Positions 1-64,000 of a stretch of 64,000 nt of DNA are shown piece by piece (the first letter of the stretch is position 1; every line of letters begins with the position of its first letter). The notes under the pieces were generated by a model. That model saw only the letters and a program-made list of their open reading frames with translations, did no database searches and was not told where the DNA came from. The translations under genes and the position numbers were made by a program. Origin of the DNA: an uncultured euryarchaeote (GTDB taxonomy: Archaea > Thermoplasmatota > Poseidoniia > Poseidoniales > Thalassarchaeaceae); NCBI GenBank assembly GCA_937911265.1, contig CALDRG010000064.1, forward strand, positions 8,350-72,349. Direction: 5' to 3'.

Positions 1-371
1 CTTCCCAAGGAGATGTCACCGCTTCGCTGAGGAACTGCTCTATGGCCGGCCCGCTGAGATCTTCGTAATCACCCGCACTGGCTCTGTCGGAGGCGGTAAG
101 CACCCCGAATTTGCACACTTGACTAGCCGCCATCGTCCCCCGACAAGAGGTTCTGTGAATAAACGCCGCCGCCGCTTGAAGGTCACTAGCAATGCACATC
201 TTCAAAGACCGCCGCGTCAAACGCGAGGCCCCGGAGGCGATGAAGTGCTGAGTCTACCCCAACACGCACAAACAAACGTTGCCCCAGCATCGCTGCCCGA
301 AGCTTCCCCGGAGGCTGCCGCATCAGTGGTTTATGTAGGCTCAGACCTCATGCACTGATGTAGGTGAGCAA

Positions 372-2060
372 ATGACGGAAGACGGAAGATATGCAGCACA
401 GACGAAGATAGTCAAACAGGAGTGTCCTGACGCGGACGATAGCGAGATAGCCGAGGAGTTCCGGCGCTACGAGGAGGAGTTCCTGATTCCTCCTGAGGAC
501 GCTCTGCGCTCGGTGGTCAGGAAGTTTCAGACTGCAGCTGGGATGGAAGTTACCAAGATCGCAGCTCCTGCTAAGGTTGAGAAGAAGGTCAACCGCTTCT
601 CCGAGTTAGGTGCTGAGGATCGCAACGTCACCATCGAAGTCGCGGTGATTACCTACACGCCACGTATTCAGATGATCCGTGGCGAGGAACGGCAGGTTGC
701 CTTTGGATGGATCGAGGACAATCCATGGGAGGGCAGCGACAATCGCGAGCGCTGGGACTTCAAGGACTGGGGCGAGCAGGGCGAGAACCTGGCGCCCGGC
801 TCAGTGGTACGCCTCGAGGGCGCATCAGTCAACGAGTGGAATGACAAGCGCTCGCTCAATATCAACCGGACAACTCGTGTCACCGTCCTCAAGGAGGGTG
901 GCACCCCTGTGATGCAGGCCAGCAGTGAACCTGTCGACATTGCCACTGCTTCGGCGAACGAGGGCTACGTCAATCTCGTAGCGCGACTGATATCAGCCAA
1001 GCCGGATGTCATAGTCAAGCGCGATGGGAGCGGCGAACTCGAGGTCGTCCGCGGCAGACTCGGCGATGCCAGTGGCAGCATTGGATTCTTGTCTTGGATT
1101 CCCCTGGAGCATGAGCCTGGAACTTTGCTCAAGATCGACAGCGCATCGATTAGGAAGTTCCGCGAGACCCCTGAAGTCAACATCGGGGACCGCACTATGA
1201 TCGAGGTCTACCACGATTCAGCATTCACCAGTATGGAAGACCTGTCTAAGGCCAACAAGGTCGCTATCTCGGATCTACGCAGTGGCATGCGCGACATTGA
1301 GATCACCGTGCAGGTCGAATCTTGGATTCAGCGCTCCTTCACCTCTAAGGACGGCACCGAGCGAGTCGTCCGCAGCGGTGACGTCATCGACCCAAGCGGC
1401 CGCTCCCGTCTGACCGCGTGGTGCGAGGTCGACCCCGAGCCCGGGGACTTCCTTCATTTGACCGAGGCGAGGGTTCAATCTTGGCAGGGTTCACCCGATC
1501 TGGTCATCGATGACGCCGCACAGGTTTCGAATCTGTCCGATGCTCCATGGGAGCCGATAGATCCAGAGCAGCATTGGGTCGACATAGACCTCACTTCCAT
1601 GGTGAGCGGTGGTTCTCGCCGAGGCATCCGGACCAGCGGGACGATTGTCGCAGTTCGCCCCGATTCAGGCATAATCGAGCGCTGTCCCGAGTGCAGGCGC
1701 GTCCTCAGGGACGACGCCTGTGCAGAGCACGGCCCGCAGCGTGGAGAGGAGGATCTGAGACTCAGGTTCGTCATCGACGACGGGGTGTCTAACGCCTCCC
1801 TGCTGATGTCGAAGGACGTCTCCGAAGCGTTCCTCGGAGTTGATCAGGAATCTGTGAAGGAGCAGATTTCCAAGGAGGGCCGTGATGGTTTCGTAGCCTC
1901 GTTGCGTCAGCGCGTACTGGCGCAGCGCCTCAGTATCAAGGGGCGCTCGATAGTGGACGATCAGGGGGCGATGCTGCTTGCCGACGAGGCAGAGCAGAAC
2001 CAGATATCCCCTGCTGAGGCAGCCAATCAGGTGATGCAGCGCTGGGGGGTGGTCCTGTGA
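372..2060 (+). CDS. rpa: Replication protein A-like ssDNA-binding protein (multiple OB-fold segments plus C-terminal zinc ribbon)
   Basis: 562 aa; C-terminal CPECRRVLRDDACAEHG Cys4-type zinc ribbon after repeated OB-fold-like segments; stop overlaps start of downstream OB-fold gene (ATGA at 2057). Confidence 0.6.
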   Translation: MTEDGRYAAQTKIVKQECPDADDSEIAEEFRRYEEEFLIPPEDALRSVVRKFQTAAGMEVTKIAAPAKVEKKVNRFSELGAEDRNVTIEVAVITYTPRIQMIRGEERQVAFGWIEDNPWEGSDNRERWDFKDWGEQGENLAPGSVVRLEGASVNEWNDKRSLNINRTTRVTVLKEGGTPVMQASSEPVDIATASANEGYVNLVARLISAKPDVIVKRDGSGELEVVRGRLGDASGSIGFLSWIPLEHEPGTLLKIDSASIRKFRETPEVNIGDRTMIEVYHDSAFTSMEDLSKANKVAISDLRSGMRDIEITVQVESWIQRSFTSKDGTERVVRSGDVIDPSGRSRLTAWCEVDPEPGDFLHLTEARVQSWQGSPDLVIDDAAQVSNLSDAPWEPIDPEQHWVDIDLTSMVSGGSRRGIRTSGTIVAVRPDSGIIERCPECRRVLRDDACAEHGPQRGEEDLRLRFVIDDGVSNASLLMSKDVSEAFLGVDQESVKEQISKEGRDGFVASLRQRVLAQRLSIKGRSIVDDQGAMLLADEAEQNQISPAEAANQVMQRWGVVL

Positions 2061-3004
2061 TTCAGGAGCCAGCGAGACGCATTGCGCGTCAGAGCGCCGT
2101 GAGACTGTTCGCGCAGGAGTACCGGGACGCCTCGTTGACCGAGGAAGGCTCCGGAGAGTACGACCCGTCGTTTGTCATCACGAAGATAGGCGCTAAGATT
2201 AGCCGCGTCCTAGTCTGCGGGGTCATCGACCGCATGGAGCGCCGCGAGGGCGACAGCGGCCCGAACTACTCCGGTCACGTCAGGGACCCAACTGGAAGCC
2301 ACCTGTTCAGCGTGGCTTCATTCCAGCCAGAGCTGCATCCCGATTTCGAGGAGTTGATGGCGCGCTTCGAGAGTGGCGACCGCTTCCTGATGGCACTTGT
2401 CGGCAAGGCAAGGTGGTTCGAGACGGAAGACGGTGGCATGTTCACCTCGTTGCGCGCGGAGGAATTTACAATCATAGATAGGGAGTGCTACACCAATTGG
2501 CTGGTTGAGGCAGCCGAGGCCACTCTGCGGCGCATCGACGCTCACTCCACCTCCCTAGAGGCGGACCTTACCCCCACTGCTTTCGAGGCAGCCGGAGTGC
2601 CGCACGATCTCGTGGACGGGTTGATACTCGCTCGCGGTCACTACGGCGACTTCGATCCTGAAGGCTACCGCGTCGGTGTCCTGCAGGCCCTCTCTATGGC
2701 GACCGGCAGGACCAGTCTGATGGAGGCGCCGCCGCAACCCGCCGTAGCGACTCTCGATGAGGCCGCCTTGCAGGTACCGAAAAGCAACGAGTCTTCCGCT
2801 GAGCCCGGCGACGCTATCGAACTCATCGTCGAGACAATTCGCTCGCGCGATACCGGCGAGGGCGTTGAGTACAACGATCTGGTGACTGCACTTGTTCACG
2901 GCGGTCACTCGCGAGAGTCAGCCGAGGACGCGATAGATCAGGCTCGCGACCAGGGCGAGGTGATGGAGCCGCGTTTCGGCTTCTTCCAATTGGTGCCGGA
3001 GTGA
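2057..3004 (+). CDS. RPA-associated protein (single OB-fold, RPAP/COG3390-like)
   Basis: 315 aa, translationally coupled to rpa; the rpa-rpap operon arrangement is known in euryarchaea; the family assignment itself is inferred from context. Confidence 0.45.
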   Translation: MIQEPARRIARQSAVRLFAQEYRDASLTEEGSGEYDPSFVITKIGAKISRVLVCGVIDRMERREGDSGPNYSGHVRDPTGSHLFSVASFQPELHPDFEELMARFESGDRFLMALVGKARWFETEDGGMFTSLRAEEFTIIDRECYTNWLVEAAEATLRRIDAHSTSLEADLTPTAFEAAGVPHDLVDGLILARGHYGDFDPEGYRVGVLQALSMATGRTSLMEAPPQPAVATLDEAALQVPKSNESSAEPGDAIELIVETIRSRDTGEGVEYNDLVTALVHGGHSRESAEDAIDQARDQGEVMEPRFGFFQLVPE

Positions 3005-4012
3005 TTACTCCTCATTGGGCTTGGAGATAAGCGTCTCTGCGTATCGCATTCTCTCTCTGACTCGCTCTAGCGTCGCCGCCGAATCGATCCTTTGCCTGGG
3101 TCCATTGCCTATCTCAGCGCCCTTGATCTCAGCGATGTTGGTGGCTACGCCAATCACTCTTCTACGCACCTCCTTTTGTTCCAATGGCCAGCCTCTGCGC
3201 TCTGCGAGTCTGATGAAGAGTGCTTCCTCATCTCCCCCCCATCTCCCTCCATGACCCCTGAGGATTGTTCCGACCATCCTCTCGAGGTCCTCCACTCTAG
3301 CCCGGATGGTCAGTAGGGCGCCTTGTATCGAGGGTTCGACCTTGTCAAGCTCGAGGACCAATGCGTCGCCGGCGTCCTCAAGAACCGCATTGGGCGAAGG
3401 CGCTTCAAACTCCGACTCCTCGCCGACCACCTCCGACTCCTCAAGTCCGACTACTTCCTCTTCAGGCTCATCGGACCTCGCTTCAATCATCTCAACAGCA
3501 GATGCATCGGGTATCCCCGTTCGCCATAGGCTGCGCTTGATTCTTCCCCACCCGTTGGCCTGACTGGTCAGGACTCCTGCCACATGACCCATCAGCACAG
3601 TCCGATTCCCCGTCAGCGGCAGCTCCAGCCTCTGACAAAGCTCGTGAAGCTCGTCTCGCTCCATCTCGGCCAGACGTTCCACAGTGAGTCTGCGTGAGTC
3701 GAAGTTCAGATGCATCCATAGCCTCTGGCGTCTCTCTTTGTGAGATCCGGATGACTTGATTCCAAACAGTTTCAGCACACCACCTATCTCCTTGTGCATC
3801 ATTGATTGGATACCTTCCCAAGACAAATCGGATCCGCTGAGGATTTGGTTGTGAATCAGCCTAGCACGCAGTACTTCGACCGATCCACTCTTGCTCAGAC
3901 CTGCTTCTTCAGCCCTTTCTCTCAGCTCGATAAGACGCCCCCTGTACAGGGCGTCTAGCAGCACTCTGTCAATCTCCAAAGCAGCACCCTCTTTGGCCTC
4001 TCGACCATCCAA
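3005..4012 (-). CDS. SAP-domain-containing hypothetical protein
   Basis: Two SAP-like helix-extended-helix motifs (LSKSGSVEVLRARLI; LPLTGNRTVLMGHVAGVL) and an acidic central region. Confidence 0.5.
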   Translation of the reverse strand: MDGREAKEGAALEIDRVLLDALYRGRLIELRERAEEAGLSKSGSVEVLRARLIHNQILSGSDLSWEGIQSMMHKEIGGVLKLFGIKSSGSHKERRQRLWMHLNFDSRRLTVERLAEMERDELHELCQRLELPLTGNRTVLMGHVAGVLTSQANGWGRIKRSLWRTGIPDASAVEMIEARSDEPEEEVVGLEESEVVGEESEFEAPSPNAVLEDAGDALVLELDKVEPSIQGALLTIRARVEDLERMVGTILRGHGGRWGGDEEALFIRLAERRGWPLEQKEVRRRVIGVATNIAEIKGAEIGNGPRQRIDSAATLERVRERMRYAETLISKPNEE

Positions 4013-4079
4013 TGGTCATATCGCTTACGCAGCACCACAGGTGCTGGGAAGGCGGTTTAGGGTGAAATGCCTCTGGCCG

Positions 4080-5204
4080 CTACTCGACTAGGTCGATGTA
4101 GGCGAGAGCATCGATGTCCGTGTAGAAGTCCTTCGGTACCTCTCTGGAAGCCTCTCGTACCAACACCTCCCAGTCCCGTAGCAGTGAAATCGTGGCGTGC
4201 TCAAAAATGGCATGTCTGACTATTCGGTCGAGACCCAACGTCTTGCGACCGTTCTTGGAGATAATCTCCAGCCGAATTTCGACGTGCAAATCGTCACCTA
4301 GGACCTCTCCTTCGGTATCGTGGCATGACTGCTCGAGAGTGATGTCCTTGTGCTCCTCTGCTTGCTTCATCAGAGAGCGGACATGGCGGTGCCTCACTAG
4401 AATTCCAGTTCGCTCCAGCATCTCCTCGCTCAGTCCCGATATCATCAGATCTTGGACTCGCCACGAGGTGTTCCCCTCTGGCTCAGTAATCTGCTCCGAG
4501 ATACTGATCGGGAATCTCCTTCTGGCCACCAGAATCACCAGATCGGCGTACGGAAGAGGCAGAAAATGGGCGCCCCCCCGGTCCTTGGGGTCAGGTAGGA
4601 GAGCGTGTCTGCGGCCGCTTATGTCAAGCTCGTCGTAGATGGGCCTCGAGGTGATGTAACCGTCGATATCGTCGCTCCGCCTCAGCTCCTCCATCCATTC
4701 TACTAGGGGGGCTGGATTACTCGGAGGTTCATCGAGGCCGACTATCGCAGCGAAAGCCATGGGCCCGAGGATTCTGATACCTCTACGGGCCCGCCGGAGT
4801 TGTCTGCGAACCATCTTGGAGTCGGACAGTATGATGGCTGACTTAGGTTGGTAGTCGATCTTGTTCTCGGAGACAAGGACAAGGTTGGGGCGTCGGGGGG
4901 CTCTCGCCCCAACTACCTCGCAACCGGCTGTCAGCATCTCAGCCTGCCTGCCGTGGAGCAGCCTAGCAGGCATTGCCACCATGTCGAACTCGCCGTCCCT
5001 GAGCAGCGCCAATCCTTCCGAGAAGCCGTTTATTGCTCGGCTGTCTATGGAGATTTCAGGAGCGTCTCCGGAGGCCGAAAGTATCGCTATGTGCTCAGAT
5101 ACAGGGCAGTCTGGTGAATCAATGGTAGCGAGTGTCAGTTCGTCCATCATCGTCCACCTCGGGGGAGGGGGCACGCACCGTACCCGTTCAGTCGGCACGC
5201 ACAC
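4080..5204 (-). CDS. Hypothetical protein, weak resemblance to porphobilinogen deaminase (HemC) fold
   Basis: Segments resemble HemC (LALLRDGEFDMVAMP; SKMVRRQLRRARRGIRI; C-terminal SCHDTEGEVLGDDLHVEIRLEIISKNG resembles the cofactor-Cys region) but are very divergent; the true start may be the internal MMDELT. Confidence 0.35.
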   Translation of the reverse strand: MCVPTERVRCVPPPPRWTMMDELTLATIDSPDCPVSEHIAILSASGDAPEISIDSRAINGFSEGLALLRDGEFDMVAMPARLLHGRQAEMLTAGCEVVGARAPRRPNLVLVSENKIDYQPKSAIILSDSKMVRRQLRRARRGIRILGPMAFAAIVGLDEPPSNPAPLVEWMEELRRSDDIDGYITSRPIYDELDISGRRHALLPDPKDRGGAHFLPLPYADLVILVARRRFPISISEQITEPEGNTSWRVQDLMISGLSEEMLERTGILVRHRHVRSLMKQAEEHKDITLEQSCHDTEGEVLGDDLHVEIRLEIISKNGRKTLGLDRIVRHAIFEHATISLLRDWEVLVREASREVPKDFYTDIDALAYIDLVE

Positions 5205-5244
5205 TTGTTGATAAGGCGACCCCTGCCAAGAAAGGACGAATCAC

Positions 5245-6225
5245 ATGGTCTCGTTGGGCTCAGTCAGGACAGATCTCGACAGACGCAGAGATACCATCGA
5301 GGAAGCGCTCGAGGGATTCGTTCAGCAGCGCATGGCCGGCTCAGAGGCTCCGGCGATGAAACTGGCTAGCGACATCCTGTTGGCAGGGGGCAAGAGGTAC
5401 CGCCCCATCATCGCCCTCCTCGCCTACGAAGCCGCCGGTGGTGACGACATCTCCAAGATCATAAATTTCGCAATGTCTTTAGAAATAATTCATACAGCAA
5501 CCCTCGTCCACGACGACATCTATGACCAGTCGAAGATCCGCCGCGGCAAGCCCACCTTGCACACCTCCAGCGGCCTGCCTCATGCCATCATAGCGGGGGA
5601 CTACCTGTTCGCACTGGGTTTTGGCCTGGGGGGGCATCACGAAGATCAAGTGGTGGACCGCGTGGCTGAAACTTGCGGGCGAATCGCCACTGGTGAGCTC
5701 CAACAGCTCGAGCACATCGGAAACCTCGCCACCACTCCGGAGGACTACTATGCCATCGTCGATGGCAAGACTGCCTTCCCCTTCGCTTCGGGATGCTGGG
5801 GCGCAGCAGTATTGGCAAAAGCGCCCGAGGCGACAGTCACTGCATTGGAGCTATTTGGCATGGAGTTCGGCAGGGCCTTCCAGATGGTCGATGACCTGCT
5901 GGATCTTACCGGAGAACCCTCTATGGGCAAACCGAGAGGAACTGACGTCCACGATGGCAAGATGACTCTACCCATCATCCATGCACTGACCATGCTGCAC
6001 GGGGCCGAGCGCGAACAGTTGGCTGATGTGCTTCAGAACTTCAGCGACGAGCGGTGGGAAGAGCTGATTGAGTTGCTTGATGCAGCAGAATCCTTGTACT
6101 ACGTGAAACAACTCATCGAGAATCACGTCGAGCGTGCCATGAACGCGCTCAAAACTCTGCCTAGGACCGAAGCACGCGACATGATGTCCGAGTTAGGCAG
6201 AATCTCCGAATCGCGCCGGAACTGA
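5245..6225 (+). CDS. idsA: Geranylgeranyl diphosphate synthase (trans-polyprenyl synthetase)
   Basis: First and second Asp-rich motifs LVHDDIYD and FQMVDDLLD; KRYRP motif. Confidence 0.9.
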   Translation: MVSLGSVRTDLDRRRDTIEEALEGFVQQRMAGSEAPAMKLASDILLAGGKRYRPIIALLAYEAAGGDDISKIINFAMSLEIIHTATLVHDDIYDQSKIRRGKPTLHTSSGLPHAIIAGDYLFALGFGLGGHHEDQVVDRVAETCGRIATGELQQLEHIGNLATTPEDYYAIVDGKTAFPFASGCWGAAVLAKAPEATVTALELFGMEFGRAFQMVDDLLDLTGEPSMGKPRGTDVHDGKMTLPIIHALTMLHGAEREQLADVLQNFSDERWEELIELLDAAESLYYVKQLIENHVERAMNALKTLPRTEARDMMSELGRISESRRN

Positions 6226-6229
6226 GCCC

Positions 6230-7327
6230 ATGCAACTGTCCCGCACTGACTGGGACGCCATAGTGATAGGAGGCGGTCCGGCGGGCAGTACCGCCGCTCG
6301 CTACATCGCCGAAGGTGGGGCCGACGTGCTGGTCATAGATGGCAGGGATTCGATCGGCTCGCCGCTGCAGTGCGGCGAATTGGTCCCCAGCAACGCCGAG
6401 ATGTGCAGGTTGTGCCCAAACGTTCCCGAGATTGACGACCTTCTGAGGACTCCTGATTCGGCAGTCTCTATGCGTACCAGTGAGATGAGGCTGGTCCCAC
6501 CTTCCGGCAAGCCGCTGTGCTATGATTTCGAGGGTATAGTACTGGATAGGGTCGCCCACGACGAGGCCTTAGTCAAGCTCGCTGAGTCGAGGGGTGCTCA
6601 GTACTTGGTCGGCAGCAGGGTCGAGAGCGTGGACGGTGAGGCAGTACGTCTCAGGGACGGTTCGGAGTACACCGCTAGGGTAGTTATTGGAGCCGGTGGT
6701 CACAATGACCCCTTGCGCAAGTCCGAGTGGGAGGTCGAATCGCTCATCATCCCTGTCAAATTTGTCCTTATGTCTGGAGACTTTGAAGACGCCCTAGAGC
6801 TTCACTTCGGCTCGATGGCCCCGGGCGGGTACGCCTGGAAGTTTCCCAAGAGGGGAGGCGCTAATATCGGCCTCGGCATCCAGACAGCCCTAGCCCGCGG
6901 GAAGAGCCTGAACGAGTACTCCGATGAGTTCATCTCGAGGTACGGTGGAAAGGTCGAATTCAGGGGGGCCGGTTCGTTACCGATGTCAGGCTCGATTGAC
7001 TCCTTCGTCAAGGGCAACCACCTGCTCGTCGGCGACGCGGCTGGCATGGTCCTCCCTTCTAACGGCGCTGGAATAACCATCGCGATGATTGGCGGGCGCA
7101 TCGCCGGACAGGTCGTCGAAGAGCACCTTCGCATAGGCACCCCACTCAGTGAGTACGAGGTGAGGTGGGAGGCTCAGATGGGTAAGGTGATGCGCAATTC
7201 GAAGCGGGCATTCAGGCTCGGAAGTCTGCTGTTCCGCTCACCTGATTGGTTGCTTAATCTGTCCTTTAACAGATTGACTAAACCTCTCATCTGGCGTGCA
7301 GTGACCTGCCGTCCTCTGCTAGGTTAG
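6230..7327 (+). CDS. Geranylgeranyl reductase family FAD-dependent oxidoreductase (digeranylgeranylglycerophospholipid reductase-like)
   Basis: N-terminal FAD-binding motif DAIVIGGGPAGSTAARYIAEGGADVLVID; length and lipid-gene neighbourhood. Confidence 0.85.
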   Translation: MQLSRTDWDAIVIGGGPAGSTAARYIAEGGADVLVIDGRDSIGSPLQCGELVPSNAEMCRLCPNVPEIDDLLRTPDSAVSMRTSEMRLVPPSGKPLCYDFEGIVLDRVAHDEALVKLAESRGAQYLVGSRVESVDGEAVRLRDGSEYTARVVIGAGGHNDPLRKSEWEVESLIIPVKFVLMSGDFEDALELHFGSMAPGGYAWKFPKRGGANIGLGIQTALARGKSLNEYSDEFISRYGGKVEFRGAGSLPMSGSIDSFVKGNHLLVGDAAGMVLPSNGAGITIAMIGGRIAGQVVEEHLRIGTPLSEYEVRWEAQMGKVMRNSKRAFRLGSLLFRSPDWLLNLSFNRLTKPLIWRAVTCRPLLG

Positions 7328-8139
7328 GGTGAGGACGCATACCAGATGGTAACCATACCTGGGAACACCACCTTTGCCCGGACGTCGACGAAGCCGACCT
7401 CTTCGAGCATCTTGACATAATCTCTCGTGGTTCCGAAACTGGAGTATGTCTTCGCCAGCCACCTCCAGGGATGGTCGCCCCTCCTGAAAATCAGTCTAGC
7501 GTATGCTCCGACCCAGATTCTCATCCATAGCCACCCGAGGACGCCGTGGAGGCGATTCATCTTGGCAGGGTCCACTATCACTAGGGTGCCACCGGGCCTG
7601 AGCACTCTCAGCACCTCTGCAAGGCCTGCGCGCTTGTCGTACCAATCTCTGAATGAAAACAGCGAGCAAACCGCGTCGAACGAACCAGCCTCGAAAGGCA
7701 TCTCCTCCGCCGTCCCCTCTACGAACTCGACCGCCGAGTCTCCTCTAGCAGCTCTCTTCGGACCGACACGGGCCTCGGCTATCCTGAGCATCTCGGGAAT
7801 TGGGTCGAGACACACTAGATTCCTACCGACGACATCCTCTGCGAAGCTCCCCGGCCCGCATCCGACCTCGAGGATGCGACCATTCTGAGGAAGTCCATCT
7901 CTAACCATCCTGCGCCATCTGGAGACCTGCCCCAAGGTGGCGAATCTGTTAATCCTGTCATACACCGGAATACTTTCCTCAAGATTGCGCTGGAGTTCAT
8001 CCCACTCCTCGGCACCGATCTTCTCGGTATCCACGTCTTGCCCTCCAGTCTCCTGTATTTGGTTGAATCCCGCAGATATGTTCCAGTAAGACGAAGGAAT
8101 GAGAAGGTCAAGGTGATATACTGTTCGACATTCACGCAT
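7324..8139 (-). CDS. Class I SAM-dependent methyltransferase, UbiE/MenG family
   Basis: YDRINRF...WRR UbiE-type N-terminus, SAM motif I ILEVGCGPG, post-I acidic residue; N-terminal 40 aa uncertain. Confidence 0.75.
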   Translation of the reverse strand: MRECRTVYHLDLLIPSSYWNISAGFNQIQETGGQDVDTEKIGAEEWDELQRNLEESIPVYDRINRFATLGQVSRWRRMVRDGLPQNGRILEVGCGPGSFAEDVVGRNLVCLDPIPEMLRIAEARVGPKRAARGDSAVEFVEGTAEEMPFEAGSFDAVCSLFSFRDWYDKRAGLAEVLRVLRPGGTLVIVDPAKMNRLHGVLGWLWMRIWVGAYARLIFRRGDHPWRWLAKTYSSFGTTRDYVKMLEEVGFVDVRAKVVFPGMVTIWYASSP

Positions 8140-8157
8140 GTCACCGAAGGTGACACT

Positions 8158-8475
8158 ATGGGACGAGCAGAAGTACTCCGCACCATCAAAGACTCAGAGA
8201 GCGAAGCGGAGAGGATCCGTGCCGATGCTGCAGCCAAGGCGAGCGAGACCATCTTGAACGCCCGCGTCAAGGCAACGGAGACATTGGGCACAGGCCGGCA
8301 GAGTGCCGACGACGAGGCCGCTTCGATAATCAGCGAAGCTCGCGCTTCTTCCGCGAAGGAGGCGACTAAAGTTTCCGCAGAGGGTGATTCCCAGTTAGAG
8401 AAGGTTGCAGTGAACGGCAAGAAGAACCGCAAATCTGCTGCCGACGCAGTGCTCTCTGCTTTCCGCAAAGCCTGA
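8158..8475 (+). CDS. atpH: A-type ATP synthase subunit H
   Basis: Roughly 105-aa Ala/Glu-rich coiled-coil protein (MGRAEVLRTIKDSESEAERIRADAAAKASE) directly upstream of atpI; the ORF-track start at 8038 would overlap the convergent methyltransferase, so the internal ATG is preferred. Confidence 0.7.
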   Translation: MGRAEVLRTIKDSESEAERIRADAAAKASETILNARVKATETLGTGRQSADDEAASIISEARASSAKEATKVSAEGDSQLEKVAVNGKKNRKSAADAVLSAFRKA

Positions 8476-8497
8476 GGCAACTGATACGAGGTGCAAC

Positions 8498-10633
8498 ATG
8501 AGTCAGTTCACAACCGAGGAGATGTCTCGGCTGGTCGCTGCTGGCACTCGGGACCAACTCAAGACAGCGATAGACGTGGCTGCAGGACTGTCTATGGTAC
8601 ACATCAACGACTACAGCAGCACCGAAGAGGGGCTGTCCATGGGCTCCCCGACAGGTGAGTCTGAGAGCATCAGCAGACGTCTAACCAAGATGCGAGGCGC
8701 TGCTGCAAACTTACAGGCTGCTGATCAAAAAGAATTGCTGTCGGCCCCTGAGGTCCGTAGGACGTTGTCGGGTCCCATCGATGATTTCGTCGATTCAGCG
8801 TTGGAGAGTTTTGATGAATTAGACGCGCTTCGCAACGAGTCCTCTCAGATTGATGAGGAGGTGGAAGTGTTGCAGATGCTGGCCCCTCTCAGCCTTGAGA
8901 TCGATCTAATGGGAGGCTACCAGAACGTGACGTCATTCATCGGCACCGTCTCATCATTGACCAAGTCTAGACCCGCTCTGGCTGGACTGGGAGACTCTGC
9001 TATTCACATGAGTAGTGAAGTGGGAAAGTCATCAGTCGTAGCAGTGTTCTGCCGCAATACAGAAGCCTCTTCAGTGCATGAGATGCTAGCCAACGAGGAT
9101 TTCCAAGCTATATCCGTCCCTGATTCCGAGGGCCTGCCTTCGGATAGGATTCTGCAGTTGCAGCAGAGGAAGGCCGAGATTACCGAGAGGGCAGAGGAGT
9201 TGGAGTCGAAGATTTCGGATTGGTCAGAGTCGAACGGCGGCATGTTGTTCGGCGGCATGGAACTCTTGGAGAGGGATTTGGAACTCGCCACTGCTCCCAT
9301 CAGGGTTGCCGTGAGCGATCACGCCTTCGTTCTGGACGGATGGATCCGCTCCGATACAGCCCCCGAGGTCGAGGCCGCACTGTCTGGAATATGTACTCAC
9401 GTCAGCATCGAGAAGTTCACCCTACCTGCGCACAGCAGTCACCTCCATCACGACGAGGACGCGCCTGAACTCCCACCCATCGCATTCTCTCCTAGGAACT
9501 ACAGCAAACCGTTCGAAATGCTGACCGATGTGATGGGTCGTCCGGCCTACGGTAGAATTGACCCCACCTTCTTCATGTTCCTGACCTATCCATTGTTCTT
9601 CGGACTGATACTCGGTGACATGGCCTACGGCCTAGCGGTGATGGGCATGGCTTGGTTCATCTGGCGACGTTTCCCAATCAATCCAATGATGAAGAATGTT
9701 GGAGGATTTCTGTTCACCATAGGATTGTCTACAGTAATCTTTGGTTACATATACGGCGAATTCGCCGGCTTCGAATTCCTGCCACATGGCCACTGCGATA
9801 TCGAGGGAGTAATTGGAGTCGCACAGTGCGATGCGGCACATGGGCACTACGGCTGGGATAGTGCGCACGCGCCTTGGTGGGTAGCATGGATGACAAATCT
9901 GTACCCGAATGGTGGCGAATTCTACGCGGTCTGGGAAGGGCCGCTAAACATTGTCCTCGCCTATCCCTTCCACCGAGTATCTTCAAACCTTGAGAACCTA
10001 ATACTCATCACCATCTACATGGGGGTCATCCATGTTTTCCTCGGACTCGTCCTGGGCTTCCGTGACATCTACAAGGCCCACGGATTCGTCGATGCATTGT
10101 TCGAGAAAGGCTCGTGGATGACTGTCTTGATTGGCGGGTTCATTTTCGCATATGCATTCCTAGTGGATTCAGCATCTGACTTCCTGATGCTTGGAGCAGC
10201 TATCATGGGAGTCGGCGTAGTGATGGTCATGGTACTGCTCGCGCACTATGAAAAGATGGGCGTAATAGGGATCCCGCTTGGGGTCTTAGAGTCGTTAGGG
10301 ATGCTGCCAAAAATAGTCTCCTACGTCAGGTTGTTCGCAGTCGGAGTAGTTGGCGTGAAGATTGCCGCCACCGGAAACGAGATGATTTACGAGGGAATGG
10401 CTCACACTCTGTCAGATTTAGGTCATGCATCGACTTTTGACATCGTGTTATTGCCGGTAATGTTTGTTGGCTGGCTACTTGTACAACTCTTCGCCCTAGT
10501 GTTGGGCATATTCAGTCCAAATATCCACACAGTGCGTTTGCACTTCGTCGAGTGGATGATGCAGTTCTACGAGGGGAGCGGCCTGCCCTTCGAGGCGTTC
10601 GGTTTCAAACCGAACAAGGTAGAGGTCGAATGA
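8498..10633 (+). CDS. atpI: A-type ATP synthase subunit I (membrane a-subunit)
   Basis: 711 aa; soluble N-terminal half plus polytopic C-terminal half typical of the V/A-type 116-kDa subunit; operon position. Confidence 0.9.
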   Translation: MSQFTTEEMSRLVAAGTRDQLKTAIDVAAGLSMVHINDYSSTEEGLSMGSPTGESESISRRLTKMRGAAANLQAADQKELLSAPEVRRTLSGPIDDFVDSALESFDELDALRNESSQIDEEVEVLQMLAPLSLEIDLMGGYQNVTSFIGTVSSLTKSRPALAGLGDSAIHMSSEVGKSSVVAVFCRNTEASSVHEMLANEDFQAISVPDSEGLPSDRILQLQQRKAEITERAEELESKISDWSESNGGMLFGGMELLERDLELATAPIRVAVSDHAFVLDGWIRSDTAPEVEAALSGICTHVSIEKFTLPAHSSHLHHDEDAPELPPIAFSPRNYSKPFEMLTDVMGRPAYGRIDPTFFMFLTYPLFFGLILGDMAYGLAVMGMAWFIWRRFPINPMMKNVGGFLFTIGLSTVIFGYIYGEFAGFEFLPHGHCDIEGVIGVAQCDAAHGHYGWDSAHAPWWVAWMTNLYPNGGEFYAVWEGPLNIVLAYPFHRVSSNLENLILITIYMGVIHVFLGLVLGFRDIYKAHGFVDALFEKGSWMTVLIGGFIFAYAFLVDSASDFLMLGAAIMGVGVVMVMVLLAHYEKMGVIGIPLGVLESLGMLPKIVSYVRLFAVGVVGVKIAATGNEMIYEGMAHTLSDLGHASTFDIVLLPVMFVGWLLVQLFALVLGIFSPNIHTVRLHFVEWMMQFYEGSGLPFEAFGFKPNKVEVE

Positions 10634-10668
10634 CACTCACAAAGTGAGAAAAATACGGAGGAAAAAAT

Positions 10669-10977
10669 ATGGAAAACAAGAGAATGAGAATGGTATATCG
10701 CCTGCTGATGGCTGTGTTCATCGCGACCTTGGTCGCCGGTGTCGCAACTGCTCAGGAAGCAGATGCAGTAAATGATAAGGACACCATGGCTAAGCTCGGC
10801 GCAGGTATTGCGCTGGCCGGTTGTGGGATAGGAACCGGTCTTGCGCAAGGGCCAATCGGAGCAGCCGCCGTTGGCATGATTGCCGAGGACGGCAGTAAGT
10901 TCGGTTTGGCACTTCTGTTCACTGTACTGCCTGAGACCATCGTTCTGTTCGGTTTCCTTACGCTCTTCCTACTGTAG
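10669..10977 (+). CDS. atpK: A-type ATP synthase subunit K (proteolipid c-subunit)
   Basis: Gly/Ala-rich hairpin (GAGIALAGCGIGTGLAQG ... LLFTVLPETIVLFGF) with the conserved Glu in helix 2; N-terminal leader-like extension. Confidence 0.9.
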   Translation: MENKRMRMVYRLLMAVFIATLVAGVATAQEADAVNDKDTMAKLGAGIALAGCGIGTGLAQGPIGAAAVGMIAEDGSKFGLALLFTVLPETIVLFGFLTLFLL

Positions 10978-11013
10978 GTCGTTTGGAACTAGGCAGATAA
11001 TGGAGAGTCACAT

Positions 11014-11580
11014 ATGTCATTGGACAAATTAGCAAGTGAGATTGAATCAATGGCCAAGGCCGAGGCTAAGGTAGTCTCGAAAGAGGCCAAGGCCGGGGCT
11101 AAGAGCATCGGCAGTGAGGCCAAAGATTCAGTCGCTGAGTACCGCGATGCAGCGATTACTCAAGCTGAAAAGATGAGCGACCAGATTGCAGTCGAAAGCA
11201 TCGCTGCTGCGCGCCAGAGGAACCAGAAACGTCTCCTTGTCGCACGCAGGACAGAGCTAGACTCAACGTGGTCAGAAGTCATGTCGCAGGTCGGCGCAGC
11301 CGACTTGAAGGGCAGGGAGGAAATACTCGAATCCCTAGTGCAGAAGGCTACCACAGAATCTGATGATGGCATGGTCCTACGTCCAGTAGCAGTTGACCGA
11401 GAGATTCTGTCAAGATACTCTGAAAGATTCCAGATAGGAGAGGACACTGATGGACTAGGGGGCTTTGTGCTTGAGAGTCCAGATGGTTCCGTCCTGATGG
11501 ACTACCGCTTCGAAGGGAGGTTACGCGACGCATGGGACGCGAGCCTCGGAGAAGTCAGCAACACGTTATTCGGAGAGTGA
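11014..11580 (+). CDS. atpE: A-type ATP synthase subunit E
   Basis: 188-aa coiled-coil/stator-like protein; conserved operon position. Confidence 0.8.
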   Translation: MSLDKLASEIESMAKAEAKVVSKEAKAGAKSIGSEAKDSVAEYRDAAITQAEKMSDQIAVESIAAARQRNQKRLLVARRTELDSTWSEVMSQVGAADLKGREEILESLVQKATTESDDGMVLRPVAVDREILSRYSERFQIGEDTDGLGGFVLESPDGSVLMDYRFEGRLRDAWDASLGEVSNTLFGE

Positions 11581-11590
11581 GGGGAAAGCA

Positions 11591-12646
11591 ATGGCGGAGA
11601 TAGCAGTTGGTAAGGGCAACTGGGCTAACGCCTCCGCCCGCAGCAAGGCAAGGAAGTCCAAGCTGCTCGACGAGACTAGGCTACGTCAATTGATGAAAAG
11701 TGGTCCTGATACTATCGCAGCCAGCATCGGAGAACTCGACTATCGCAGGGAGCTAGATATTTACTCGGCCCGCCTTAGTGGTGCGGACCTTGTTGAGGCT
11801 GCTCTGAGTCACAACCTAGATCGAGAACTCACAGAGGTCATGGGCTTCTGCCAAGGACGCCTCAAGAGAATTGTCTCTGTCTTCGCTCTTCGTTTCTCGT
11901 ATAGTAACGCCAAAGCGGTACTCCGTGCCGTCAACGGCGGAATAACAGTTGAGAAACTGTCCAATTCGGTGTTGCCTGATGAGAATGAACTCAATGTCAG
12001 TTGGCTAGACATTGCTCGCCAGAGTGAAAATCTACAGGAAGCCGCCGCCGCAATGCGCGGAACTCCTTGGGGGTCAGCCATATCGGACTTCGACGCCGAC
12101 ACACGCCTACAGGAATATGAGGACGCACTCGATCGTCACTACTACCACGAAGCAATTTCTGCACTGAGGGCCAGTGGGCAGAGCCACAGTCTGCTGTTGG
12201 GATATCTCCGTACCGAGATTGACCATCGCAATATCGTGAACCTGCTACGGGCCCTACGTCAGAACCTATCGGCGGAGCAGCGTGCAGGACTGATATTGGA
12301 TGGAGGCAGGGCACTAAAGGGAAATTTACTCCGCAGCGCTGCTCAGGCGGACACCGAGGACGCACTGATTGAGGTCCTGCGAAGATCCAGCATGGAGACC
12401 GCCGAACTAGAAGAGGCACTCAAGGAGTCGCATGAGCATGGCGGTTTCGATCCGGTAGTCAGTTATCTCGCATCAGAGAGAAGAGCGAATCTGAGGCGAA
12501 TGAGCCACCTCAACCCACTCTCAGCGTTCCCCCTCATCTACTACCTTGAGAGCAAGGTGCTTGAAGTCCAAAATCTCCGCCTGCTGGTGCGCGGCAAGGC
12601 AGTCGGACTTCCAGACGACGTAATAGAAGCGCACATGGCATTCTGA
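11591..12646 (+). CDS. atpC: A-type ATP synthase subunit C
   Basis: 351 aa, helical, position between E and F in the conserved operon order. Confidence 0.8.
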   Translation: MAEIAVGKGNWANASARSKARKSKLLDETRLRQLMKSGPDTIAASIGELDYRRELDIYSARLSGADLVEAALSHNLDRELTEVMGFCQGRLKRIVSVFALRFSYSNAKAVLRAVNGGITVEKLSNSVLPDENELNVSWLDIARQSENLQEAAAAMRGTPWGSAISDFDADTRLQEYEDALDRHYYHEAISALRASGQSHSLLLGYLRTEIDHRNIVNLLRALRQNLSAEQRAGLILDGGRALKGNLLRSAAQADTEDALIEVLRRSSMETAELEEALKESHEHGGFDPVVSYLASERRANLRRMSHLNPLSAFPLIYYLESKVLEVQNLRLLVRGKAVGLPDDVIEAHMAF

Positions 12647-12655
12647 GGTGAAAAG

Positions 12656-12955
12656 ATGGAGATAGCGATAGTAGGTACTCCCGAGTTCACCCTCGGATTC
12701 CAACTAGCGGGTATCATGCGCCTACACAACCCCGAGAACGACGAGGAGATGAGCCACACCCTTCGCTCGATGCTCGATGAGAAGGAGGTCGGCATCATCG
12801 TTGTTGATGCAGTCGACCTGACTCGCATGTCGGACAAGCTCAGACAGCGTATGTCCGACAGCATATCGCCCACTGTGTTGGGTATAGGGACAGAGGAGGA
12901 CAATACCCTCCGAGAGTCCATCAAGTCGGCACTAGGCGTCGACCTTTGGAAGTAG
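12656..12955 (+). CDS. atpF: A-type ATP synthase subunit F
   Basis: 99 aa; MEIAIVGTPEFTLGFQLAGI is the typical subunit-F N-terminus. Confidence 0.85.
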   Translation: MEIAIVGTPEFTLGFQLAGIMRLHNPENDEEMSHTLRSMLDEKEVGIIVVDAVDLTRMSDKLRQRMSDSISPTVLGIGTEEDNTLRESIKSALGVDLWK

Positions 12956-12988
12956 ATTCCTCAATTACAAGGATAAGGAAGTGAATAA

Positions 12989-14731
12989 ATGAGTGAAGAA
13001 AATGGATTGATTTACAGAATCTCAGGACCGGTCGTCACGGCCGTCGGCATCTCGCCGAGAATGTATGAAGTGGTAAGAGTCGGAGACGAAGGACTGATGG
13101 GAGAAGTGATTGAGTTGCACGGTGACCAGTCGGTCATCCAAGTTTACGAGGAGACCTCCGGTATCAAGCCGGGTGAACCGGTCATTAGGACAGGCCAGAC
13201 TCTGTCTGTGAAGCTAGGGCCGGGTCTCCTGACCCAGATTTATGACGGCATCCAGCGCCCCCTCGAAGATCTTGAAGCGACTATGGGCGTGTTCATCACG
13301 CGCGGTGTTGACGCAGACGGCCTCGACCTCTCGAAGAAATGGGAGTTCAACGCTACTGCTGCGGTCGGCGATGAGATTTCAGGCGGCTCCGTGATAGGAG
13401 TCGTCCAAGAAACCGAGACCGTCGAGCACAGGGTCATGGTGCCACCGGGCACCAGTGGCAAGGTCGCCAGCATCGAGTCGGGTGAGTTCGATATCACCAC
13501 CACGGTGTGCAAGTTAGACAATGGCACCGAGATCGCCATGATGCAGGAATGGCCGGTTCGTACTCCCCGACCATTCGTCCAGAAGTACGCTCCAGACGTC
13601 CCGCTAGTTACGGGTCAGAGGATTCTAGACTTCCTATTCCCTCTAGCCAAGGGCGGAACAGCCGGCATCCCCGGGCCCTTTGGGTCCGGTAAGACGGTGA
13701 CGCAGCAACAGCTCGCCAAGTGGTCCGACGCCCAGATAGTCGTCTACATCGGATGCGGCGAGCGCGGCAACGAGATGACTGAGGTACTCAGCGAGTTCCC
13801 TCATCTCATCGACCCTAACACCGGCAAACCGCTGATGAACAGGACCACAATGATCGCCAACACATCGAATATGCCCGTCGCCGCTCGCGAGGCGTCTGTG
13901 TACACTGGCATAACAATCGCCGAGTACTTCCGAGATATGGGCTACGACGTCGCTCTGATGGCCGACTCTACAAGCAGATGGGCCGAGGCGATGCGAGAGA
14001 TTTCCTCTCGTCTGGAGGAAATGCCAGGTGAGGAGGGATATCCGGCTTACTTGTCCAGCAGACTCGCCGAGTTCTATGAGCGAGCTGGTCGTGTTCAGAC
14101 ACTGTCCGGCGACGATGGCTCTATCTCTGTCATCGGAGCTGTGTCTCCGCCCGGCGGAGATATATCCGAACCGGTCAGTCAAGGAACGCTTCGAATCGTC
14201 AAGGTATTCTGGGGCCTGGATGCGGGATTGGCACGCCAGCGCCACTTCCCTGCCATCAACTGGCTCAATTCGTACAGTCTGTATCCACAGGCTCTCGACC
14301 AGTGGTATCGGGACAACATTGCTAGCGACTATCCAGAGGTGCGAACCAAGATAAGCAGCCTGCTGCAGGTCGAGTCCGAGCTCCAAGAGATTGTCCAACT
14401 GGTCGGTTCTGATGCGTTACCTATTGACCAACAACTGACTCTTGAGGTCGCTAGAATGATCCGCGAATACTTCCTCCAGCAGAACGCGTTCCATGAAGTT
14501 GACACGTTCAGTACTCTGGATTTACAGTACGCGATGGCAAAAGCTATCCTGACATTCCAAGAAGATTCCGAGAGGGCAATCGCCGGTGGCGCTGGCCTCG
14601 AGGACGTCGTCAATGTGCCCGCGCGCACTGACCTCATGCGAGGTCGTTTCGAGCAGGGTTACGTCGAGCGCATTGGAAAATTGCTTGGGGCGATGTCGAA
14701 ACAGATCGCCGAGACTATGGAGGAAAACTAA
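12989..14731 (+). CDS. atpA: A-type ATP synthase catalytic subunit A
   Basis: 580 aa; Walker A GPFGSGKT; non-homologous insert region typical of A-subunits. Confidence 0.95.
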
Positions 14732-14744
14732 GGGGGTGCCATGA

Positions 14745-16130
14745 ATGAGTGGAAAAGAATACAGGACAATTACAGACGTAAAGGGACCCTTGGTCTTCCT
14801 TGAGAAGACTGAGCCCGTAGCCTTCGGAGAGATCGTGGAACTGCGCCTCTCTGATGGCACTATGAAGAACGGACAAGTGCTTGACACCAGCGACGACCAA
14901 GTTATCGTACAGGTTTTCGAGGGGACGGCCTCTATCGACAAACAGACTGGAGTCAAGTTCCTAGGGGACGTTTTCAAACTACCAGTCAGTAAGGGACTGA
15001 TTGGACGCATCCTAGATGGTGCTGGCAAGCCCAGAGACGGTGGCCCGGAGATCGTGGCCGAGGAAATGGCTGACATCATCGGTGCTGCCATCAATCCGTA
15101 CAGCCGTGAGAGTCCCGAGGAGTTCATCCAGACCGGGATTTCGGCCATCGACGCCTGCACCACACTAGTGCGTGGACAGAAGTTGCCAATCTTCTCAGCA
15201 TCAGGGCTGCCTCACAACGATATCGCACTGCAGATAGCCCGCCAGGCCAAGTTAATTGGCAGTGACGACGATTTCGTCGTTGTGTTCTGCGCTATGGGCA
15301 TCACCGCTGAAGAGTACAACTTCTTCGTACACGACCTTGAGCGCACAGGCGCTCTGGAGAACGCTGTTCTATTCGTCAATCTAGCCGACGACCCAGCTGT
15401 CGAGCGCCTGATTACACCGCGTCTTGCTCTGACAGCCGCTGAGTATCTGGCCTTCGAGCACGACTACCACGTTCTGGTCATCCTTACTGACATGACAAAC
15501 TACTGCGAGTCTCTCAGGCAGATCGGAGCTGCTCGCGAGGAGGTTCCCGGACGACGTGGCTACCCCGGTTACATGTACACCGACCTAGCTATGCTTTACG
15601 AGCGAGCAGGCATCGTGAAGGGGAAGAAGGGAAGCATCACGCAGTTCCCTATTCTGACAATGCCAGGTGACGACATCACTCACCCGATACCCGACCTGTC
15701 AGGATACATCACCGAGGGACAGATTGTCATTTCGCGTGAGTTGCACCAGAAGGGCATCTATCCTCCTATCAACGTCCTGCCGTCATTGTCGCGTCTGATG
15801 AACGCAGGAATAGGCGAGGGAAAGACCCGCGAGGATCACAAGTCGGTCTCTGACCAACTTTACGCAGCCTACGCACAGGGGCGCGAACTCAGGGGATTGG
15901 TGGCGATTGTCGGAGAGGACGCGCTCAACGAGCGCGACTTGCAACTACTGAAGTTCTCAGGCATCTTTGAGGACCAATTCCTCAGGCAGAGTCGTGATGA
16001 GGACCGACCTATAGTAGAGGGCACGCTTGATCTCGCGTGGGACCTCCTGACCAACATCGACACGAAATACCTCGTCAGGTTGGACCAGAAGTGGATAGAC
16101 AAGTACCACCCGACTGAGAAAAAGTCGTGA
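14745..16130 (+). CDS. atpB: A-type ATP synthase subunit B
   Basis: 461 aa; regulatory B-subunit signature without a canonical P-loop; SRL...[16 protein letters not shown]. Confidence 0.95.
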
Positions 16131-16161
16131 TTAGGGCGAGAGGACGCTAAGGAGGTAGAAC

Positions 16162-16779
16162 ATGGCTCTGGACATCAAGCCAACCAGGTCCGAACTAATC
16201 AACCTCAAGCGACGCATCAAGCAGACCCAGAACGGCTACAACCTACTCAAGATGAAGCGAGACGGGCTGTTCCATGAGTTCAGATCCCTGCTCTCCGAGA
16301 TGATAGAGGCCCGTGAGGAACTGGTAGGGACCTATCGGGAAGCAGTTCAGTCAATCAGTCTGGCCAGCGCCCTCGAAGGCGGTCTCGCTGTCAAGAGCGC
16401 AGCCATAGCCATCTCACGCCACCCCGAGGTCACTGTGACGCGACGCAACATCATGGGAGTAGTTGTGCCGAGTGTGGTCGGAACCAACCTGACCACCTCG
16501 ATAGATGAGAGAGGGACTGGGCTGATCGGAGGCTCAGCATACATCGACGAGGCATCCGACTCGTACTCCACTTTAATCGAGAAGATTGTCAAAGCCGCCG
16601 AGATGGAAGCGACATTGAAGAGGCTCCTGGTTGAGATTGAGGCGACCAAGCGGCGAGTCAACGCGCTTGAGTACGTAGTCATCCCTCAGATGGAAGAGGC
16701 ACGGAACTTCATCCAGCTCCGTCTTGAGGAGATGGAGCGTGAGGAGACGTTCCGTCTGAAGCGCTTCAAGAACAAGTGA
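16162..16779 (+). CDS. atpD: A-type ATP synthase subunit D
   Basis: 205-aa coiled-coil central-stalk protein; MALDIKPTRSELINLKRRIK N-terminus. Confidence 0.9.
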   Translation: MALDIKPTRSELINLKRRIKQTQNGYNLLKMKRDGLFHEFRSLLSEMIEAREELVGTYREAVQSISLASALEGGLAVKSAAIAISRHPEVTVTRRNIMGVVVPSVVGTNLTTSIDERGTGLIGGSAYIDEASDSYSTLIEKIVKAAEMEATLKRLLVEIEATKRRVNALEYVVIPQMEEARNFIQLRLEEMEREETFRLKRFKNK

Positions 16780-16855
16780 AACGGCAAACTTCGTTCGCCG
16801 TGCACACGTACGAGGGGTCAAAACGGACCTCCCCGACCCAACCCAAGGGGTCACC

Positions 16856-19270
16856 ATGACCGAGGCCGAAATTCACCTGCTGGACACCGAGACATGGGAG
16901 CAGCAGGAACTGCTCGAGGTAATCTGCTCGAGGTACTTCGTCCTCGGTAGTCAGGGCTTAGCAGAGTACTCCTGGGAAGTTAACGGCAGGGAGGGTCGAA
17001 GTCCTAGCGCATCCTTGCGCTCGCTGAACAGGCACCTCAAGGACCTCAGCCTGATTGCAGTGTTAGATGAGGGGGACCCACCTCTGCTCAGCGTTGGTGG
17101 ACTGCCGTCGCAGGTGATGGTGATGCCGGCTTGGCAACAGGCTCTGGTATGGATCCTAGTCACAGGGTTCGTGACCATGGCAGGGGCCCTCTGGGTTACC
17201 CATCTAAATCCGGCTCCAGCGGTTTTGGAATTAGCAGTCCTGCAGACTTCTCTTGTGTTCTTCGCCCTCCCTGTGATGGGATCAGTTCTGCTCGCAAGTT
17301 ACGCCCGCATATTCGTCTCGGACGCGTTTGAAGTCGAGTCGAACCACTTGATTCCACTCGCCTTCCCGGTGATGTCCCCCGAATGGCCGTTCAGCCTGAT
17401 ATCTGCTATCGGCCAGATGAGGTCTGATCTGCACCCCATCCCTAATCGGCGAGCTCTCGGATTTATCGAACTGACCACGCCGACGGTGATGTTCGTCTGT
17501 GGATCGATACTGACCATCCTCGGCCTCGGCATGACCTCCAATCAACCTCCGGCCTTCGAGGCAGCCCCGATAGTGGTCGACACCAATTTTCTAGTGGACA
17601 TCTTTGGATCTGTGATGCTGTCTTCTGACGTGGCCTTGAAACTCCAGTGGATACATCCAACCGGGCTGGCCGGCATCGCACTCTCGCTTGCGGGATGGGC
17701 TCTCCTGCTCCCCATTCCTGGATTCCCGGGTGACCGGATACTGCACGCCCTAATCGGCCCAGGAGACATGCAGGAAGGCAGCAACCAGACGTCCATTTTC
17801 ATCGCTACTCTCGGTTTCGCACTTTTCATCTTCATCAGCACGGAATACTGGCCCTGGCTCCTACTGGCCGCCATCGCTGCATGGCGCAGGTTCAGTCCCG
17901 AGCAGATGCCATCTCCTTTCGTCGTCGACGAGTATGCGGGACTCGACGAGATTCAGATGCGACAGATTGCCTCGTTGGCGCTGGTCATCCTCCTGCTTGG
18001 CTACCCAGGCCTCGAGCCCAGTTACGAGATGGAGGATTGGGACAAAGGTCTGTCAACCGAATCTTGGCCCACACATATTTTCTTTGAGGATGGGGATGCC
18101 GAGGTCGAGTTGGCGCTCGAGCCAGTCGGGGTGATGCCAGTTTCCGGCTGGCTGCAGATGCGCATCGAAGGAGCCCCGTTCGGAGGCTGGCAGATTGATT
18201 CAGAGTGCATGGACGAAAGGGAAGTATGTCGTTTCGACGATATTACTCAGGCCTCGCCAGGTAGCGTGTCAGTCAGCATGAATCGTGATCAAATGGAGGC
18301 CAGTGCGCAGACATTCAGACTGGTCATCCTTCTCGATGTTGCCGATCACGTCTCTGAGTACGCCATAGTGTTCCATCCGACAGGGGTGACTTCACCGATA
18401 GACCCACTCTGGGTGATGGTCGAAGACACACAGACTCCTAGGATCTGCGTTGAGATTATGGTCGTCGAGGACGACTACGTCAACCTGACGAACAACGACC
18501 CGTTCTGGGCATTCGAGAACGAGACCTCTCTAGGTCCAGGAATTCATGAGTTATGCATGCGAGGTCACGAGGGTGCCTTACAATCCCTGTCGTTGCGGGA
18601 CAGCCAGTACCGCAGGATAGGCCCCTCCATCTCCCTGTCCCGCGAAAACCTATCCAATGACGTCCTGTTCCTGCCAATCGAGGGTACCCAGCCCATAATC
18701 CAGGTTTCCGACGGCGAGTGGCGCATTCCCGAGTGGTTTGAGTCGGACTCCGAGTACGTGATAGCCCGGGGCGAGGCCGGCTCGGCCTTCTGCCCCTCCA
18801 CTGACGTAATCGCCGAAGTCAATGCCAGCGGCGACTGGGACAGGGACCTCGCTGACCGCTCGTCGATACTCCTTCCGGCTGGTGAGATTGATAACGCGAC
18901 CCTCCGATTCGGCGCATCGGGCTGGCTGGCGCTGTGCCAAGGAACGACCATGTTCGCCTCGTACAGGGTGGTCGAGGGGCCGGATGTCATGGTTGACCCC
19001 GGAACCCTCTCGTCAAGGATGCCGAACGGCGAGTTTAGCATCGTTAACCGGGAAAACACCTCGATGTCCATATCTCTCGATTGGACAGGAGACGCAGTCG
19101 CTTGGGATAACTGGGAGGCTTGGGCACCGTCTGAAGTGGCAGCGATGTCATCGGTCACAGCCAACGCATCCGTCCACGGGTCCCCCTCTGCCTGGTGGGC
19201 AGCGTGGGTGACGGCAGATGAAGATGGCATCACTCTGCACTTTGCGGCGCGTTCGTGGGAGGCTGCATAA
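16856..19270 (+). CDS. Polytopic membrane protein with a large C-terminal extracytoplasmic domain; weak site-2-protease-like motif, no HExxH
   Basis: About 8 predicted TM helices in the N-terminal 400 aa; LLLPIPGFPGDRILHAL resembles the S2P NxxPxxxLDG motif but no zincin HExxH is present in the membrane domain; about 400-aa C-terminal soluble domain. Confidence 0.4.
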   Translation: MTEAEIHLLDTETWEQQELLEVICSRYFVLGSQGLAEYSWEVNGREGRSPSASLRSLNRHLKDLSLIAVLDEGDPPLLSVGGLPSQVMVMPAWQQALVWILVTGFVTMAGALWVTHLNPAPAVLELAVLQTSLVFFALPVMGSVLLASYARIFVSDAFEVESNHLIPLAFPVMSPEWPFSLISAIGQMRSDLHPIPNRRALGFIELTTPTVMFVCGSILTILGLGMTSNQPPAFEAAPIVVDTNFLVDIFGSVMLSSDVALKLQWIHPTGLAGIALSLAGWALLLPIPGFPGDRILHALIGPGDMQEGSNQTSIFIATLGFALFIFISTEYWPWLLLAAIAAWRRFSPEQMPSPFVVDEYAGLDEIQMRQIASLALVILLLGYPGLEPSYEMEDWDKGLSTESWPTHIFFEDGDAEVELALEPVGVMPVSGWLQMRIEGAPFGGWQIDSECMDEREVCRFDDITQASPGSVSVSMNRDQMEASAQTFRLVILLDVADHVSEYAIVFHPTGVTSPIDPLWVMVEDTQTPRICVEIMVVEDDYVNLTNNDPFWAFENETSLGPGIHELCMRGHEGALQSLSLRDSQYRRIGPSISLSRENLSNDVLFLPIEGTQPIIQVSDGEWRIPEWFESDSEYVIARGEAGSAFCPSTDVIAEVNASGDWDRDLADRSSILLPAGEIDNATLRFGASGWLALCQGTTMFASYRVVEGPDVMVDPGTLSSRMPNGEFSIVNRENTSMSISLDWTGDAVAWDNWEAWAPSEVAAMSSVTANASVHGSPSAWWAAWVTADEDGITLHFAARSWEAA

Positions 19271-20220
19271 TGCGGATAGCCATCCTCGGCGTTGGCTCGA
19301 TAGGTGGAGTCCTTCTGGGTGCCTTGTCCGACACCGACGCCGAACTGGTGGCTGTAGCCCGAGGAGAGAACTCTAGGATACTGTCACAGATGGGATTGGT
19401 TCTGCACACACCAGAAGGCCCGATTGAAGTGATTCCTCCCGAGCGTTTTGTCACTGTGGACAGCGAAGCTGGCCCACTGCCCACGGATCTACTAGGGTCG
19501 TGCGATGCCGCGCTCATTTGTGGCAAGGCCGACTCAACCCCTATACTTGCGCAAATTGCTGAGGAGTTGCTTAGTGAGGAGGGCATCGCCGCCAGCCTAC
19601 AGAACGGCATGGGGCACGCCGAGACCCTCGCTCACAGGCTGAGTAGAGCCAGAACTCTCGGGGGGACGACCACTCACGGAGCCTGGCGCAGTGAGGCCGG
19701 GACCCACTGGGTCGGCCGTGGCAACATCAGGTTGGGAAGATTCGACAACTCCCCTCCCGAAGGGGCCGCAGCGATGCTGATGACCAAATTGGACGAGGCT
19801 CACCTCGAACCCGATTGGTCGGAAAATATCCAGCGCACTATCTGGACGAAGATCTTACTCAATGTTGCTATTAATCCAGTGTGCTCGATAGCTGGCGTGC
19901 GCAACGGAGCGCTGCTTGAGGTACCCGAGCTCTGGGATCAGGCGTTCTCCGCGATGTTAGAGGCAGCAACGGTTGCCGCCGCCAGCGGAGTTGACCTCTC
20001 AGATCTCGACCTTGAGGGCACTCTGCGCACTGTAGCAGGGGCGACTGCACAGAACCGTTGCTCGATGTTGCAGGACGTGATGGCAGGACGTCAAACGGAG
20101 ATCGACGAGCTGTGCGGGGCAGTAGTATCGCTGGGAGAGTCAGTCGGCGTCCCTACTCCAAGGAACGCCATGCTCCACGCACTGGTCCGGGGCATTCATA
20201 TCTCATCCAGTTTCGAGTAA
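19270..20220 (+). CDS. panE: 2-dehydropantoate 2-reductase (ketopantoate reductase)
   Basis: MRIAILGVGSIGG Rossmann N-terminus, QNG, TKILLNV, CSMLQD...GRQTEID motifs; start taken at the internal ATG overlapping the upstream stop (TAATG). Confidence 0.85.
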   Translation: MRIAILGVGSIGGVLLGALSDTDAELVAVARGENSRILSQMGLVLHTPEGPIEVIPPERFVTVDSEAGPLPTDLLGSCDAALICGKADSTPILAQIAEELLSEEGIAASLQNGMGHAETLAHRLSRARTLGGTTTHGAWRSEAGTHWVGRGNIRLGRFDNSPPEGAAAMLMTKLDEAHLEPDWSENIQRTIWTKILLNVAINPVCSIAGVRNGALLEVPELWDQAFSAMLEAATVAAASGVDLSDLDLEGTLRTVAGATAQNRCSMLQDVMAGRQTEIDELCGAVVSLGESVGVPTPRNAMLHALVRGIHISSSFE

Positions 20221-20352
20221 CTCCGTCGGCGGTTTTTCGACCCATTCGTAATCGTTGTGCTGCTCGCATGGGCGCCTCAACGTTCATTAGCAGACAGAGG
20301 GGGAGCGCGTAAATGTCGTCGACGATTTTTCGTACGGTGATAAGGTGAGGGG

Positions 20353-23300
20353 ATGCATCTACTTCGAATGGAACTTGAGAACTTCAAATCATTCGGTGGA
20401 GAAATCACGATTCCGCTTGAAGAGGGATTTACAGCGATAACCGGGCCGAACGGCTCGGGCAAGTCGAACACCTTGGATGCTCTTGAGTTTGTTCTCGGTC
20501 CAAAGTCCACGAAGTCATTGAGGGCAGCCAACGTAACCCAGTTGATATTCAATGGTGGTAAACGAGGCAGGCCCGCCAAACACATGTCGGCCAGCCTAGT
20601 ATTCAGCAACACTCCCGAGCCCGGCAGCCGCAGGAGACTGAGGATCGATACCGACGAGGTCCGATTCACTAGGGCCGTCAGGCTAGGTAGGAAGGGAGCT
20701 CCAATCTCTTCCTACCGAATCAACGACGAACCTTCCTCGGCAACCGAAATGCGTCGGGTCCTAGCCGAGGCGGGCCTGCGGGCTGGTGGCTACAACATCG
20801 TGAAGCAGGGCGATGTCACTAGCCTCGCCACGATGACCCCTCACAAGAGAAGAGGGATTCTCGAGGACGTCGCTGGCGTCACCGCCTACGACGATGAGAT
20901 CCGCCGAGCCAACACCCAGCGCAAACATGTCGAGAACAATATCGAGACCATCGACCTGTTTGAGATCGAACAGAAGAAGCGCCTCAAGGACCTCGGTAAG
21001 GAACGCGAGCAGGCGCTCAAGTTCAAAGATATCAAGGAGGAGTTGGACACGGCTAGGACCTCGCTGCATCAGTCGAGGCACAGGAACCGCTCGGACGAGG
21101 TACATCTGTTAGGAGAGGAACGCTCTCGCTACCGAGATGATATCGATACCATCGGTGGCAGAGTCACCGAGGGCAACAGAGGACTACTCGCGCTCGACGA
21201 GGAGCTGGTGAAGGTAGATTCCGACATCAACGAGATTGCTGGTGGTGAAGCCCGAGACCTGTTCGAGCAGATTCGCCAGTACCAGATCGACATTGAGACC
21301 GGAGGCGATAGGATTGGCGATCAGCGCAGCATTATCGAGGATGCCGAAGAGGAGGCCGAGGAGTTCCGTGCAGAGCTACAGGGAGCCCAGTCGGCCCACG
21401 AACAGGCCGAAGACGCACTTACGAACGCCAGCCAAGACCTCGAAGAGGCCAAGGAGTCACTCAAGAGCGCCTCCGAGGACGAGCGGGATGCAAGGGATGC
21501 GATTGAGTCCGGAGATAAGGCAGGTCGAGGACTCAAGCGAATCCTCGGTCAAGCCACCGAAGCCGTGGACGAGGCCCATACGATTCATGCTGAGGCTAGA
21601 CTGAACGCCGATTTGGCTGAACAGACCTCCCAGATAGCCTCGAGCAAACTGGCTGACCTCGAAGAGGAGTTTGAGGAAGCCACGATGGTTCGCGACGACC
21701 TCGAACTGGTCGGCGAAGACCTGCAGAGCGACCAACCTACAACTGACCGCAGTTCTCTGGCTGAAGAGCTCCGCCGAATGCAGAGGCAGGAAGCCGAGCT
21801 GGCAGGAGACAGGGACCGCTCGGAGATTAGAGTCAGGGATGCCGAGAGAGATTTGAACAAGGCCAGAGCGCGCCAGGAGGGTCGCGCCAACAACCATGGC
21901 TCAGCAGTGACGCTGGCAGCACTCGTCAAACTCCGCCAGAGCGGCGATGTGAAAGGGATACTCGGCTCTCTTGGAGAGCTCACTGCACCGAAGGACCCGT
22001 CACACGAGGAAGCGCTGGCCAACGCCTTCGGAGCCGGACTTAGGAGCATCGTCGTCACAGATGACGATGTCGCAGCCAAGTGTATTTCTTGGCTAAGGCA
22101 GAATGGAGGCGGCAGAGCCACATTCCTACCTCTCAACAAACTCAGCACCAGTCGCCCAGGGGGGCGCTCCCTGATTGTCGCAAACAATCCCGGAGTTGTC
22201 GGTTTTACTCACGATCTGTTGGAGTACGACTCGGAGATTGAAACTGCTGTCAGGTACGCCGGGCGTAACACACTCCTAGTCGACACAATGGAAGTAGCTC
22301 GACGTAACATGGGCGGCGTTAGGCTGGTCACTCTCGATGGCTCGATAATCGAGAGTTCTGGAGCGATGACCGGGGGCTCAGCCCTCAAGTCTAATCGAAA
22401 CGCATTCGGAGGTGGCTCGATCTCGTCGAGCCTAGACAGACTGGAAGCAGCGGTCGAGGAGGCCAATCTCATCTATTCCACTGTCGAGGCCGCTCTCAGG
22501 GAGTTGCGAGGAAATCAGCAGAACCTGCGCGACAGGATACACGGCCTTGATGATGGCGACCACTCGCTACAGTTGCGCAATTGGAAGGCGGACATCGAGC
22601 GGGCCCAGAGGGATGTCGACGATATCCGCAAGAAGGTGGTAGCATCTAATGGTGAGTTCAAGCGTTACGAGGTGGCCCAAGCCACTGCTAGTTCTGCGGC
22701 CGATGAGGCTAGGGAAAATTACGAGTCTGCAGTCGCCGATAGGGCCGCAGCCGCTCAGGCCTTGCAGGACCACGCCCCCGATCACCTATCGCAGAAGCTC
22801 CGAGAGGCAGAGCGAACAATGACCGAGGCCGAGCGTACTCGGCTAGCCTCTGAATCAGCAATTTCCAATGGTAACGAGCGCTTGCAAATCCTATCCGGGC
22901 GCGTCGCGGACATCCAGCGTCAAATTGACAAGAAGCTCAAGGCCATGTCTGAGGCAGAGTCAAAGATCTCCGAGTTGGGGAAGGCTATTGTTGAGGCCAA
23001 GAACAACCTTGAGGACCTCAGGGAGCAGGCTTCCCAGTTCGATGAGGAGCAGCAGGCGCTCAAGGAAAGGAGGGACGAGATTGTCGACGAGCGAGCAAGT
23101 CTGCGAGCATCAGTTGAGACCCTGTCTCAGAAGAAGGAGATCCTAACGTCTCGTATTGATGACCTGAATATCCAAATCCAGCAGAAGCGCGAAGCGGTTG
23201 ACGAGATAGTCGCCGAACTTGAGGGCGCCGGGATAGCAATCCCGTTGCCAGAAGCGCATCTGCCGACTGTGGCCGAGGCGGAGAAGAGCGTGCAGGGGCT

Positions 23301-24273
23301 CGAGCGCCGCCTCGGTCATCTCGGCGATGTGAACATGCTCGCCATAGAGCAGTACGACAGCACTGCCGAACGCATCGCCGGGCTGGTGGAGGACGGCAAG
23401 TTGCTACGCAGCCGGCGCAAACATCTCGTCTCGATAGCCGTGCAACTTGAGGACGAACGCAAGACTAGGCTGATGGCTGTATTCAATCACGTCAACAGCA
23501 ACTTCTCGAGAGTCTACAAGATACTGCAGCCGGCAGGTAGCGGAAAACTCCAGATGGAGAATCCGAAGAATCCCTTCGATGGCGGTTTGGAGATGCAGTG
23601 TGTTCCTCCGGGCAAGAGCAAGAATACCCGTCGTAGCCAGTTGTCCGGCGGCGAGAAGTCGATGGCCGCACTAGCTCTGATATTCGCCATCCAAGACTAC
23701 GAGCCCAGTCCGTTCTACTACCTTGACGAAGTCGACCAGAACCTCGACCCATTCAACGCCGAGCGCATCGCGACCCTGTGCAGGATGCGCAGTCAGCGAG
23801 CACAGTTCCTCATGGTGACGCTGCGCAAGGTCAGCCTCACTCTCGCTGATCATCACATCGGCGTCACCCACGCCGGTGATGGGCGCAGTCGCCTAATCAC
23901 CGACTTCGACAGGGCAGCTGCCCTCGAGATGGGAGAGGAATTTGAGGCCGAGAACAACGCCCAGGCGTTGGCCAAGGCCGAGCGCGAGGCGATGCCCGAA
24001 CTGCCAGACCCGGAAGACATGCCTCGAGCTCCCGAGTCACTTGGCACCCCGAAGAGCCTGGGCGGCGTTGCCGAACGAGCTGGTGTGGATATCGAAGCCA
24101 CTGGGGCTGAGGAAAAGATCGAGGCAGAAGGTGGCACAATCGAATCTCTGCGTGATCGTACTGAGGACTGGACCGAGGATATAGAGGAGCGCGAAGAGAT
24201 TGAGCAGAATCTTGTAGAATCGGAGAACGAAGATGAGACTGATACAGAGGCTGAGCAGAAGGAGGCGGAATGA
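20353..24273 (+). CDS. smc: Chromosome segregation protein SMC
   Basis: 1306 aa; N-terminal Walker A GPNGSGKSN, long coiled coils, hinge, C-terminal signature LSGGEKS and Walker B YYLDEVD. Confidence 0.95.
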   Translation: MHLLRMELENFKSFGGEITIPLEEGFTAITGPNGSGKSNTLDALEFVLGPKSTKSLRAANVTQLIFNGGKRGRPAKHMSASLVFSNTPEPGSRRRLRIDTDEVRFTRAVRLGRKGAPISSYRINDEPSSATEMRRVLAEAGLRAGGYNIVKQGDVTSLATMTPHKRRGILEDVAGVTAYDDEIRRANTQRKHVENNIETIDLFEIEQKKRLKDLGKEREQALKFKDIKEELDTARTSLHQSRHRNRSDEVHLLGEERSRYRDDIDTIGGRVTEGNRGLLALDEELVKVDSDINEIAGGEARDLFEQIRQYQIDIETGGDRIGDQRSIIEDAEEEAEEFRAELQGAQSAHEQAEDALTNASQDLEEAKESLKSASEDERDARDAIESGDKAGRGLKRILGQATEAVDEAHTIHAEARLNADLAEQTSQIASSKLADLEEEFEEATMVRDDLELVGEDLQSDQPTTDRSSLAEELRRMQRQEAELAGDRDRSEIRVRDAERDLNKARARQEGRANNHGSAVTLAALVKLRQSGDVKGILGSLGELTAPKDPSHEEALANAFGAGLRSIVVTDDDVAAKCISWLRQNGGGRATFLPLNKLSTSRPGGRSLIVANNPGVVGFTHDLLEYDSEIETAVRYAGRNTLLVDTMEVARRNMGGVRLVTLDGSIIESSGAMTGGSALKSNRNAFGGGSISSSLDRLEAAVEEANLIYSTVEAALRELRGNQQNLRDRIHGLDDGDHSLQLRNWKADIERAQRDVDDIRKKVVASNGEFKRYEVAQATASSAADEARENYESAVADRAAAAQALQDHAPDHLSQKLREAERTMTEAERTRLASESAISNGNERLQILSGRVADIQRQIDKKLKAMSEAESKISELGKAIVEAKNNLEDLREQASQFDEEQQALKERRDEIVDERASLRASVETLSQKKEILTSRIDDLNIQIQQKREAVDEIVAELEGAGIAIPLPEAHLPTVAEAEKSVQGLERRLGHLGDVNMLAIEQYDSTAERIAGLVEDGKLLRSRRKHLVSIAVQLEDERKTRLMAVFNHVNSNFSRVYKILQPAGSGKLQMENPKNPFDGGLEMQCVPPGKSKNTRRSQLSGGEKSMAALALIFAIQDYEPSPFYYLDEVDQNLDPFNAERIATLCRMRSQRAQFLMVTLRKVSLTLADHHIGVTHAGDGRSRLITDFDRAAALEMGEEFEAENNAQALAKAEREAMPELPDPEDMPRAPESLGTPKSLGGVAERAGVDIEATGAEEKIEAEGGTIESLRDRTEDWTEDIEEREEIEQNLVESENEDETDTEAEQKEAE

Positions 24274-25280
24274 TGACGGTGTTCGATGGCCAGACCATGC
24301 GCGACGACATCGTAGCGAGGATGCTGGGCAGCGATGCCGACCTCGAGACCAGTAGATATCTAGACAGACTGGTCGAACTCGCAACCCTCGAGGAGGCCGA
24401 GCATCAGTTCCTGATTGATCCATTTGACCGCTCGGTGGCGCTCGTTCTGCAACTGTTCCAGTCTAGCGACCTCGATCCGTGGGATGTCGACCTCAGCTCT
24501 TTCCTTGAGATGTTCAACGAGAGGATCAAAGAGTCCGAGAACATCGACCTGCCGACCTGTGGTAGGCTTGTCAGGATGGCTTGGTGCATCCTGCGAGGAC
24601 AGGCCTCTACTCTGTTGGAGAGGCAGGAGCATGCCTTCGACTTCGAAGAAGAAGAAGTCTGGGACTTCGACGGAGGCTGGGAGTCAGAGTTCGATGACGC
24701 CGACTACAATTTCTCTCTTGGAGTCCTGACCGGTGCGGCCGACGAGGCCCTGCCTCAGATGTTCGAAGGCAGGATACACCGCGACGAGAGCCGGCCAGTT
24801 ACTCTCGGCGAACTCCTGATGGGGCTGCAGGATGCAGGCAGACTCGCAGCCGAACAGCGTCTGCGTGAGGAGATAGCCAAGGAGCGCCGCGAGGCTAACA
24901 CCCGTGCTAGGGAGAGATTCAGTGGTAGCCTCCATATCGAGGACCTTGAGGGCGATCTACAGCGGACCTGGGAGTCTCTGAAGATACGATCTAGGGGGGC
25001 TGGAAAACCCATCGGACTGGGGGATTTAGTTGATGACATTTCCTCAAAGTCGGTTGAATCTGGAATACCGAAGGAGGAAGCTGAGATCGAGGCACAGGTG
25101 ACAGCACTGGTCTCGGCGCTGTTCCTGACGAACAGAGGTTATGTCGATTTGAAACAGGAGAATGGACGTAATGGCAAAATCACTCTCAAAGACCTGTGGA
25201 CAGAGGATGAGGATTTCTCAACTCTCTCTCAGAAACTCCACCCCAAGCCTATGATAGCGGAGGTCATCGCAGATGTCTGA
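24270..25280 (+). CDS. scpA: Segregation and condensation protein A (kleisin)
   Basis: Start overlaps smc stop; ScpA-like N-terminus (DLDPWDVDLSSF) and downstream position. Confidence 0.75.
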   Translation: MMTVFDGQTMRDDIVARMLGSDADLETSRYLDRLVELATLEEAEHQFLIDPFDRSVALVLQLFQSSDLDPWDVDLSSFLEMFNERIKESENIDLPTCGRLVRMAWCILRGQASTLLERQEHAFDFEEEEVWDFDGGWESEFDDADYNFSLGVLTGAADEALPQMFEGRIHRDESRPVTLGELLMGLQDAGRLAAEQRLREEIAKERREANTRARERFSGSLHIEDLEGDLQRTWESLKIRSRGAGKPIGLGDLVDDISSKSVESGIPKEEAEIEAQVTALVSALFLTNRGYVDLKQENGRNGKITLKDLWTEDEDFSTLSQKLHPKPMIAEVIADV

Positions 25281-25896
25281 GACGCCCCTTTCCACTATAC
25301 TCGAGGCGATACTGTTCGGCGCTGGCCGCTCGATGTCGGTCGAGGAGCTGTCCGAACTGCTCGAGAAACCGCGGGGCGAGGTTCAGTCAGCCTTGCGCGA
25401 GCTACAGGCCACTATTCGTCGGCGCCGCGACTCGGCGCTTCAACTCACTGACATCGCCGGTCGATGGATTTTCGAGGTTAGACCAACCCTGTCTCCTCAT
25501 CTGCCTGAGTCGTTCCGCGCCGACATCCCACAGAGGCTACTACCAGCAGCCGCATTGGTGGCCTATCATCAGCCGATGGCCCAGTCGCAGTTGGTGGATA
25601 TGCTGGGACAGAGGGCGTACGACCACGTTCGTGACCTCGCTAAAATGGGACTAATCGACCGCAGGAGGGACGGTCTGACTAGGCGCCTCACTACTACCCG
25701 CCGGTTCGCTGAATACTTTGGATGCCCCGAAGTGGAGTACCGCAAGGTCAGGACGTGGTTTAGGGAAGAGGCATCCAAGATGGGCCTGACGAGTGCTCAG
25801 TTAGCCGCTTCACTGGCTCCCGAGGAGCAACTGACGATCAACGAGTTCTCCGATGATGTCACAGTTACGGAAGAGCCTCTAGAGGCTGAGGAGTGA
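25273..25896 (+). CDS. scpB: Segregation and condensation protein B
   Basis: ILEAILFGAGRSMSVEELSELL ScpB winged-helix N-terminus; translationally coupled to scpA. Confidence 0.8.
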   Translation: MSETPLSTILEAILFGAGRSMSVEELSELLEKPRGEVQSALRELQATIRRRRDSALQLTDIAGRWIFEVRPTLSPHLPESFRADIPQRLLPAAALVAYHQPMAQSQLVDMLGQRAYDHVRDLAKMGLIDRRRDGLTRRLTTTRRFAEYFGCPEVEYRKVRTWFREEASKMGLTSAQLAASLAPEEQLTINEFSDDVTVTEEPLEAEE

Positions 25897-25897
25897 A

Positions 25898-27253
25898 TCA
25901 CTCCGCCCTCAGATTCTCCAGTTCCTCTTCGACAGCCTTCTGGGTGATTCTGTCGCCTTGCTCTCGTAGTCGGACTGCGACGATATCAATCTCTGATCCC
26001 TCTGCACCAGCAGTCACTGCCATGTTCCGGACATGGAGCTTCATGTGTCCGGCTTGGATACCTACTGTCGCCAACGCCCTCAGGGCACCGAGGTTCTGGG
26101 CCAACCCCGCTGCCGCCATCACCTTGGCGAGCTCGTCGGCGGAAGTGATTCCGAGCAGAGCCACGTTGGCTTGCGCTGCAGGGTGCACTCTCACTGCACC
26201 TCCCACTAGCCCCACAGCCATCGGTAGTTCAATCGAGCCCACTAGATTGCCTTCGCCATCCTTCTCCCAGTGAGTCAGCGAGCCATAGGTCCTCTCGTGT
26301 GCGGCGAAACTGTGAGCACCGGACTCCACAGCCCGCCAGTCCTGTCCACAGGCGAGGGCTATGGGAGATATCGCATTCATGATGCCCTTGTTGTGAGTAG
26401 TGGCGCGAAACGGGTCGGCTTTGGCGAAGTGATATGCTTGCAGTATTCCCTCTATGACTTCGGAGCCCTGCTCCGCATTGCCCTTGTCCGACAATTCCTC
26501 AGGGCTGAATACAGCACTCACCCTAGCCAGTCTGTGCACGGCAAGATTGCTGATTATGCGCAGTATAACTGTCCCACCTGTCATACTCTCTATCTTTGGG
26601 GCGATGGTCTCGGCCATGGTGTTGACAGCGTTTGCACCCATGGCGTCTCTACAGTCCACCAGGATGTGGACAATGACCATCGGTCCGGAGTCAGTTTCTA
26701 TTATTCTGACTTGAATATCCCGACATCCGCCACCGAATTTGACTAGAATCGGGTCGACAGCATTGCAAGATTCGACTAATTCGGCGCTTTTTCCTAGGAT
26801 TGAAGCCTTTGCAACTTCTGGATCATCGCAACCCACAACTTGGATTTGCCCAATCATCACTGGATCATCGTTGTCAGAGGTGAATCCACCATTGGCATGG
26901 CACCTCTTTGCCATATTGCTGGCGGCAGCCACCACACTTGGTTCCTCAAGGACGAATGGTATCAGATAGTGCTCACCATCGATGATGAAGTTGGTAGCGA
27001 CTCCGATGGGCAGCGAGTATGTCCCGATTACATTCTCAATCATCCTATCTGCTGAATCTTCGGAAAGCTCACCTGAAGAGGACCATGCCTCTACTTGCTC
27101 TGGTGTGAGTTTGGCTGTGTGAGCCAGCACCTCCCTGCGTTCTGAAACAGAGAGCTTGTAGAATCCTTCGAGTCGGCTGCTGTCGACGGGCATCTGTATC
27201 AGTTGAAGCCCGGAGTAATTGGCTTCTAACTGTTTGCGATTGACCTTGTTCAT
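25898..27253 (-). CDS. mvaA: Hydroxymethylglutaryl-CoA reductase, class II (NADPH/NADH)
   Basis: ENVIGTYSLPIGVATNFIIDGEHYLIPFVLEEPSVVAAAS and DAMGANAVNT, characteristic of class II HMGR. Confidence 0.9.
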   Translation of the reverse strand: MNKVNRKQLEANYSGLQLIQMPVDSSRLEGFYKLSVSERREVLAHTAKLTPEQVEAWSSSGELSEDSADRMIENVIGTYSLPIGVATNFIIDGEHYLIPFVLEEPSVVAAASNMAKRCHANGGFTSDNDDPVMIGQIQVVGCDDPEVAKASILGKSAELVESCNAVDPILVKFGGGCRDIQVRIIETDSGPMVIVHILVDCRDAMGANAVNTMAETIAPKIESMTGGTVILRIISNLAVHRLARVSAVFSPEELSDKGNAEQGSEVIEGILQAYHFAKADPFRATTHNKGIMNAISPIALACGQDWRAVESGAHSFAAHERTYGSLTHWEKDGEGNLVGSIELPMAVGLVGGAVRVHPAAQANVALLGITSADELAKVMAAAGLAQNLGALRALATVGIQAGHMKLHVRNMAVTAGAEGSEIDIVAVRLREQGDRITQKAVEEELENLRAE

Positions 27254-27294
27254 GTTCGCGATTTAGCAGTATAGTTCAGAAAACACTTCCTAAA

Positions 27295-27467
27295 AATGCG
27301 TTAATCTACCCATTAACGGGTTGTTAACGCATCAATAAAGCGTTAGTGAAGCGTTAACATCGAATTGTCACATTCGTAGCACTGGGTGAAAAGGGCCCAA
27401 CTAAATCCTCTCGGAAAAACGCGAGAATGCGTTAAATCACCATATGAGAAGCGTGAGGATGCGTGAA
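27295..27467. repeat. Array of at least 6 (A/T)(A/T)GCGTTAA motifs in both orientations in the divergent mvaA / orc1-like intergenic region
   Basis: ATGCGTTAA at 27295 and 27426; inverted copy TTAACGCAT at 27323; AAGCGTTAG at 27338; AAGCGTTAA at 27348; degenerate AAGCGTGAGG and ATGCGTGAAT at 27448-27467; 37-bp dyad ATGCGTTAA...TTAACGCAT at 27295-27331. Confidence 0.8.
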
Positions 27468-27475
27468 TATTAAGA

Positions 27476-29287
27476 ATGAGAGAGCTCGCTGCTCGAGCAA
27501 TGATGGGAGAGGCAGTTTCTCTACTTGACCTACCTCCCCTCAGGGGAAATCCCTTCGAACTCAGACCAATCGAGTCGACGCGAGCCCAGGACATAGTCGG
27601 GCGCGATTCACTGATGACCCGCTTGAGAGAGCATATCATATCCGAATCTCCGAGGATGGTGCTCTTAGTTGGGGGACGAGGCAGCGGTAGAACCTCTCTG
27701 GTAAACGCCCTGTCTTCTCAGGTCAGTAAGAAGTTCGTCGGCCAGTTCTGGCCTCGGGACGAGGCCGTCAGCTCCGTGATGAATGAGATCGCTGTCCATT
27801 TCATCGGTCACGAAGTTCCTCCGTCCACTGGGCAGATGTGTGAGCGCCTGATTGAAACGCTCGAGCAGAGTACAGGACCACTCTCCCTAATTGCCCTTGA
27901 TTACCCCTCAAATACCCCTATGAATGACTTCCTAGCGCGCATGACGCCACTGTTGCAGAGGCTCAAGGCACTGGTTCTGGTGACGCTGACACCGGCACAA
28001 CTGACCTCCTTGGACGAAGAGGTGCTCGATGTGTTCGATTCCCCCGAGCATCTTGATGGCCTATCGGAGAGTCAGATTCAGAAGTTGGCCGACAATCTCG
28101 TGCGCAGGAAGGCCCGTGAGCGCTGGATCATCAACCCCGATATCTTGACTGCCATCCACGATAGCACAGCAGGAAATCCACGCGAGGTGGTGCGCTTGTG
28201 CCGGGCGCTCATTGATGAAAGGCGAGGTGTCGGCTCCGAGGGTACACTCGAGAGGCTGGTCGGATGGCAGAGGATCGTGCAGGAAGAGGACGAAGATCCT
28301 CCAGAGGCACACTCCTCCCTCACCGAGTTAGAATCAGAACCCGTTCCCGAGTCAGTCGAAGATGGTGAGGACTGGGACGTCGAGCCCGATGACCTGTGGG
28401 AGGATGAATCCGAACCCGAAGGCCAATCCGAAGAGTTCGATTGGGACAAGGAACTCCCTGAACCAGACGATATCTGGGACGATGGGCCCGTGCCCGTGCC
28501 CGTGCCCGAGCCCGAGCCCGAGTCGCAGTCGCCCCCTCCAGAGGAGAACCAGGAGACGCTGGATTCCTTCCTCTTCGCCGAAGAGGGCACTGAACATCTG
28601 GTACAGCCTCGTCACGCCGGCGGACTCAGTGGCTTAGCCGACAGATCACAGAGAATCAGCGCAGCCATGCCCGAGGGTCTGGACGAGACTCCGATTACGG
28701 TCGCCGAGAATCGGCCGCAATTGACACCGGCTCCTATCAGGCCACCTCCTAGGCCGAATCCCGAACCTGCATTCGTTACCGACGCCAAGCCAGACACCTC
28801 GGTGCTACCCACTCAGGACCAACCGGTGATGGCTGCCGAGGGTGCCCTTTGGACTGTGGACTCTAGTCTCGGCTCATCCCTGCCTGTCTTAGATGCGGAG
28901 CCAAAGGCCAGTCCCGAACCAGTCTTCGACATCGATCACTCCCCTCCTCCTGCCGTAGTGCCGGAGCCAGTGTTTGAGGAGCCGGAACCTGCTCCTCCCC
29001 AAATCCCGATTCCCCTCGGACCAGCTTGGGATGTTGACGAGCCTCTCAACCATGCCCGAGTCGCGACAGTTTCTGATGCTGAGCGTACCGTGCTGGCAGC
29101 AGCCAAGGCACGCGAGATCTCACCTTCGGACCCGGAACTACAGGCCTTTCTCGAGGTCGGTAGACCTCGACTATCGCAGATTTTCAATGGACTGCGGAAA
29201 GCTGGCCTGCTCTCGGTCAGGAAGCAGGGCAGGACGAGACTGTTCAAACTAAGCAGAGCAGCCTCGTTGGAACTCGAGATGACATAG
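27476..29287 (+). CDS. Orc1/Cdc6-like AAA+ paralogue with degenerate Walker A, long acidic Pro-rich linker and C-terminal winged-helix-like domain
   Basis: NPFELRP...IVGRD...LLVGGRGSGRTSL (Arg in place of the Walker A Lys), Walker B-like LIALDY, sensor-2-like GNPREVVRLCRAL; about 230-aa low-complexity D/E/P linker; C-terminal LSQIFNGLRKAGLLSVRKQGRTRLFKL. Confidence 0.55.
   Translation: MRELAARAMMGEAVSLLDLPPLRGNPFELRPIESTRAQDIVGRDSLMTRLREHIISESPRMVLLVGGRGSGRTSLVNALSSQVSKKFVGQFWPRDEAVSSVMNEIAVHFIGHEVPPSTGQMCERLIETLEQSTGPLSLIALDYPSNTPMNDFLARMTPLLQRLKALVLVTLTPAQLTSLDEEVLDVFDSPEHLDGLSESQIQKLADNLVRRKARERWIINPDILTAIHDSTAGNPREVVRLCRALIDERRGVGSEGTLERLVGWQRIVQEEDEDPPEAHSSLTELESEPVPESVEDGEDWDVEPDDLWEDESEPEGQSEEFDWDKELPEPDDIWDDGPVPVPVPEPEPESQSPPPEENQETLDSFLFAEEGTEHLVQPRHAGGLSGLADRSQRISAAMPEGLDETPITVAENRPQLTPAPIRPPPRPNPEPAFVTDAKPDTSVLPTQDQPVMAAEGALWTVDSSLGSSLPVLDAEPKASPEPVFDIDHSPPPAVVPEPVFEEPEPAPPQIPIPLGPAWDVDEPLNHARVATVSDAERTVLAAAKAREISPSDPELQAFLEVGRPRLSQIFNGLRKAGLLSVRKQGRTRLFKLSRAASLELEMT
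28486..28521 (+). repeat. Tandem hexanucleotide repeat (GCCCGT x3, GCCCGA x3) encoding PVPVPVPEPEPE inside the Orc1-like gene
   Basis: Read directly from the sequence. Confidence 0.9.
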
Positions 29288-29295
29288 GTGCTCAA

Positions 29296-29586
29296 ATGTC
29301 CGGCTCAGTAGTAACCAGAGATAAGGTTGAGAGGTATCTGGCCCTGACGACTGAGGCTAGGTCGAAGGCGACCCCCTGCGCGGAAGGTGTGGAGGACGAG
29401 GCCCGATTGACCTCGATGCTGAGGATGTGCGATGACTACGCCGCTGATGCCAGGCATTTCATGGAGTCCGATGATTTGGTTCGCGCCTTCGGGGCCATCA
29501 ACTACTCGCACGCTTGGTTGGATGCCGCCGTTAGAATCGGTCTACTGGACGGCCATGGAGATGACCGGTTGTTCACGCTGCCCTAG
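29296..29586 (+). CDS. Small conserved hypothetical protein
   Basis: 96-aa helical ORF with good coding character directly after the Orc1-like gene; no family assignable. Confidence 0.4.
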   Translation: MSGSVVTRDKVERYLALTTEARSKATPCAEGVEDEARLTSMLRMCDDYAADARHFMESDDLVRAFGAINYSHAWLDAAVRIGLLDGHGDDRLFTLP

Positions 29587-29951
29587 GTCTCGACCAGCCT
29601 GAGGAACCGGCCCGATGCGACTTCGATGTAGGATCCTCCAGAGGATATCAATCTCTCCTTAAGGTCCCGGTCGACTGTCAGTACCGGCCATCTTCTCGAA
29701 CCAGAGAGAGTTACCAGCATCTCGTCCGGATGAGACATCCCATCAAGGTCGAGAACTCTCTCGGAACGGCTCTCGAGCAAACTGAGGAGGAGTCCCTTCC
29801 TCTGTTGCGACAACAGATCTAATTCGCGATGCACACTTTCGAGCACCATGAGTTCGGCTTGGCCAACCACTCCCTTCATCGCATCGTCGATATTCAACTT
29901 TGCATCCATCAGTGCGGCCCAGCCGCATGCGTCTACGAGGACGCCGACCAT
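29583..29951 (-). CDS. PIN-domain protein (VapC/Nob1-like nuclease fold)
   Basis: MVGVLVDACGWAALMD ... E ... TVDRDL acidic-residue pattern of a PIN domain; conserved position upstream of aIF2-gamma; start taken at the internal Met to avoid an 86-nt overlap. Confidence 0.5.
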   Translation of the reverse strand: MVGVLVDACGWAALMDAKLNIDDAMKGVVGQAELMVLESVHRELDLLSQQRKGLLLSLLESRSERVLDLDGMSHPDEMLVTLSGSRRWPVLTVDRDLKERLISSGGSYIEVASGRFLRLVET

Positions 29952-29955
29952 CCAA

Positions 29956-31263
29956 TCACCCTGCAATCGAGCCGTGGCCGATGAGCCGCCAGCGCGAGCC
30001 GATGCGACGGGACAGCGTGATTCGACTACCTGACTTGGCACAAATTGGCAACCTCAGTTGCAACGTCGCCGATCGACCTTTGATCGATGAGACTGTTCCG
30101 ACGCTGGTGGCGGTGGCAGAGTTCACCATAAGCATCTCATTGGGCTGCAGCGGGCGAACCGATTTGGCATCCCCTTCTCCGGCCGAGGCCATGTTCTCAA
30201 GCAGATCGAGATCGAGATCTAGGGCCTCCCATATTGGTGGCAGTTCACCCTCGCGAGCCATGACCTGTCCAGAGAGCTCATCGGCCTTGGTGGAGACAGG
30301 GTCCATCGGAGTAGCGATGCCGCACAATCCTCCTGCGTGAACGGATTGCAGGTCAAGCCCACCTCCCTTGACACTCTGAATGGTAGTTCGAATTGGCTCC
30401 CAAGTCGTCTTTCCGCCTGTTTGCACCCTGCGGCCAGGGGCTATCAATATCGAATCTCCCACGCTGAAGGAACCCTCGACGATGCTGCCGCCGATGATTC
30501 CGCCCTGCAGTTTCTCAGGGCGCGAGCCCGGACGATTCGTGTCGAACGAGCGAGCGACGTACATCAGACCTGACTCACCAGAGGGCCTGTCTGGAGTGGG
30601 AATGACGTCTTCGATGGCCTGTATCAAGACGTCTAGGTTGACGTCGTGGTGGGCCGAGACCGGGATGATTGGAGCAGACTCGGCTATCGTGCCCTTCAGG
30701 AAGTCTCTAATCTCCTCGTGGGATTCGACAGCCCTCTCTCGACTCACTATGTCGATCTTGTTCTGTACCACTACTATGTTCTCTATTCCTGCTATCTGCA
30801 ATGCGGCCAGATGTTCACGGGTCTGAGGCTGCGGGCACTTCTCAGTAGCAGAAATGAGTAGCATCGCCCCATCCATAATCGAGGAGCCTGAAATCATCAC
30901 AGCCATCAGGGTCTCGTGACCCGGGGCGTCAACAAACGAGACCACACGTAGAAGCTCGCCATCCGAGTCCTCGTTGCCATCAGGGTGCTTACCTCTAGCG
31001 TAGTACCTACCGTCAGAGGTCCTGTAGAACGCTGTGTCGGCGTAGCCTAACTTGATGCTGATGCCGCGCTTCATTTCCTCCGAGTGGGTATCGGTCCAGA
31101 CTCCGGAGAGCGCTTGAGTGAGAGTGGTCTTACCGTGATCGACGTGACCGACCATGCCGATGTTGACTACAGGTTGACTGGGAAGACTCTGAACCAGTTT
31201 AATTCCCCCTGCCAACTCACTCCTCTTCTCCAGAGGGCTCCTCGACAGGTGCGGCCTCCTCAA
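29956..31263 (-). CDS. eif2g: Translation initiation factor 2 subunit gamma
   Basis: G1 motif NIGMVGHVDHGKTTL, Zn-knuckle region, EF-Tu-like domains II and III; N-terminal 30 aa of the ORF are probably not translated. Confidence 0.9.
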   Translation of the reverse strand: MRRPHLSRSPLEKRSELAGGIKLVQSLPSQPVVNIGMVGHVDHGKTTLTQALSGVWTDTHSEEMKRGISIKLGYADTAFYRTSDGRYYARGKHPDGNEDSDGELLRVVSFVDAPGHETLMAVMISGSSIMDGAMLLISATEKCPQPQTREHLAALQIAGIENIVVVQNKIDIVSRERAVESHEEIRDFLKGTIAESAPIIPVSAHHDVNLDVLIQAIEDVIPTPDRPSGESGLMYVARSFDTNRPGSRPEKLQGGIIGGSIVEGSFSVGDSILIAPGRRVQTGGKTTWEPIRTTIQSVKGGGLDLQSVHAGGLCGIATPMDPVSTKADELSGQVMAREGELPPIWEALDLDLDLLENMASAGEGDAKSVRPLQPNEMLMVNSATATSVGTVSSIKGRSATLQLRLPICAKSGSRITLSRRIGSRWRLIGHGSIAG

Positions 31264-31714
31264 CGAGGCCGAAGATGGCGTCGAGGGAGCGATTGCCCGC
31301 CTCGGTGATCTTCAGGTTAATCTGGCGGGTGTCCTGGCCGATTACGTTGCCTCGCAGCTTACGTCGCCTTCTGAGGCCGTCGTACTTGTATCGATACACC
31401 TTACCTCTCTTCTTGACATAGCGCTTGCCCTTGTAACCGATTCCCGCAGTGATGAGGACTGACTTGATGCCGACGCCGTCCAGTTCTGGCCTCATAGGGC
31501 GCCCCGTCAGATCGGAGCCACCAGTGATCTCCAGTTTGTATCCAGATAGGGATTTGTCACCCTCTCCGATGAACATACCGTCCACCGAATCCCCGATTTT
31601 CTTACCTAGGAAGTGGTTGTAGTTTGAGCCCGTAATCTCGATACCGAAGGCCCGGCCACTCGATGTGGGATTGGTATCGTTAATCACCGCTTTGAATGCC
31701 TGCTCCGCTGCCAT
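31217..31714 (-). CDS. rps6e: 30S ribosomal protein S6e
   Basis: GFPMKQGVLT-like core (GYKLEITGGSDLTGRPMRPELDG), basic C-terminus; conserved eif2g-rps6e adjacency. Confidence 0.85.
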   Translation of the reverse strand: MAAEQAFKAVINDTNPTSSGRAFGIEITGSNYNHFLGKKIGDSVDGMFIGEGDKSLSGYKLEITGGSDLTGRPMRPELDGVGIKSVLITAGIGYKGKRYVKKRGKVYRYKYDGLRRRRKLRGNVIGQDTRQINLKITEAGNRSLDAIFGLVEEAAPVEEPSGEEE

Positions 31715-31789
31715 CTCATCACCTCGGACGGCCTCCCGACTAAAGGCCCCTATAAGAGCGGTTCGGAAGCGCCATAGGCGCTTGCTGAA

Positions 31790-32992
31790 TCAACTGATTT
31801 CCTTCTCAATTCGACTCTCCAGAGCCGCAGGTGCGGTATTGGTCATGGTGATGTGCTGCGTCCTCCCCCTACCCACCGTCGCGTTCGCAGTCCGCGACTC
31901 AATCAGCCCCAATGTCTCGAGCTCCTTGAGGTGCTTCCAGAAGGTGGTGTAACTGCGGGGTTTGTCCCCGTTCTCCTCGCAGACTAGATTGTACAACTTC
32001 TGGGCATCACCGCTGGAGATCTCGTCCACCCTCTTGAGGCGCCTGCAGATACCGAGGAGGACCAGTTTCTGATGCTTGCCCAGATTGTCGACCTGACTTG
32101 GTTCGACCGAAGCACCCCGTAAGGTGCTGGGTCGTACATCCTCGATTAAGACGTCTCCTCTGCCATCCATCTCGGCGCGTCGAATTGCTGCTTCCAGCAG
32201 TTCGATGGCGAGACGCGCGTCACCTGTCTCAGCGGCGAACCTACCGATCTTGGACAGAGTGTCATCGCCCACCGATCCCGGTTTGCAGGCCTCCTCGTAG
32301 CGCTGCCTAGCGATACCCGTGAGCGCGCGCTCGTCGTATCCGCCCAGCGCCATCATGCTGCTCTCGCCGAGCCGAGAGATAATGGCTGGTTCGAACAACC
32401 TGATTAGGGAAACATCTTGACTCACCAGTATCATCGAGAGCGAGCCCTGCTGGTCCTGACCCTCATCGATTCGGAGCAGTTTGTAGATTAGGTCGCCCTT
32501 GTCGTTGCGAATTAGCACATCTACTTCGTCGAGGGTTAGCAGGAGATGGGTCTTGTGTACCTTGAGGTTACGACGAATAGATTGGATGATCTCGCTCGAG
32601 CTGAAGCCCCGTTCTGGGTGTCCAGAGTCGAGTGAGCGAGCAATCTCCTGCAACACCTGTGAGGCAGTTGGGTGGTTGCGGCAGTTGACATGAGCGAGAA
32701 CTATCTTCCTGCGTCCGTCCAGCATTCGCTGAAGATCTTCTCCGAAGCGACGTGTCATCACCGTCTTGCCCGAACCTACTGGTCCTGTAATGACTGCCCT
32801 GCCACTGACTCCGTCCCCTTCCATTCCACTGAACATCGAAGCGAGCTCACCGAGTTCCTCATCGCGACCGACCAATGCAGGCGGCGTCCAATCGAACGAG
32901 AAAAACATCCCGTTCAGCAGGACCTTGCCCGCTCCTATTCTGTCTAGGTAGTCGACCATTATGTGACTCGTGCTCACATCGTTATTAGACAT
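31790..32992 (-). CDS. cdc6: Orc1/Cdc6 replication initiator
   Basis: LVGRDEEL, Walker A GPVGSGKT, Walker B LTLDEVD, sensor-2 GDARLAIELL, C-terminal winged helix. Confidence 0.9.
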   Translation of the reverse strand: MSNNDVSTSHIMVDYLDRIGAGKVLLNGMFFSFDWTPPALVGRDEELGELASMFSGMEGDGVSGRAVITGPVGSGKTVMTRRFGEDLQRMLDGRRKIVLAHVNCRNHPTASQVLQEIARSLDSGHPERGFSSSEIIQSIRRNLKVHKTHLLLTLDEVDVLIRNDKGDLIYKLLRIDEGQDQQGSLSMILVSQDVSLIRLFEPAIISRLGESSMMALGGYDERALTGIARQRYEEACKPGSVGDDTLSKIGRFAAETGDARLAIELLEAAIRRAEMDGRGDVLIEDVRPSTLRGASVEPSQVDNLGKHQKLVLLGICRRLKRVDEISSGDAQKLYNLVCEENGDKPRSYTTFWKHLKELETLGLIESRTANATVGRGRTQHITMTNTAPAALESRIEKEIS

Positions 32993-33040
32993 ATTTGGAG
33001 CAGCGCGCGCACATATGCCTGTCTGCAGTGTGCACGTGAG

Positions 33041-34150
33041 TCAGGGTATCTCGTCGAACTGGTAACCTGTCTCCCACTTCTTCTCTCCAAGTGCAACTTC
33101 GAGCTCGTACGGGGTGATGAGCGGCTTGGCATACCTTACGGAATCGTCGATTGCTATTCGAGGGCAGGCGGTGTTGACGTAGGCATCGACCGGGTAGAAG
33201 TCGATGAGGTCTGGGCTTATGTGATCCAGTGCCAGCAGGTATCCCTTGCGCCCGTGCTTCTCAAGTAGGCGCTTCATGCGTATTGCGAGGCTACGACGCA
33301 TTTGGCCCGGCTTCTCGCCAATCAGGATACCGAACGTCTGGGCATCGTCGACCGAGTTTATCAGACCGAAGCGCTGGCGCAGAATCCTCTCGATGCGTTC
33401 CAGGGACATCTCGGTGGCATCCCCTGAGTAAGGGTCGAGCATCGCCAGCGGCTTGCCAGTATGCAGCACTAGGCCGATGGGATGGAAATCGCCCGAGCCG
33501 AGGAACATGTAGTGCCCTATCGACGGGTCGTCGCCTGAGTAGTTGCAGCCGAGTACTTGGCCGGGAAAGGTCAACCTGTCACCGCCGACAGGTATCTCTA
33601 CGTCGAAGCCCGCCATCTCAAGTCTACTCTTGAAATCCTCAAGCAGATGGAGGTGCTGTATGGAGCCCACTAGGCCGAGCCTCGCTCCAGTCAGAGGGGC
33701 AACCCTTCCAACCGCATCGAGAAAACGCTCCTTGGCAGTTTCTTCGTCAATATCGGCCTCCTCGCCGACCGACTCCAGTCGCGACTGAGCGATTGCGCGA
33801 TGACTCTCGAGTAGAGGCAGGACTGCTGCCAACTCGGGGTCGCCATCGTAGGTGACTGGGATGAAGTGAGTTGGCATCCCTGAGTCGATGTTCATCTGAC
33901 TGTGGCCCATGTGTGCGACCAGCTCGACCCCCATCATCTTCATCTTGTCATGAACTAGGTCGCACGCTCCGTAGCACGGGTCGGCAGCCAGGATGACCTT
34001 AGCATCGGACCCGTCCTCAATTGAGTCCATCATCTCCAGAGCCTGCATTTTCAGTCCCTCGGGAACCTGTAGCGCGACAAGTCGGTTATCGTTAGCCCTA
34101 ATCCTCTCGACTAAATCGTCGAGCTCGAAATCGTGTCTGTCCAAGTCCAT
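33041..34150 (-). CDS. dph2: 2-(3-amino-3-carboxypropyl)histidine synthase (diphthamide synthesis, Dph2)
   Basis: RLVALQVPEGLK N-terminal motif and three conserved Cys contexts (DPCYGACD, GCNYSG, NTACPRI) of the radical-SAM-like Dph2. Confidence 0.75.
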   Translation of the reverse strand: MDLDRHDFELDDLVERIRANDNRLVALQVPEGLKMQALEMMDSIEDGSDAKVILAADPCYGACDLVHDKMKMMGVELVAHMGHSQMNIDSGMPTHFIPVTYDGDPELAAVLPLLESHRAIAQSRLESVGEEADIDEETAKERFLDAVGRVAPLTGARLGLVGSIQHLHLLEDFKSRLEMAGFDVEIPVGGDRLTFPGQVLGCNYSGDDPSIGHYMFLGSGDFHPIGLVLHTGKPLAMLDPYSGDATEMSLERIERILRQRFGLINSVDDAQTFGILIGEKPGQMRRSLAIRMKRLLEKHGRKGYLLALDHISPDLIDFYPVDAYVNTACPRIAIDDSVRYAKPLITPYELEVALGEKKWETGYQFDEIP

Positions 34151-34154
34151 GTAA

Positions 34155-34733
34155 TCACCTGAGAATCTCGACTCTGCCGTCGATTATGTCTATGCGAGCC
34201 AGAGTCCTGATTGGCCAGTCCGGTCGCTCCTTCGCGAGCCTCTCGCGTCCCTCGCCCTTCTCGATGGCGATGACTATGTCCTGCAGAATCACGCCCATCT
34301 CCTCGAGTGTTGCCAGTATCGGCTCAAGCGTGCCACCGGTTGAGATCACATCATCGACGATTAATATTCTCTCTCCTGGTTTGATGTCGTTGATGTAAGT
34401 GGTGGACTGCGAGTACCCGGTCGCAACATCGACCTGGACTTCGCCCTCCATCCCGTACTGGCGTTTGCGAATCACCACTGTCGGTTTCCCAGTGGCATCT
34501 CCTACTGCTGCTAGAAGGGGCAGCCCCATCGCCTCGATGCTGACCACGAGGTCGACCTTCGACCAGTCTACCATCTCTACGATGAGGTCGCGAGTGGCAC
34601 GCAGCACGTCTGCATCCATCCTTGGGATGCCGTCGGATATGGGGTGGATGAAGTACGGGTAATCGCCCTTCCAGATGATGGGGGAGTCACGAAGAGAATC
34701 CTGCAGCACGCTCAACGAATCCGAGGGCGACAT
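34155..34733 (-). CDS. Type I phosphoribosyltransferase (adenine/purine PRTase-like)
   Basis: PRPP-binding motif ILIVDDVISTGGTL. Confidence 0.7.
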   Translation of the reverse strand: MSPSDSLSVLQDSLRDSPIIWKGDYPYFIHPISDGIPRMDADVLRATRDLIVEMVDWSKVDLVVSIEAMGLPLLAAVGDATGKPTVVIRKRQYGMEGEVQVDVATGYSQSTTYINDIKPGERILIVDDVISTGGTLEPILATLEEMGVILQDIVIAIEKGEGRERLAKERPDWPIRTLARIDIIDGRVEILR

Positions 34734-34745
34734 GGCCCTACGCCC

Positions 34746-35285
34746 TCACACTAGGCCCTTCAAATGCTCGGCTCCCTCGACGAGCCTAATCGTACAAGGG
34801 GTCGGGAATTTGCAGCACGCCTTCCTGAGGGCGTCCCGCGCTGTGAGGTAGTGCTCTGGGTCAGTCTGAATCGAGACCAACGTCTGATCACGTTGGACGC
34901 GAGCTGCGGTACCGACGTTCTTACCGAACGACTGCCGCATTCCCAGTGAGACACGATCCGCCCCTGCACCGGTGGCCTGCTTATTCTCACGCAGGATCTG
35001 ATGAGGATAGGTGTGCATTCGAAGTGCGTATCCCATATCCCCTGCATTCTTCCTGATGGTGGCATTGGCCACCTGCCGAGCTGATTCCAGAGCCTGGTCG
35101 CGGACCTGGCACGGATTGTCGGCAGTGAGCTCGACGATGACCTTGAATTGACCTGCTTCCGCGGCCTTCCTATCGCCCATGAAGAAGCGCAGTATGCGGT
35201 TGTTCGGGACTCCTCCAGAGTACTCTCGCCGGGTGTAAGCTTGGCCCTTGATCTGGCGATACATTGATCCTGGCTTGCGTGCCAT
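34746..35285 (-). CDS. rpl10e: 50S ribosomal protein L10e (uL16)
   Basis: MARKPGSMYR...GVPNNRI...RMHTYPHQILRENK; start set at the internal Met of the ORF. Confidence 0.9.
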   Translation of the reverse strand: MARKPGSMYRQIKGQAYTRREYSGGVPNNRILRFFMGDRKAAEAGQFKVIVELTADNPCQVRDQALESARQVANATIRKNAGDMGYALRMHTYPHQILRENKQATGAGADRVSLGMRQSFGKNVGTAARVQRDQTLVSIQTDPEHYLTARDALRKACCKFPTPCTIRLVEGAEHLKGLV

Positions 35286-35353
35286 GCGACTACCTCGTTG
35301 GCGCCCCACTGACCCTCTCTATTTAACGATGAGGCAACACTGTAGGCGCCCCC

Positions 35354-36310
35354 TCAATCGGCCCTTAACCGCTCACTCTCTCTCTGGACCTCTCTGACAG
35401 CTATTACTATCAGCACAAAGCCCACGAGCATCGAGGCCCCGATGCTCTCGTCCAGCAGCGCCCATCCACTTAGGACCCCGAAAATTGGGACTAGGAAAAC
35501 ATAGGAGGCTGCTGCTGTCGGACCAATCCTGTCAATCCCTCTCGCGAACCAGACATAAGTCAGGACAGTAGAGAATAGCCCCAGATAAGCAATTGAACCC
35601 CACTCCGCCGTATTGGGACTGGGGATGCCCGAGCTCCAGATCTCAGCCAACATCCAGGGAGTGAGCATAATCCAGCCGACAATCGAGTACCAAATCACTA
35701 ATTCCTCGGTAGTTCCAATGCCATCTTCTCCGAGAGCAATCTTGGTCAGGTTGCTATTTGTCGCCCAAGCGAGGGCAGCGAGAACAATCATCGCATCTCC
35801 TAGCAGTCGATGCTCGAATGGGATGTCGGTGTTTGGGCTCCAGCCGACTACTGCACTAACTCCAACTATCCCAAGTAACAGCCCAAAGGCCATCCTTTTC
35901 GTCACTTTCTGGCCCAGCATAGGTGCCGCTAAGAGGACGGTGAAGACAGGATTGATGGGGATGATTAGGGAAGCGTCGCCGGCCGCCGTCCACTTCATAC
36001 CATGCATGAAGAGAAGTTGGTATGCCATCGTCCCGAGCAGTCCCAGCCACACAGTGTAGCGCCATGATCGTGAGTCGTGCGGCAGCATCCTCGGACCATT
36101 GCGATTCCTGTATGCCCAGCACCAAGCCACGAAGGCGATTACGGCTACCAAGTATCTCAGCCAAGCAGCGGTTGCTGGCCCAAGATTGGCCCCTGTTGAT
36201 TCATCCAGCCCGTAGCTGAGAAATCTTCCTACGGCCCAAGTTGACCCCCATATGACAGCCACTAGTAGTAGCAGAAGGTGCGTGCTCAGATTTCCCTTGA
36301 ATCGTGACAT
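35354..36310 (-). CDS. EamA/DMT-family transporter (10 TM)
   Basis: Two tandem about 140-aa 5-TM halves, typical of the drug/metabolite transporter fold. Confidence 0.7.
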   Translation of the reverse strand: MSRFKGNLSTHLLLLLVAVIWGSTWAVGRFLSYGLDESTGANLGPATAAWLRYLVAVIAFVAWCWAYRNRNGPRMLPHDSRSWRYTVWLGLLGTMAYQLLFMHGMKWTAAGDASLIIPINPVFTVLLAAPMLGQKVTKRMAFGLLLGIVGVSAVVGWSPNTDIPFEHRLLGDAMIVLAALAWATNSNLTKIALGEDGIGTTEELVIWYSIVGWIMLTPWMLAEIWSSGIPSPNTAEWGSIAYLGLFSTVLTYVWFARGIDRIGPTAAASYVFLVPIFGVLSGWALLDESIGASMLVGFVLIVIAVREVQRESERLRAD

Positions 36311-36311
36311 C

Positions 36312-37496
36312 CTAATCCTCCAAGATCATCAGTTTCTCGATGAAATCGGGGTCGCTAACAGCACACACATCGGCCCCGGCTACACTTCCTCCGCACTTGC
36401 TGGCCAGAGCCATCGCAGTCATCGCTAGGCGATGGTCTCCTTGCGAGTCGAACGGCAGCATTGGCCTGACTAGGATCTGGCTACCCGCTACCTCAATCCC
36501 GTCATCGGTCTCCGTAGCCTCCATTCCAAAGCAGTTGAGCAGGTCAACAGTACTGCTAATCCTGTCCGACTCCTTTCCTCTGGCATGAGCAACCCCTCTA
36601 ATCCTGCCGCCATTGCCCAGAGCCATCAGCGCTGCAGCGGGGGCTATGATATCGCTCTCGTCACGCAAATCCAGTTCCTCGGTCCTTTCAGCCAGTTTCA
36701 TCAGTGAGCCAGACAGTTCCAAGCCGTCCCCCGTGAGTACGACCTCGACGTCGTGCAGTTCTGCGAGCAGCATAGCGAGGGGGAGCAGACTTAGTTCACC
36801 CGGAATCTTCACCTCGCCGGGTGTGACGGGCCGCCATGGCTCGATGTCAACGCCGTCCGACACCATCTCGTTCGAGGAACCGCATCTAGTTGCCAACTCG
36901 TACGACAGCTCCGAGTAGCCCCTGCTCACAGAGTGCGACGAGGTCTTGAGATGAATGGCTCCTGAGTAGCCCGGTGAAGCCAGCAGGAGTGCAGACAGGG
37001 GCTGGCTGGAATCGCTGACATCAAGGTGCGCCGACCCTGGAACTACAGGCCCAGTGACAGTCAGAGGGAGTGTGTCCGAAGTGACTTCACACCCGAGTTC
37101 CCTCAGCGCACCGGTCAGAGCCGACATGTCGCGCCGTCTCAGTGACTGGTCCCCATCAAGGGAGACTGGTTCACACATGCCTGCTGCTATCGCCATCAGG
37201 AAGCGGGCTGCCGTGCCTGAGTTGCCGCAGTCGAGATTCCCTTCTGGCGTTTGGAATCCACGCGACCCGACTCCGCTGATGACCCATCTAGATTCATCCT
37301 GATCTATCACGGCACCAATCTCTCTCAGACAGTCCACCATTGACAGGACGTCCTTCCCGGCGCTGCCGATGAAGTTGAGTCCCGTATCTCCTTCGGCCTG
37401 CGCTGCTAGGGTCAACCAGCGAATCATGTGGCTCTTTGAGGGCGGCAGCGACCACTCTATGGTCGCCTCGAGTCCCATTGGCTCGATGCTCAGCAC
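36312..37496 (-). CDS. aroA: 3-phosphoshikimate 1-carboxyvinyltransferase (EPSP synthase)
   Basis: LPPSKSHMIRWLTLAA, GNSGTAARFLMA, and C-terminal D/E and RxxxR motifs of the EPSP synthase fold. Confidence 0.85.
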   Translation of the reverse strand: MLSIEPMGLEATIEWSLPPSKSHMIRWLTLAAQAEGDTGLNFIGSAGKDVLSMVDCLREIGAVIDQDESRWVISGVGSRGFQTPEGNLDCGNSGTAARFLMAIAAGMCEPVSLDGDQSLRRRDMSALTGALRELGCEVTSDTLPLTVTGPVVPGSAHLDVSDSSQPLSALLLASPGYSGAIHLKTSSHSVSRGYSELSYELATRCGSSNEMVSDGVDIEPWRPVTPGEVKIPGELSLLPLAMLLAELHDVEVVLTGDGLELSGSLMKLAERTEELDLRDESDIIAPAAALMALGNGGRIRGVAHARGKESDRISSTVDLLNCFGMEATETDDGIEVAGSQILVRPMLPFDSQGDHRLAMTAMALASKCGGSVAGADVCAVSDPDFIEKLMILED

Positions 37497-37540
37497 GACA
37501 ACGCCAAGGGCGCCATTGTGTTGAATCCTCTCATTCCATT

Positions 37541-38365
37541 CTAAGTCCTTATCCAGTCGCCGAAGTCACTCTCTCCGTCCCATTCTGCGGACCGCTGGTC
37601 TATCAGGCTCGACTCGAGAGTCTGCTCTAGTGTACCATCGAGCCTAATCAGGTTGTTTCGTTTCAACAGTCTAGGGCTGAGTCCAGGGAGGAGCACGGCC
37701 ACCGCCTTGGGCACCCTGCCCGGATAGACCTCGTTGACATGCCTGACAATGTTGGTAGTGCAGGTATTGGTGATACTGTGGTACCATTCTGGCCTCTCAT
37801 GCAGGCCGTTGGTCCTATGAATGAACGACTTGAGCAGCTTCTGGTGACTGTCTTCTCCGAGCACAACGCCCTCAAATAGATGAGTCTTGGATTTCCTCCT
37901 ACATCTCGCTCGAACTCCTATCGAATCACTCTCTGTAGCCCAGAGGTAGATTAGTTCGTATTGCCTGAACATGCCTTTGATTGGGTGGTATCTCTCACCG
38001 ACCTCCCTCCTGACCTCGATTGAGCAGGTTAGCCTCCTTCCGTCCTCGAATTCAAAACTCATCAGCGTATGGGCAATGGGCTTGCGCTTCGGGTCGAAGT
38101 ACTCGAGCACCAGCCAGATCCCAGTCACCTCGCTTGGGCGAAACGTCCAGTCAGCCCAGTGTTCATCGAAATCCTTCGTTGATCTCCAATTGAAGTCTCT
38201 AACGTTTCGCATGGTTACCTCATCGCCGTCGAACTCGGCATACGCCATCCTACGGTTCTCAATCACCCAGTCACGCTCGTTTGATGGCCTCAGGCTCAGG
38301 TGCCTGAGGATTAGGAATGTGAGCAGGGCGAGCCCCGCGAGCCCGGTATACTGCCCCCAGTCCAC
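37541..38365 (-). CDS. DUF4105-like membrane-anchored protein
   Basis: N-terminal TM helix then a conserved domain with WYHSITNTCTTN; the ORF-track N-terminus overlaps tRNA-Ser, so the start was moved to an internal GTG (uncertain). Confidence 0.45.
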   Translation of the reverse strand: MDWGQYTGLAGLALLTFLILRHLSLRPSNERDWVIENRRMAYAEFDGDEVTMRNVRDFNWRSTKDFDEHWADWTFRPSEVTGIWLVLEYFDPKRKPIAHTLMSFEFEDGRRLTCSIEVRREVGERYHPIKGMFRQYELIYLWATESDSIGVRARCRRKSKTHLFEGVVLGEDSHQKLLKSFIHRTNGLHERPEWYHSITNTCTTNIVRHVNEVYPGRVPKAVAVLLPGLSPRLLKRNNLIRLDGTLEQTLESSLIDQRSAEWDGESDFGDWIRT

Positions 38366-38410
38366 GTATCTCGTAGAACGGCTGAGCGCATGAAGCTGTC
38401 TTTGAGGGAG

Positions 38411-38497
38411 TGGCGCGGCAGGGGAGATTCGAACTCCCGAGGTGAAACACCACTGGATTAGCAATCCAGCGCAATGGCCAGGCTATGCGACTGCCGC
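38411..38497 (-). tRNA. tRNA-Ser (anticodon GCT)
   Basis: Minus-strand reading GCGGCAG...CTGCCGC 7-bp acceptor stem, anticodon stem CTGGA/TCCAG with loop TTGCTAA, long variable arm, T-arm GTTCGAATC, discriminator G plus encoded CCA. Confidence 0.85.
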
Positions 38498-38539
38498 AGT
38501 GCTCTTGCCACCTGCTTCATTCGCTTAAGCCGAGCGGTT

Positions 38540-41236
38540 TCACTCTTCTTCGAGGGATGGCTCGTCTACATCCAAGGAGTCCACTAGATTGGCGGGCAAC
38601 CTAGCAACGAAGATAATCTCGTCTACGTAGCCCGACCTGTCGGCGTTGCGCAGCTCCATGATTCGAGTGCCCTTGGTCACCTTGCCTAGAGTCTCCTTGG
38701 TCTGGCCAGACACCATCCTGATCATCATCCCAGTTGCGGTGAGCATGAATAACTGGTCTTCAAGGTCAGGAATCTGGCGTACGCTGACGATACAGTCATC
38801 ATCACGCAGTGACATCGTGCGCACCCCTTTGGTTCCCCTGTTGGTGCGCCTGTAACCATCCCTCTCTGTGATGACGTCACCTTCTTCGTTGAGGACCTCG
38901 TTGCCCCCGGCGTCCTTCACGATCATCATCTCGCCTGAACCGAGGCGGCTGCGCTTGGCCATTCCATACTTCGAGATAGTCAGAACGCTGGTATCGAAGT
39001 CATCGGTCACAATCATCCCAATCACACTGTCTCCCTTCCGGAGTTTCATCCCGGAGACTCCCTGGCTGACTCTGCCTTGAACTCGAACGATATGGGTGGT
39101 CACTATATCTCCTGAGTTGGAATCGACTCTGGACTTTTCTTCGGCTGGCATGAACCTACAGGCGTTGCCTTGCGCCGACACCAACACGACATGGTCGGCT
39201 TCGGTGGCGGGTCTGACAGTAACCAGCGAATCACCATCTCCCTCGGCGAATCGCAAGGCATACTTCCCATTGCGGTTGATTTTGACGTACTCAGAGAGAC
39301 GACTCTTCTTGATGCGACCGTTCGTAGTGGCGAACATCAGGTAGTTCCCCTCCGGACTCTCGATGAGCTCCCTGCTGAGAGGGAGTATCGAGATTACCCT
39401 CTCCTCTTCGCGGATGCCACCGAGCAGGTTGCGTATGTGAGAGCCTCTGCCGTAGCGGCTGGCAGACGGCGTCTCCCATGCCCTGAGGCCATAGACACGG
39501 CCCATATCGGTGAAAATCAGCAACCTGTCCTTGGAAAAGCAGGTGACTATCTTGGAGGGAGCATCTTCCTCCTTAGTAGCCACCCCCTTGAGTCCCTTCC
39601 CGCCTCTGTTCTGAAGACGGAATGCCTCTACAGGGAGGTGGCGGATGTAGTTGTCCTGAGTCAGTGAGATAACGATGGCCTGCTCGGCGACAAGATCCTC
39701 ACGGTCCATTGACAGAGGCATTGGGTCGATGCTGGAGCGCCGCTCGTCGCCGTGCTTATCGACAACCGCATCAAGCTCGGCGATTATGATGCCGAGGCGT
39801 CGGATTCGGCTATCTAGGATGCCCTCGAAGTCCTTGATAGCCTGCTTCAGTCTCTCCAGTTCATCGGAGACCTCCTGGACGTTTATCTTGGTGAGCTGGT
39901 ACAGGCGCCGCTCGGCTATTGCCTTGGCTTGCTTCTCGGAGAAGTCGAAGCGCTTGATCTTGGGGTATTTCTCGTCGCCCCTCAAGTACTGCTCAAACTG
40001 CTCGCGGGAGTCAGAGTTCCTACCGACTTCGATAATCTCGGTCATCCTCTTCTGAGCCTTCATCAGCCCTTTTAGGATGTGTGCGCGGGCCGCCGCCTTC
40101 TCAAGATCGAATTGTGTGCGTCGCTCGACGATTGACTCCCTATGTCGGACATGCGTGTGCAGGATGGTGCACAGGTCAAGTTGGACCGGTTCGCCCTTTA
40201 GTATGCCCATCATGTTCGCTGAGTAAGACTCTTGCAACCTGCTGGAACGGTAGAGCTGATTCAGCACGGCGTGAGGATCGGCGTTCTGCTTAATCTCAAT
40301 GACAACCCTGATTCCTTCCTTACTGGATTCGTCCCTGATGTCCCTGATGCCCTTGATGATCTCCTTCTGGACGAGCTCGGCTATGCCTTGTAGCATCCCG
40401 GCCTTCTTCACCTGATAGGGGATGGAGTGAACTATCAGTTTCTTGCCCGAGGAGTCATCCTGAACTTCGATGTCTGAGCGGATGTGGAAGCTACCGTGAC
40501 CGGTTCTGTACATGTCGACGATGCCATCTATCCCGTGGATCGTGGCACCCGTAGGGAAGTCTGGCCCCTTGAGGAACTCCATATACTCAAGCGCATCAAT
40601 CTTGGGCGGGTTGTCGAAGCCTATCTTGCGATTTTGCTCGATGACCTTCTCTACATGGAACTTGATTGCCGCGGCGACCTCATTGAGGTTGTGAGGCGGA
40701 ATCTTGGTCGCCATGCCGACGGCTATACCGTCGCTGCCGTTGAGCAGCAAATTAGGTAGGCGAGCCGGCAACACTGACGGCTCTGTCTCTGTGTCGTCGA
40801 AGTTAGGTTCCATGTCAATGGTGTTCTTGTTGATGTCATCCAACATGTGATGCGACATCCGATCGAGGCGACTTTCGGTGTACCTCATAGCAGCAGGAGG
40901 GTCACCATCGATGGAGCCGAAGTTTCCTTGACCGTCGATCAACGGGTACCGTAGGGAGAAGTCCTGAGCCATCCTGACCATGGTTTGGTACAGCGCTTGG
41001 TCACCGTGTGGGTGGTACTTCCCCATCACTTCCCCGACTGAACGAGCAGATTTGCTGTATTTTTTCTCGTGGGTGTGGCCGGCCTGGTGCATCCCCCAGA
41101 GGATACGTCGGTGGACCGGCTTCAACCCGTCCCTAACGTCAGGTAGGGCACGCCCGATGATGACACTCATGGCATAGTTGATGTAACTCTCCTTCATCTC
41201 CTCAGAGATGTCCCTTCGAAGTAGATCCTCTGCCAT
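38540..41236 (-). CDS. gyrA: DNA gyrase subunit A
   Basis: [26 protein letters not shown] with the active-site Tyr region, C-terminal beta-pinwheel repeats, acidic tail. Confidence 0.95.
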
Positions 41237-41245
41237 TCTGATTCC

Positions 41246-43370
<2,125 letters not shown>

Positions 43371-43418
43371 TGAAATTGCACGACATGGTTATACAGACTG
43401 CCAAGGTGGAGCGGCCGA

Positions 43419-44231
43419 ATGCCTCGACCACTCATCTGTGTTACACTGAGAGGGTGCACCGTTGATGAGATGCTGAAGGATGCAGCCATGGCGACTGCTG
43501 CAGGGGCGGATATGGTTGAGGTACGTCTGGACAAGCTTTGGGTTGTAGAGCAGATGCCTGAACCGGATCCCGCAGAGGAGGAAGCGAAGAGGGATGATCG
43601 TAGGCCCAAATACGTCGAGCCTGATTTCATCCCGCAACCACTCGACTCGGTCGACGTGCAGGGGGCGCTTGAGTCACTTAAGCAGGGCATCGACCTACCG
43701 GTAATCCTTACATGCCGCCCAGAGCGCCAGCAGGGCCATTATCCGGGAGAAGAAGGACAACGTATCGAGGTGCTGAGTGCGGCAATCAATAGTGGCGTCA
43801 GTTGGATTGACCTCGAGGTCGATATCGAGTCGAAGGCGCGCAAATCTCTGATGGATGATGCTTCTGGGAAGGCCAAGGTTGTTGCCTCCCTTCACTCCTC
43901 GGAGAATCCTCCCTCGGCTTCGGAGATAATCCACGATGTCGAGGACAACTCTGATGCCGGAGATATCATCAAAATCTGCTACCGGTCATCAGGCCGTCAC
44001 GACGGACTACGTCTGTTTGAGGCAGCGTGGGGTCTCAGGAGCTCAGGAGCTCATTACGCCATCATGGGATTGGGATGGGGCGGCGACTGGACTAGGATTC
44101 ACGCCCCGTTGCTTGAACAGGCCCTAGTATACACCACCATGGACAAGGGACTGCACATCTCGCGACAGGGTAGAATCAACGCCTCGGACCTGCAGACTGC
44201 GTGGCAACTGCTAGAATACGAGACCGCCTAA
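43419..44231 (+). CDS. aroD: 3-dehydroquinate dehydratase, type I
   Basis: PLICVTL...ADMVEVRLD, PVILTCRP, WIDLEVD, matching the type I DHQase barrel pattern. Confidence 0.65.
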   Translation: MPRPLICVTLRGCTVDEMLKDAAMATAAGADMVEVRLDKLWVVEQMPEPDPAEEEAKRDDRRPKYVEPDFIPQPLDSVDVQGALESLKQGIDLPVILTCRPERQQGHYPGEEGQRIEVLSAAINSGVSWIDLEVDIESKARKSLMDDASGKAKVVASLHSSENPPSASEIIHDVEDNSDAGDIIKICYRSSGRHDGLRLFEAAWGLRSSGAHYAIMGLGWGGDWTRIHAPLLEQALVYTTMDKGLHISRQGRINASDLQTAWQLLEYETA

Positions 44232-45121
44232 CCGTCTTGGCTGCGCTCATCGCGCTCACTCTCGAGGTAAGGGACCTGATGCGAATCTTCTTCATCGCCC
44301 AGCCCGGTCGACATGTACTTGCTGTGAATGATAAGAGGGACGATGATGCAAGCTATCGGTAGCGCTGCTATCAGGATGTAGGCGACGAAATTGGGCAGCG
44401 TCGTCCTCTCTTCAACATCGACCAATATCTCGACATTCATGCTGCCTCCGGCGGCCTTTCTATCGGAACTCCTCCCGTTGTCCCAGCCATCGACCACTAG
44501 GTAGTACTGGGGGTCGCCCGAATCGAACCAAGAGACGGAGGACCATGCCGAACCAATCGAGTCTATGGCCACTGAGAATACCTGGCTAGAAACGCTCTCG
44601 TATGCGTGGACATCCCTGAACGGCAGCCACATGGCCAGGTCTCTCCATTCCACTGGTAATTCGTTGACAATTTCCTCTAAATCATCCCACTCTCTAGTTT
44701 CGTAACTTGATGTGTAGCGGTCCCAGTTGGCCTCATTCATCAGGTATACATCGCCAATCGCCCCCATGGTCGGAGCTGACTGTGAATCAGAGCTCAAATA
44801 GAGGCAGAAGGTGTACTGGTAGCCAGGCACCAGTTCCATACTAATCGCATTCGCGCTGTCGTTGTAGACCGTCATATCGGTGCTGAAGTCGCGATTTAGG
44901 GGCTTCAACATCGCATTCTCGCCCCAAAATCCACCATCTTCGATCGAGTGCTCTTCAAAGTACTGATCTATCCCTGGAGAGTTTTCGGCCGGAACGTCGC
45001 CACAGTTCGCCTCTGCAGATGCAATCGGAGCTGCGATTATTGTAACGAACACAGCGACTACGGGCAGGAGCAGACAGAGGTTGATTGCGGCCGCAGTGAG
45101 TTTCTTAGGGCCGTCTTCCAC
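44228..45121 (-). CDS. Membrane-anchored extracellular protein (N-terminal signal/TM, C-terminal TM, acidic cytoplasmic tail)
   Basis: Hydrophobic N- and C-terminal segments; 2-nt gap to the upstream metalloprotease gene, so likely cotranscribed. Confidence 0.5.
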   Translation of the reverse strand: MEDGPKKLTAAAINLCLLLPVVAVFVTIIAAPIASAEANCGDVPAENSPGIDQYFEEHSIEDGGFWGENAMLKPLNRDFSTDMTVYNDSANAISMELVPGYQYTFCLYLSSDSQSAPTMGAIGDVYLMNEANWDRYTSSYETREWDDLEEIVNELPVEWRDLAMWLPFRDVHAYESVSSQVFSVAIDSIGSAWSSVSWFDSGDPQYYLVVDGWDNGRSSDRKAAGGSMNVEILVDVEERTTLPNFVAYILIAALPIACIIVPLIIHSKYMSTGLGDEEDSHQVPYLESERDERSQDG

Positions 45122-45123
45122 GC

Positions 45124-48100
45124 TCAGCGCCTCCTCGTCCTGATAGGTCGGATGTATCCGGACTCCTTGTTTCTTCGCTCTTGGACAGTCAGGTACTTCG
45201 GTTGTGGAGGTGGCTTGTGCTGGTCCATACCAGGCAGGCCTCCTTCGACTTCAACTTCAGTGACGTCGTAGGTCTCGAGCATCTCTCCGGCATCCAACTC
45301 ATCCTCGTCTTTCTCTCGCATAATCAACCACCCAAGTACGAGGACGGCCGCAACCAAGGCTAGCAGCCCCGCGCTCTCCCTGTTAGGAACTAGGTCACTC
45401 CATGTCAGGTCGGCCAACGACTTCGGCTTGTCATCTTCCTGCACCGAGAGGACGGTGATTACGTACTCCTCAGAGGAGCAGACGCCCACGCCGTCGCACA
45501 CCTGCATCAGGATTCTAATTTCGCCAGGCTGGTTCCAAGTCTGATTACCCCACAACCAGTCGTTTCGAGTGTCGCCGTCGAGGTCGGTGTCTTGCAGCGC
45601 GTTGAGGTCCCATTTCACTGTCAGTGGACCTGTTAGGGGCCGGTCACGGTCATTGGCCGGATTGCCGTCCCCGTCACTGTCGTCAGACTGGTCCAGATCT
45701 ATCCACGCCTCTATGCCGTCGTCTAGGTCCGCATCTTTGGCGCTGGAGTTCAGCAGCACGATGTCGCCCATCGCGACGTAGTCGGCAGAGATTGGATCAT
45801 CGGTGAGAATCACAGGAGCCCTAGAGACGTGAACGGTCAGAGTGGTCGTGTTTGTCTCACCACCCTCAAAACCGTCAACCACCGTCAGGGTCACGACATA
45901 GGTGCCGGGAATCTCGTAGGCGTGCCACACTACCGGTCCGCTGACCGGCGAACTGGCGTCGCCGAAGTCCCAGATCCACGAGACTATGCCGTTCCACTCC
46001 GATGAATCGGAATCCGTTGATGTCCGGCCCACAAACAGTGGGTCAGCATCGTAACTGTCAGAACCATCGAACCTGATTGGGTCGCCGGGAGCCACGAATG
46101 CGCCCCCTCCAGCAGTATGGGGGACCTGCCAGACGACACCGTCCTCGGTCTGAGGGATTTCGCTCATCACAGACCCGTTGACGCTCGGGCAACTGAATTC
46201 AAGTCCTGGGACAGGGAGTGGGTTGGCTATCCTAATCGAGTATGACTTGGTGGCCGAGGAGAGCCCCCTGTCGTCGATTATGGTGAGGCTGATGGTGTAC
46301 AGTCCGGGCTCGAGGAAGGTGTGGCTCACTGAGGAGACGTTGTACACAGGGTCATCGAAGTCTGAGATTTCCCACTTAGTCTGCAGCAGTGCCGTGTCAC
46401 CATCTGGGTCGAACGACTCGCTAACGAATGTGTAGGTCGTATCCACATCTCCATCCTGCGGTCTCGCGAAAACTGCGACTGGTCTCTGATTAAGCACTTG
46501 TACCTGAAGCAGGGCCACGGAGGTGTTACCATCATCATCGGTGACTTCGAGAGTGACGTTTTTCATTCCCGGCTCAAGCCATCCAGCGCTGGGATTCTGC
46601 AGGATGGACTCGGTCGCGGAAAAGTCGGAAGTCAGTGCCATCCCAGAGCCGTCCAGATTGACCCCCTCCTCGAAGAACCAGCTATACTCGACAATCATCC
46701 CATCTGAGTCCTCAAAGACTGTCGGCATGGTCAGTGGAGTCAACGTGTATGTCTGCAGTGGTTCGTCAAAGATCTGTTTCGGTAAACGATTCAGGACCTT
46801 GATGTAAATGGATTGCTCGACGATGTGAATACCGTCATCGACTGTCAAAATCAGAGTGTAGATAATTCCGTCAGCGCTGCCGTCCACCCATGAGTGCCCA
46901 GCCTCGCCCACTCCTTGGCCTCCTTCGTTCTGCCCGTCGCCCCAGTCCCAGGTGAATACCAACTCATCTAGAGGGACGTTGTCTGAGGTCCCTCTGGCTG
47001 AGAATTGCACTCTCTGATCAGTGAGGAGCACCAGTTCGTCGGTGATGATGACTCCATCCACAGAGATCTCGGGGATTGGGTCGGAGATGTCGCTCACCGA
47101 GATGTTCCACGATTGAGAATCCGAGTAGTATCCTCCTTGGTCCTGTACCACTAGGACAATCTGGTAGTCTCCGGCATTGAGGTACGAGTGGGTCGGATTC
47201 TTCAATCCGGACGAGTTGTTGTCTCCGAGGTCCCAGATGTATCCTACAGGAGTGTCGTTATGGCTGAATGTACCATTCAACTGACCGAAGCCCCACGAGT
47301 CGTACCCCGAACCGAACACGGTCACGGGTAGCCATGTCTGAGTGACTGGCGTGGACATCGAACCGGATGCAACAGGCTCCATGTTAGCCAGAGCCATGGG
47401 CAGTGAGAACGCTTGGTCCACAATCTCCCCTGTAACGTCGCGGATGCGGATGCCGTAGGTCCAGTCTCCCGATGAAGGGGGAGTGAACCAGACGCTTCTC
47501 GGAGACGGAACACTATTGCCGGCGGTGATGTCGAACACCACCGAGTCAGACACGCTGTTGTTGACATAGGCCTCGATGGTCACTTCAAGAATTTCGAAGA
47601 ATGCGTTGGACTCCACATCGAGATCGATGCGAACGCTGTCGTCCAACCCGTCCTCGTCCCTGTCGAAGGAGGTAATCGTGTCTATCGAGACTTCCGCGGG
47701 GTCGGTAATCAGACCAGCATGTACAGTGAGAGAGGCTGTTGGGTACGATCCAGTGGTGATGCCGCAGGACACATAGTTGTAGTCGCAGTCAGTGACCATG
47801 GATTCGTACCATGTGAGCAGCCAGACCTCGTCAGTGGTGTTTCCAAATCCGTGCACTAGCCCGGTTCCGGCCCCTGTTCCGGAGTCTATCCGCAGGCTAC
47901 TCATCGACCAAGTCCCCGTGTCTGCGTCGCGAGCCATTATGGCGCCTTCAAAGCCGAATTGAGTTGGTTGCACCATCATATTGAGCGGAGCGCCAGAGCC
48001 CTGAGCGAACTTGTACGCTCTCATGCCCCAGCCCTCTATATCTTGACTGGAGCTGTTCCAATCGTTGACCCACTGATCGTTGTATCCACTCATCTGGGCC

Positions 48101-49239
48101 TTGCAGATATAGGCGGCAATGCATCCTGAGGTGAGATCGAGGTTGGTAAATCCGAAGGCCCCTTGGGCGCTGTCGAGGGACACTGCCGCACTGAAGTTAG
48201 CAAAGATCTCACTCATCGTCGTCCCAATAGAGGTCGCACCTGTCTCTGGATTTTGAGCCAGATTCTCAATAGCTACTCCGCCGGTAGCCGTATCGGCGAC
48301 CAGTCTTTGGATTGCGGCTCCACCACCGAGCTTGTCGGCTAGGTACATCAGGAACATGAAACCGGCGCCATAGTCGGCTATTCTGCCGTTCCACCACCGC
48401 ACGCTGAGGCTGCTGTCCTGCGACCATTCATTGGCGTGTCCTGTCAGCGTGCTGGTGACTCCGAAGGCTAGGTACGCTGCCATGTCCGCCGCTCCCTCAT
48501 CGATCCACAGGTACTCGTACGGATCCCTCGCGTTATGCAGCAGATGCTCGAACTCATGAGCAAGGATAGTGTTCCTCGAACTCATGTCATCGACGTCGAC
48601 GAACACTGATTCCCTAACCGACGAGATACCGGGTGAGAAGTATCCGCCGGTCCCACCTGATCCGTCGATGGCAATCAGGACAATCTCGATTTGGCAGTTG
48701 TTGTCGACATCGGGCGGACTGCCGAAATAGGTCGTGTCCGTGGGGTAAATCGTCGATTCCCAGGTTGAGGCAATATCATTGAGCGTGGTAGACGAGATAA
48801 TCTGGCCGTTCTCAACCAGAATAGCAGAATTGGCAGATACCTTCTGCGCCGTGACAGAGACGCTGCCACTGGCCGTGGAGACGTTGCCAGTATCGCCTTG
48901 ACTCCATGCATTCTCGCAAGAACGTACTGTGGATCTCGAGTTCAGGTAGCCCGGAGAGAATGGGAGCACCAGCCCAGGATAACCAGCTTCCCTCCATTCG
49001 ATCTTCAGGTGACCGGTAGCCGAGAATATCGGTTCGAATTCATCTGTGAACAGGTACCGCTTGCCCTCAATAGAGGGGTCGAACTCCGAGAGGTCGCCCG
49101 ACATGACCTCAGTCATCGATTCAGTGGATTGCGGCTCTGCGAGAGTCAAAGGAGAAAGACTGGCGAACAGCATCGTCAGGACCAGCATGACAGATGCTCT
49201 GCGGGACGTTGGTGCATTGTGGGGGGGCATGTTCAACAC
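45124..49239 (-). CDS. Giant membrane-anchored extracellular zinc metalloprotease (HEFEH, MA clan, M6/InhA-like) with multiple PKD-like domains
   Basis: Signal peptide; HEFEHLLHN...IDEGAAD gluzincin-like motif; at least 3 PKD signatures (WDWGDGQ, WDLGDNNSS...GDYQIVLVVQD, WDFGDASS...GTYVVTLTVVD); C-terminal TM plus basic tail. Confidence 0.6.
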   Translation of the reverse strand: MLNMPPHNAPTSRRASVMLVLTMLFASLSPLTLAEPQSTESMTEVMSGDLSEFDPSIEGKRYLFTDEFEPIFSATGHLKIEWREAGYPGLVLPFSPGYLNSRSTVRSCENAWSQGDTGNVSTASGSVSVTAQKVSANSAILVENGQIISSTTLNDIASTWESTIYPTDTTYFGSPPDVDNNCQIEIVLIAIDGSGGTGGYFSPGISSVRESVFVDVDDMSSRNTILAHEFEHLLHNARDPYEYLWIDEGAADMAAYLAFGVTSTLTGHANEWSQDSSLSVRWWNGRIADYGAGFMFLMYLADKLGGGAAIQRLVADTATGGVAIENLAQNPETGATSIGTTMSEIFANFSAAVSLDSAQGAFGFTNLDLTSGCIAAYICKAQMSGYNDQWVNDWNSSSQDIEGWGMRAYKFAQGSGAPLNMMVQPTQFGFEGAIMARDADTGTWSMSSLRIDSGTGAGTGLVHGFGNTTDEVWLLTWYESMVTDCDYNYVSCGITTGSYPTASLTVHAGLITDPAEVSIDTITSFDRDEDGLDDSVRIDLDVESNAFFEILEVTIEAYVNNSVSDSVVFDITAGNSVPSPRSVWFTPPSSGDWTYGIRIRDVTGEIVDQAFSLPMALANMEPVASGSMSTPVTQTWLPVTVFGSGYDSWGFGQLNGTFSHNDTPVGYIWDLGDNNSSGLKNPTHSYLNAGDYQIVLVVQDQGGYYSDSQSWNISVSDISDPIPEISVDGVIITDELVLLTDQRVQFSARGTSDNVPLDELVFTWDWGDGQNEGGQGVGEAGHSWVDGSADGIIYTLILTVDDGIHIVEQSIYIKVLNRLPKQIFDEPLQTYTLTPLTMPTVFEDSDGMIVEYSWFFEEGVNLDGSGMALTSDFSATESILQNPSAGWLEPGMKNVTLEVTDDDGNTSVALLQVQVLNQRPVAVFARPQDGDVDTTYTFVSESFDPDGDTALLQTKWEISDFDDPVYNVSSVSHTFLEPGLYTISLTIIDDRGLSSATKSYSIRIANPLPVPGLEFSCPSVNGSVMSEIPQTEDGVVWQVPHTAGGGAFVAPGDPIRFDGSDSYDADPLFVGRTSTDSDSSEWNGIVSWIWDFGDASSPVSGPVVWHAYEIPGTYVVTLTVVDGFEGGETNTTTLTVHVSRAPVILTDDPISADYVAMGDIVLLNSSAKDADLDDGIEAWIDLDQSDDSDGDGNPANDRDRPLTGPLTVKWDLNALQDTDLDGDTRNDWLWGNQTWNQPGEIRILMQVCDGVGVCSSEEYVITVLSVQEDDKPKSLADLTWSDLVPNRESAGLLALVAAVLVLGWLIMREKDEDELDAGEMLETYDVTEVEVEGGLPGMDQHKPPPQPKYLTVQERRNKESGYIRPIRTRRR

Positions 49240-49288
49240 TCCGTGTTGTTTTCAGTCGCAATCCGCTCAAAGACCTATTTTAACATCG

Positions 49289-50305
49289 ATGGAGCATCGT
49301 TCGTACATGAAACAGCACGTTACAGCGCCAGCACTGGCTGTCGCAATGCTGCTCGCCGTCCTCACGTGCAGCCTGCCAGCGTCTGCCCAAGCGCAATCGG
49401 AAACAGTAGAATTAGTTCTGATTTCCTCTCATCAGCACGATTCGGAAGCTTTCACACAGGGGCTCGAGATGCATGATGGATCACTCTACGAAAGCACTGG
49501 ACTGTACGGACACTCCAGTCTCAGAGAGATCGATCCATTGAGCGGTCAGGTAATCCGTCAGATCGAACTTGACGAGTCGCTGTTCGCAGAAGGCATTACG
49601 GTCGTCGGCAACAGTATCGTGATGCTGACTTGGAAGGAGGGCGTAGCACTGGTCTTCGATATCGAATCGTTGACCGTGATCGCCAATCACACCTACTCGG
49701 GAGAGGGCTGGGGGCTGTGCTACGACGGAACCCACCTAGTGATGTCGAACGGGACTTCCGAATTAGCCTTCAGGAACCCGGAAGACTTCACGTTGGTTTC
49801 AATCCTGAGGGTGACTGACCAGGGCAGCGAAGTGAGCCTGCTCAACGAGCTTGAGTGCGTCGGTCAGACGGTGTACGCCAACGTATGGGGCAGCGATTCC
49901 ATCATCGCCATCGACAAGAGCACCGGTGAGGTCGGACTGACTATCGACGCCTCGATGCTCGCTGAGAACGAATCAGACGGCTACAACAACGTCCTGAACG
50001 GGATTGCCTATGTCTCAGAGCAGGATGCATTCCTCATCACAGGCAAGAACTGGACATCCATGCATCTGGTGTTGTTCGGAGATACTCAGGATACTCAGGA
50101 GGAAGAGCCTCTAGAATCTCTGGCCATATCCATCCTGAAGTCGATTTGGCCAGTTCTGCTGATTGCCGTTCTGGTGGTCTTCCTGAGTTCGCTCCGCTTC
50201 TTGAGTACGATTATGCAGTTCCTCATACTGATGGTAGTTAAGCGGCAGAGTGAACAGCCGCCGATGTCCAGCGAGGAGGAGCAAGAGGCGGGTGAGAGAC
50301 AGTGA
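49289..50305 (+). CDS. Glutaminyl-peptide cyclotransferase (beta-propeller type), secreted with C-terminal TM anchor
   Basis: Signal peptide; HDSEAFTQGLEMHDGSLYESTGLYGHSSLREIDPLSGQV is the plant/bacterial glutamine cyclotransferase signature; start moved downstream of the ORF-track start to remove overlap with the protease gene. Confidence 0.7.
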   Translation: MEHRSYMKQHVTAPALAVAMLLAVLTCSLPASAQAQSETVELVLISSHQHDSEAFTQGLEMHDGSLYESTGLYGHSSLREIDPLSGQVIRQIELDESLFAEGITVVGNSIVMLTWKEGVALVFDIESLTVIANHTYSGEGWGLCYDGTHLVMSNGTSELAFRNPEDFTLVSILRVTDQGSEVSLLNELECVGQTVYANVWGSDSIIAIDKSTGEVGLTIDASMLAENESDGYNNVLNGIAYVSEQDAFLITGKNWTSMHLVLFGDTQDTQEEEPLESLAISILKSIWPVLLIAVLVVFLSSLRFLSTIMQFLILMVVKRQSEQPPMSSEEEQEAGERQ

Positions 50306-51051
50306 GCGAGGCGAACGGCGACGAGTTCGAGGATTACAGTGCCATGGAACTGTGGCTACACGATCTCTCTGTAGACTCAGCTACCAGAGTGGCTGGGGCG
50401 CTGATGATATTCATCGGGAGCCTTCTCGGAGTCCTTCTCGGAATCGCTCTAATCTCGACGAATGTGGGTGAGATCCTAGCAGGGCAATTGGATGGTTCGG
50501 ACGGGTTGGCTGATGTCGACGGAATCGTCAGTACCGCACTAGAGGACAGCACCACAGGAGGCGAACCAGTAGAGGGAGTCAGAGTGAGCATACTCGATTC
50601 CGATGAACTTGAGATCGGTCACGATTTCACTGACTCCGGAGGTCGGTTTTCAATAGATGACGTGCCCAGACGGACATCCACCTTGTTAGTTGATCATCCT
50701 GGGAACCGAACCGTCAGGATCATCCTCGTACCGGGTGACCACGCGCAGATTTCCGTCTCACTGATGCTTGGCGACGGACTCGACGAGTACGATATGTCCG
50801 GAGAGAGCCATCTCAGTGAGTCGGTACTAATCGGCTCCACCATAGCAGCCCTCACCCTTTTGGCCGGGCTGGCTGGCATGGTAGGGGGTCTCGAGGCTTA
50901 CCGAGGCGACCGCTACCAGCGAACCTGGTGGCTGTCGTTCTTCGGACTCTGGAGCCGAGGCATGCTGTTCGTAGGCCCTATGTTCATTCTATTGGGGATG
51001 GGCATGGCCCATCTCGCGAGGGATCAGTTCACCGACCACAGAGAGGAATAA
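50302..51051 (+). CDS. Membrane protein with extracytoplasmic carboxypeptidase-regulatory-like beta-sandwich domain
   Basis: TM1, then GVRVSILDSDELEIGHDFTDSGGRFSIDDVP (CarbopepD_reg-like), then 2 C-terminal TM helices; ATGA overlap with the upstream gene. Confidence 0.45.
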   Translation: MSEANGDEFEDYSAMELWLHDLSVDSATRVAGALMIFIGSLLGVLLGIALISTNVGEILAGQLDGSDGLADVDGIVSTALEDSTTGGEPVEGVRVSILDSDELEIGHDFTDSGGRFSIDDVPRRTSTLLVDHPGNRTVRIILVPGDHAQISVSLMLGDGLDEYDMSGESHLSESVLIGSTIAALTLLAGLAGMVGGLEAYRGDRYQRTWWLSFFGLWSRGMLFVGPMFILLGMGMAHLARDQFTDHREE

Positions 51052-51065
51052 CTCGAGGTTTGCCA

Positions 51066-52406
51066 GTGTATCTGATTACTATCGAAGGAGGCGATGGCAG
51101 CGGCAAGGGCCTCGCTACGAAGGTGATTTCGGAAGTGCTGGACAAGGAGTTCTCGTTCACTTCTGTCGAGGCCACTGGAGAGCCGCGCAGGGAACACCCT
51201 CTAGGCCGTCTAGCCATCGAATCGGTCCGCAAGCAGACAATGACTCCCAAGCAGGAGGCCGGACTGTTCGCCGCCGATAGGGTCGACCACTCGCACGGCT
51301 GGATACTGCCCCGTCTGGAGGAGGGTAGGGCAGTGGTCAGCGAGAGGAACATTCACTCTTCATTGGTATACCAAGGAGTTGTGGGAGGGCTCGGTGTCGA
51401 CAGAGTGGCGCACATGAACTCGGCGGCACTAGTCCCTGACCTCTGCATCTGGGTTGACTGCGACCCCGAGGTGGCACTGAGGAGAATCAAGCGAGGCACA
51501 CTGAGAGCGTTAACCGAGAAGGAGGAGTACTTCGAGACCTCAGAACTGCAACAGAGAATCAGAGAAGGTTACACTTCGTTGCTATCCGGTGAGATAGAGA
51601 TGCCCACGCCGTTCGACATGGGCGCGGTGATTGGCCCCATTCTGAACGAGGGGACTGAACGGGAGTTCCGGCACGAACTGACCCGCAGAATAAGGAAGTT
51701 CGTACACTCTAGGCCAAAGCCGCTAAATGTCAGGATGGAGGTCGTCGAGAGAAACTTCCTGCGCAAGTTGTTGAGGGCCTCAAAGGGACAGGCCACACTC
51801 TCTGGAATCGGAGTGGAACCGTTCAGCGAGAGTTTGAATTGGCCTGACGGTTCAGCGCCATGGCGGATTCTCAGGGACGCCCAATCGGAGCACGATGCTG
51901 TACTGGAGGAGATAAGCGAAGAATCTAGGGTCGATGTGCCTCTCAGCATCTTTTCCCATTCCATGTCTTCGATATGCGGCACACTCGCCCTGTTGCCTTC
52001 AGCCGATATCTCCGAACTGCGCCAGGCACTCGGGCCGGTGAGAGCTGTCTCCGAGCGCCACACCCAGAGGATAGTCAAGTTCCTCCACGAGCGAACCGAT
52101 TGGGTGCACAAGCACAAGGCACTCGTGGGCAGGGACGCTCCGAGGTCTCACTTGAAGCAGCGTTATCGCATGTTGGGAGTGACGATACTCACCATCTGGC
52201 CACTCAGAGATGCGATTCGTCGATGGATGTCAGATAATCCCGAGGCTCATCTCAGGTTCGCGATGGGTCAAATTGTCAGGTCGGGCGAGCATCCGTCCGC
52301 GGTTAGGGATTCACTGGAGAGGATAGCGCTGTTGAGATTAGGAACGGAAAACTCCTCTCTTCCCGCCGGAGCGAGCGGCCTCGTATCTTGGTGGCAGGGC
52401 AAGTAG
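51066..52406 (+). CDS. Thymidylate-kinase-like P-loop kinase with about 250-aa C-terminal extension
   Basis: ITIEGGDGSGKG P-loop, DRV...SSLVYQG (the DRY/AYQG region of Tmk), DLCIWVDCDPEVALRRIKRG lid-like region; putative GTG start immediately after the upstream stop; C-terminal 250 aa of unknown function. Confidence 0.5.
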   Translation: MYLITIEGGDGSGKGLATKVISEVLDKEFSFTSVEATGEPRREHPLGRLAIESVRKQTMTPKQEAGLFAADRVDHSHGWILPRLEEGRAVVSERNIHSSLVYQGVVGGLGVDRVAHMNSAALVPDLCIWVDCDPEVALRRIKRGTLRALTEKEEYFETSELQQRIREGYTSLLSGEIEMPTPFDMGAVIGPILNEGTEREFRHELTRRIRKFVHSRPKPLNVRMEVVERNFLRKLLRASKGQATLSGIGVEPFSESLNWPDGSAPWRILRDAQSEHDAVLEEISEESRVDVPLSIFSHSMSSICGTLALLPSADISELRQALGPVRAVSERHTQRIVKFLHERTDWVHKHKALVGRDAPRSHLKQRYRMLGVTILTIWPLRDAIRRWMSDNPEAHLRFAMGQIVRSGEHPSAVRDSLERIALLRLGTENSSLPAGASGLVSWWQGK

Positions 52407-52412
52407 GGGTAA

Positions 52413-53162
52413 TCACTTCAGTATCAGCCTTGCATTGGCCGGCAGCAGGACCGAAGCAGAATCGTCATCGAAGTACTTCGTTCTGGCACACAACGCTGCG
52501 GAGAACCACCATCCTAAGACTATACCAGCGGTGAGTCCGGTTATCACTCTGAGGGGGTTGTTGGACTCATACTCAGTGAGCATCTGCGTGAAGCCGTCGA
52601 CAGCCATCGGCACGAGTCCGATACCGATTATGGCTAGCACGGCCAGCATCCTCCGGTCATCTAGGTAGATGAATTCTAGTCTGCTATCAGGGAACACCGA
52701 TAGAAAACTGTCCCGAATGGTCCAGCGATTGAGCCCGCGCCAACCGAACAGCGCGGCCCCGATAGCCAAGCCGAGAAATATTCCGACATCCCGCGTGCAC
52801 ACCGGCATCTGGTTACCGTTAATCTCCCAGGACCTCTCATGCTTCTGATGGCAGTTCAAGTCCCCAAAGCCGTAAACGAAGGCCCATGCCGGGTTAAGTT
52901 CGGTCCAAGAGAAAGTTCCTCCGTGCGCCGATTGATCATGACCCAGAGCTGAATCCTCACCGTGGTCCTGATTGCCCCAACTGCCATCTGTGGCGTAGTC
53001 CATGGCGTTGGCCCTGCCGGAGAGTTCTGGAACAGTTCCCTCGAGTATCATCACTGGGGCGATGAAGCACAGCAGCAGATACCCTCCGGTTATTGCCGCT
53101 ACGACCCTACTAACACTCATTTCCCTAGTTCTGTCACTCAGTCCATTGGCTAGAGACGACAC
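52413..53162 (-). CDS. DUF2085-family membrane protein
   Basis: FGDLNCHQKHERSW ... PVCTRDVGIFLG matches the DUF2085 CHQ/ERSF/C-x-R signature. Confidence 0.6.
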   Translation of the reverse strand: MSSLANGLSDRTREMSVSRVVAAITGGYLLLCFIAPVMILEGTVPELSGRANAMDYATDGSWGNQDHGEDSALGHDQSAHGGTFSWTELNPAWAFVYGFGDLNCHQKHERSWEINGNQMPVCTRDVGIFLGLAIGAALFGWRGLNRWTIRDSFLSVFPDSRLEFIYLDDRRMLAVLAIIGIGLVPMAVDGFTQMLTEYESNNPLRVITGLTAGIVLGWWFSAALCARTKYFDDDSASVLLPANARLILK

Positions 53163-53186
53163 GTCTCTCGCATCGAAGACCTACTG

Positions 53187-54038
53187 ATGAACTATGCCAT
53201 ACGGTCATTTTCGATACCCTCGCACTCTTTTGAGCAAGCACTCACTCCGCTCTGTATGGGTGACCTGAACTACCGTGATGCGGCATGGCTCGGCATAGTG
53301 GTCGGATCCATGGTCGCGGTAATGGCGACGTTCATCGCTATCTTCCTCAGCGGGTTAGACAGTCCGGAGGTCATGAGCTCTCTGCGCTCCGGTCTCGTGG
53401 CAGGGCTCGCGGCAACTGTAGTCGTGACCACTTTCGCATATTACAGGTTGCGTGAGACGTCCCGCCCTGGTAGGGACCCCGAGGCCATAAGGGAGCAGGA
53501 GGTCACGAAGGTCAGAGCCATTCTGGCGATAATTGAAGAAAGAGTCTCCGATTCAGGTCGTGGTACTTGGACTGTAGAGGAACAAGTGAGGCGAGACAGG
53601 GGGGTCTTGGTGGTGGACCTGCATGGACTTGACGCCCCTTCTGCAGCCGCTCTGACAGACAGACTGCTTGAGCGCAGGTCAGACCTCGGCCGGCTGAAAC
53701 TGGTCACAGGCAGGGGAGAGGATACTCACCCGGGATCGGCAGACCCTGGAATTAGGCCTGCTGTCATGCAGCGGCTAAAGGTCGGGGCGCAGAGTGCTGA
53801 GTGGCAGGTGATACAGAAGTCGAGTTCGGTTACTCTCAGACCGATGGGCAGGGCACCCACCTCCAAGCAGTGGCTCGGGCGATTCGTGGTTTTCGTAGTC
53901 CCGATGACAGGCGCCATGACTCTCGCTTTCAGAGACCTAGCAGGAACGGGGATGGAAATGCAGGGGATGACTTTCGGTGCCGCTGCGGGACTCCTAATGA
54001 CTACGCTTCTATCTGGTTACAGGGACCGCTCAGCCTAG
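53187..54038 (+). CDS. Membrane-anchored Smr-domain protein
   Basis: TM helices at both ends; central VLVVDLHGLDAPSAAALTDRLLERRSDLGRLKLVTGRGEDTH matches the Smr domain pattern (DLHG...GxG.HS). Confidence 0.5.
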   Translation: MNYAIRSFSIPSHSFEQALTPLCMGDLNYRDAAWLGIVVGSMVAVMATFIAIFLSGLDSPEVMSSLRSGLVAGLAATVVVTTFAYYRLRETSRPGRDPEAIREQEVTKVRAILAIIEERVSDSGRGTWTVEEQVRRDRGVLVVDLHGLDAPSAAALTDRLLERRSDLGRLKLVTGRGEDTHPGSADPGIRPAVMQRLKVGAQSAEWQVIQKSSSVTLRPMGRAPTSKQWLGRFVVFVVPMTGAMTLAFRDLAGTGMEMQGMTFGAAAGLLMTTLLSGYRDRSA

Positions 54039-54215
54039 GGGTATCCAGGAACTCCCTCGCAGCACGCCTCGACCACTCTGCAGCAGCGTGGGCACTCCAT
54101 GTGTTGGCGCAGGGGGATGGCCCTGCCTCTGAAACCACATTGACACGAGATGTCTTCGCAGTAGTCAACGTCCATGGGTCGGGCTTGGTAGTGCGGCTCA
54201 AATCAATTACTGCCC

Positions 54216-55319
54216 TCAGATGTTCGAGTCGCGTAACTCTGAGTCTAGGAGCCCAACCAGCCAGTCGTGCAACGAGTCACTACCCATTTCGGAGAGAGTT
54301 GAGTTGAGGAAGGCGGCGATTAGGGCGCTTCTGGCCTCAGAGGGGTCGAAACCCCTCGACTCAAGGTAGAAAACCTGGTTCTCGTCTAGCGGCCCGTTGG
54401 CCGTGCCGTGCCCGCAACCGACGACCTCGTGCTCCAGCACCTCTAGCTCCGGGATAGAGTCCGCTTCGGCGTTACCCGAGAGCAGCAGGTTGTGAAAGAT
54501 CTGAGCGGCATCCGCTCCACGTGAGCCATCGGCGACCCTAAGCATCCCCGTCCCGACAGTCCTGCTATCGCCACCGCACGCTGAGTTCCATGTGAGCCGG
54601 CTGAAAGTTTCGGGGGCATCGTGGTGTATCTCCACATGGTGGTCTATGTGCATCGAGTCTACAGAGAATATCGAGCCGAGGACCCTGAGGTTGCCTCCCG
54701 GCTCCCCCATCCTGTAACGCAGGTCCGCCTTGGTCCGCTCGGAGCCAGAAGAGACAGTCCCTGCGCGCACCTGCGCGTCCCTGCCGATTGCTATCGAATC
54801 GACACGGAGCAAAGTACCCTCGTCCTGCAGGCAGACGACCACGTCATTGAGGATGGCTCCGGCTCCGATTTCCCCGGTGCGCAGAAGACCGAACCACTTG
54901 CCAGAACCCCTCACCCGCGTAATCAGCTCCAACTCGGACAATCGTCCAACATCGAGTGAGAGATGCAGGATCGATGACGAATCCTTCACATCGATGTCGA
55001 GAACCACAGGGTCTTGCGAGGTGAAGCCGGGCTCGATGCGAAGGATCCACTGTGAATTCGCCGAGGCTGCCTGCAGGAATGAACCCGTGACTATATCGCC
55101 CTCCGGAAGTCCTGATACAGACATCACCCCTTTCTCCAGGCGTATCCCCTCTGGAGCATCGCCTCCATCGAGACCGCCGAGCCTGAGTTGGGGCGTTCCA
55201 ACATCAGGGATGCTGGTGATGTCACCGGTTGGGTGAATCCTGCGCCATGGCGTATATTTCCAGAGATGGCTGGACCTAGTGGGCTCGTCAAGAGACAGGT
55301 ACTCTGCGGTGGAATCCAA
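54216..55319 (-). CDS. sufD: Fe-S cluster assembly protein SufD
   Basis: Beta-helix SufB/D-family C-terminal domain; position downstream of sufB. Confidence 0.8.
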   Translation of the reverse strand: MDSTAEYLSLDEPTRSSHLWKYTPWRRIHPTGDITSIPDVGTPQLRLGGLDGGDAPEGIRLEKGVMSVSGLPEGDIVTGSFLQAASANSQWILRIEPGFTSQDPVVLDIDVKDSSSILHLSLDVGRLSELELITRVRGSGKWFGLLRTGEIGAGAILNDVVVCLQDEGTLLRVDSIAIGRDAQVRAGTVSSGSERTKADLRYRMGEPGGNLRVLGSIFSVDSMHIDHHVEIHHDAPETFSRLTWNSACGGDSRTVGTGMLRVADGSRGADAAQIFHNLLLSGNAEADSIPELEVLEHEVVGCGHGTANGPLDENQVFYLESRGFDPSEARSALIAAFLNSTLSEMGSDSLHDWLVGLLDSELRDSNI

Positions 55320-55333
55320 TGGCTCACCCCGGA

Positions 55334-56746
55334 TCAGCCTATGCTGCCTTCCATCTCGAGGGCCATCAGCTGGTTGAGCTCGACTGCGTATTCCATCGGT
55401 AGTTCACGGACGAATGGCTCGAAGAACCCATTGACTATCATTGCGAGCGCCTCGTTTTCTGAGTGGCCGCGGCTCATCAGGTAGAACAACTGGTCGTCGC
55501 TCACCTTGCTGACCGATGCTTCGTGTTCGCAGCGGCAAGAGGGGTTCTTGATCTCCATCGTGGGATAGGTATCAGATTGGCTTTGATCGTCGAGAATGAG
55601 TGCGTCACAGACGACGTTCACCTTGCAGTTTTCTGCCTTCTTGCTCACCGACACCAAACCCCGGTAGCTCCCGCGGCCGCCATCCTTGGCGATGCTCTTG
55701 GAGAGGATCTTACTGGTGGTGTTCGACGCTAGATGATGCACCTTCGCCCCGGCGTCCTGATGCATTCCTTCGCCCGCGTAGGCTACGGAGATGACTTCGG
55801 CGTGCGCCCCCTCTCCCTTGAGAATCACTGCTGGGTATTTCATCGTCAACTTCGATCCGATGTTGCCGTCGACCCATTCGATAGTCGAGTTCTCGTGTGC
55901 GATGCCCCGCTTGGTGACTAGGTTGTAGACATTGTTCGACCAGTTCTGGATTGTGGTGTAGCGGATGTATGCTCCGGGCATCGCAATGAGCTCAACGACG
56001 GCACTGTGCAGTGAATCGGTAGAGTAGGTGGGGGCAGTGCAGCCCTCAACGTAGTGAATCGACGAGCCTTCATCGGCGATTATCAGCGTGCGTTCGAACT
56101 GACCCATGTTCTTGGCGTTGATGCGGAAGTAGGCCTGCACCGGCATCTCGACGTGAACCCCCTTGGGGACGTAGATGAACGAGCCTCCCGACCATACGGC
56201 GGTGTTGAGCGCGCTAAACTTGTTGTCTTGGTAGGGGATGATGCTGCAGAAGTATTTCTTCACGATGTCCTCATGCTCACGGAGGCCACTATCCATGTCG
56301 AGGAAGATGACGCCCTGCTTCTCAAGATCCTCGCGAATACTGTGGTAGACGGCCTCCGACTCGTACTGTGCTGTCACTCCCGAGAGCCACTTTTGCTCGG
56401 CCTCAGGTATGCCCAGTTTGTCGAAGGTGTTCCGGACGGCCTCGGGAACATCATCCCAGTCATTCTCCGTGCCTTCGCCCGAGCGTAGAAAGTAGCAGAT
56501 CTCATCGAACTTAATCGAGTTGAGCAACTCGGTGGAACCCCATGTGGGCATCGGGCGCTCCATGAAGTGGCGGAACGCCTTGACGCGGATGTCGGTCATC
56601 CACTGCGGCTCCTCCTTAATCGCCGAGATTTCTCTGACGACCTGCTCGGAGAGTCCAAAGTCGAAGCGGATTGTGGAGTTCTCCGGGTCGTGCCATCCAG
56701 CCTTGTAGTCTCCGACGGCCTCCTGTGCTACCTGGTTGACTGGCAT
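55334..56746 (-). CDS. sufB: Fe-S cluster assembly protein SufB
   Basis: 470 aa; conserved SufB core including the Cys-containing CRCEHEA region. Confidence 0.9.
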
Positions 56747-57540
56747 TATGCTATTCCCTCCACTTCAGTCTTCGAGTCCAACCACTCGTAACCTCGCTCT
56801 TCTAGTTTCGTAGCGAGCTCAGGGCCTCCTGTGGCAACTATCTGACCTCCTATCAGGACATGGATCTTATCTGGCTGGACATGCTCAAGAATGCGCGAGT
56901 AGTGCGTGATGATGAGTGCGCCTGAGTCAGTTCCCCTGACGGCGGCGTTAATTCCTGCCGCGACAGTCTTGATGCCGTCTATGTCGAGGCCGCTGTCGGT
57001 CTCGTCCAATATGGCCAACTTGGGTTTGAGCAGGAGCAGCTGCAGTATCTCGAAGCGCTTTTTCTCGCCGCCGCTGAAACCGTCGTTGACGTATCTGGAG
57101 AGGAAGCTCCGAGGCATGTCGAGGGTATCCATGGCCTCATTTAGCTCGCTCCTGAAAGCGGCACCCTTCGCGGCTTCCTCTCCTCTGACGCTTGCTACCG
57201 ACTTCCTGAGAAAGTTGCCGACTTGAAGGCCGGGGACTGCTTGTGGGTACTGGAAGGACAGGAACACGCCCTTTCGTGCCCTCTCCCACGGCTCGAGCTC
57301 CAGAAGGTCCTCTCCGGAGAGCAGGACCTGCCCGGCCTCGACCTTGAAATCGGGATGCCCCATGATGATGTTGGCAGCTGTAGTCTTCCCGCTCCCATTC
57401 CTCCCCATTATGGCGTGTATCTCCCCTGGGGCGATGCTGAGATCGATGCCCTTCAGTATCTGAATATCGTCGATTCCGGCATGCAGATTTCGAATCTCCA
57501 ATAACGCCTCGATATCAGACTCGCCATGTCCCATGGGCAT
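56746..57540 (-). CDS. sufC: Fe-S cluster assembly ATPase SufC
   Basis: ABC ATPase: Walker [10 protein letters not shown], signature FSGGEKKR, Walker [11 protein letters not shown]. Confidence 0.9.
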
Positions 57541-57617
57541 GTTCCTACACAGGCCCCTTTTGAATGTCTGCTTTATTTTTAGGTCACCCTAAAATCAGAT
57601 ACCCCATCCAGCCAATC

Positions 57618-58115
57618 ATGACAGAGGACGAAGACACCCCTACTCCAGTCTCCGACACCATCGAAGAGGCCTATCGCGCACAGATTGGAGCGGCAATGGA
57701 GAAGGAGGCTCAGAGGAGAGTCACAGAGTCTCACGACCCGGAGGAGATTGCCCGTCTGGAAACTCTCTCTGTAGTCGACCTCTTCGAGACAGACGACAGT
57801 GACCTTGTCCCAGCGCTGATGGCACGGCTCGGTCCCGTCAGGGCGGCCTTGGATGGACATGGAGGGGAACTGGTCGTGGCGCGCGCGTCCATAGAGGTAC
57901 TGAATAGCGGCAGTAGAGTGCTTTCGCTAATCCTCGACTTAGACGGGGCCTGCGTGTCTTGCGGGGCCGCACCTGGTACCCTGAAGGGGATTCAGGACGA
58001 CTTACTGATGGACTCTGAGATTATCGCCGTGCGTTTCACCTCGGCGATGTTGGAGTGGTTTGACGAATTGCAACGCGACTTCGTGCTCAAGCACGGTGGC
58101 GTAGTTTTCGTTTAG
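57618..58115 (+). CDS. NifU/Nfu-like Fe-S scaffold domain protein
   Basis: LDLDGACVSCGAAPGTLKGI CxxC motif of the Nfu C-terminal domain; divergent to the suf operon. Confidence 0.65.
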   Translation: MTEDEDTPTPVSDTIEEAYRAQIGAAMEKEAQRRVTESHDPEEIARLETLSVVDLFETDDSDLVPALMARLGPVRAALDGHGGELVVARASIEVLNSGSRVLSLILDLDGACVSCGAAPGTLKGIQDDLLMDSEIIAVRFTSAMLEWFDELQRDFVLKHGGVVFV

Positions 58116-58750
58116 TTCAGAGCTACGAGCAGCGCGTCGATGGCCGCAGGTGCGAATCCAAGCACAGTGACCTCGTGCCCCTCTACCAGATCTGCGTTAG
58201 CCCTAGCTTCTCCGGCTAGGTCGTAGGCGCCTGCCTTCCCGACCCAAGAGTCACTGAGAATCAAATCGGCCAGAGTGTCCGTAGATAGGTCGGCGAACTC
58301 GACGATGGCCGACTCCGTCCAGATATCTGCGCTCCACCCTCCGTGCAGGACTTCAGTCCCCTCTCTACCACTCTCCGGCGGCCAGAGCAGGGCGGTTGAG
58401 GACCAGACGCGATGCCTTCGGCCCGACAGTCTGAGCAGCATCGCAGTGGCCGCGACGACATCTCCCGGCTTGCCCATGGCGACGAGAGGATCCTCTGGGT
58501 CCTCCACTAGGGTGTCCGCGACGATGATCAGATCATGAGAAGCCCCCGATATCGCCATCTCACTAGCTGCGGCATTCGCCTTTGCAATGCACGTGTCTTC
58601 GGTCTGCACTCTCACATCCAGTCCGTTGGAGGGAGCGGGCTCTGGCGAGATTAGGGGGCGAGACTCTATTTTGGACTCACCATCGGTTAGGAAACTGCAT
58701 AGCCAGTCGTACCGGCGTTGTGAGGCTGAGGCGAGTAATATCGACGCCAT
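58112..58750 (-). CDS. maf: Maf-like nucleoside triphosphate pyrophosphatase
   Basis: MASILLASASQRR N-terminus and IIVADTLV motif. Confidence 0.7.
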   Translation of the reverse strand: MASILLASASQRRYDWLCSFLTDGESKIESRPLISPEPAPSNGLDVRVQTEDTCIAKANAAASEMAISGASHDLIIVADTLVEDPEDPLVAMGKPGDVVAATAMLLRLSGRRHRVWSSTALLWPPESGREGTEVLHGGWSADIWTESAIVEFADLSTDTLADLILSDSWVGKAGAYDLAGEARANADLVEGHEVTVLGFAPAAIDALLVALN

Positions 58751-58758
58751 CTGAGGCC

Positions 58759-61700
58759 TCAGAGGGCGATGTTCTCTCCGCATACAGGGCACTTAGCGGC
58801 CTGGATATCGAGTGGAGCTTCGAACCTGCTGTCGCACTCAGGGCAAATGATTGGCTTGTTCAACTGTAAATCGGGAGGGCGGGATGCCTCCTCGGGAATT
58901 TTGACATCTGGCTCTGGAGTAGGAATCGGTATAGGTGGAAGTTCAAGGACGTCAACTATCTGACTCCGATTCTGTCGGCGTCCCCGACGTCCCTCGGCAC
59001 CTTCGTTGACCTCTACCAACTCGACCAACTGGACATCATCTTCCTCGCTCGTCTTCACAGCGATGTCTGTGTCATCGACAACGTCTACCACATCTTCTTC
59101 GAGCAGCACGGTGCCCGCCGCCTGGAAATTTCTTCGTCCCCTCATCCACCTGATGCCCCTAGCGGATAGAGTGATCAGGATGACGGTGCACAGAAGTAGA
59201 ATGGTGATGGCGAATCCACCTAGGAGGATGTTGAAGTTCTGCTTATCTAGGCCAAGAGCGTGCCTCAGTTCATCGATCAGGGATCCACCATCGCCGTTCG
59301 GGTCGTTGTCATCTACGACAGCCCTGATTAGCCAACCACTGGCAGAGGTATGGATGAAAACAGTCTCACTGCTGGCTGGAGAACGATCCATGAGGTAGAG
59401 GTTCCCGAGGTTGAGGCGGTTGGATAATCCAAGCCACCCTTCTTCAGCATCTATGATGCCAAACCTAACCTGCGGTCCGGTTGGTCCGACTACATCGAAG
59501 AACACCTGCACGCCTCTGTCAACCTCTTGCATCACGATGGAACTCAGTCCCCTTGAGGGGTAGGTGCGAGTCAGGTTGTCGATTGCTTCAAACGACGAAT
59601 CAGCCACTATGGCAATCATCACCGACTCGTGACCATCGCCTTCTCTCCACGCTGCCGTAATCCGCTCTTCCCCATTGATGATTTGGACTTTCATGACCGC
59701 GAGGGAAGCCTCGTCGCCAACCGTCTTCTTGAAGGTCCACGAAGACTGTTCAATGAGACCGTGTGCGTACCACAGGCCATATCTCTCTATCCCCGTTGAG
59801 TCACTTCTTGTGGACTGATACAGGAGGTGAGCTCCATCGTCCTCCCCGAACTCAATATCCAACGAACTTGCGGCCCCCGGAATCAGGTCTAACTCACCAA
59901 TGATGTTCGGAGTAAGCGTCCAGTCTGACGATTTGGTCGGGTTGTCCGCGTGCAGAAGGAAAACGCTGGTTTGATCGCCGAATGTACCTCCGGTGAACAT
60001 GTCTCTGTGATAGCCTGAGACTAGAACCTCCTCGTCATCGACGTCTATGTCAATGCCCCAGTACTTGCCATCCGAAAGCAAGAGGGGGGCCATCAGATCC
60101 TGTATCGGCGACATCTGGCAGGTGGCGTCTATGGCGGAGTAGCTCAGGGTCTGGAGGAAGTAACCAGAGGAATCGAGAAACCTCCGAGTCCAGACGATGT
60201 GCGCCCAACCGTCCTCGGTGCTCCAGGTTGCTATGTCGCCAGCCCACATCTCATCCAGTACGTTAGTGCAGGCTGTAGTACCCTTGTTGGAGTTCAACCT
60301 GTATAGCGACAGCATTCCTCCGTTGTTGGTGATGATTATACCCTCATCGTCGAGGTCGATGACCTTGATCGGTACCTCTCCTGCATCGAAGTTCATCGCG
60401 CGGGCACCTGATAGGGTGGACTCGTCCACCAGCACTGTCGTCTCGACCTGATTGTTGCTCCAATCTAGGTCGGCTAATCCGGAGCCACTCAGAGTGATTC
60501 TGACATCGAGAGGGCCGGACTGATTGGCCCGATGAGCGAAGGATAGCTGCGACGCACCCTGGCCGATAACTAGGGAGATTGCAGTAGATGACACCAGCTC
60601 CCAGCCCAGATTGTTGCGAATCTCTAGTGTGGCTTCGACGCTGGCGGCATCACTGGAGCCGAGATTATCGACTCTGGCTGTGATGAGGAACTGCTCGAGG
60701 GGCCGCGGTATCGCTGGCTCTGTCCTAACTGCCCCCTCTCGGAAGGCCAAGTCTATGCCTTGTGGTCTCTGGATGACTGGGAAGGTGATTGTCTGTCCAT
60801 TATCTTCCTCATTCAGCTCCTCAATCGAATCGGAAGGATCCAGGGAAACCATCACCACTTTGTCGCCGACGGTGGTCGGATTCCAGTAGAGTACCACTTC
60901 GATGATGTCGCCGCTGTCGATGCTGGGCAACACCATCTCGTCCTTGCGCGAACCGTCCTCATACAGTGCGATTGCGAGATTCGATGCCGCCAAATCACCA
61001 TCGTTACGAATCTCAGTTCGGATTTCTAGGAATGTGTTGACATATGTTTGAGTGAGATGAATCCCGTACTCTTCCACTGAGAGGCCGGTCCTGAACATCA
61101 GATTAGGGGCCGGTGGGTCGTTATCCACCTCGACGGTCCGACGTATCTCTTCGGAGTAGATTCCGTCTCCGCTAACCATCCTAGCGGAGAGGCGGTAAAA
61201 TCCGTCATCCACATCCTCGGTGCTCCAAGTCACAGACCAATCACCGCTACCGCTACCGCTTCCTCCGAAGGTCTGAGCAGTTCCCCAGGGGTCAGTGCCT
61301 AGCCTCCACTGCGCAGTTCCTCCGTTCACCGAATCCCAAGTACCGAACACGTTGACGTTCCCGGAGACAGGGCTCTGTCCGCTAGGGCCTCCCATAGTGA
61401 CGGCGACCAAGCCAACCTCATGCTTCTGCTCGATTACATCGCTCCACTGTCCAAATTCGTTCTTTGCCTGAGCCTCGATTATCACCTCAAGTATGTTGAT
61501 CTCATCCTCGGTGAACTCGGGTAAAGTGAATGGAGTTGTCCAGTTGGAGGTTCCTTGGGCTGCGTGCCAGTCAAGCAACACCACCTCTCTCTTCGGCTCG
61601 CCTTCGGGCCTATGTGTGTATGAGATTCTGACTGCTATCTCGTCGATACTGCCATTCGTCTCCGCATCCTCGTCTATGTGGCCTCTTGCACTGTAGGTTT

Positions 61701-63528
61701 CGCCCTCCACCAACCACGAGTCCACCTCAGGATTCTCCATGACTACCCAGTCCCCCGATCCAGGCGGAGGCGGGTCAGTATTGTTGTCCCCGGGATCCAC
61801 ATCTCCTCCGAGCATCGCCTCGAGAATCATGTTGCCATCGACGATGCCAAAGCCGTACTGTTCGTTCCACTTTTCCGTGATACTGGGTTCTGAGGCCTGC
61901 CCACGTCTTTCGGAATTGTTCTGTAAAAGGTCCTTGATCTCCTGCGGGCTGAGGTCGTCGTTTATCTGCAGCATGACTGCGATGAAACCGGCGACTGCGG
62001 GACAGGACATGCTTGTGCCGGACAGCTGGGTGTAACTGTCTTCGGCTAGAGGTTTAGGAGCCCCTGGGAGGGTGCTGCTAGAGGCAGCATTCTGAGCGGA
62101 CATTATGTTAGATCCAGGAGCTACCACTGTGGGCTTCAACTCCTCCCACTCGTTATTGTCTCCATCGTCCTCTCTAGGGCCAGAGTTGGAGTATGAGGCG
62201 ATCATATCATCCCCTCTCTCAATAGTATTCTCATCGTCTATGGCTCCGACGGTGATGGCGCTGTCGGAAGCACCGACAGATGTTATCCTCCTCCTGCCGT
62301 CGTTGCCAATGGCCGCGACCGGAACCACGCCGGCATCCGCTGCCTCGTCAACCGCTCTAGCTTCGGCGCTTGTACCGTTGTCACCGGGATCATCTCCTTG
62401 GGGGTCAGAGGCGGATCCGAAGGACATGGACATCACGTCGATACCCTCACTCGATTCGTTGTTCCCCCAGTCGTGATCGGCGTTGTCAATGACCCACTGT
62501 ATGCCTCTGAGCGTTGCTGCTGAGTTTGTTGCCCCGGCATCACTCATGACCTTGACGTCGACAAGATAGGCGCCAGGGGCATAGCCCTGATTTATGCGTC
62601 GATCGTCACCAGTTCCGAGGGCTATTCCAGCCACGTGAGTTCCGTGCCCGTCGGCATCGTCTGGGTCGATGCTGCCGTCGTCGCAATCCTGAGAGTTCCA
62701 TGAGGTCGCATCGCATCCTCCCAACCACTTTGGGTCGGCAAGTTCATCTGGCTCTTTTTCGTTGTCGTTGTTGTCGTCCGAGAAATCGTCCAGTGAGAAG
62801 TGCTCGTTGTCCACTCCGGTATCTAGGATGGCAATTACGACTCCAGAACCGTCGTAGCCAAAGTCCCGCATCGTCTCGTCGAAGACCTCGGAGTCCCTGA
62901 CCTTCGAGCCTCGAGATGCCTTGTCAAGCAGAGGTACTATCACGGTCTGTTCCTCAATCATCACCACTCCGTCAAGCAACCAGATTTCGATTAGCGAGCC
63001 CACAGGGACGTGGTCGATTACTATGGAGTCGAGGATTCGGAGGGGGTCGAACCACGAACCTTCTTCCTTCCAACCGTGGTCGAGCAGCACCGTCCTGATG
63101 GCATCGATGTCACTCTGTCCGGGGTGCCAAGAATAATCGACGACGATGGCGACAGTCGGTAGACCGTCCGATCCTGTGATTGAGGTCGTCGAAACCGATG
63201 TCCTTTCTCCGGCGATGATTCTCTGTAGTCTGTCGTCCATCCCGTCGGAGTCTAGGTCGTACCAGTACCCGAACCACCATCCGGGATCCTCGACCGGCCA
63301 ACCAGAATCGACAGGACGGATGCCTGGAGAACGGTCCTTCTCAGGGCACTTTTCGTCCCCGCACATCAGTGGCGAAGGTAGTCTTGGATTCGATATAACT
63401 GCAACCTCGGTACCCTCATCTGTGTCTGCTGGGACGTGTACTAAGGCGCTGGCTCCTATCGAGAAGTCCATCACGAGGAACAGTGCGACCACTATCAGAG
63501 GTAGTCTCGGATTCCTACTATGACTCAT
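58759..63528 (-). CDS. Giant membrane-anchored subtilisin-like serine protease (S8) with C-terminal TM and cytoplasmic zinc ribbon
   Basis: Signal peptide; catalytic triad contexts AILDTGVD, HGTHVAGIA, GTSMSCPAVAG; acidic Ca-site-like insert; about 1000 aa of beta-rich domains; TM ILLGGFAITILLLCTVILITL; tail CPECDSRF...CPVCGE. Confidence 0.85.
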   Translation of the reverse strand: MSHSRNPRLPLIVVALFLVMDFSIGASALVHVPADTDEGTEVAVISNPRLPSPLMCGDEKCPEKDRSPGIRPVDSGWPVEDPGWWFGYWYDLDSDGMDDRLQRIIAGERTSVSTTSITGSDGLPTVAIVVDYSWHPGQSDIDAIRTVLLDHGWKEEGSWFDPLRILDSIVIDHVPVGSLIEIWLLDGVVMIEEQTVIVPLLDKASRGSKVRDSEVFDETMRDFGYDGSGVVIAILDTGVDNEHFSLDDFSDDNNDNEKEPDELADPKWLGGCDATSWNSQDCDDGSIDPDDADGHGTHVAGIALGTGDDRRINQGYAPGAYLVDVKVMSDAGATNSAATLRGIQWVIDNADHDWGNNESSEGIDVMSMSFGSASDPQGDDPGDNGTSAEARAVDEAADAGVVPVAAIGNDGRRRITSVGASDSAITVGAIDDENTIERGDDMIASYSNSGPREDDGDNNEWEELKPTVVAPGSNIMSAQNAASSSTLPGAPKPLAEDSYTQLSGTSMSCPAVAGFIAVMLQINDDLSPQEIKDLLQNNSERRGQASEPSITEKWNEQYGFGIVDGNMILEAMLGGDVDPGDNNTDPPPPGSGDWVVMENPEVDSWLVEGETYSARGHIDEDAETNGSIDEIAVRISYTHRPEGEPKREVVLLDWHAAQGTSNWTTPFTLPEFTEDEINILEVIIEAQAKNEFGQWSDVIEQKHEVGLVAVTMGGPSGQSPVSGNVNVFGTWDSVNGGTAQWRLGTDPWGTAQTFGGSGSGSGDWSVTWSTEDVDDGFYRLSARMVSGDGIYSEEIRRTVEVDNDPPAPNLMFRTGLSVEEYGIHLTQTYVNTFLEIRTEIRNDGDLAASNLAIALYEDGSRKDEMVLPSIDSGDIIEVVLYWNPTTVGDKVVMVSLDPSDSIEELNEEDNGQTITFPVIQRPQGIDLAFREGAVRTEPAIPRPLEQFLITARVDNLGSSDAASVEATLEIRNNLGWELVSSTAISLVIGQGASQLSFAHRANQSGPLDVRITLSGSGLADLDWSNNQVETTVLVDESTLSGARAMNFDAGEVPIKVIDLDDEGIIITNNGGMLSLYRLNSNKGTTACTNVLDEMWAGDIATWSTEDGWAHIVWTRRFLDSSGYFLQTLSYSAIDATCQMSPIQDLMAPLLLSDGKYWGIDIDVDDEEVLVSGYHRDMFTGGTFGDQTSVFLLHADNPTKSSDWTLTPNIIGELDLIPGAASSLDIEFGEDDGAHLLYQSTRSDSTGIERYGLWYAHGLIEQSSWTFKKTVGDEASLAVMKVQIINGEERITAAWREGDGHESVMIAIVADSSFEAIDNLTRTYPSRGLSSIVMQEVDRGVQVFFDVVGPTGPQVRFGIIDAEEGWLGLSNRLNLGNLYLMDRSPASSETVFIHTSASGWLIRAVVDDNDPNGDGGSLIDELRHALGLDKQNFNILLGGFAITILLLCTVILITLSARGIRWMRGRRNFQAAGTVLLEEDVVDVVDDTDIAVKTSEEDDVQLVELVEVNEGAEGRRGRRQNRSQIVDVLELPPIPIPTPEPDVKIPEEASRPPDLQLNKPIICPECDSRFEAPLDIQAAKCPVCGENIAL

Positions 63529-63598
63529 GGCTCTCTTAGAGAGCCAAACTCAGATGAGGTATAATCCCAACCTGTCATGGCTCGTCTGTGACATCGGT

Positions 63599-64000
63599 TC
63601 AAGGCCACTTGACATGGCCGCCGGAAATGACACAGCGAATACGGCAGTTCTCACCTCTTATCTCAGTAATCATCTCACCGTCACAGACCGGGCAGATGGT
63701 ATGCTCCGAGAGCTCTTCCAGCCAAGCTCTCCTAGTTTCCAGTTCGTCGCCCTCCTCGCGCAACCTCCTCAGTATCATAGCAGCCCTTCCGTCAAGCGGT
63801 TTGTCAGCTGCGAACCATGGGTCGTCATCGAGGCTCCCCATACGTCCTATGGCCTGCGTCCGAAGGGCTCGGGCACGCTCCGAATGGGTCGCTGAACTCT
63901 CCGTCGAATCAAGTGAGCTGGGTGCGCCCCGAGCAATTGGCCTAGCAAGCAGGTAAGCTAGGAAGAATCCTCCTACGTGTGCCATGTGAGCGACATTCGA
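63599..64000 (-). CDS. Rhomboid-family intramembrane serine protease, 3' portion (5' end outside window), with C-terminal zinc-ribbon tail
   Basis: The ORF continues to the window edge; translated SNVAHMAHVGGFFLAYLL matches the rhomboid catalytic His helix (AHxxGxxxG); cytoplasmic tail CPVCDGE...CRIRC. Confidence 0.55.
   Translation of the reverse strand, partial: SNVAHMAHVGGFFLAYLLARPIARGAPSSLDSTESSATHSERARALRTQAIGRMGSLDDDPWFAADKPLDGRAAMILRRLREEGDELETRRAWLEELSEHTICPVCDGEMITEIRGENCRIRCVISGGHVKWP

What the first reader, a model, noticed from the sequence alone, without database searches (positions are those of the whole stretch)
58759..64000. Rhomboid protease directly upstream of a 1589-aa single-pass S8 subtilase; both carry cytoplasmic C-terminal zinc ribbons
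The partial minus-strand gene at the window edge has the rhomboid catalytic-His helix (AHMAHVGGFF) and ends in a Cys4 ribbon (CPVCDGE...CRIRC). Seventy nucleotides downstream on the same strand starts a giant subtilase with signal peptide, intact D/H/S triad and a single C-terminal TM helix, followed by a short cytoplasmic tail that carries its own Cys4 ribbon (CPECDSRF...CPVCGENIAL). Type I single-pass proteins are the canonical rhomboid substrates. The arrangement suggests a dedicated shedding or maturation module in which the rhomboid releases the surface-anchored protease, with the paired zinc ribbons as a possible recognition or regulatory interface. I am not aware of such a rhomboid-subtilase-zinc-ribbon pairing being described.
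Basis: partly seen in the sequence, partly recalled or inferred. Interest (0 to 1): 0.7.

Follow-up and report, generated by a model that had tools for sequence, protein, structure and literature searches.

The report
Archaeal rhomboid paired with anchored subtilase
In globally abundant marine Group II archaea, a membrane-embedded rhomboid protease with a zinc-binding tail always sits next to a giant membrane-anchored protein-degrading enzyme, which makes that enzyme the best available candidate for a natural substrate of an archaeal rhomboid.

Summary
The partial minus-strand ORF at the window edge is the 3' end of an intact 344-aa rhomboid, recovered in full from identical contigs. It has HxxxN, GASGA Ser154 and His219. 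Seventy nt downstream starts a 1589-aa S8 subtilase with a signal peptide, a D236/H298/S506 triad, one C-terminal TM helix and a 122-aa cytoplasmic tail ending in an invariant C4 ribbon.

The organism is a Thalassarchaeaceae (MGIIb) archaeon. The pair is adjacent in all 79 testable MGIIb species loci and in five other Poseidoniales lineages, MGIIa included. Within MGIIb the whole ~15 kb block is syntenic, so that adjacency alone proves little. Stronger evidence is that flanks changed on both sides in other lineages without splitting the pair. Also, remote rhomboids (22-28% identity) with a homologous helix-plus-zinc tail lie beside a different secreted hydrolase, a PLD-type nuclease, that also ends in a TM anchor plus basic cluster.

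The best reading is a dedicated rhomboid-substrate pair, analogous to rhombosortase/GlyGly-CTERM. The "paired zinc ribbons" idea is not supported, because the rhomboid tail predates the pairing and the PLD partners have no ribbon. I rate it a new variant of a known kind, interest about 0.6. No cleavage has been shown.

The parts
63599..64000 (-). 3' part of the rhomboid gene (residues 212-344 plus stop). The full gene is 344 aa and runs beyond the window edge.
   Evidence: Pfam Rhomboid 94.3 bits on the full-length protein from identical contigs. The AF2 model matches GlpG with TM-score 0.64-0.66 normalised to the target.
63944..63991 (-). Rhomboid TM6 with the catalytic His219 (AHMAHVGGFFLAYLLA).
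   Evidence: H219 and G222 are invariant over rhomboids down to 22% identity; H216 and G221 are invariant within MGIIb.
63710..63763 (-). Conserved cytoplasmic helix of the rhomboid tail (LRREGDELETRRAWLEEL, residues 291-308).
   Evidence: Nearly invariant in 13 MGIIb sequences. W304 is invariant down to 22% identity. The AF2 model shows helices at 283-294 and 298-310, with block-mean pLDDT 82-91 over residues 281-344.
63602..63694 (-). Zinc-knuckle/ribbon of the rhomboid tail. The conserved ligands are C314, C317, C334 and H340, and the tail ends in an invariant WP.
   Evidence: A beta-hairpin at 320-334 appears in the AF2 model. The region is homologous to the tails of remote rhomboids.
63559..63564 (-). 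TATA-box-like TTATAC, preceded by GGTTGGGA, in the rhomboid-S8 spacer.
   Evidence: TTA(T/A)AC lies exactly 19 nt upstream of the palindrome in 78/78 MGIIb loci. The sequence is shown. Its role as a promoter is inferred.
63529..63545 (-). Perfect palindrome/hairpin GGCTCTC-TAA-GAGAGCC ending exactly at the S8 ATG.
   Evidence: The pattern occurs once per locus and only at this position: in 78 of the 80 MGIIb species loci plus the six copies of this contig. The stem is a perfect 7 bp with a variable loop. Symmetric variants GGCTCTG/CAGAGCC (6 loci) and GGCTCTA/TAGAGCC (1 locus) occur.
58759..63528 (-). Giant S8 subtilase gene (1589 aa), the candidate rhomboid substrate.
   Evidence: Orthologues lie directly downstream of the rhomboid in all testable Poseidoniales loci.
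63430..63528 (-). N-terminal signal peptide (residues 1-33).
   Evidence: Hydrophobic segment 6-34. Its identity as a signal peptide is inferred from the sequence.
61846..62850 (-). S8 catalytic domain (residues 227-561; D236, H298, S506).
60793..61059 (-). CARDB domain (residues 824-912).
59209..59256 (-). Juxtamembrane signature LGLDKQNFNILLGGFA (residues 1425-1440), the proposed recognition/cleavage region.
   Evidence: D1428 and G1438 are invariant in 70/70 orthologues. L, G, L and F are kept in 67-68/70, and A1440 is always A, S or G. Among the C-terminal regions compared, this and the acidic motif are the best conserved (mean identity 0.65 and 0.63, against 0.48 for the flanking ectodomain).
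59143..59232 (-). Single C-terminal TM helix (about residues 1433-1462).
59131..59166 (-). Basic cluster at the cytoplasmic end of the TM (SARGIRWMRGRR).
   Evidence: R+27 is R or K in 66/70 and W+28 is kept in 64/70. This fits the positive-inside rule for an N-out/C-in topology (inference).
59080..59106 (-). Conserved acidic cytoplasmic motif LLEEDVVDV (residues 1475-1483).
   Evidence: The E, D, V, V, D positions are kept in 58-69 of 70 orthologues.
58762..58845 (-). C-terminal C4 zinc ribbon of the subtilase (C1562, C1565, C1580, C1583).
   Evidence: All four Cys are kept in 70/70 orthologues, MGIIa included. Pfam ribbon models give only sub-threshold hits.

Best explanation
This is a dedicated intramembrane-protease/substrate gene pair.

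The protease is a Thermoplasmatota-specific rhomboid subfamily. It has a 1+6 TM core with an intact Ser154/His219 dyad and a cytoplasmic C-terminal module made of a conserved helix and a CCCH/C4 zinc knuckle. I propose that it processes the C-terminal membrane anchor of the large secreted hydrolase encoded beside it. In Poseidoniales (Marine Group II) that partner is the 1589-aa S8 subtilase.

Proposed steps:
1. The subtilase is exported by its signal peptide.
2. It is held at the cell surface by its single C-terminal TM helix in N-out/C-in orientation.
3. The rhomboid recognises the invariant juxtamembrane/outer-TM signature (LGLD-x3-F-x-IL-x2-G-[VFI]-[AS]).
4. It cuts near the invariant Gly1438, separating the ectodomain from the TM plus cytoplasmic tail.
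5. The result is either shedding or hand-over to another form of attachment.

The conserved cytoplasmic elements of the substrate (basic cluster, LEEDVVD motif, C4 ribbon) and the helix-zinc module of the enzyme most likely gate or time this event.

Shown: sequences, catalytic residues, conservation and gene neighbourhoods. Inferred: topology (hydropathy only), cleavage, cleavage site, zinc binding, and any contact between the tails.
For: 1. The rhomboid is intact and has the rhomboid fold: 94.3 bits; GlpG, TM-score 0.64-0.66 normalised to the target.

2. The subtilase has only two hydrophobic segments, the signal peptide and one C-terminal TM followed by Arg/Lys. That predicts type I topology, the canonical rhomboid substrate class (established knowledge).

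3. Adjacency holds in 79/79 testable MGIIb species loci at 44-96% subtilase identity. It also holds in five further lineages (rhomboid 39-46% identical, subtilase 34-37% identical), MGIIa/Poseidoniaceae among them.

4. Rearrangements occurred on both sides of the pair but never inside it. GlmS and a KaiC-like gene were inserted between S8 and Maf. The CcmC-like and ABC genes are missing upstream in L090.

5. The best-conserved parts of the subtilase C-terminal region are the juxtamembrane/outer-TM signature, where rhomboids cut, and the cytoplasmic acidic motif. D1428 and G1438 are kept in 70/70.

6. There is an independent second pairing. Remote rhomboids (22-28% identity) keep a homologous tail (hhalign 97.9%, E 3.7e-13). 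They lie directly after, often overlapping, a PLD/NucT-like exoprotein. That protein has a signal peptide and a conserved C-terminus ...YKNTIYIxxIFTLTFALIARDWRKRKWT*.

7. A strict automated test found a C-anchored ORF ending at the rhomboid start in 7/12 tail-type loci, against 2/46 loci scored as tail-less. One of those two (L110) is really a tail-type locus whose rhomboid reading frame breaks off before the end of the ribbon.

8. There is precedent. Rhombosortase and a single GlyGly-CTERM target are usually consecutive genes (PMC3237569). Known rhombosortase-associated targets include a serine protease (VesB, PMC6219818) and a nuclease (ExeM, PMC6085458).
Against: - There is no experimental or proteomic evidence of cleavage.
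- Within MGIIb the whole ~15 kb (M23, PGI, NMD3, CcmC-like, ABC, Rho, S8, Maf, SufCBD) is syntenic, so most of the 79 loci add no specific support.
- The main PLD-linked clade also has a local synteny block, PLD-Rho-presenilin/SPP. Its loci are therefore not fully independent. Only L092 and L093 show the PLD association outside that block.
- Three other tail-bearing rhomboid lineages have no obvious C-anchored neighbour.
- The S8 gene seems to have its own TATA-like element and a palindrome at its start, so co-transcription is not established.
- A 122-aa conserved tail with a ribbon is unexpected for a segment that is merely cut off and discarded.
- The rhomboid scores below the rhombosortase cut-off (51.5 against 84 bits).
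- No known CTERM sorting model matches either partner.
Confidence: 0.55

Rival explanations
1. The adjacency is inherited synteny without a direct enzyme-substrate relation. The rhomboid would be a general housekeeping or quality-control protease of the cell. The subtilase would be a permanently membrane-anchored exoprotease whose tail serves another purpose, such as localisation or binding an intracellular partner.
For: The entire ~15 kb neighbourhood is collinear in all 80 MGIIb species loci, and much of it persists in MGIIa. S8 has its own TATA-like element and start-site palindrome. Some tail-bearing rhomboids have no anchored neighbour. Known bacterial rhomboids such as GlpG and YqgP act in membrane-protein quality control (recalled knowledge; quality-control roles are summarised in PMC11985538).
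Against: Flanks changed on both sides in other lineages but the pair was never separated. A homologous rhomboid subfamily is coupled, often with overlapping stop and start, to a different hydrolase that again ends in a TM plus basic cluster. The background rate for generic rhomboids is about 1 in 45. The juxtamembrane signature is one of the two best-conserved parts of the subtilase C-terminal region.
Confidence: 0.25
2. The two proteins form a stable regulatory complex rather than acting as a sheddase and its substrate. The rhomboid would bind the subtilase TM helix and tail and control its trafficking, activation or turnover, in the way iRhom2 controls the single-pass protease ADAM17. The two cytoplasmic zinc modules would form the interface, which is the first reader's 'paired ribbons' idea.
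For: Both tails are predicted to be cytoplasmic. Both are strongly conserved across Poseidoniales. The rhomboid tail is modelled with block-mean pLDDT 82-91 over its last ~60 residues. iRhom-ADAM17 complexes appeared among the structural neighbours of the model, showing that a rhomboid-fold protein can partner a type I protease.
Against: The rhomboid keeps every catalytic residue, unlike iRhoms. The rhomboid tail is ancestral and occurs with PLD partners that have no ribbon and only an 8-10 residue cytoplasmic stub. The two ribbons are not specifically related. No complex prediction could be run.
Confidence: 0.12
3. The system performs regulated intramembrane proteolysis for signalling. Rhomboid cleavage would free the subtilase's cytoplasmic tail (acidic motif, RRxRR, Pro-rich linker, C4 ribbon). 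The freed tail would act as a cytoplasmic signal, for instance at the palindrome on the subtilase's own promoter, coupling extracellular proteolysis to gene expression.
For: The tail is long (122 aa). It has near-invariant motifs (LE(E/D)DVVD in 66-69/70; RRxRR), four invariant Cys, and a variable linker with mean identity 0.21. This pattern suggests functional modules rather than a spacer. A unique, perfectly conserved palindrome with symmetric variants abuts the S8 ATG downstream of a TATA-like box.
Against: This is purely inferential. Rhomboid cleavage near the outer leaflet leaves the tail attached to most of the TM helix, so a second release step would be needed. PLD partners of the related rhomboids have no tail at all. 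Nothing links the ribbon to nucleic-acid binding.
Confidence: 0.06

Closest known systems
Rhombosortase (RrtA, TIGR03902) with GlyGly-CTERM targets; Haft & Varghese 2011 (PMC3237569); VesB processing in Vibrio cholerae (PMC6219818)
   Same: A rhomboid-family protease is paired with secreted hydrolases that end in a signature motif, a TM helix and a basic cluster. When there is one target, enzyme and target are consecutive genes. Known rhombosortase-associated targets include a serine protease and a nuclease, mirroring the S8 and PLD/NucT-like partners here. Rhombosortase is the best NCBIfam hit of this rhomboid.
   Different: The score is below the family cut-off (51.5 against 84 bits). The host is an archaeon with a single membrane, not a Gram-negative bacterium with a T2SS. 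The rhomboid carries an extra N-terminal TM and a C-terminal helix-zinc module. The target signature (LGLD..F.IL..G) is not Gly/Ser-rich and does not match the GlyGly-CTERM model. The Poseidoniales target continues for 122 aa beyond the basic cluster and ends in a zinc ribbon.
iRhom2-ADAM17 sheddase complex (PDB 9o58, 9xy4)
   Same: A rhomboid-fold membrane protein partners a single-pass type I membrane protease. Cytoplasmic domains regulate the complex. These entries appeared among the structural neighbours of the model.
   Different: iRhoms are catalytically dead and eukaryotic. This rhomboid keeps the Ser/His dyad. There is no evidence here for a stable complex.
Haloarchaeal rhomboids (H. 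volcanii Rho1/Rho2, and forms with an N-terminal AN1 zinc finger; PMC4343526, PMC11985538)
   Same: These are archaeal rhomboids with a cytoplasmic zinc-binding accessory domain and cell-surface phenotypes.
   Different: Their zinc finger is N-terminal and of AN1 type, whereas here it is a C-terminal helix plus CCCH/C4 knuckle. Their natural substrates are still unknown (PMC11985538), and no conserved substrate gene pair has been reported for them.
Archaeosortase ArtA with PGF-CTERM; sortase with LPXTG; exosortase with PEP-CTERM
   Same: These are tripartite C-terminal sorting signals (motif, TM helix, basic cluster) on surface proteins, processed by a dedicated membrane protease.
   Different: The protease families are unrelated. 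There is no PGF, LPXTG or PEP motif here, and no NCBIfam CTERM model matches.
Providencia AarA-TatA and Bacillus YqgP-MgtE
   Same: These are prokaryotic rhomboids with defined natural substrates. YqgP has a cytosolic regulatory domain that senses divalent cations (recalled knowledge, not checked here).
   Different: Those substrates are not adjacent secreted hydrolases, and the accessory domain is N-terminal and unrelated.

Membership tests
Rhomboid protease (Pfam PF01694, MEROPS S54) | Profile match above the gathering threshold | tested here: met
   94.3 bits against a cut-off of 22.6 on the full-length protein from identical contigs. The 133 aa visible in the window give no hit on their own.
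Rhomboid protease (Pfam PF01694, MEROPS S54) | Catalytic GxSG serine in TM4 and histidine in TM6, plus HxxxN in TM2 | tested here: met
   GASGA (S154), AHMAHVGG (H219) and WIHVLSN (H100, N104) are present. They are invariant in alignments down to 22% identity. Only H219 lies inside the window.
Rhomboid protease (Pfam PF01694, MEROPS S54) | Six-TM GlpG-like fold | tested here: met
   The AF2 model has mean pLDDT 73.7. Foldseek matches to GlpG give probability 1.0 and TM-score 0.64-0.66 normalised to the target.
Rhomboid protease (Pfam PF01694, MEROPS S54) | Proteolytic activity on a TM substrate | not testable with these tools
   This needs a biochemical assay.
Rhombosortase (TIGR03902) | Score at or above the curated cut-off of 84 bits | tested here: not met
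   51.5 bits, E 1.1e-13. It is the best NCBIfam hit but below the cut-off.
Rhombosortase (TIGR03902) | Partner carries a GlyGly-CTERM domain (Gly/Ser-rich motif, TM helix, basic residues at the extreme C-terminus) | tested here: not met
   No CTERM model hit the S8 or PLD C-termini at E<=10. The S8 has an invariant Gly and a basic cluster but continues for 122 aa. 'GG' itself is not conserved (GG, IG, AG, SG or VG).
Subtilase (Pfam PF00082, MEROPS S8) | Profile match and an Asp/His/Ser triad in D-H-S order | tested here: met
   171.1 bits over residues 227-561. The triad is D236 (ILDTG), H298 (HGTH) and S506 (GTSMS).
Zinc ribbon (any Pfam/NCBIfam ribbon family) | Profile match above threshold | tested here: not met
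   All ribbon hits are sub-threshold (best 16-18 bits against cut-offs of 25-34).
Zinc ribbon (any Pfam/NCBIfam ribbon family) | Two conserved metal-ligand pairs on a beta-hairpin | tested here: met
   In the S8, C1562, C1565, C1580 and C1583 are kept in 70/70 orthologues. In the rhomboid, C314, C317 and C334 are invariant and H340 nearly so, replaced by Cys in one sequence. A hairpin at 320-334 appears in the model. Metal binding was not tested.
Archaeosortase/PGF-CTERM system | PGF motif before the C-terminal TM helix | tested here: not met
   There is no PGF in the S8 or PLD C-termini and no NCBIfam hit.

The most novel reading that the evidence does not exclude
The pair could be the core of an archaeal regulated-intramembrane-proteolysis circuit. 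In this reading the rhomboid's helix-zinc module and the subtilase's acidic/zinc-ribbon tail communicate in the cytoplasm. Cleavage releases the ectodomain and also generates a tail-derived signal that feeds back on expression, possibly through the unique palindrome at the subtilase start site. Surface proteolysis in Marine Group II archaea would then be a sensed and regulated process. In sediment Thermoplasmata, the related locus with a presenilin/SPP homologue next to the rhomboid would be a two-protease version: shedding followed by stub clearance.
Probability: 0.07. Interest if true: 0.9.

Novelty: new variant of a known kind. Interest (0 to 1): 0.6.

Why it matters
Natural substrates of prokaryotic rhomboids are very few. 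For archaea none is established: the 2025 Haloferax study still lists substrate identification as future work (PMC11985538). This finding offers two concrete candidate pairs that can be cloned. One is rhomboid plus S8 subtilase in Poseidoniales. The other is rhomboid plus PLD-type nuclease in sediment Thermoplasmata. Both come with a defined candidate recognition segment and a previously undescribed cytoplasmic helix-zinc module on the enzyme.

There is also an ecological side. Marine Group II archaea are among the most abundant planktonic archaea. Their extracellular S8 peptidases are invoked for protein degradation in the ocean (PMC6864105). Whether the main subtilase is kept on the cell or released affects how its activity enters models of dissolved against cell-bound exoenzyme activity.

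Tried and rejected
1. A search with the subtilase tail alone (200 aa) returned only 18 short fragments of the same orthologues and not the full-length proteins. One fragment is labelled RpoP by JGI. The search was evidently incomplete, so it cannot show that the tail is unique to this family.

2. Profile comparison of the two ribbons was inconclusive and is not evidence of common origin (probability 66.6%, 28 columns).

3. I looked for a rhombosortase-type 'GG' at the TM start. Only the second Gly is invariant.

4. A fit to the published rhomboid P4/P1/P2' preference (recalled from Strisovsky 2009, not re-read) is only partial. With P1 = G1438, P4 is Leu but P2' is Ala/Ser. I therefore do not claim a cleavage site.

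5. No known CTERM sorting-signal model matches either partner.

6. MGIIb adjacency counts were rejected as stand-alone evidence once the whole block proved syntenic.

7. The PLD-clade loci were first taken as independent. They turned out to share a PLD-Rho-SPP block, so their weight was reduced.

8. Three other remote tail-bearing rhomboids (P0175, P0261, P0145) showed no anchored neighbour.

9. The strict automated anchor test undercounts. It misses L104, L105, L112, L113 and L119, which are evident by eye and by tblastn.

10. I could not decide whether the start-site palindrome is an RNA hairpin or a DNA operator. The TATA spacing suggests the transcription start falls inside it (inference).

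11. No multimer prediction was possible with the available tools.


Full report
**Observation**

The minus strand at the right end of the window carries three genes in series:
- a partial ORF (63599-64000);
- after a 70-nt spacer, a 1589-aa ORF (58759-63528);
- a Maf-like gene.

The large ORF is an S8 subtilase. Pfam gives Peptidase_S8 at 171 bits (residues 227-561) and CARDB at 63.7 bits. The triad is D236, H298 and S506. There are only two hydrophobic segments, an N-terminal signal peptide (6-34) and one TM helix (1431-1461). After the TM come a basic cluster and a 122-aa tail with 27 acidic residues and 13 Pro. The tail ends in CPEC-x14-CPVC.

The visible 133 aa of the upstream ORF have no Pfam hit on their own. 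A look-up of the exact subtilase sequence found 17 contigs. These include a 192-kb ENA contig and NCBI GCA_002495735.1, and they extend beyond the window. The full upstream gene encodes a 344-aa Pfam Rhomboid (94.3 bits) with WLHADWIHVLSN, GASGA (Ser154) and AHMAHVGG (His219). Hydropathy suggests a 1+6 TM arrangement. An AlphaFold model (mean pLDDT 73.7, block-mean 82-91 over the last ~60 residues) superposes on GlpG with TM-score 0.64-0.66 normalised to the target.

**Organism and conservation of each protein**

Homologues are annotated as Candidatus Thalassarchaeum, Thalassarchaeaceae or Poseidoniales, that is Marine Group II, clade IIb.

In 13 rhomboid orthologues (56-83% identity to the query) the C-terminal tail is among the best-conserved parts. 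It has an almost invariant EGDELETRRAWLEEL helix followed by CPxC...C...H..WP. When other Poseidoniales lineages are added, the conserved ligand set is C314, C317, C334 and H340.

In 70 subtilase orthologues, three from non-MGIIb Poseidoniales lineages among them, the following hold:
- all four ribbon Cys are invariant;
- the cytoplasmic motif LE(E/D)DVVD is kept in 66-69 sequences;
- the linker before the ribbon is variable (mean identity 0.21);
- the best-conserved regions are the juxtamembrane/outer-TM signature R-x2-LGLD-x3-F-x-IL-x2-G-[VFI]-[AS], with D1428 and G1438 in 70/70 (mean identity 0.65), and the acidic motif (0.63).

**Is the pairing more than synteny?**

A scan of one genome per GTDB species returned 80 loci, all Poseidoniales. 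The subtilase orthologue starts within about 70-200 nt downstream of the rhomboid in all 79 loci that have downstream sequence. However, the whole ~15 kb block is collinear in these loci. The block comprises M23 peptidase, PGI, NMD3, a CcmC-like gene, an ABC ATPase, the rhomboid, S8, Maf, a 183-aa ORF and SufCBD. Within MGIIb the adjacency therefore carries no specific information.

To go further, I searched 1.8 billion cluster representatives with a rhomboid profile. Full-length relatives that keep the tail fall into two tiers:
- Tier 1: five lineages at 39-46% identity. Of those with source names, P0125 is Poseidoniaceae (MGIIa) and P0128 is Poseidoniales.
- Tier 2: remote proteins at 22-28% identity that still show W-x9-CPxC-x~12-C-x1-3-[CH].

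All five tier-1 lineages have a 1400-1632-aa S8 gene directly after the rhomboid. Their subtilases are 34-37% identical to ours. Where the C-terminus is on the contig (L087, L088, L097/L098), it again shows TM, basic cluster, acidic region, Pro-rich linker and C-terminal C4 ribbon.

In these lineages the flanks differ. GlmS and a KaiC-like ATPase lie between S8 and Maf, and in L090 the CcmC-like and ABC genes are absent upstream. Rearrangements thus happened on both sides but never between the two genes.

**A second, different partner**

The remote tail-bearing rhomboids gave the most informative result. P0143 comes from a Thermoplasmata MAG from groundwater. It overlaps by 4 nt the end of a 1013-aa protein with CARDB, LTD and two PLDc_2 domains, NucT/DrmC-like. 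That protein ends ...NGSGLTATAIITSSIIVVLIDWRRRFG*, that is, a TM helix plus a basic cluster and nothing more.

A metagenome scan seeded with these remote rhomboids returned 22 loci whose rhomboid keeps the tail and 58 generic rhomboids.
- A homologue of the PLD protein ends at the rhomboid start (gap between about -10 and +60 nt) in L094, L100, L101, L103, L104, L106, L108, L110-L114, L116, L118 and L119. Fragments are present in L102 and L105. In L093 it lies two genes away.
- Its C-terminus is strongly conserved: (D)YKNTIYIxxIFTLTFALIARDWRKRKWT*.
- N-terminal signal peptides are present.
- A deliberately strict automated test found a C-anchored ORF ending at the rhomboid start in 7 of 12 testable tail-type loci. 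The figure was 2 of 46 for loci scored as tail-less, and one of those two is really tail-type.
- The Poseidoniales tails and the remote rhomboid tails are homologous (hhalign probability 97.9%, E 3.7e-13 over 45 columns).

Two caveats apply. Most PLD-linked loci also share a convergent presenilin/SPP-family protease directly after the rhomboid (PF06550, 240 bits). They therefore form a synteny block of their own, and only L092 and L093 show the PLD association outside it. In addition, three other remote tail-bearing rhomboids have no obvious anchored neighbour.

**Interpretation**

One rhomboid subfamily, defined by a homologous cytoplasmic helix-zinc module, is encoded next to a large secreted hydrolase in two separate groups of Thermoplasmatota. 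In each case the hydrolase ends in a conserved signature, a single TM helix and a basic cluster. The hydrolase differs between the groups (S8 protease or PLD-type nuclease), and so does the gene order.

This is the pattern that defined the dedicated rhombosortase/GlyGly-CTERM systems, where protease and single target are consecutive genes (PMC3237569). Rhombosortase-associated targets include a serine protease and a nuclease (PMC6219818, PMC6085458). I therefore take the subtilase to be the substrate of the rhomboid, cut in the conserved outer-TM segment near G1438 (confidence about 0.55). Whether the outcome is release, re-anchoring or turnover cannot be told from sequence.

The system is not a member of the rhombosortase family. 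The rhomboid scores 51.5 bits against a cut-off of 84. No CTERM model matches the partners. 'GG' is not conserved. The Poseidoniales substrate also carries a long conserved tail that rhombosortase targets lack.

**The zinc ribbons**

- the rhomboid module is older than the pairing with S8 and works alongside PLD partners that have only an 8-10 residue cytoplasmic stub;
- the two ribbons share only the generic CPxC...C pattern.

It is not excluded either. The Poseidoniales rhomboid tails differ from the remote ones in their last knuckle (C-x5-H-x2-WP against C-x1-3-[CH]), and the subtilase tail is clearly under selection. A regulatory contact, or a signalling role for the released tail, remains possible at low probability.

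**Known against new**

Already known:
- rhomboid-adjacent targets (rhombosortase);
- archaeal rhomboids with zinc fingers (N-terminal AN1 type; PMC4343526);
- extracellular S8 peptidases in every MGII genome (PMC6864105).

Apparently new:
- this rhomboid subfamily with a C-terminal helix-zinc module;
- its order-wide pairing with the giant anchored subtilase in Poseidoniales;
- the parallel pairing with a PLD-type exoprotein;
- the tail architecture of the subtilase.

No paper in the searchable library mentions rhomboids together with Poseidoniales. Archaeal rhomboid substrates were still unknown in 2025. I rate it a new variant of a known kind, with interest 0.6. The evidence is entirely comparative and no cleavage has been shown.

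**Side observation**

The 70-nt spacer is not neutral. In 78 of 78 MGIIb loci that match the element, a TTA(T/A)AC hexamer lies exactly 19 nt upstream of a perfect 7-bp palindrome, GGCTCTC-N3-GAGAGCC. The palindrome ends exactly at the subtilase ATG and occurs nowhere else in these loci. Symmetric double changes (GGCTCTG/CAGAGCC in 6 loci, GGCTCTA/TAGAGCC in 1) preserve it. Two other Poseidoniales lineages have different palindromes in the same position. The subtilase therefore probably has its own regulated promoter or a 5' stem-loop, so operon status with the rhomboid should not be assumed.

Noticed in passing
window 63529-63564 (minus strand), rhomboid-S8 spacer; same position in L007-L086: A TATA-like TTATAC lies exactly 19 nt upstream of a perfect 7-bp palindrome, GGCTCTC-N3-GAGAGCC, that ends at the S8 ATG. 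The arrangement is conserved in 78/78 MGIIb loci that match the element, is unique within each ~20-kb locus, and shows symmetric (compensatory) variants. L087 and L090 have different palindromes in the same place. I could not decide between a DNA operator and an RNA 5' stem-loop.
   Followed up: partly
L092:4963-8972; L116:4195-8921; L108:3617-7086 and about 15 further metagenome loci (L094, L100-L119): In sediment and groundwater Thermoplasmata, a PLD/NucT-like exoprotein is followed, often with overlapping stop and start, by a rhomboid with the same helix-zinc tail. The exoprotein has a signal peptide, LTD, CARDB and two PLDc_2 domains, and the C-terminal anchor ...IARDWRKRKWT*.
   Followed up: yes
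L108:7086-8033(-), and the equivalent position in 15 further loci among L094-L119: A presenilin/SPP-family intramembrane aspartyl protease (PF06550, 240 bits) lies convergent and immediately after the tail-bearing rhomboid in 16 loci. Two intramembrane proteases side by side could be a shedding-plus-stub-clearance pair, or simply synteny. No such gene is in the window.
   Followed up: partly
window 45124-49239 (-): A 1371-aa protein, annotated with PKD domains on the matching public contigs, has a signal peptide, one TM helix at residues 1287-1310 and a ~60-aa basic cytoplasmic tail without a zinc ribbon. It is another predicted type I surface protein that could be a further rhomboid client.
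   Followed up: no
L001:6496-8791 (outside the window, divergent from the rhomboid): An ABC ATPase (465 aa), a CcmC-like Cytochrom_C_asm protein and a 46-aa ORF are divergently transcribed about 105-130 nt from the rhomboid start. They are conserved in nearly all Poseidoniales loci but missing in L090.
   Followed up: no
window 57564-58115 (+): A conserved 183-aa ORF lies between Maf and SufC. It has no precomputed Pfam hit, but its C-terminal half contains LDGACVSCGAAPGTLKGIQ, which looks like a NifU/Nfu-type Fe-S scaffold motif (recalled resemblance). That would fit its position next to SufCBD.
   Followed up: no
P0339: A 110-aa fragment of the subtilase C-terminal tail is labelled 'DNA-directed RNA polymerase subunit RPC12/RpoP' by JGI. 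This is probably an annotation artefact caused by the zinc ribbon. The same word-index search missed all full-length subtilases.
   Followed up: no
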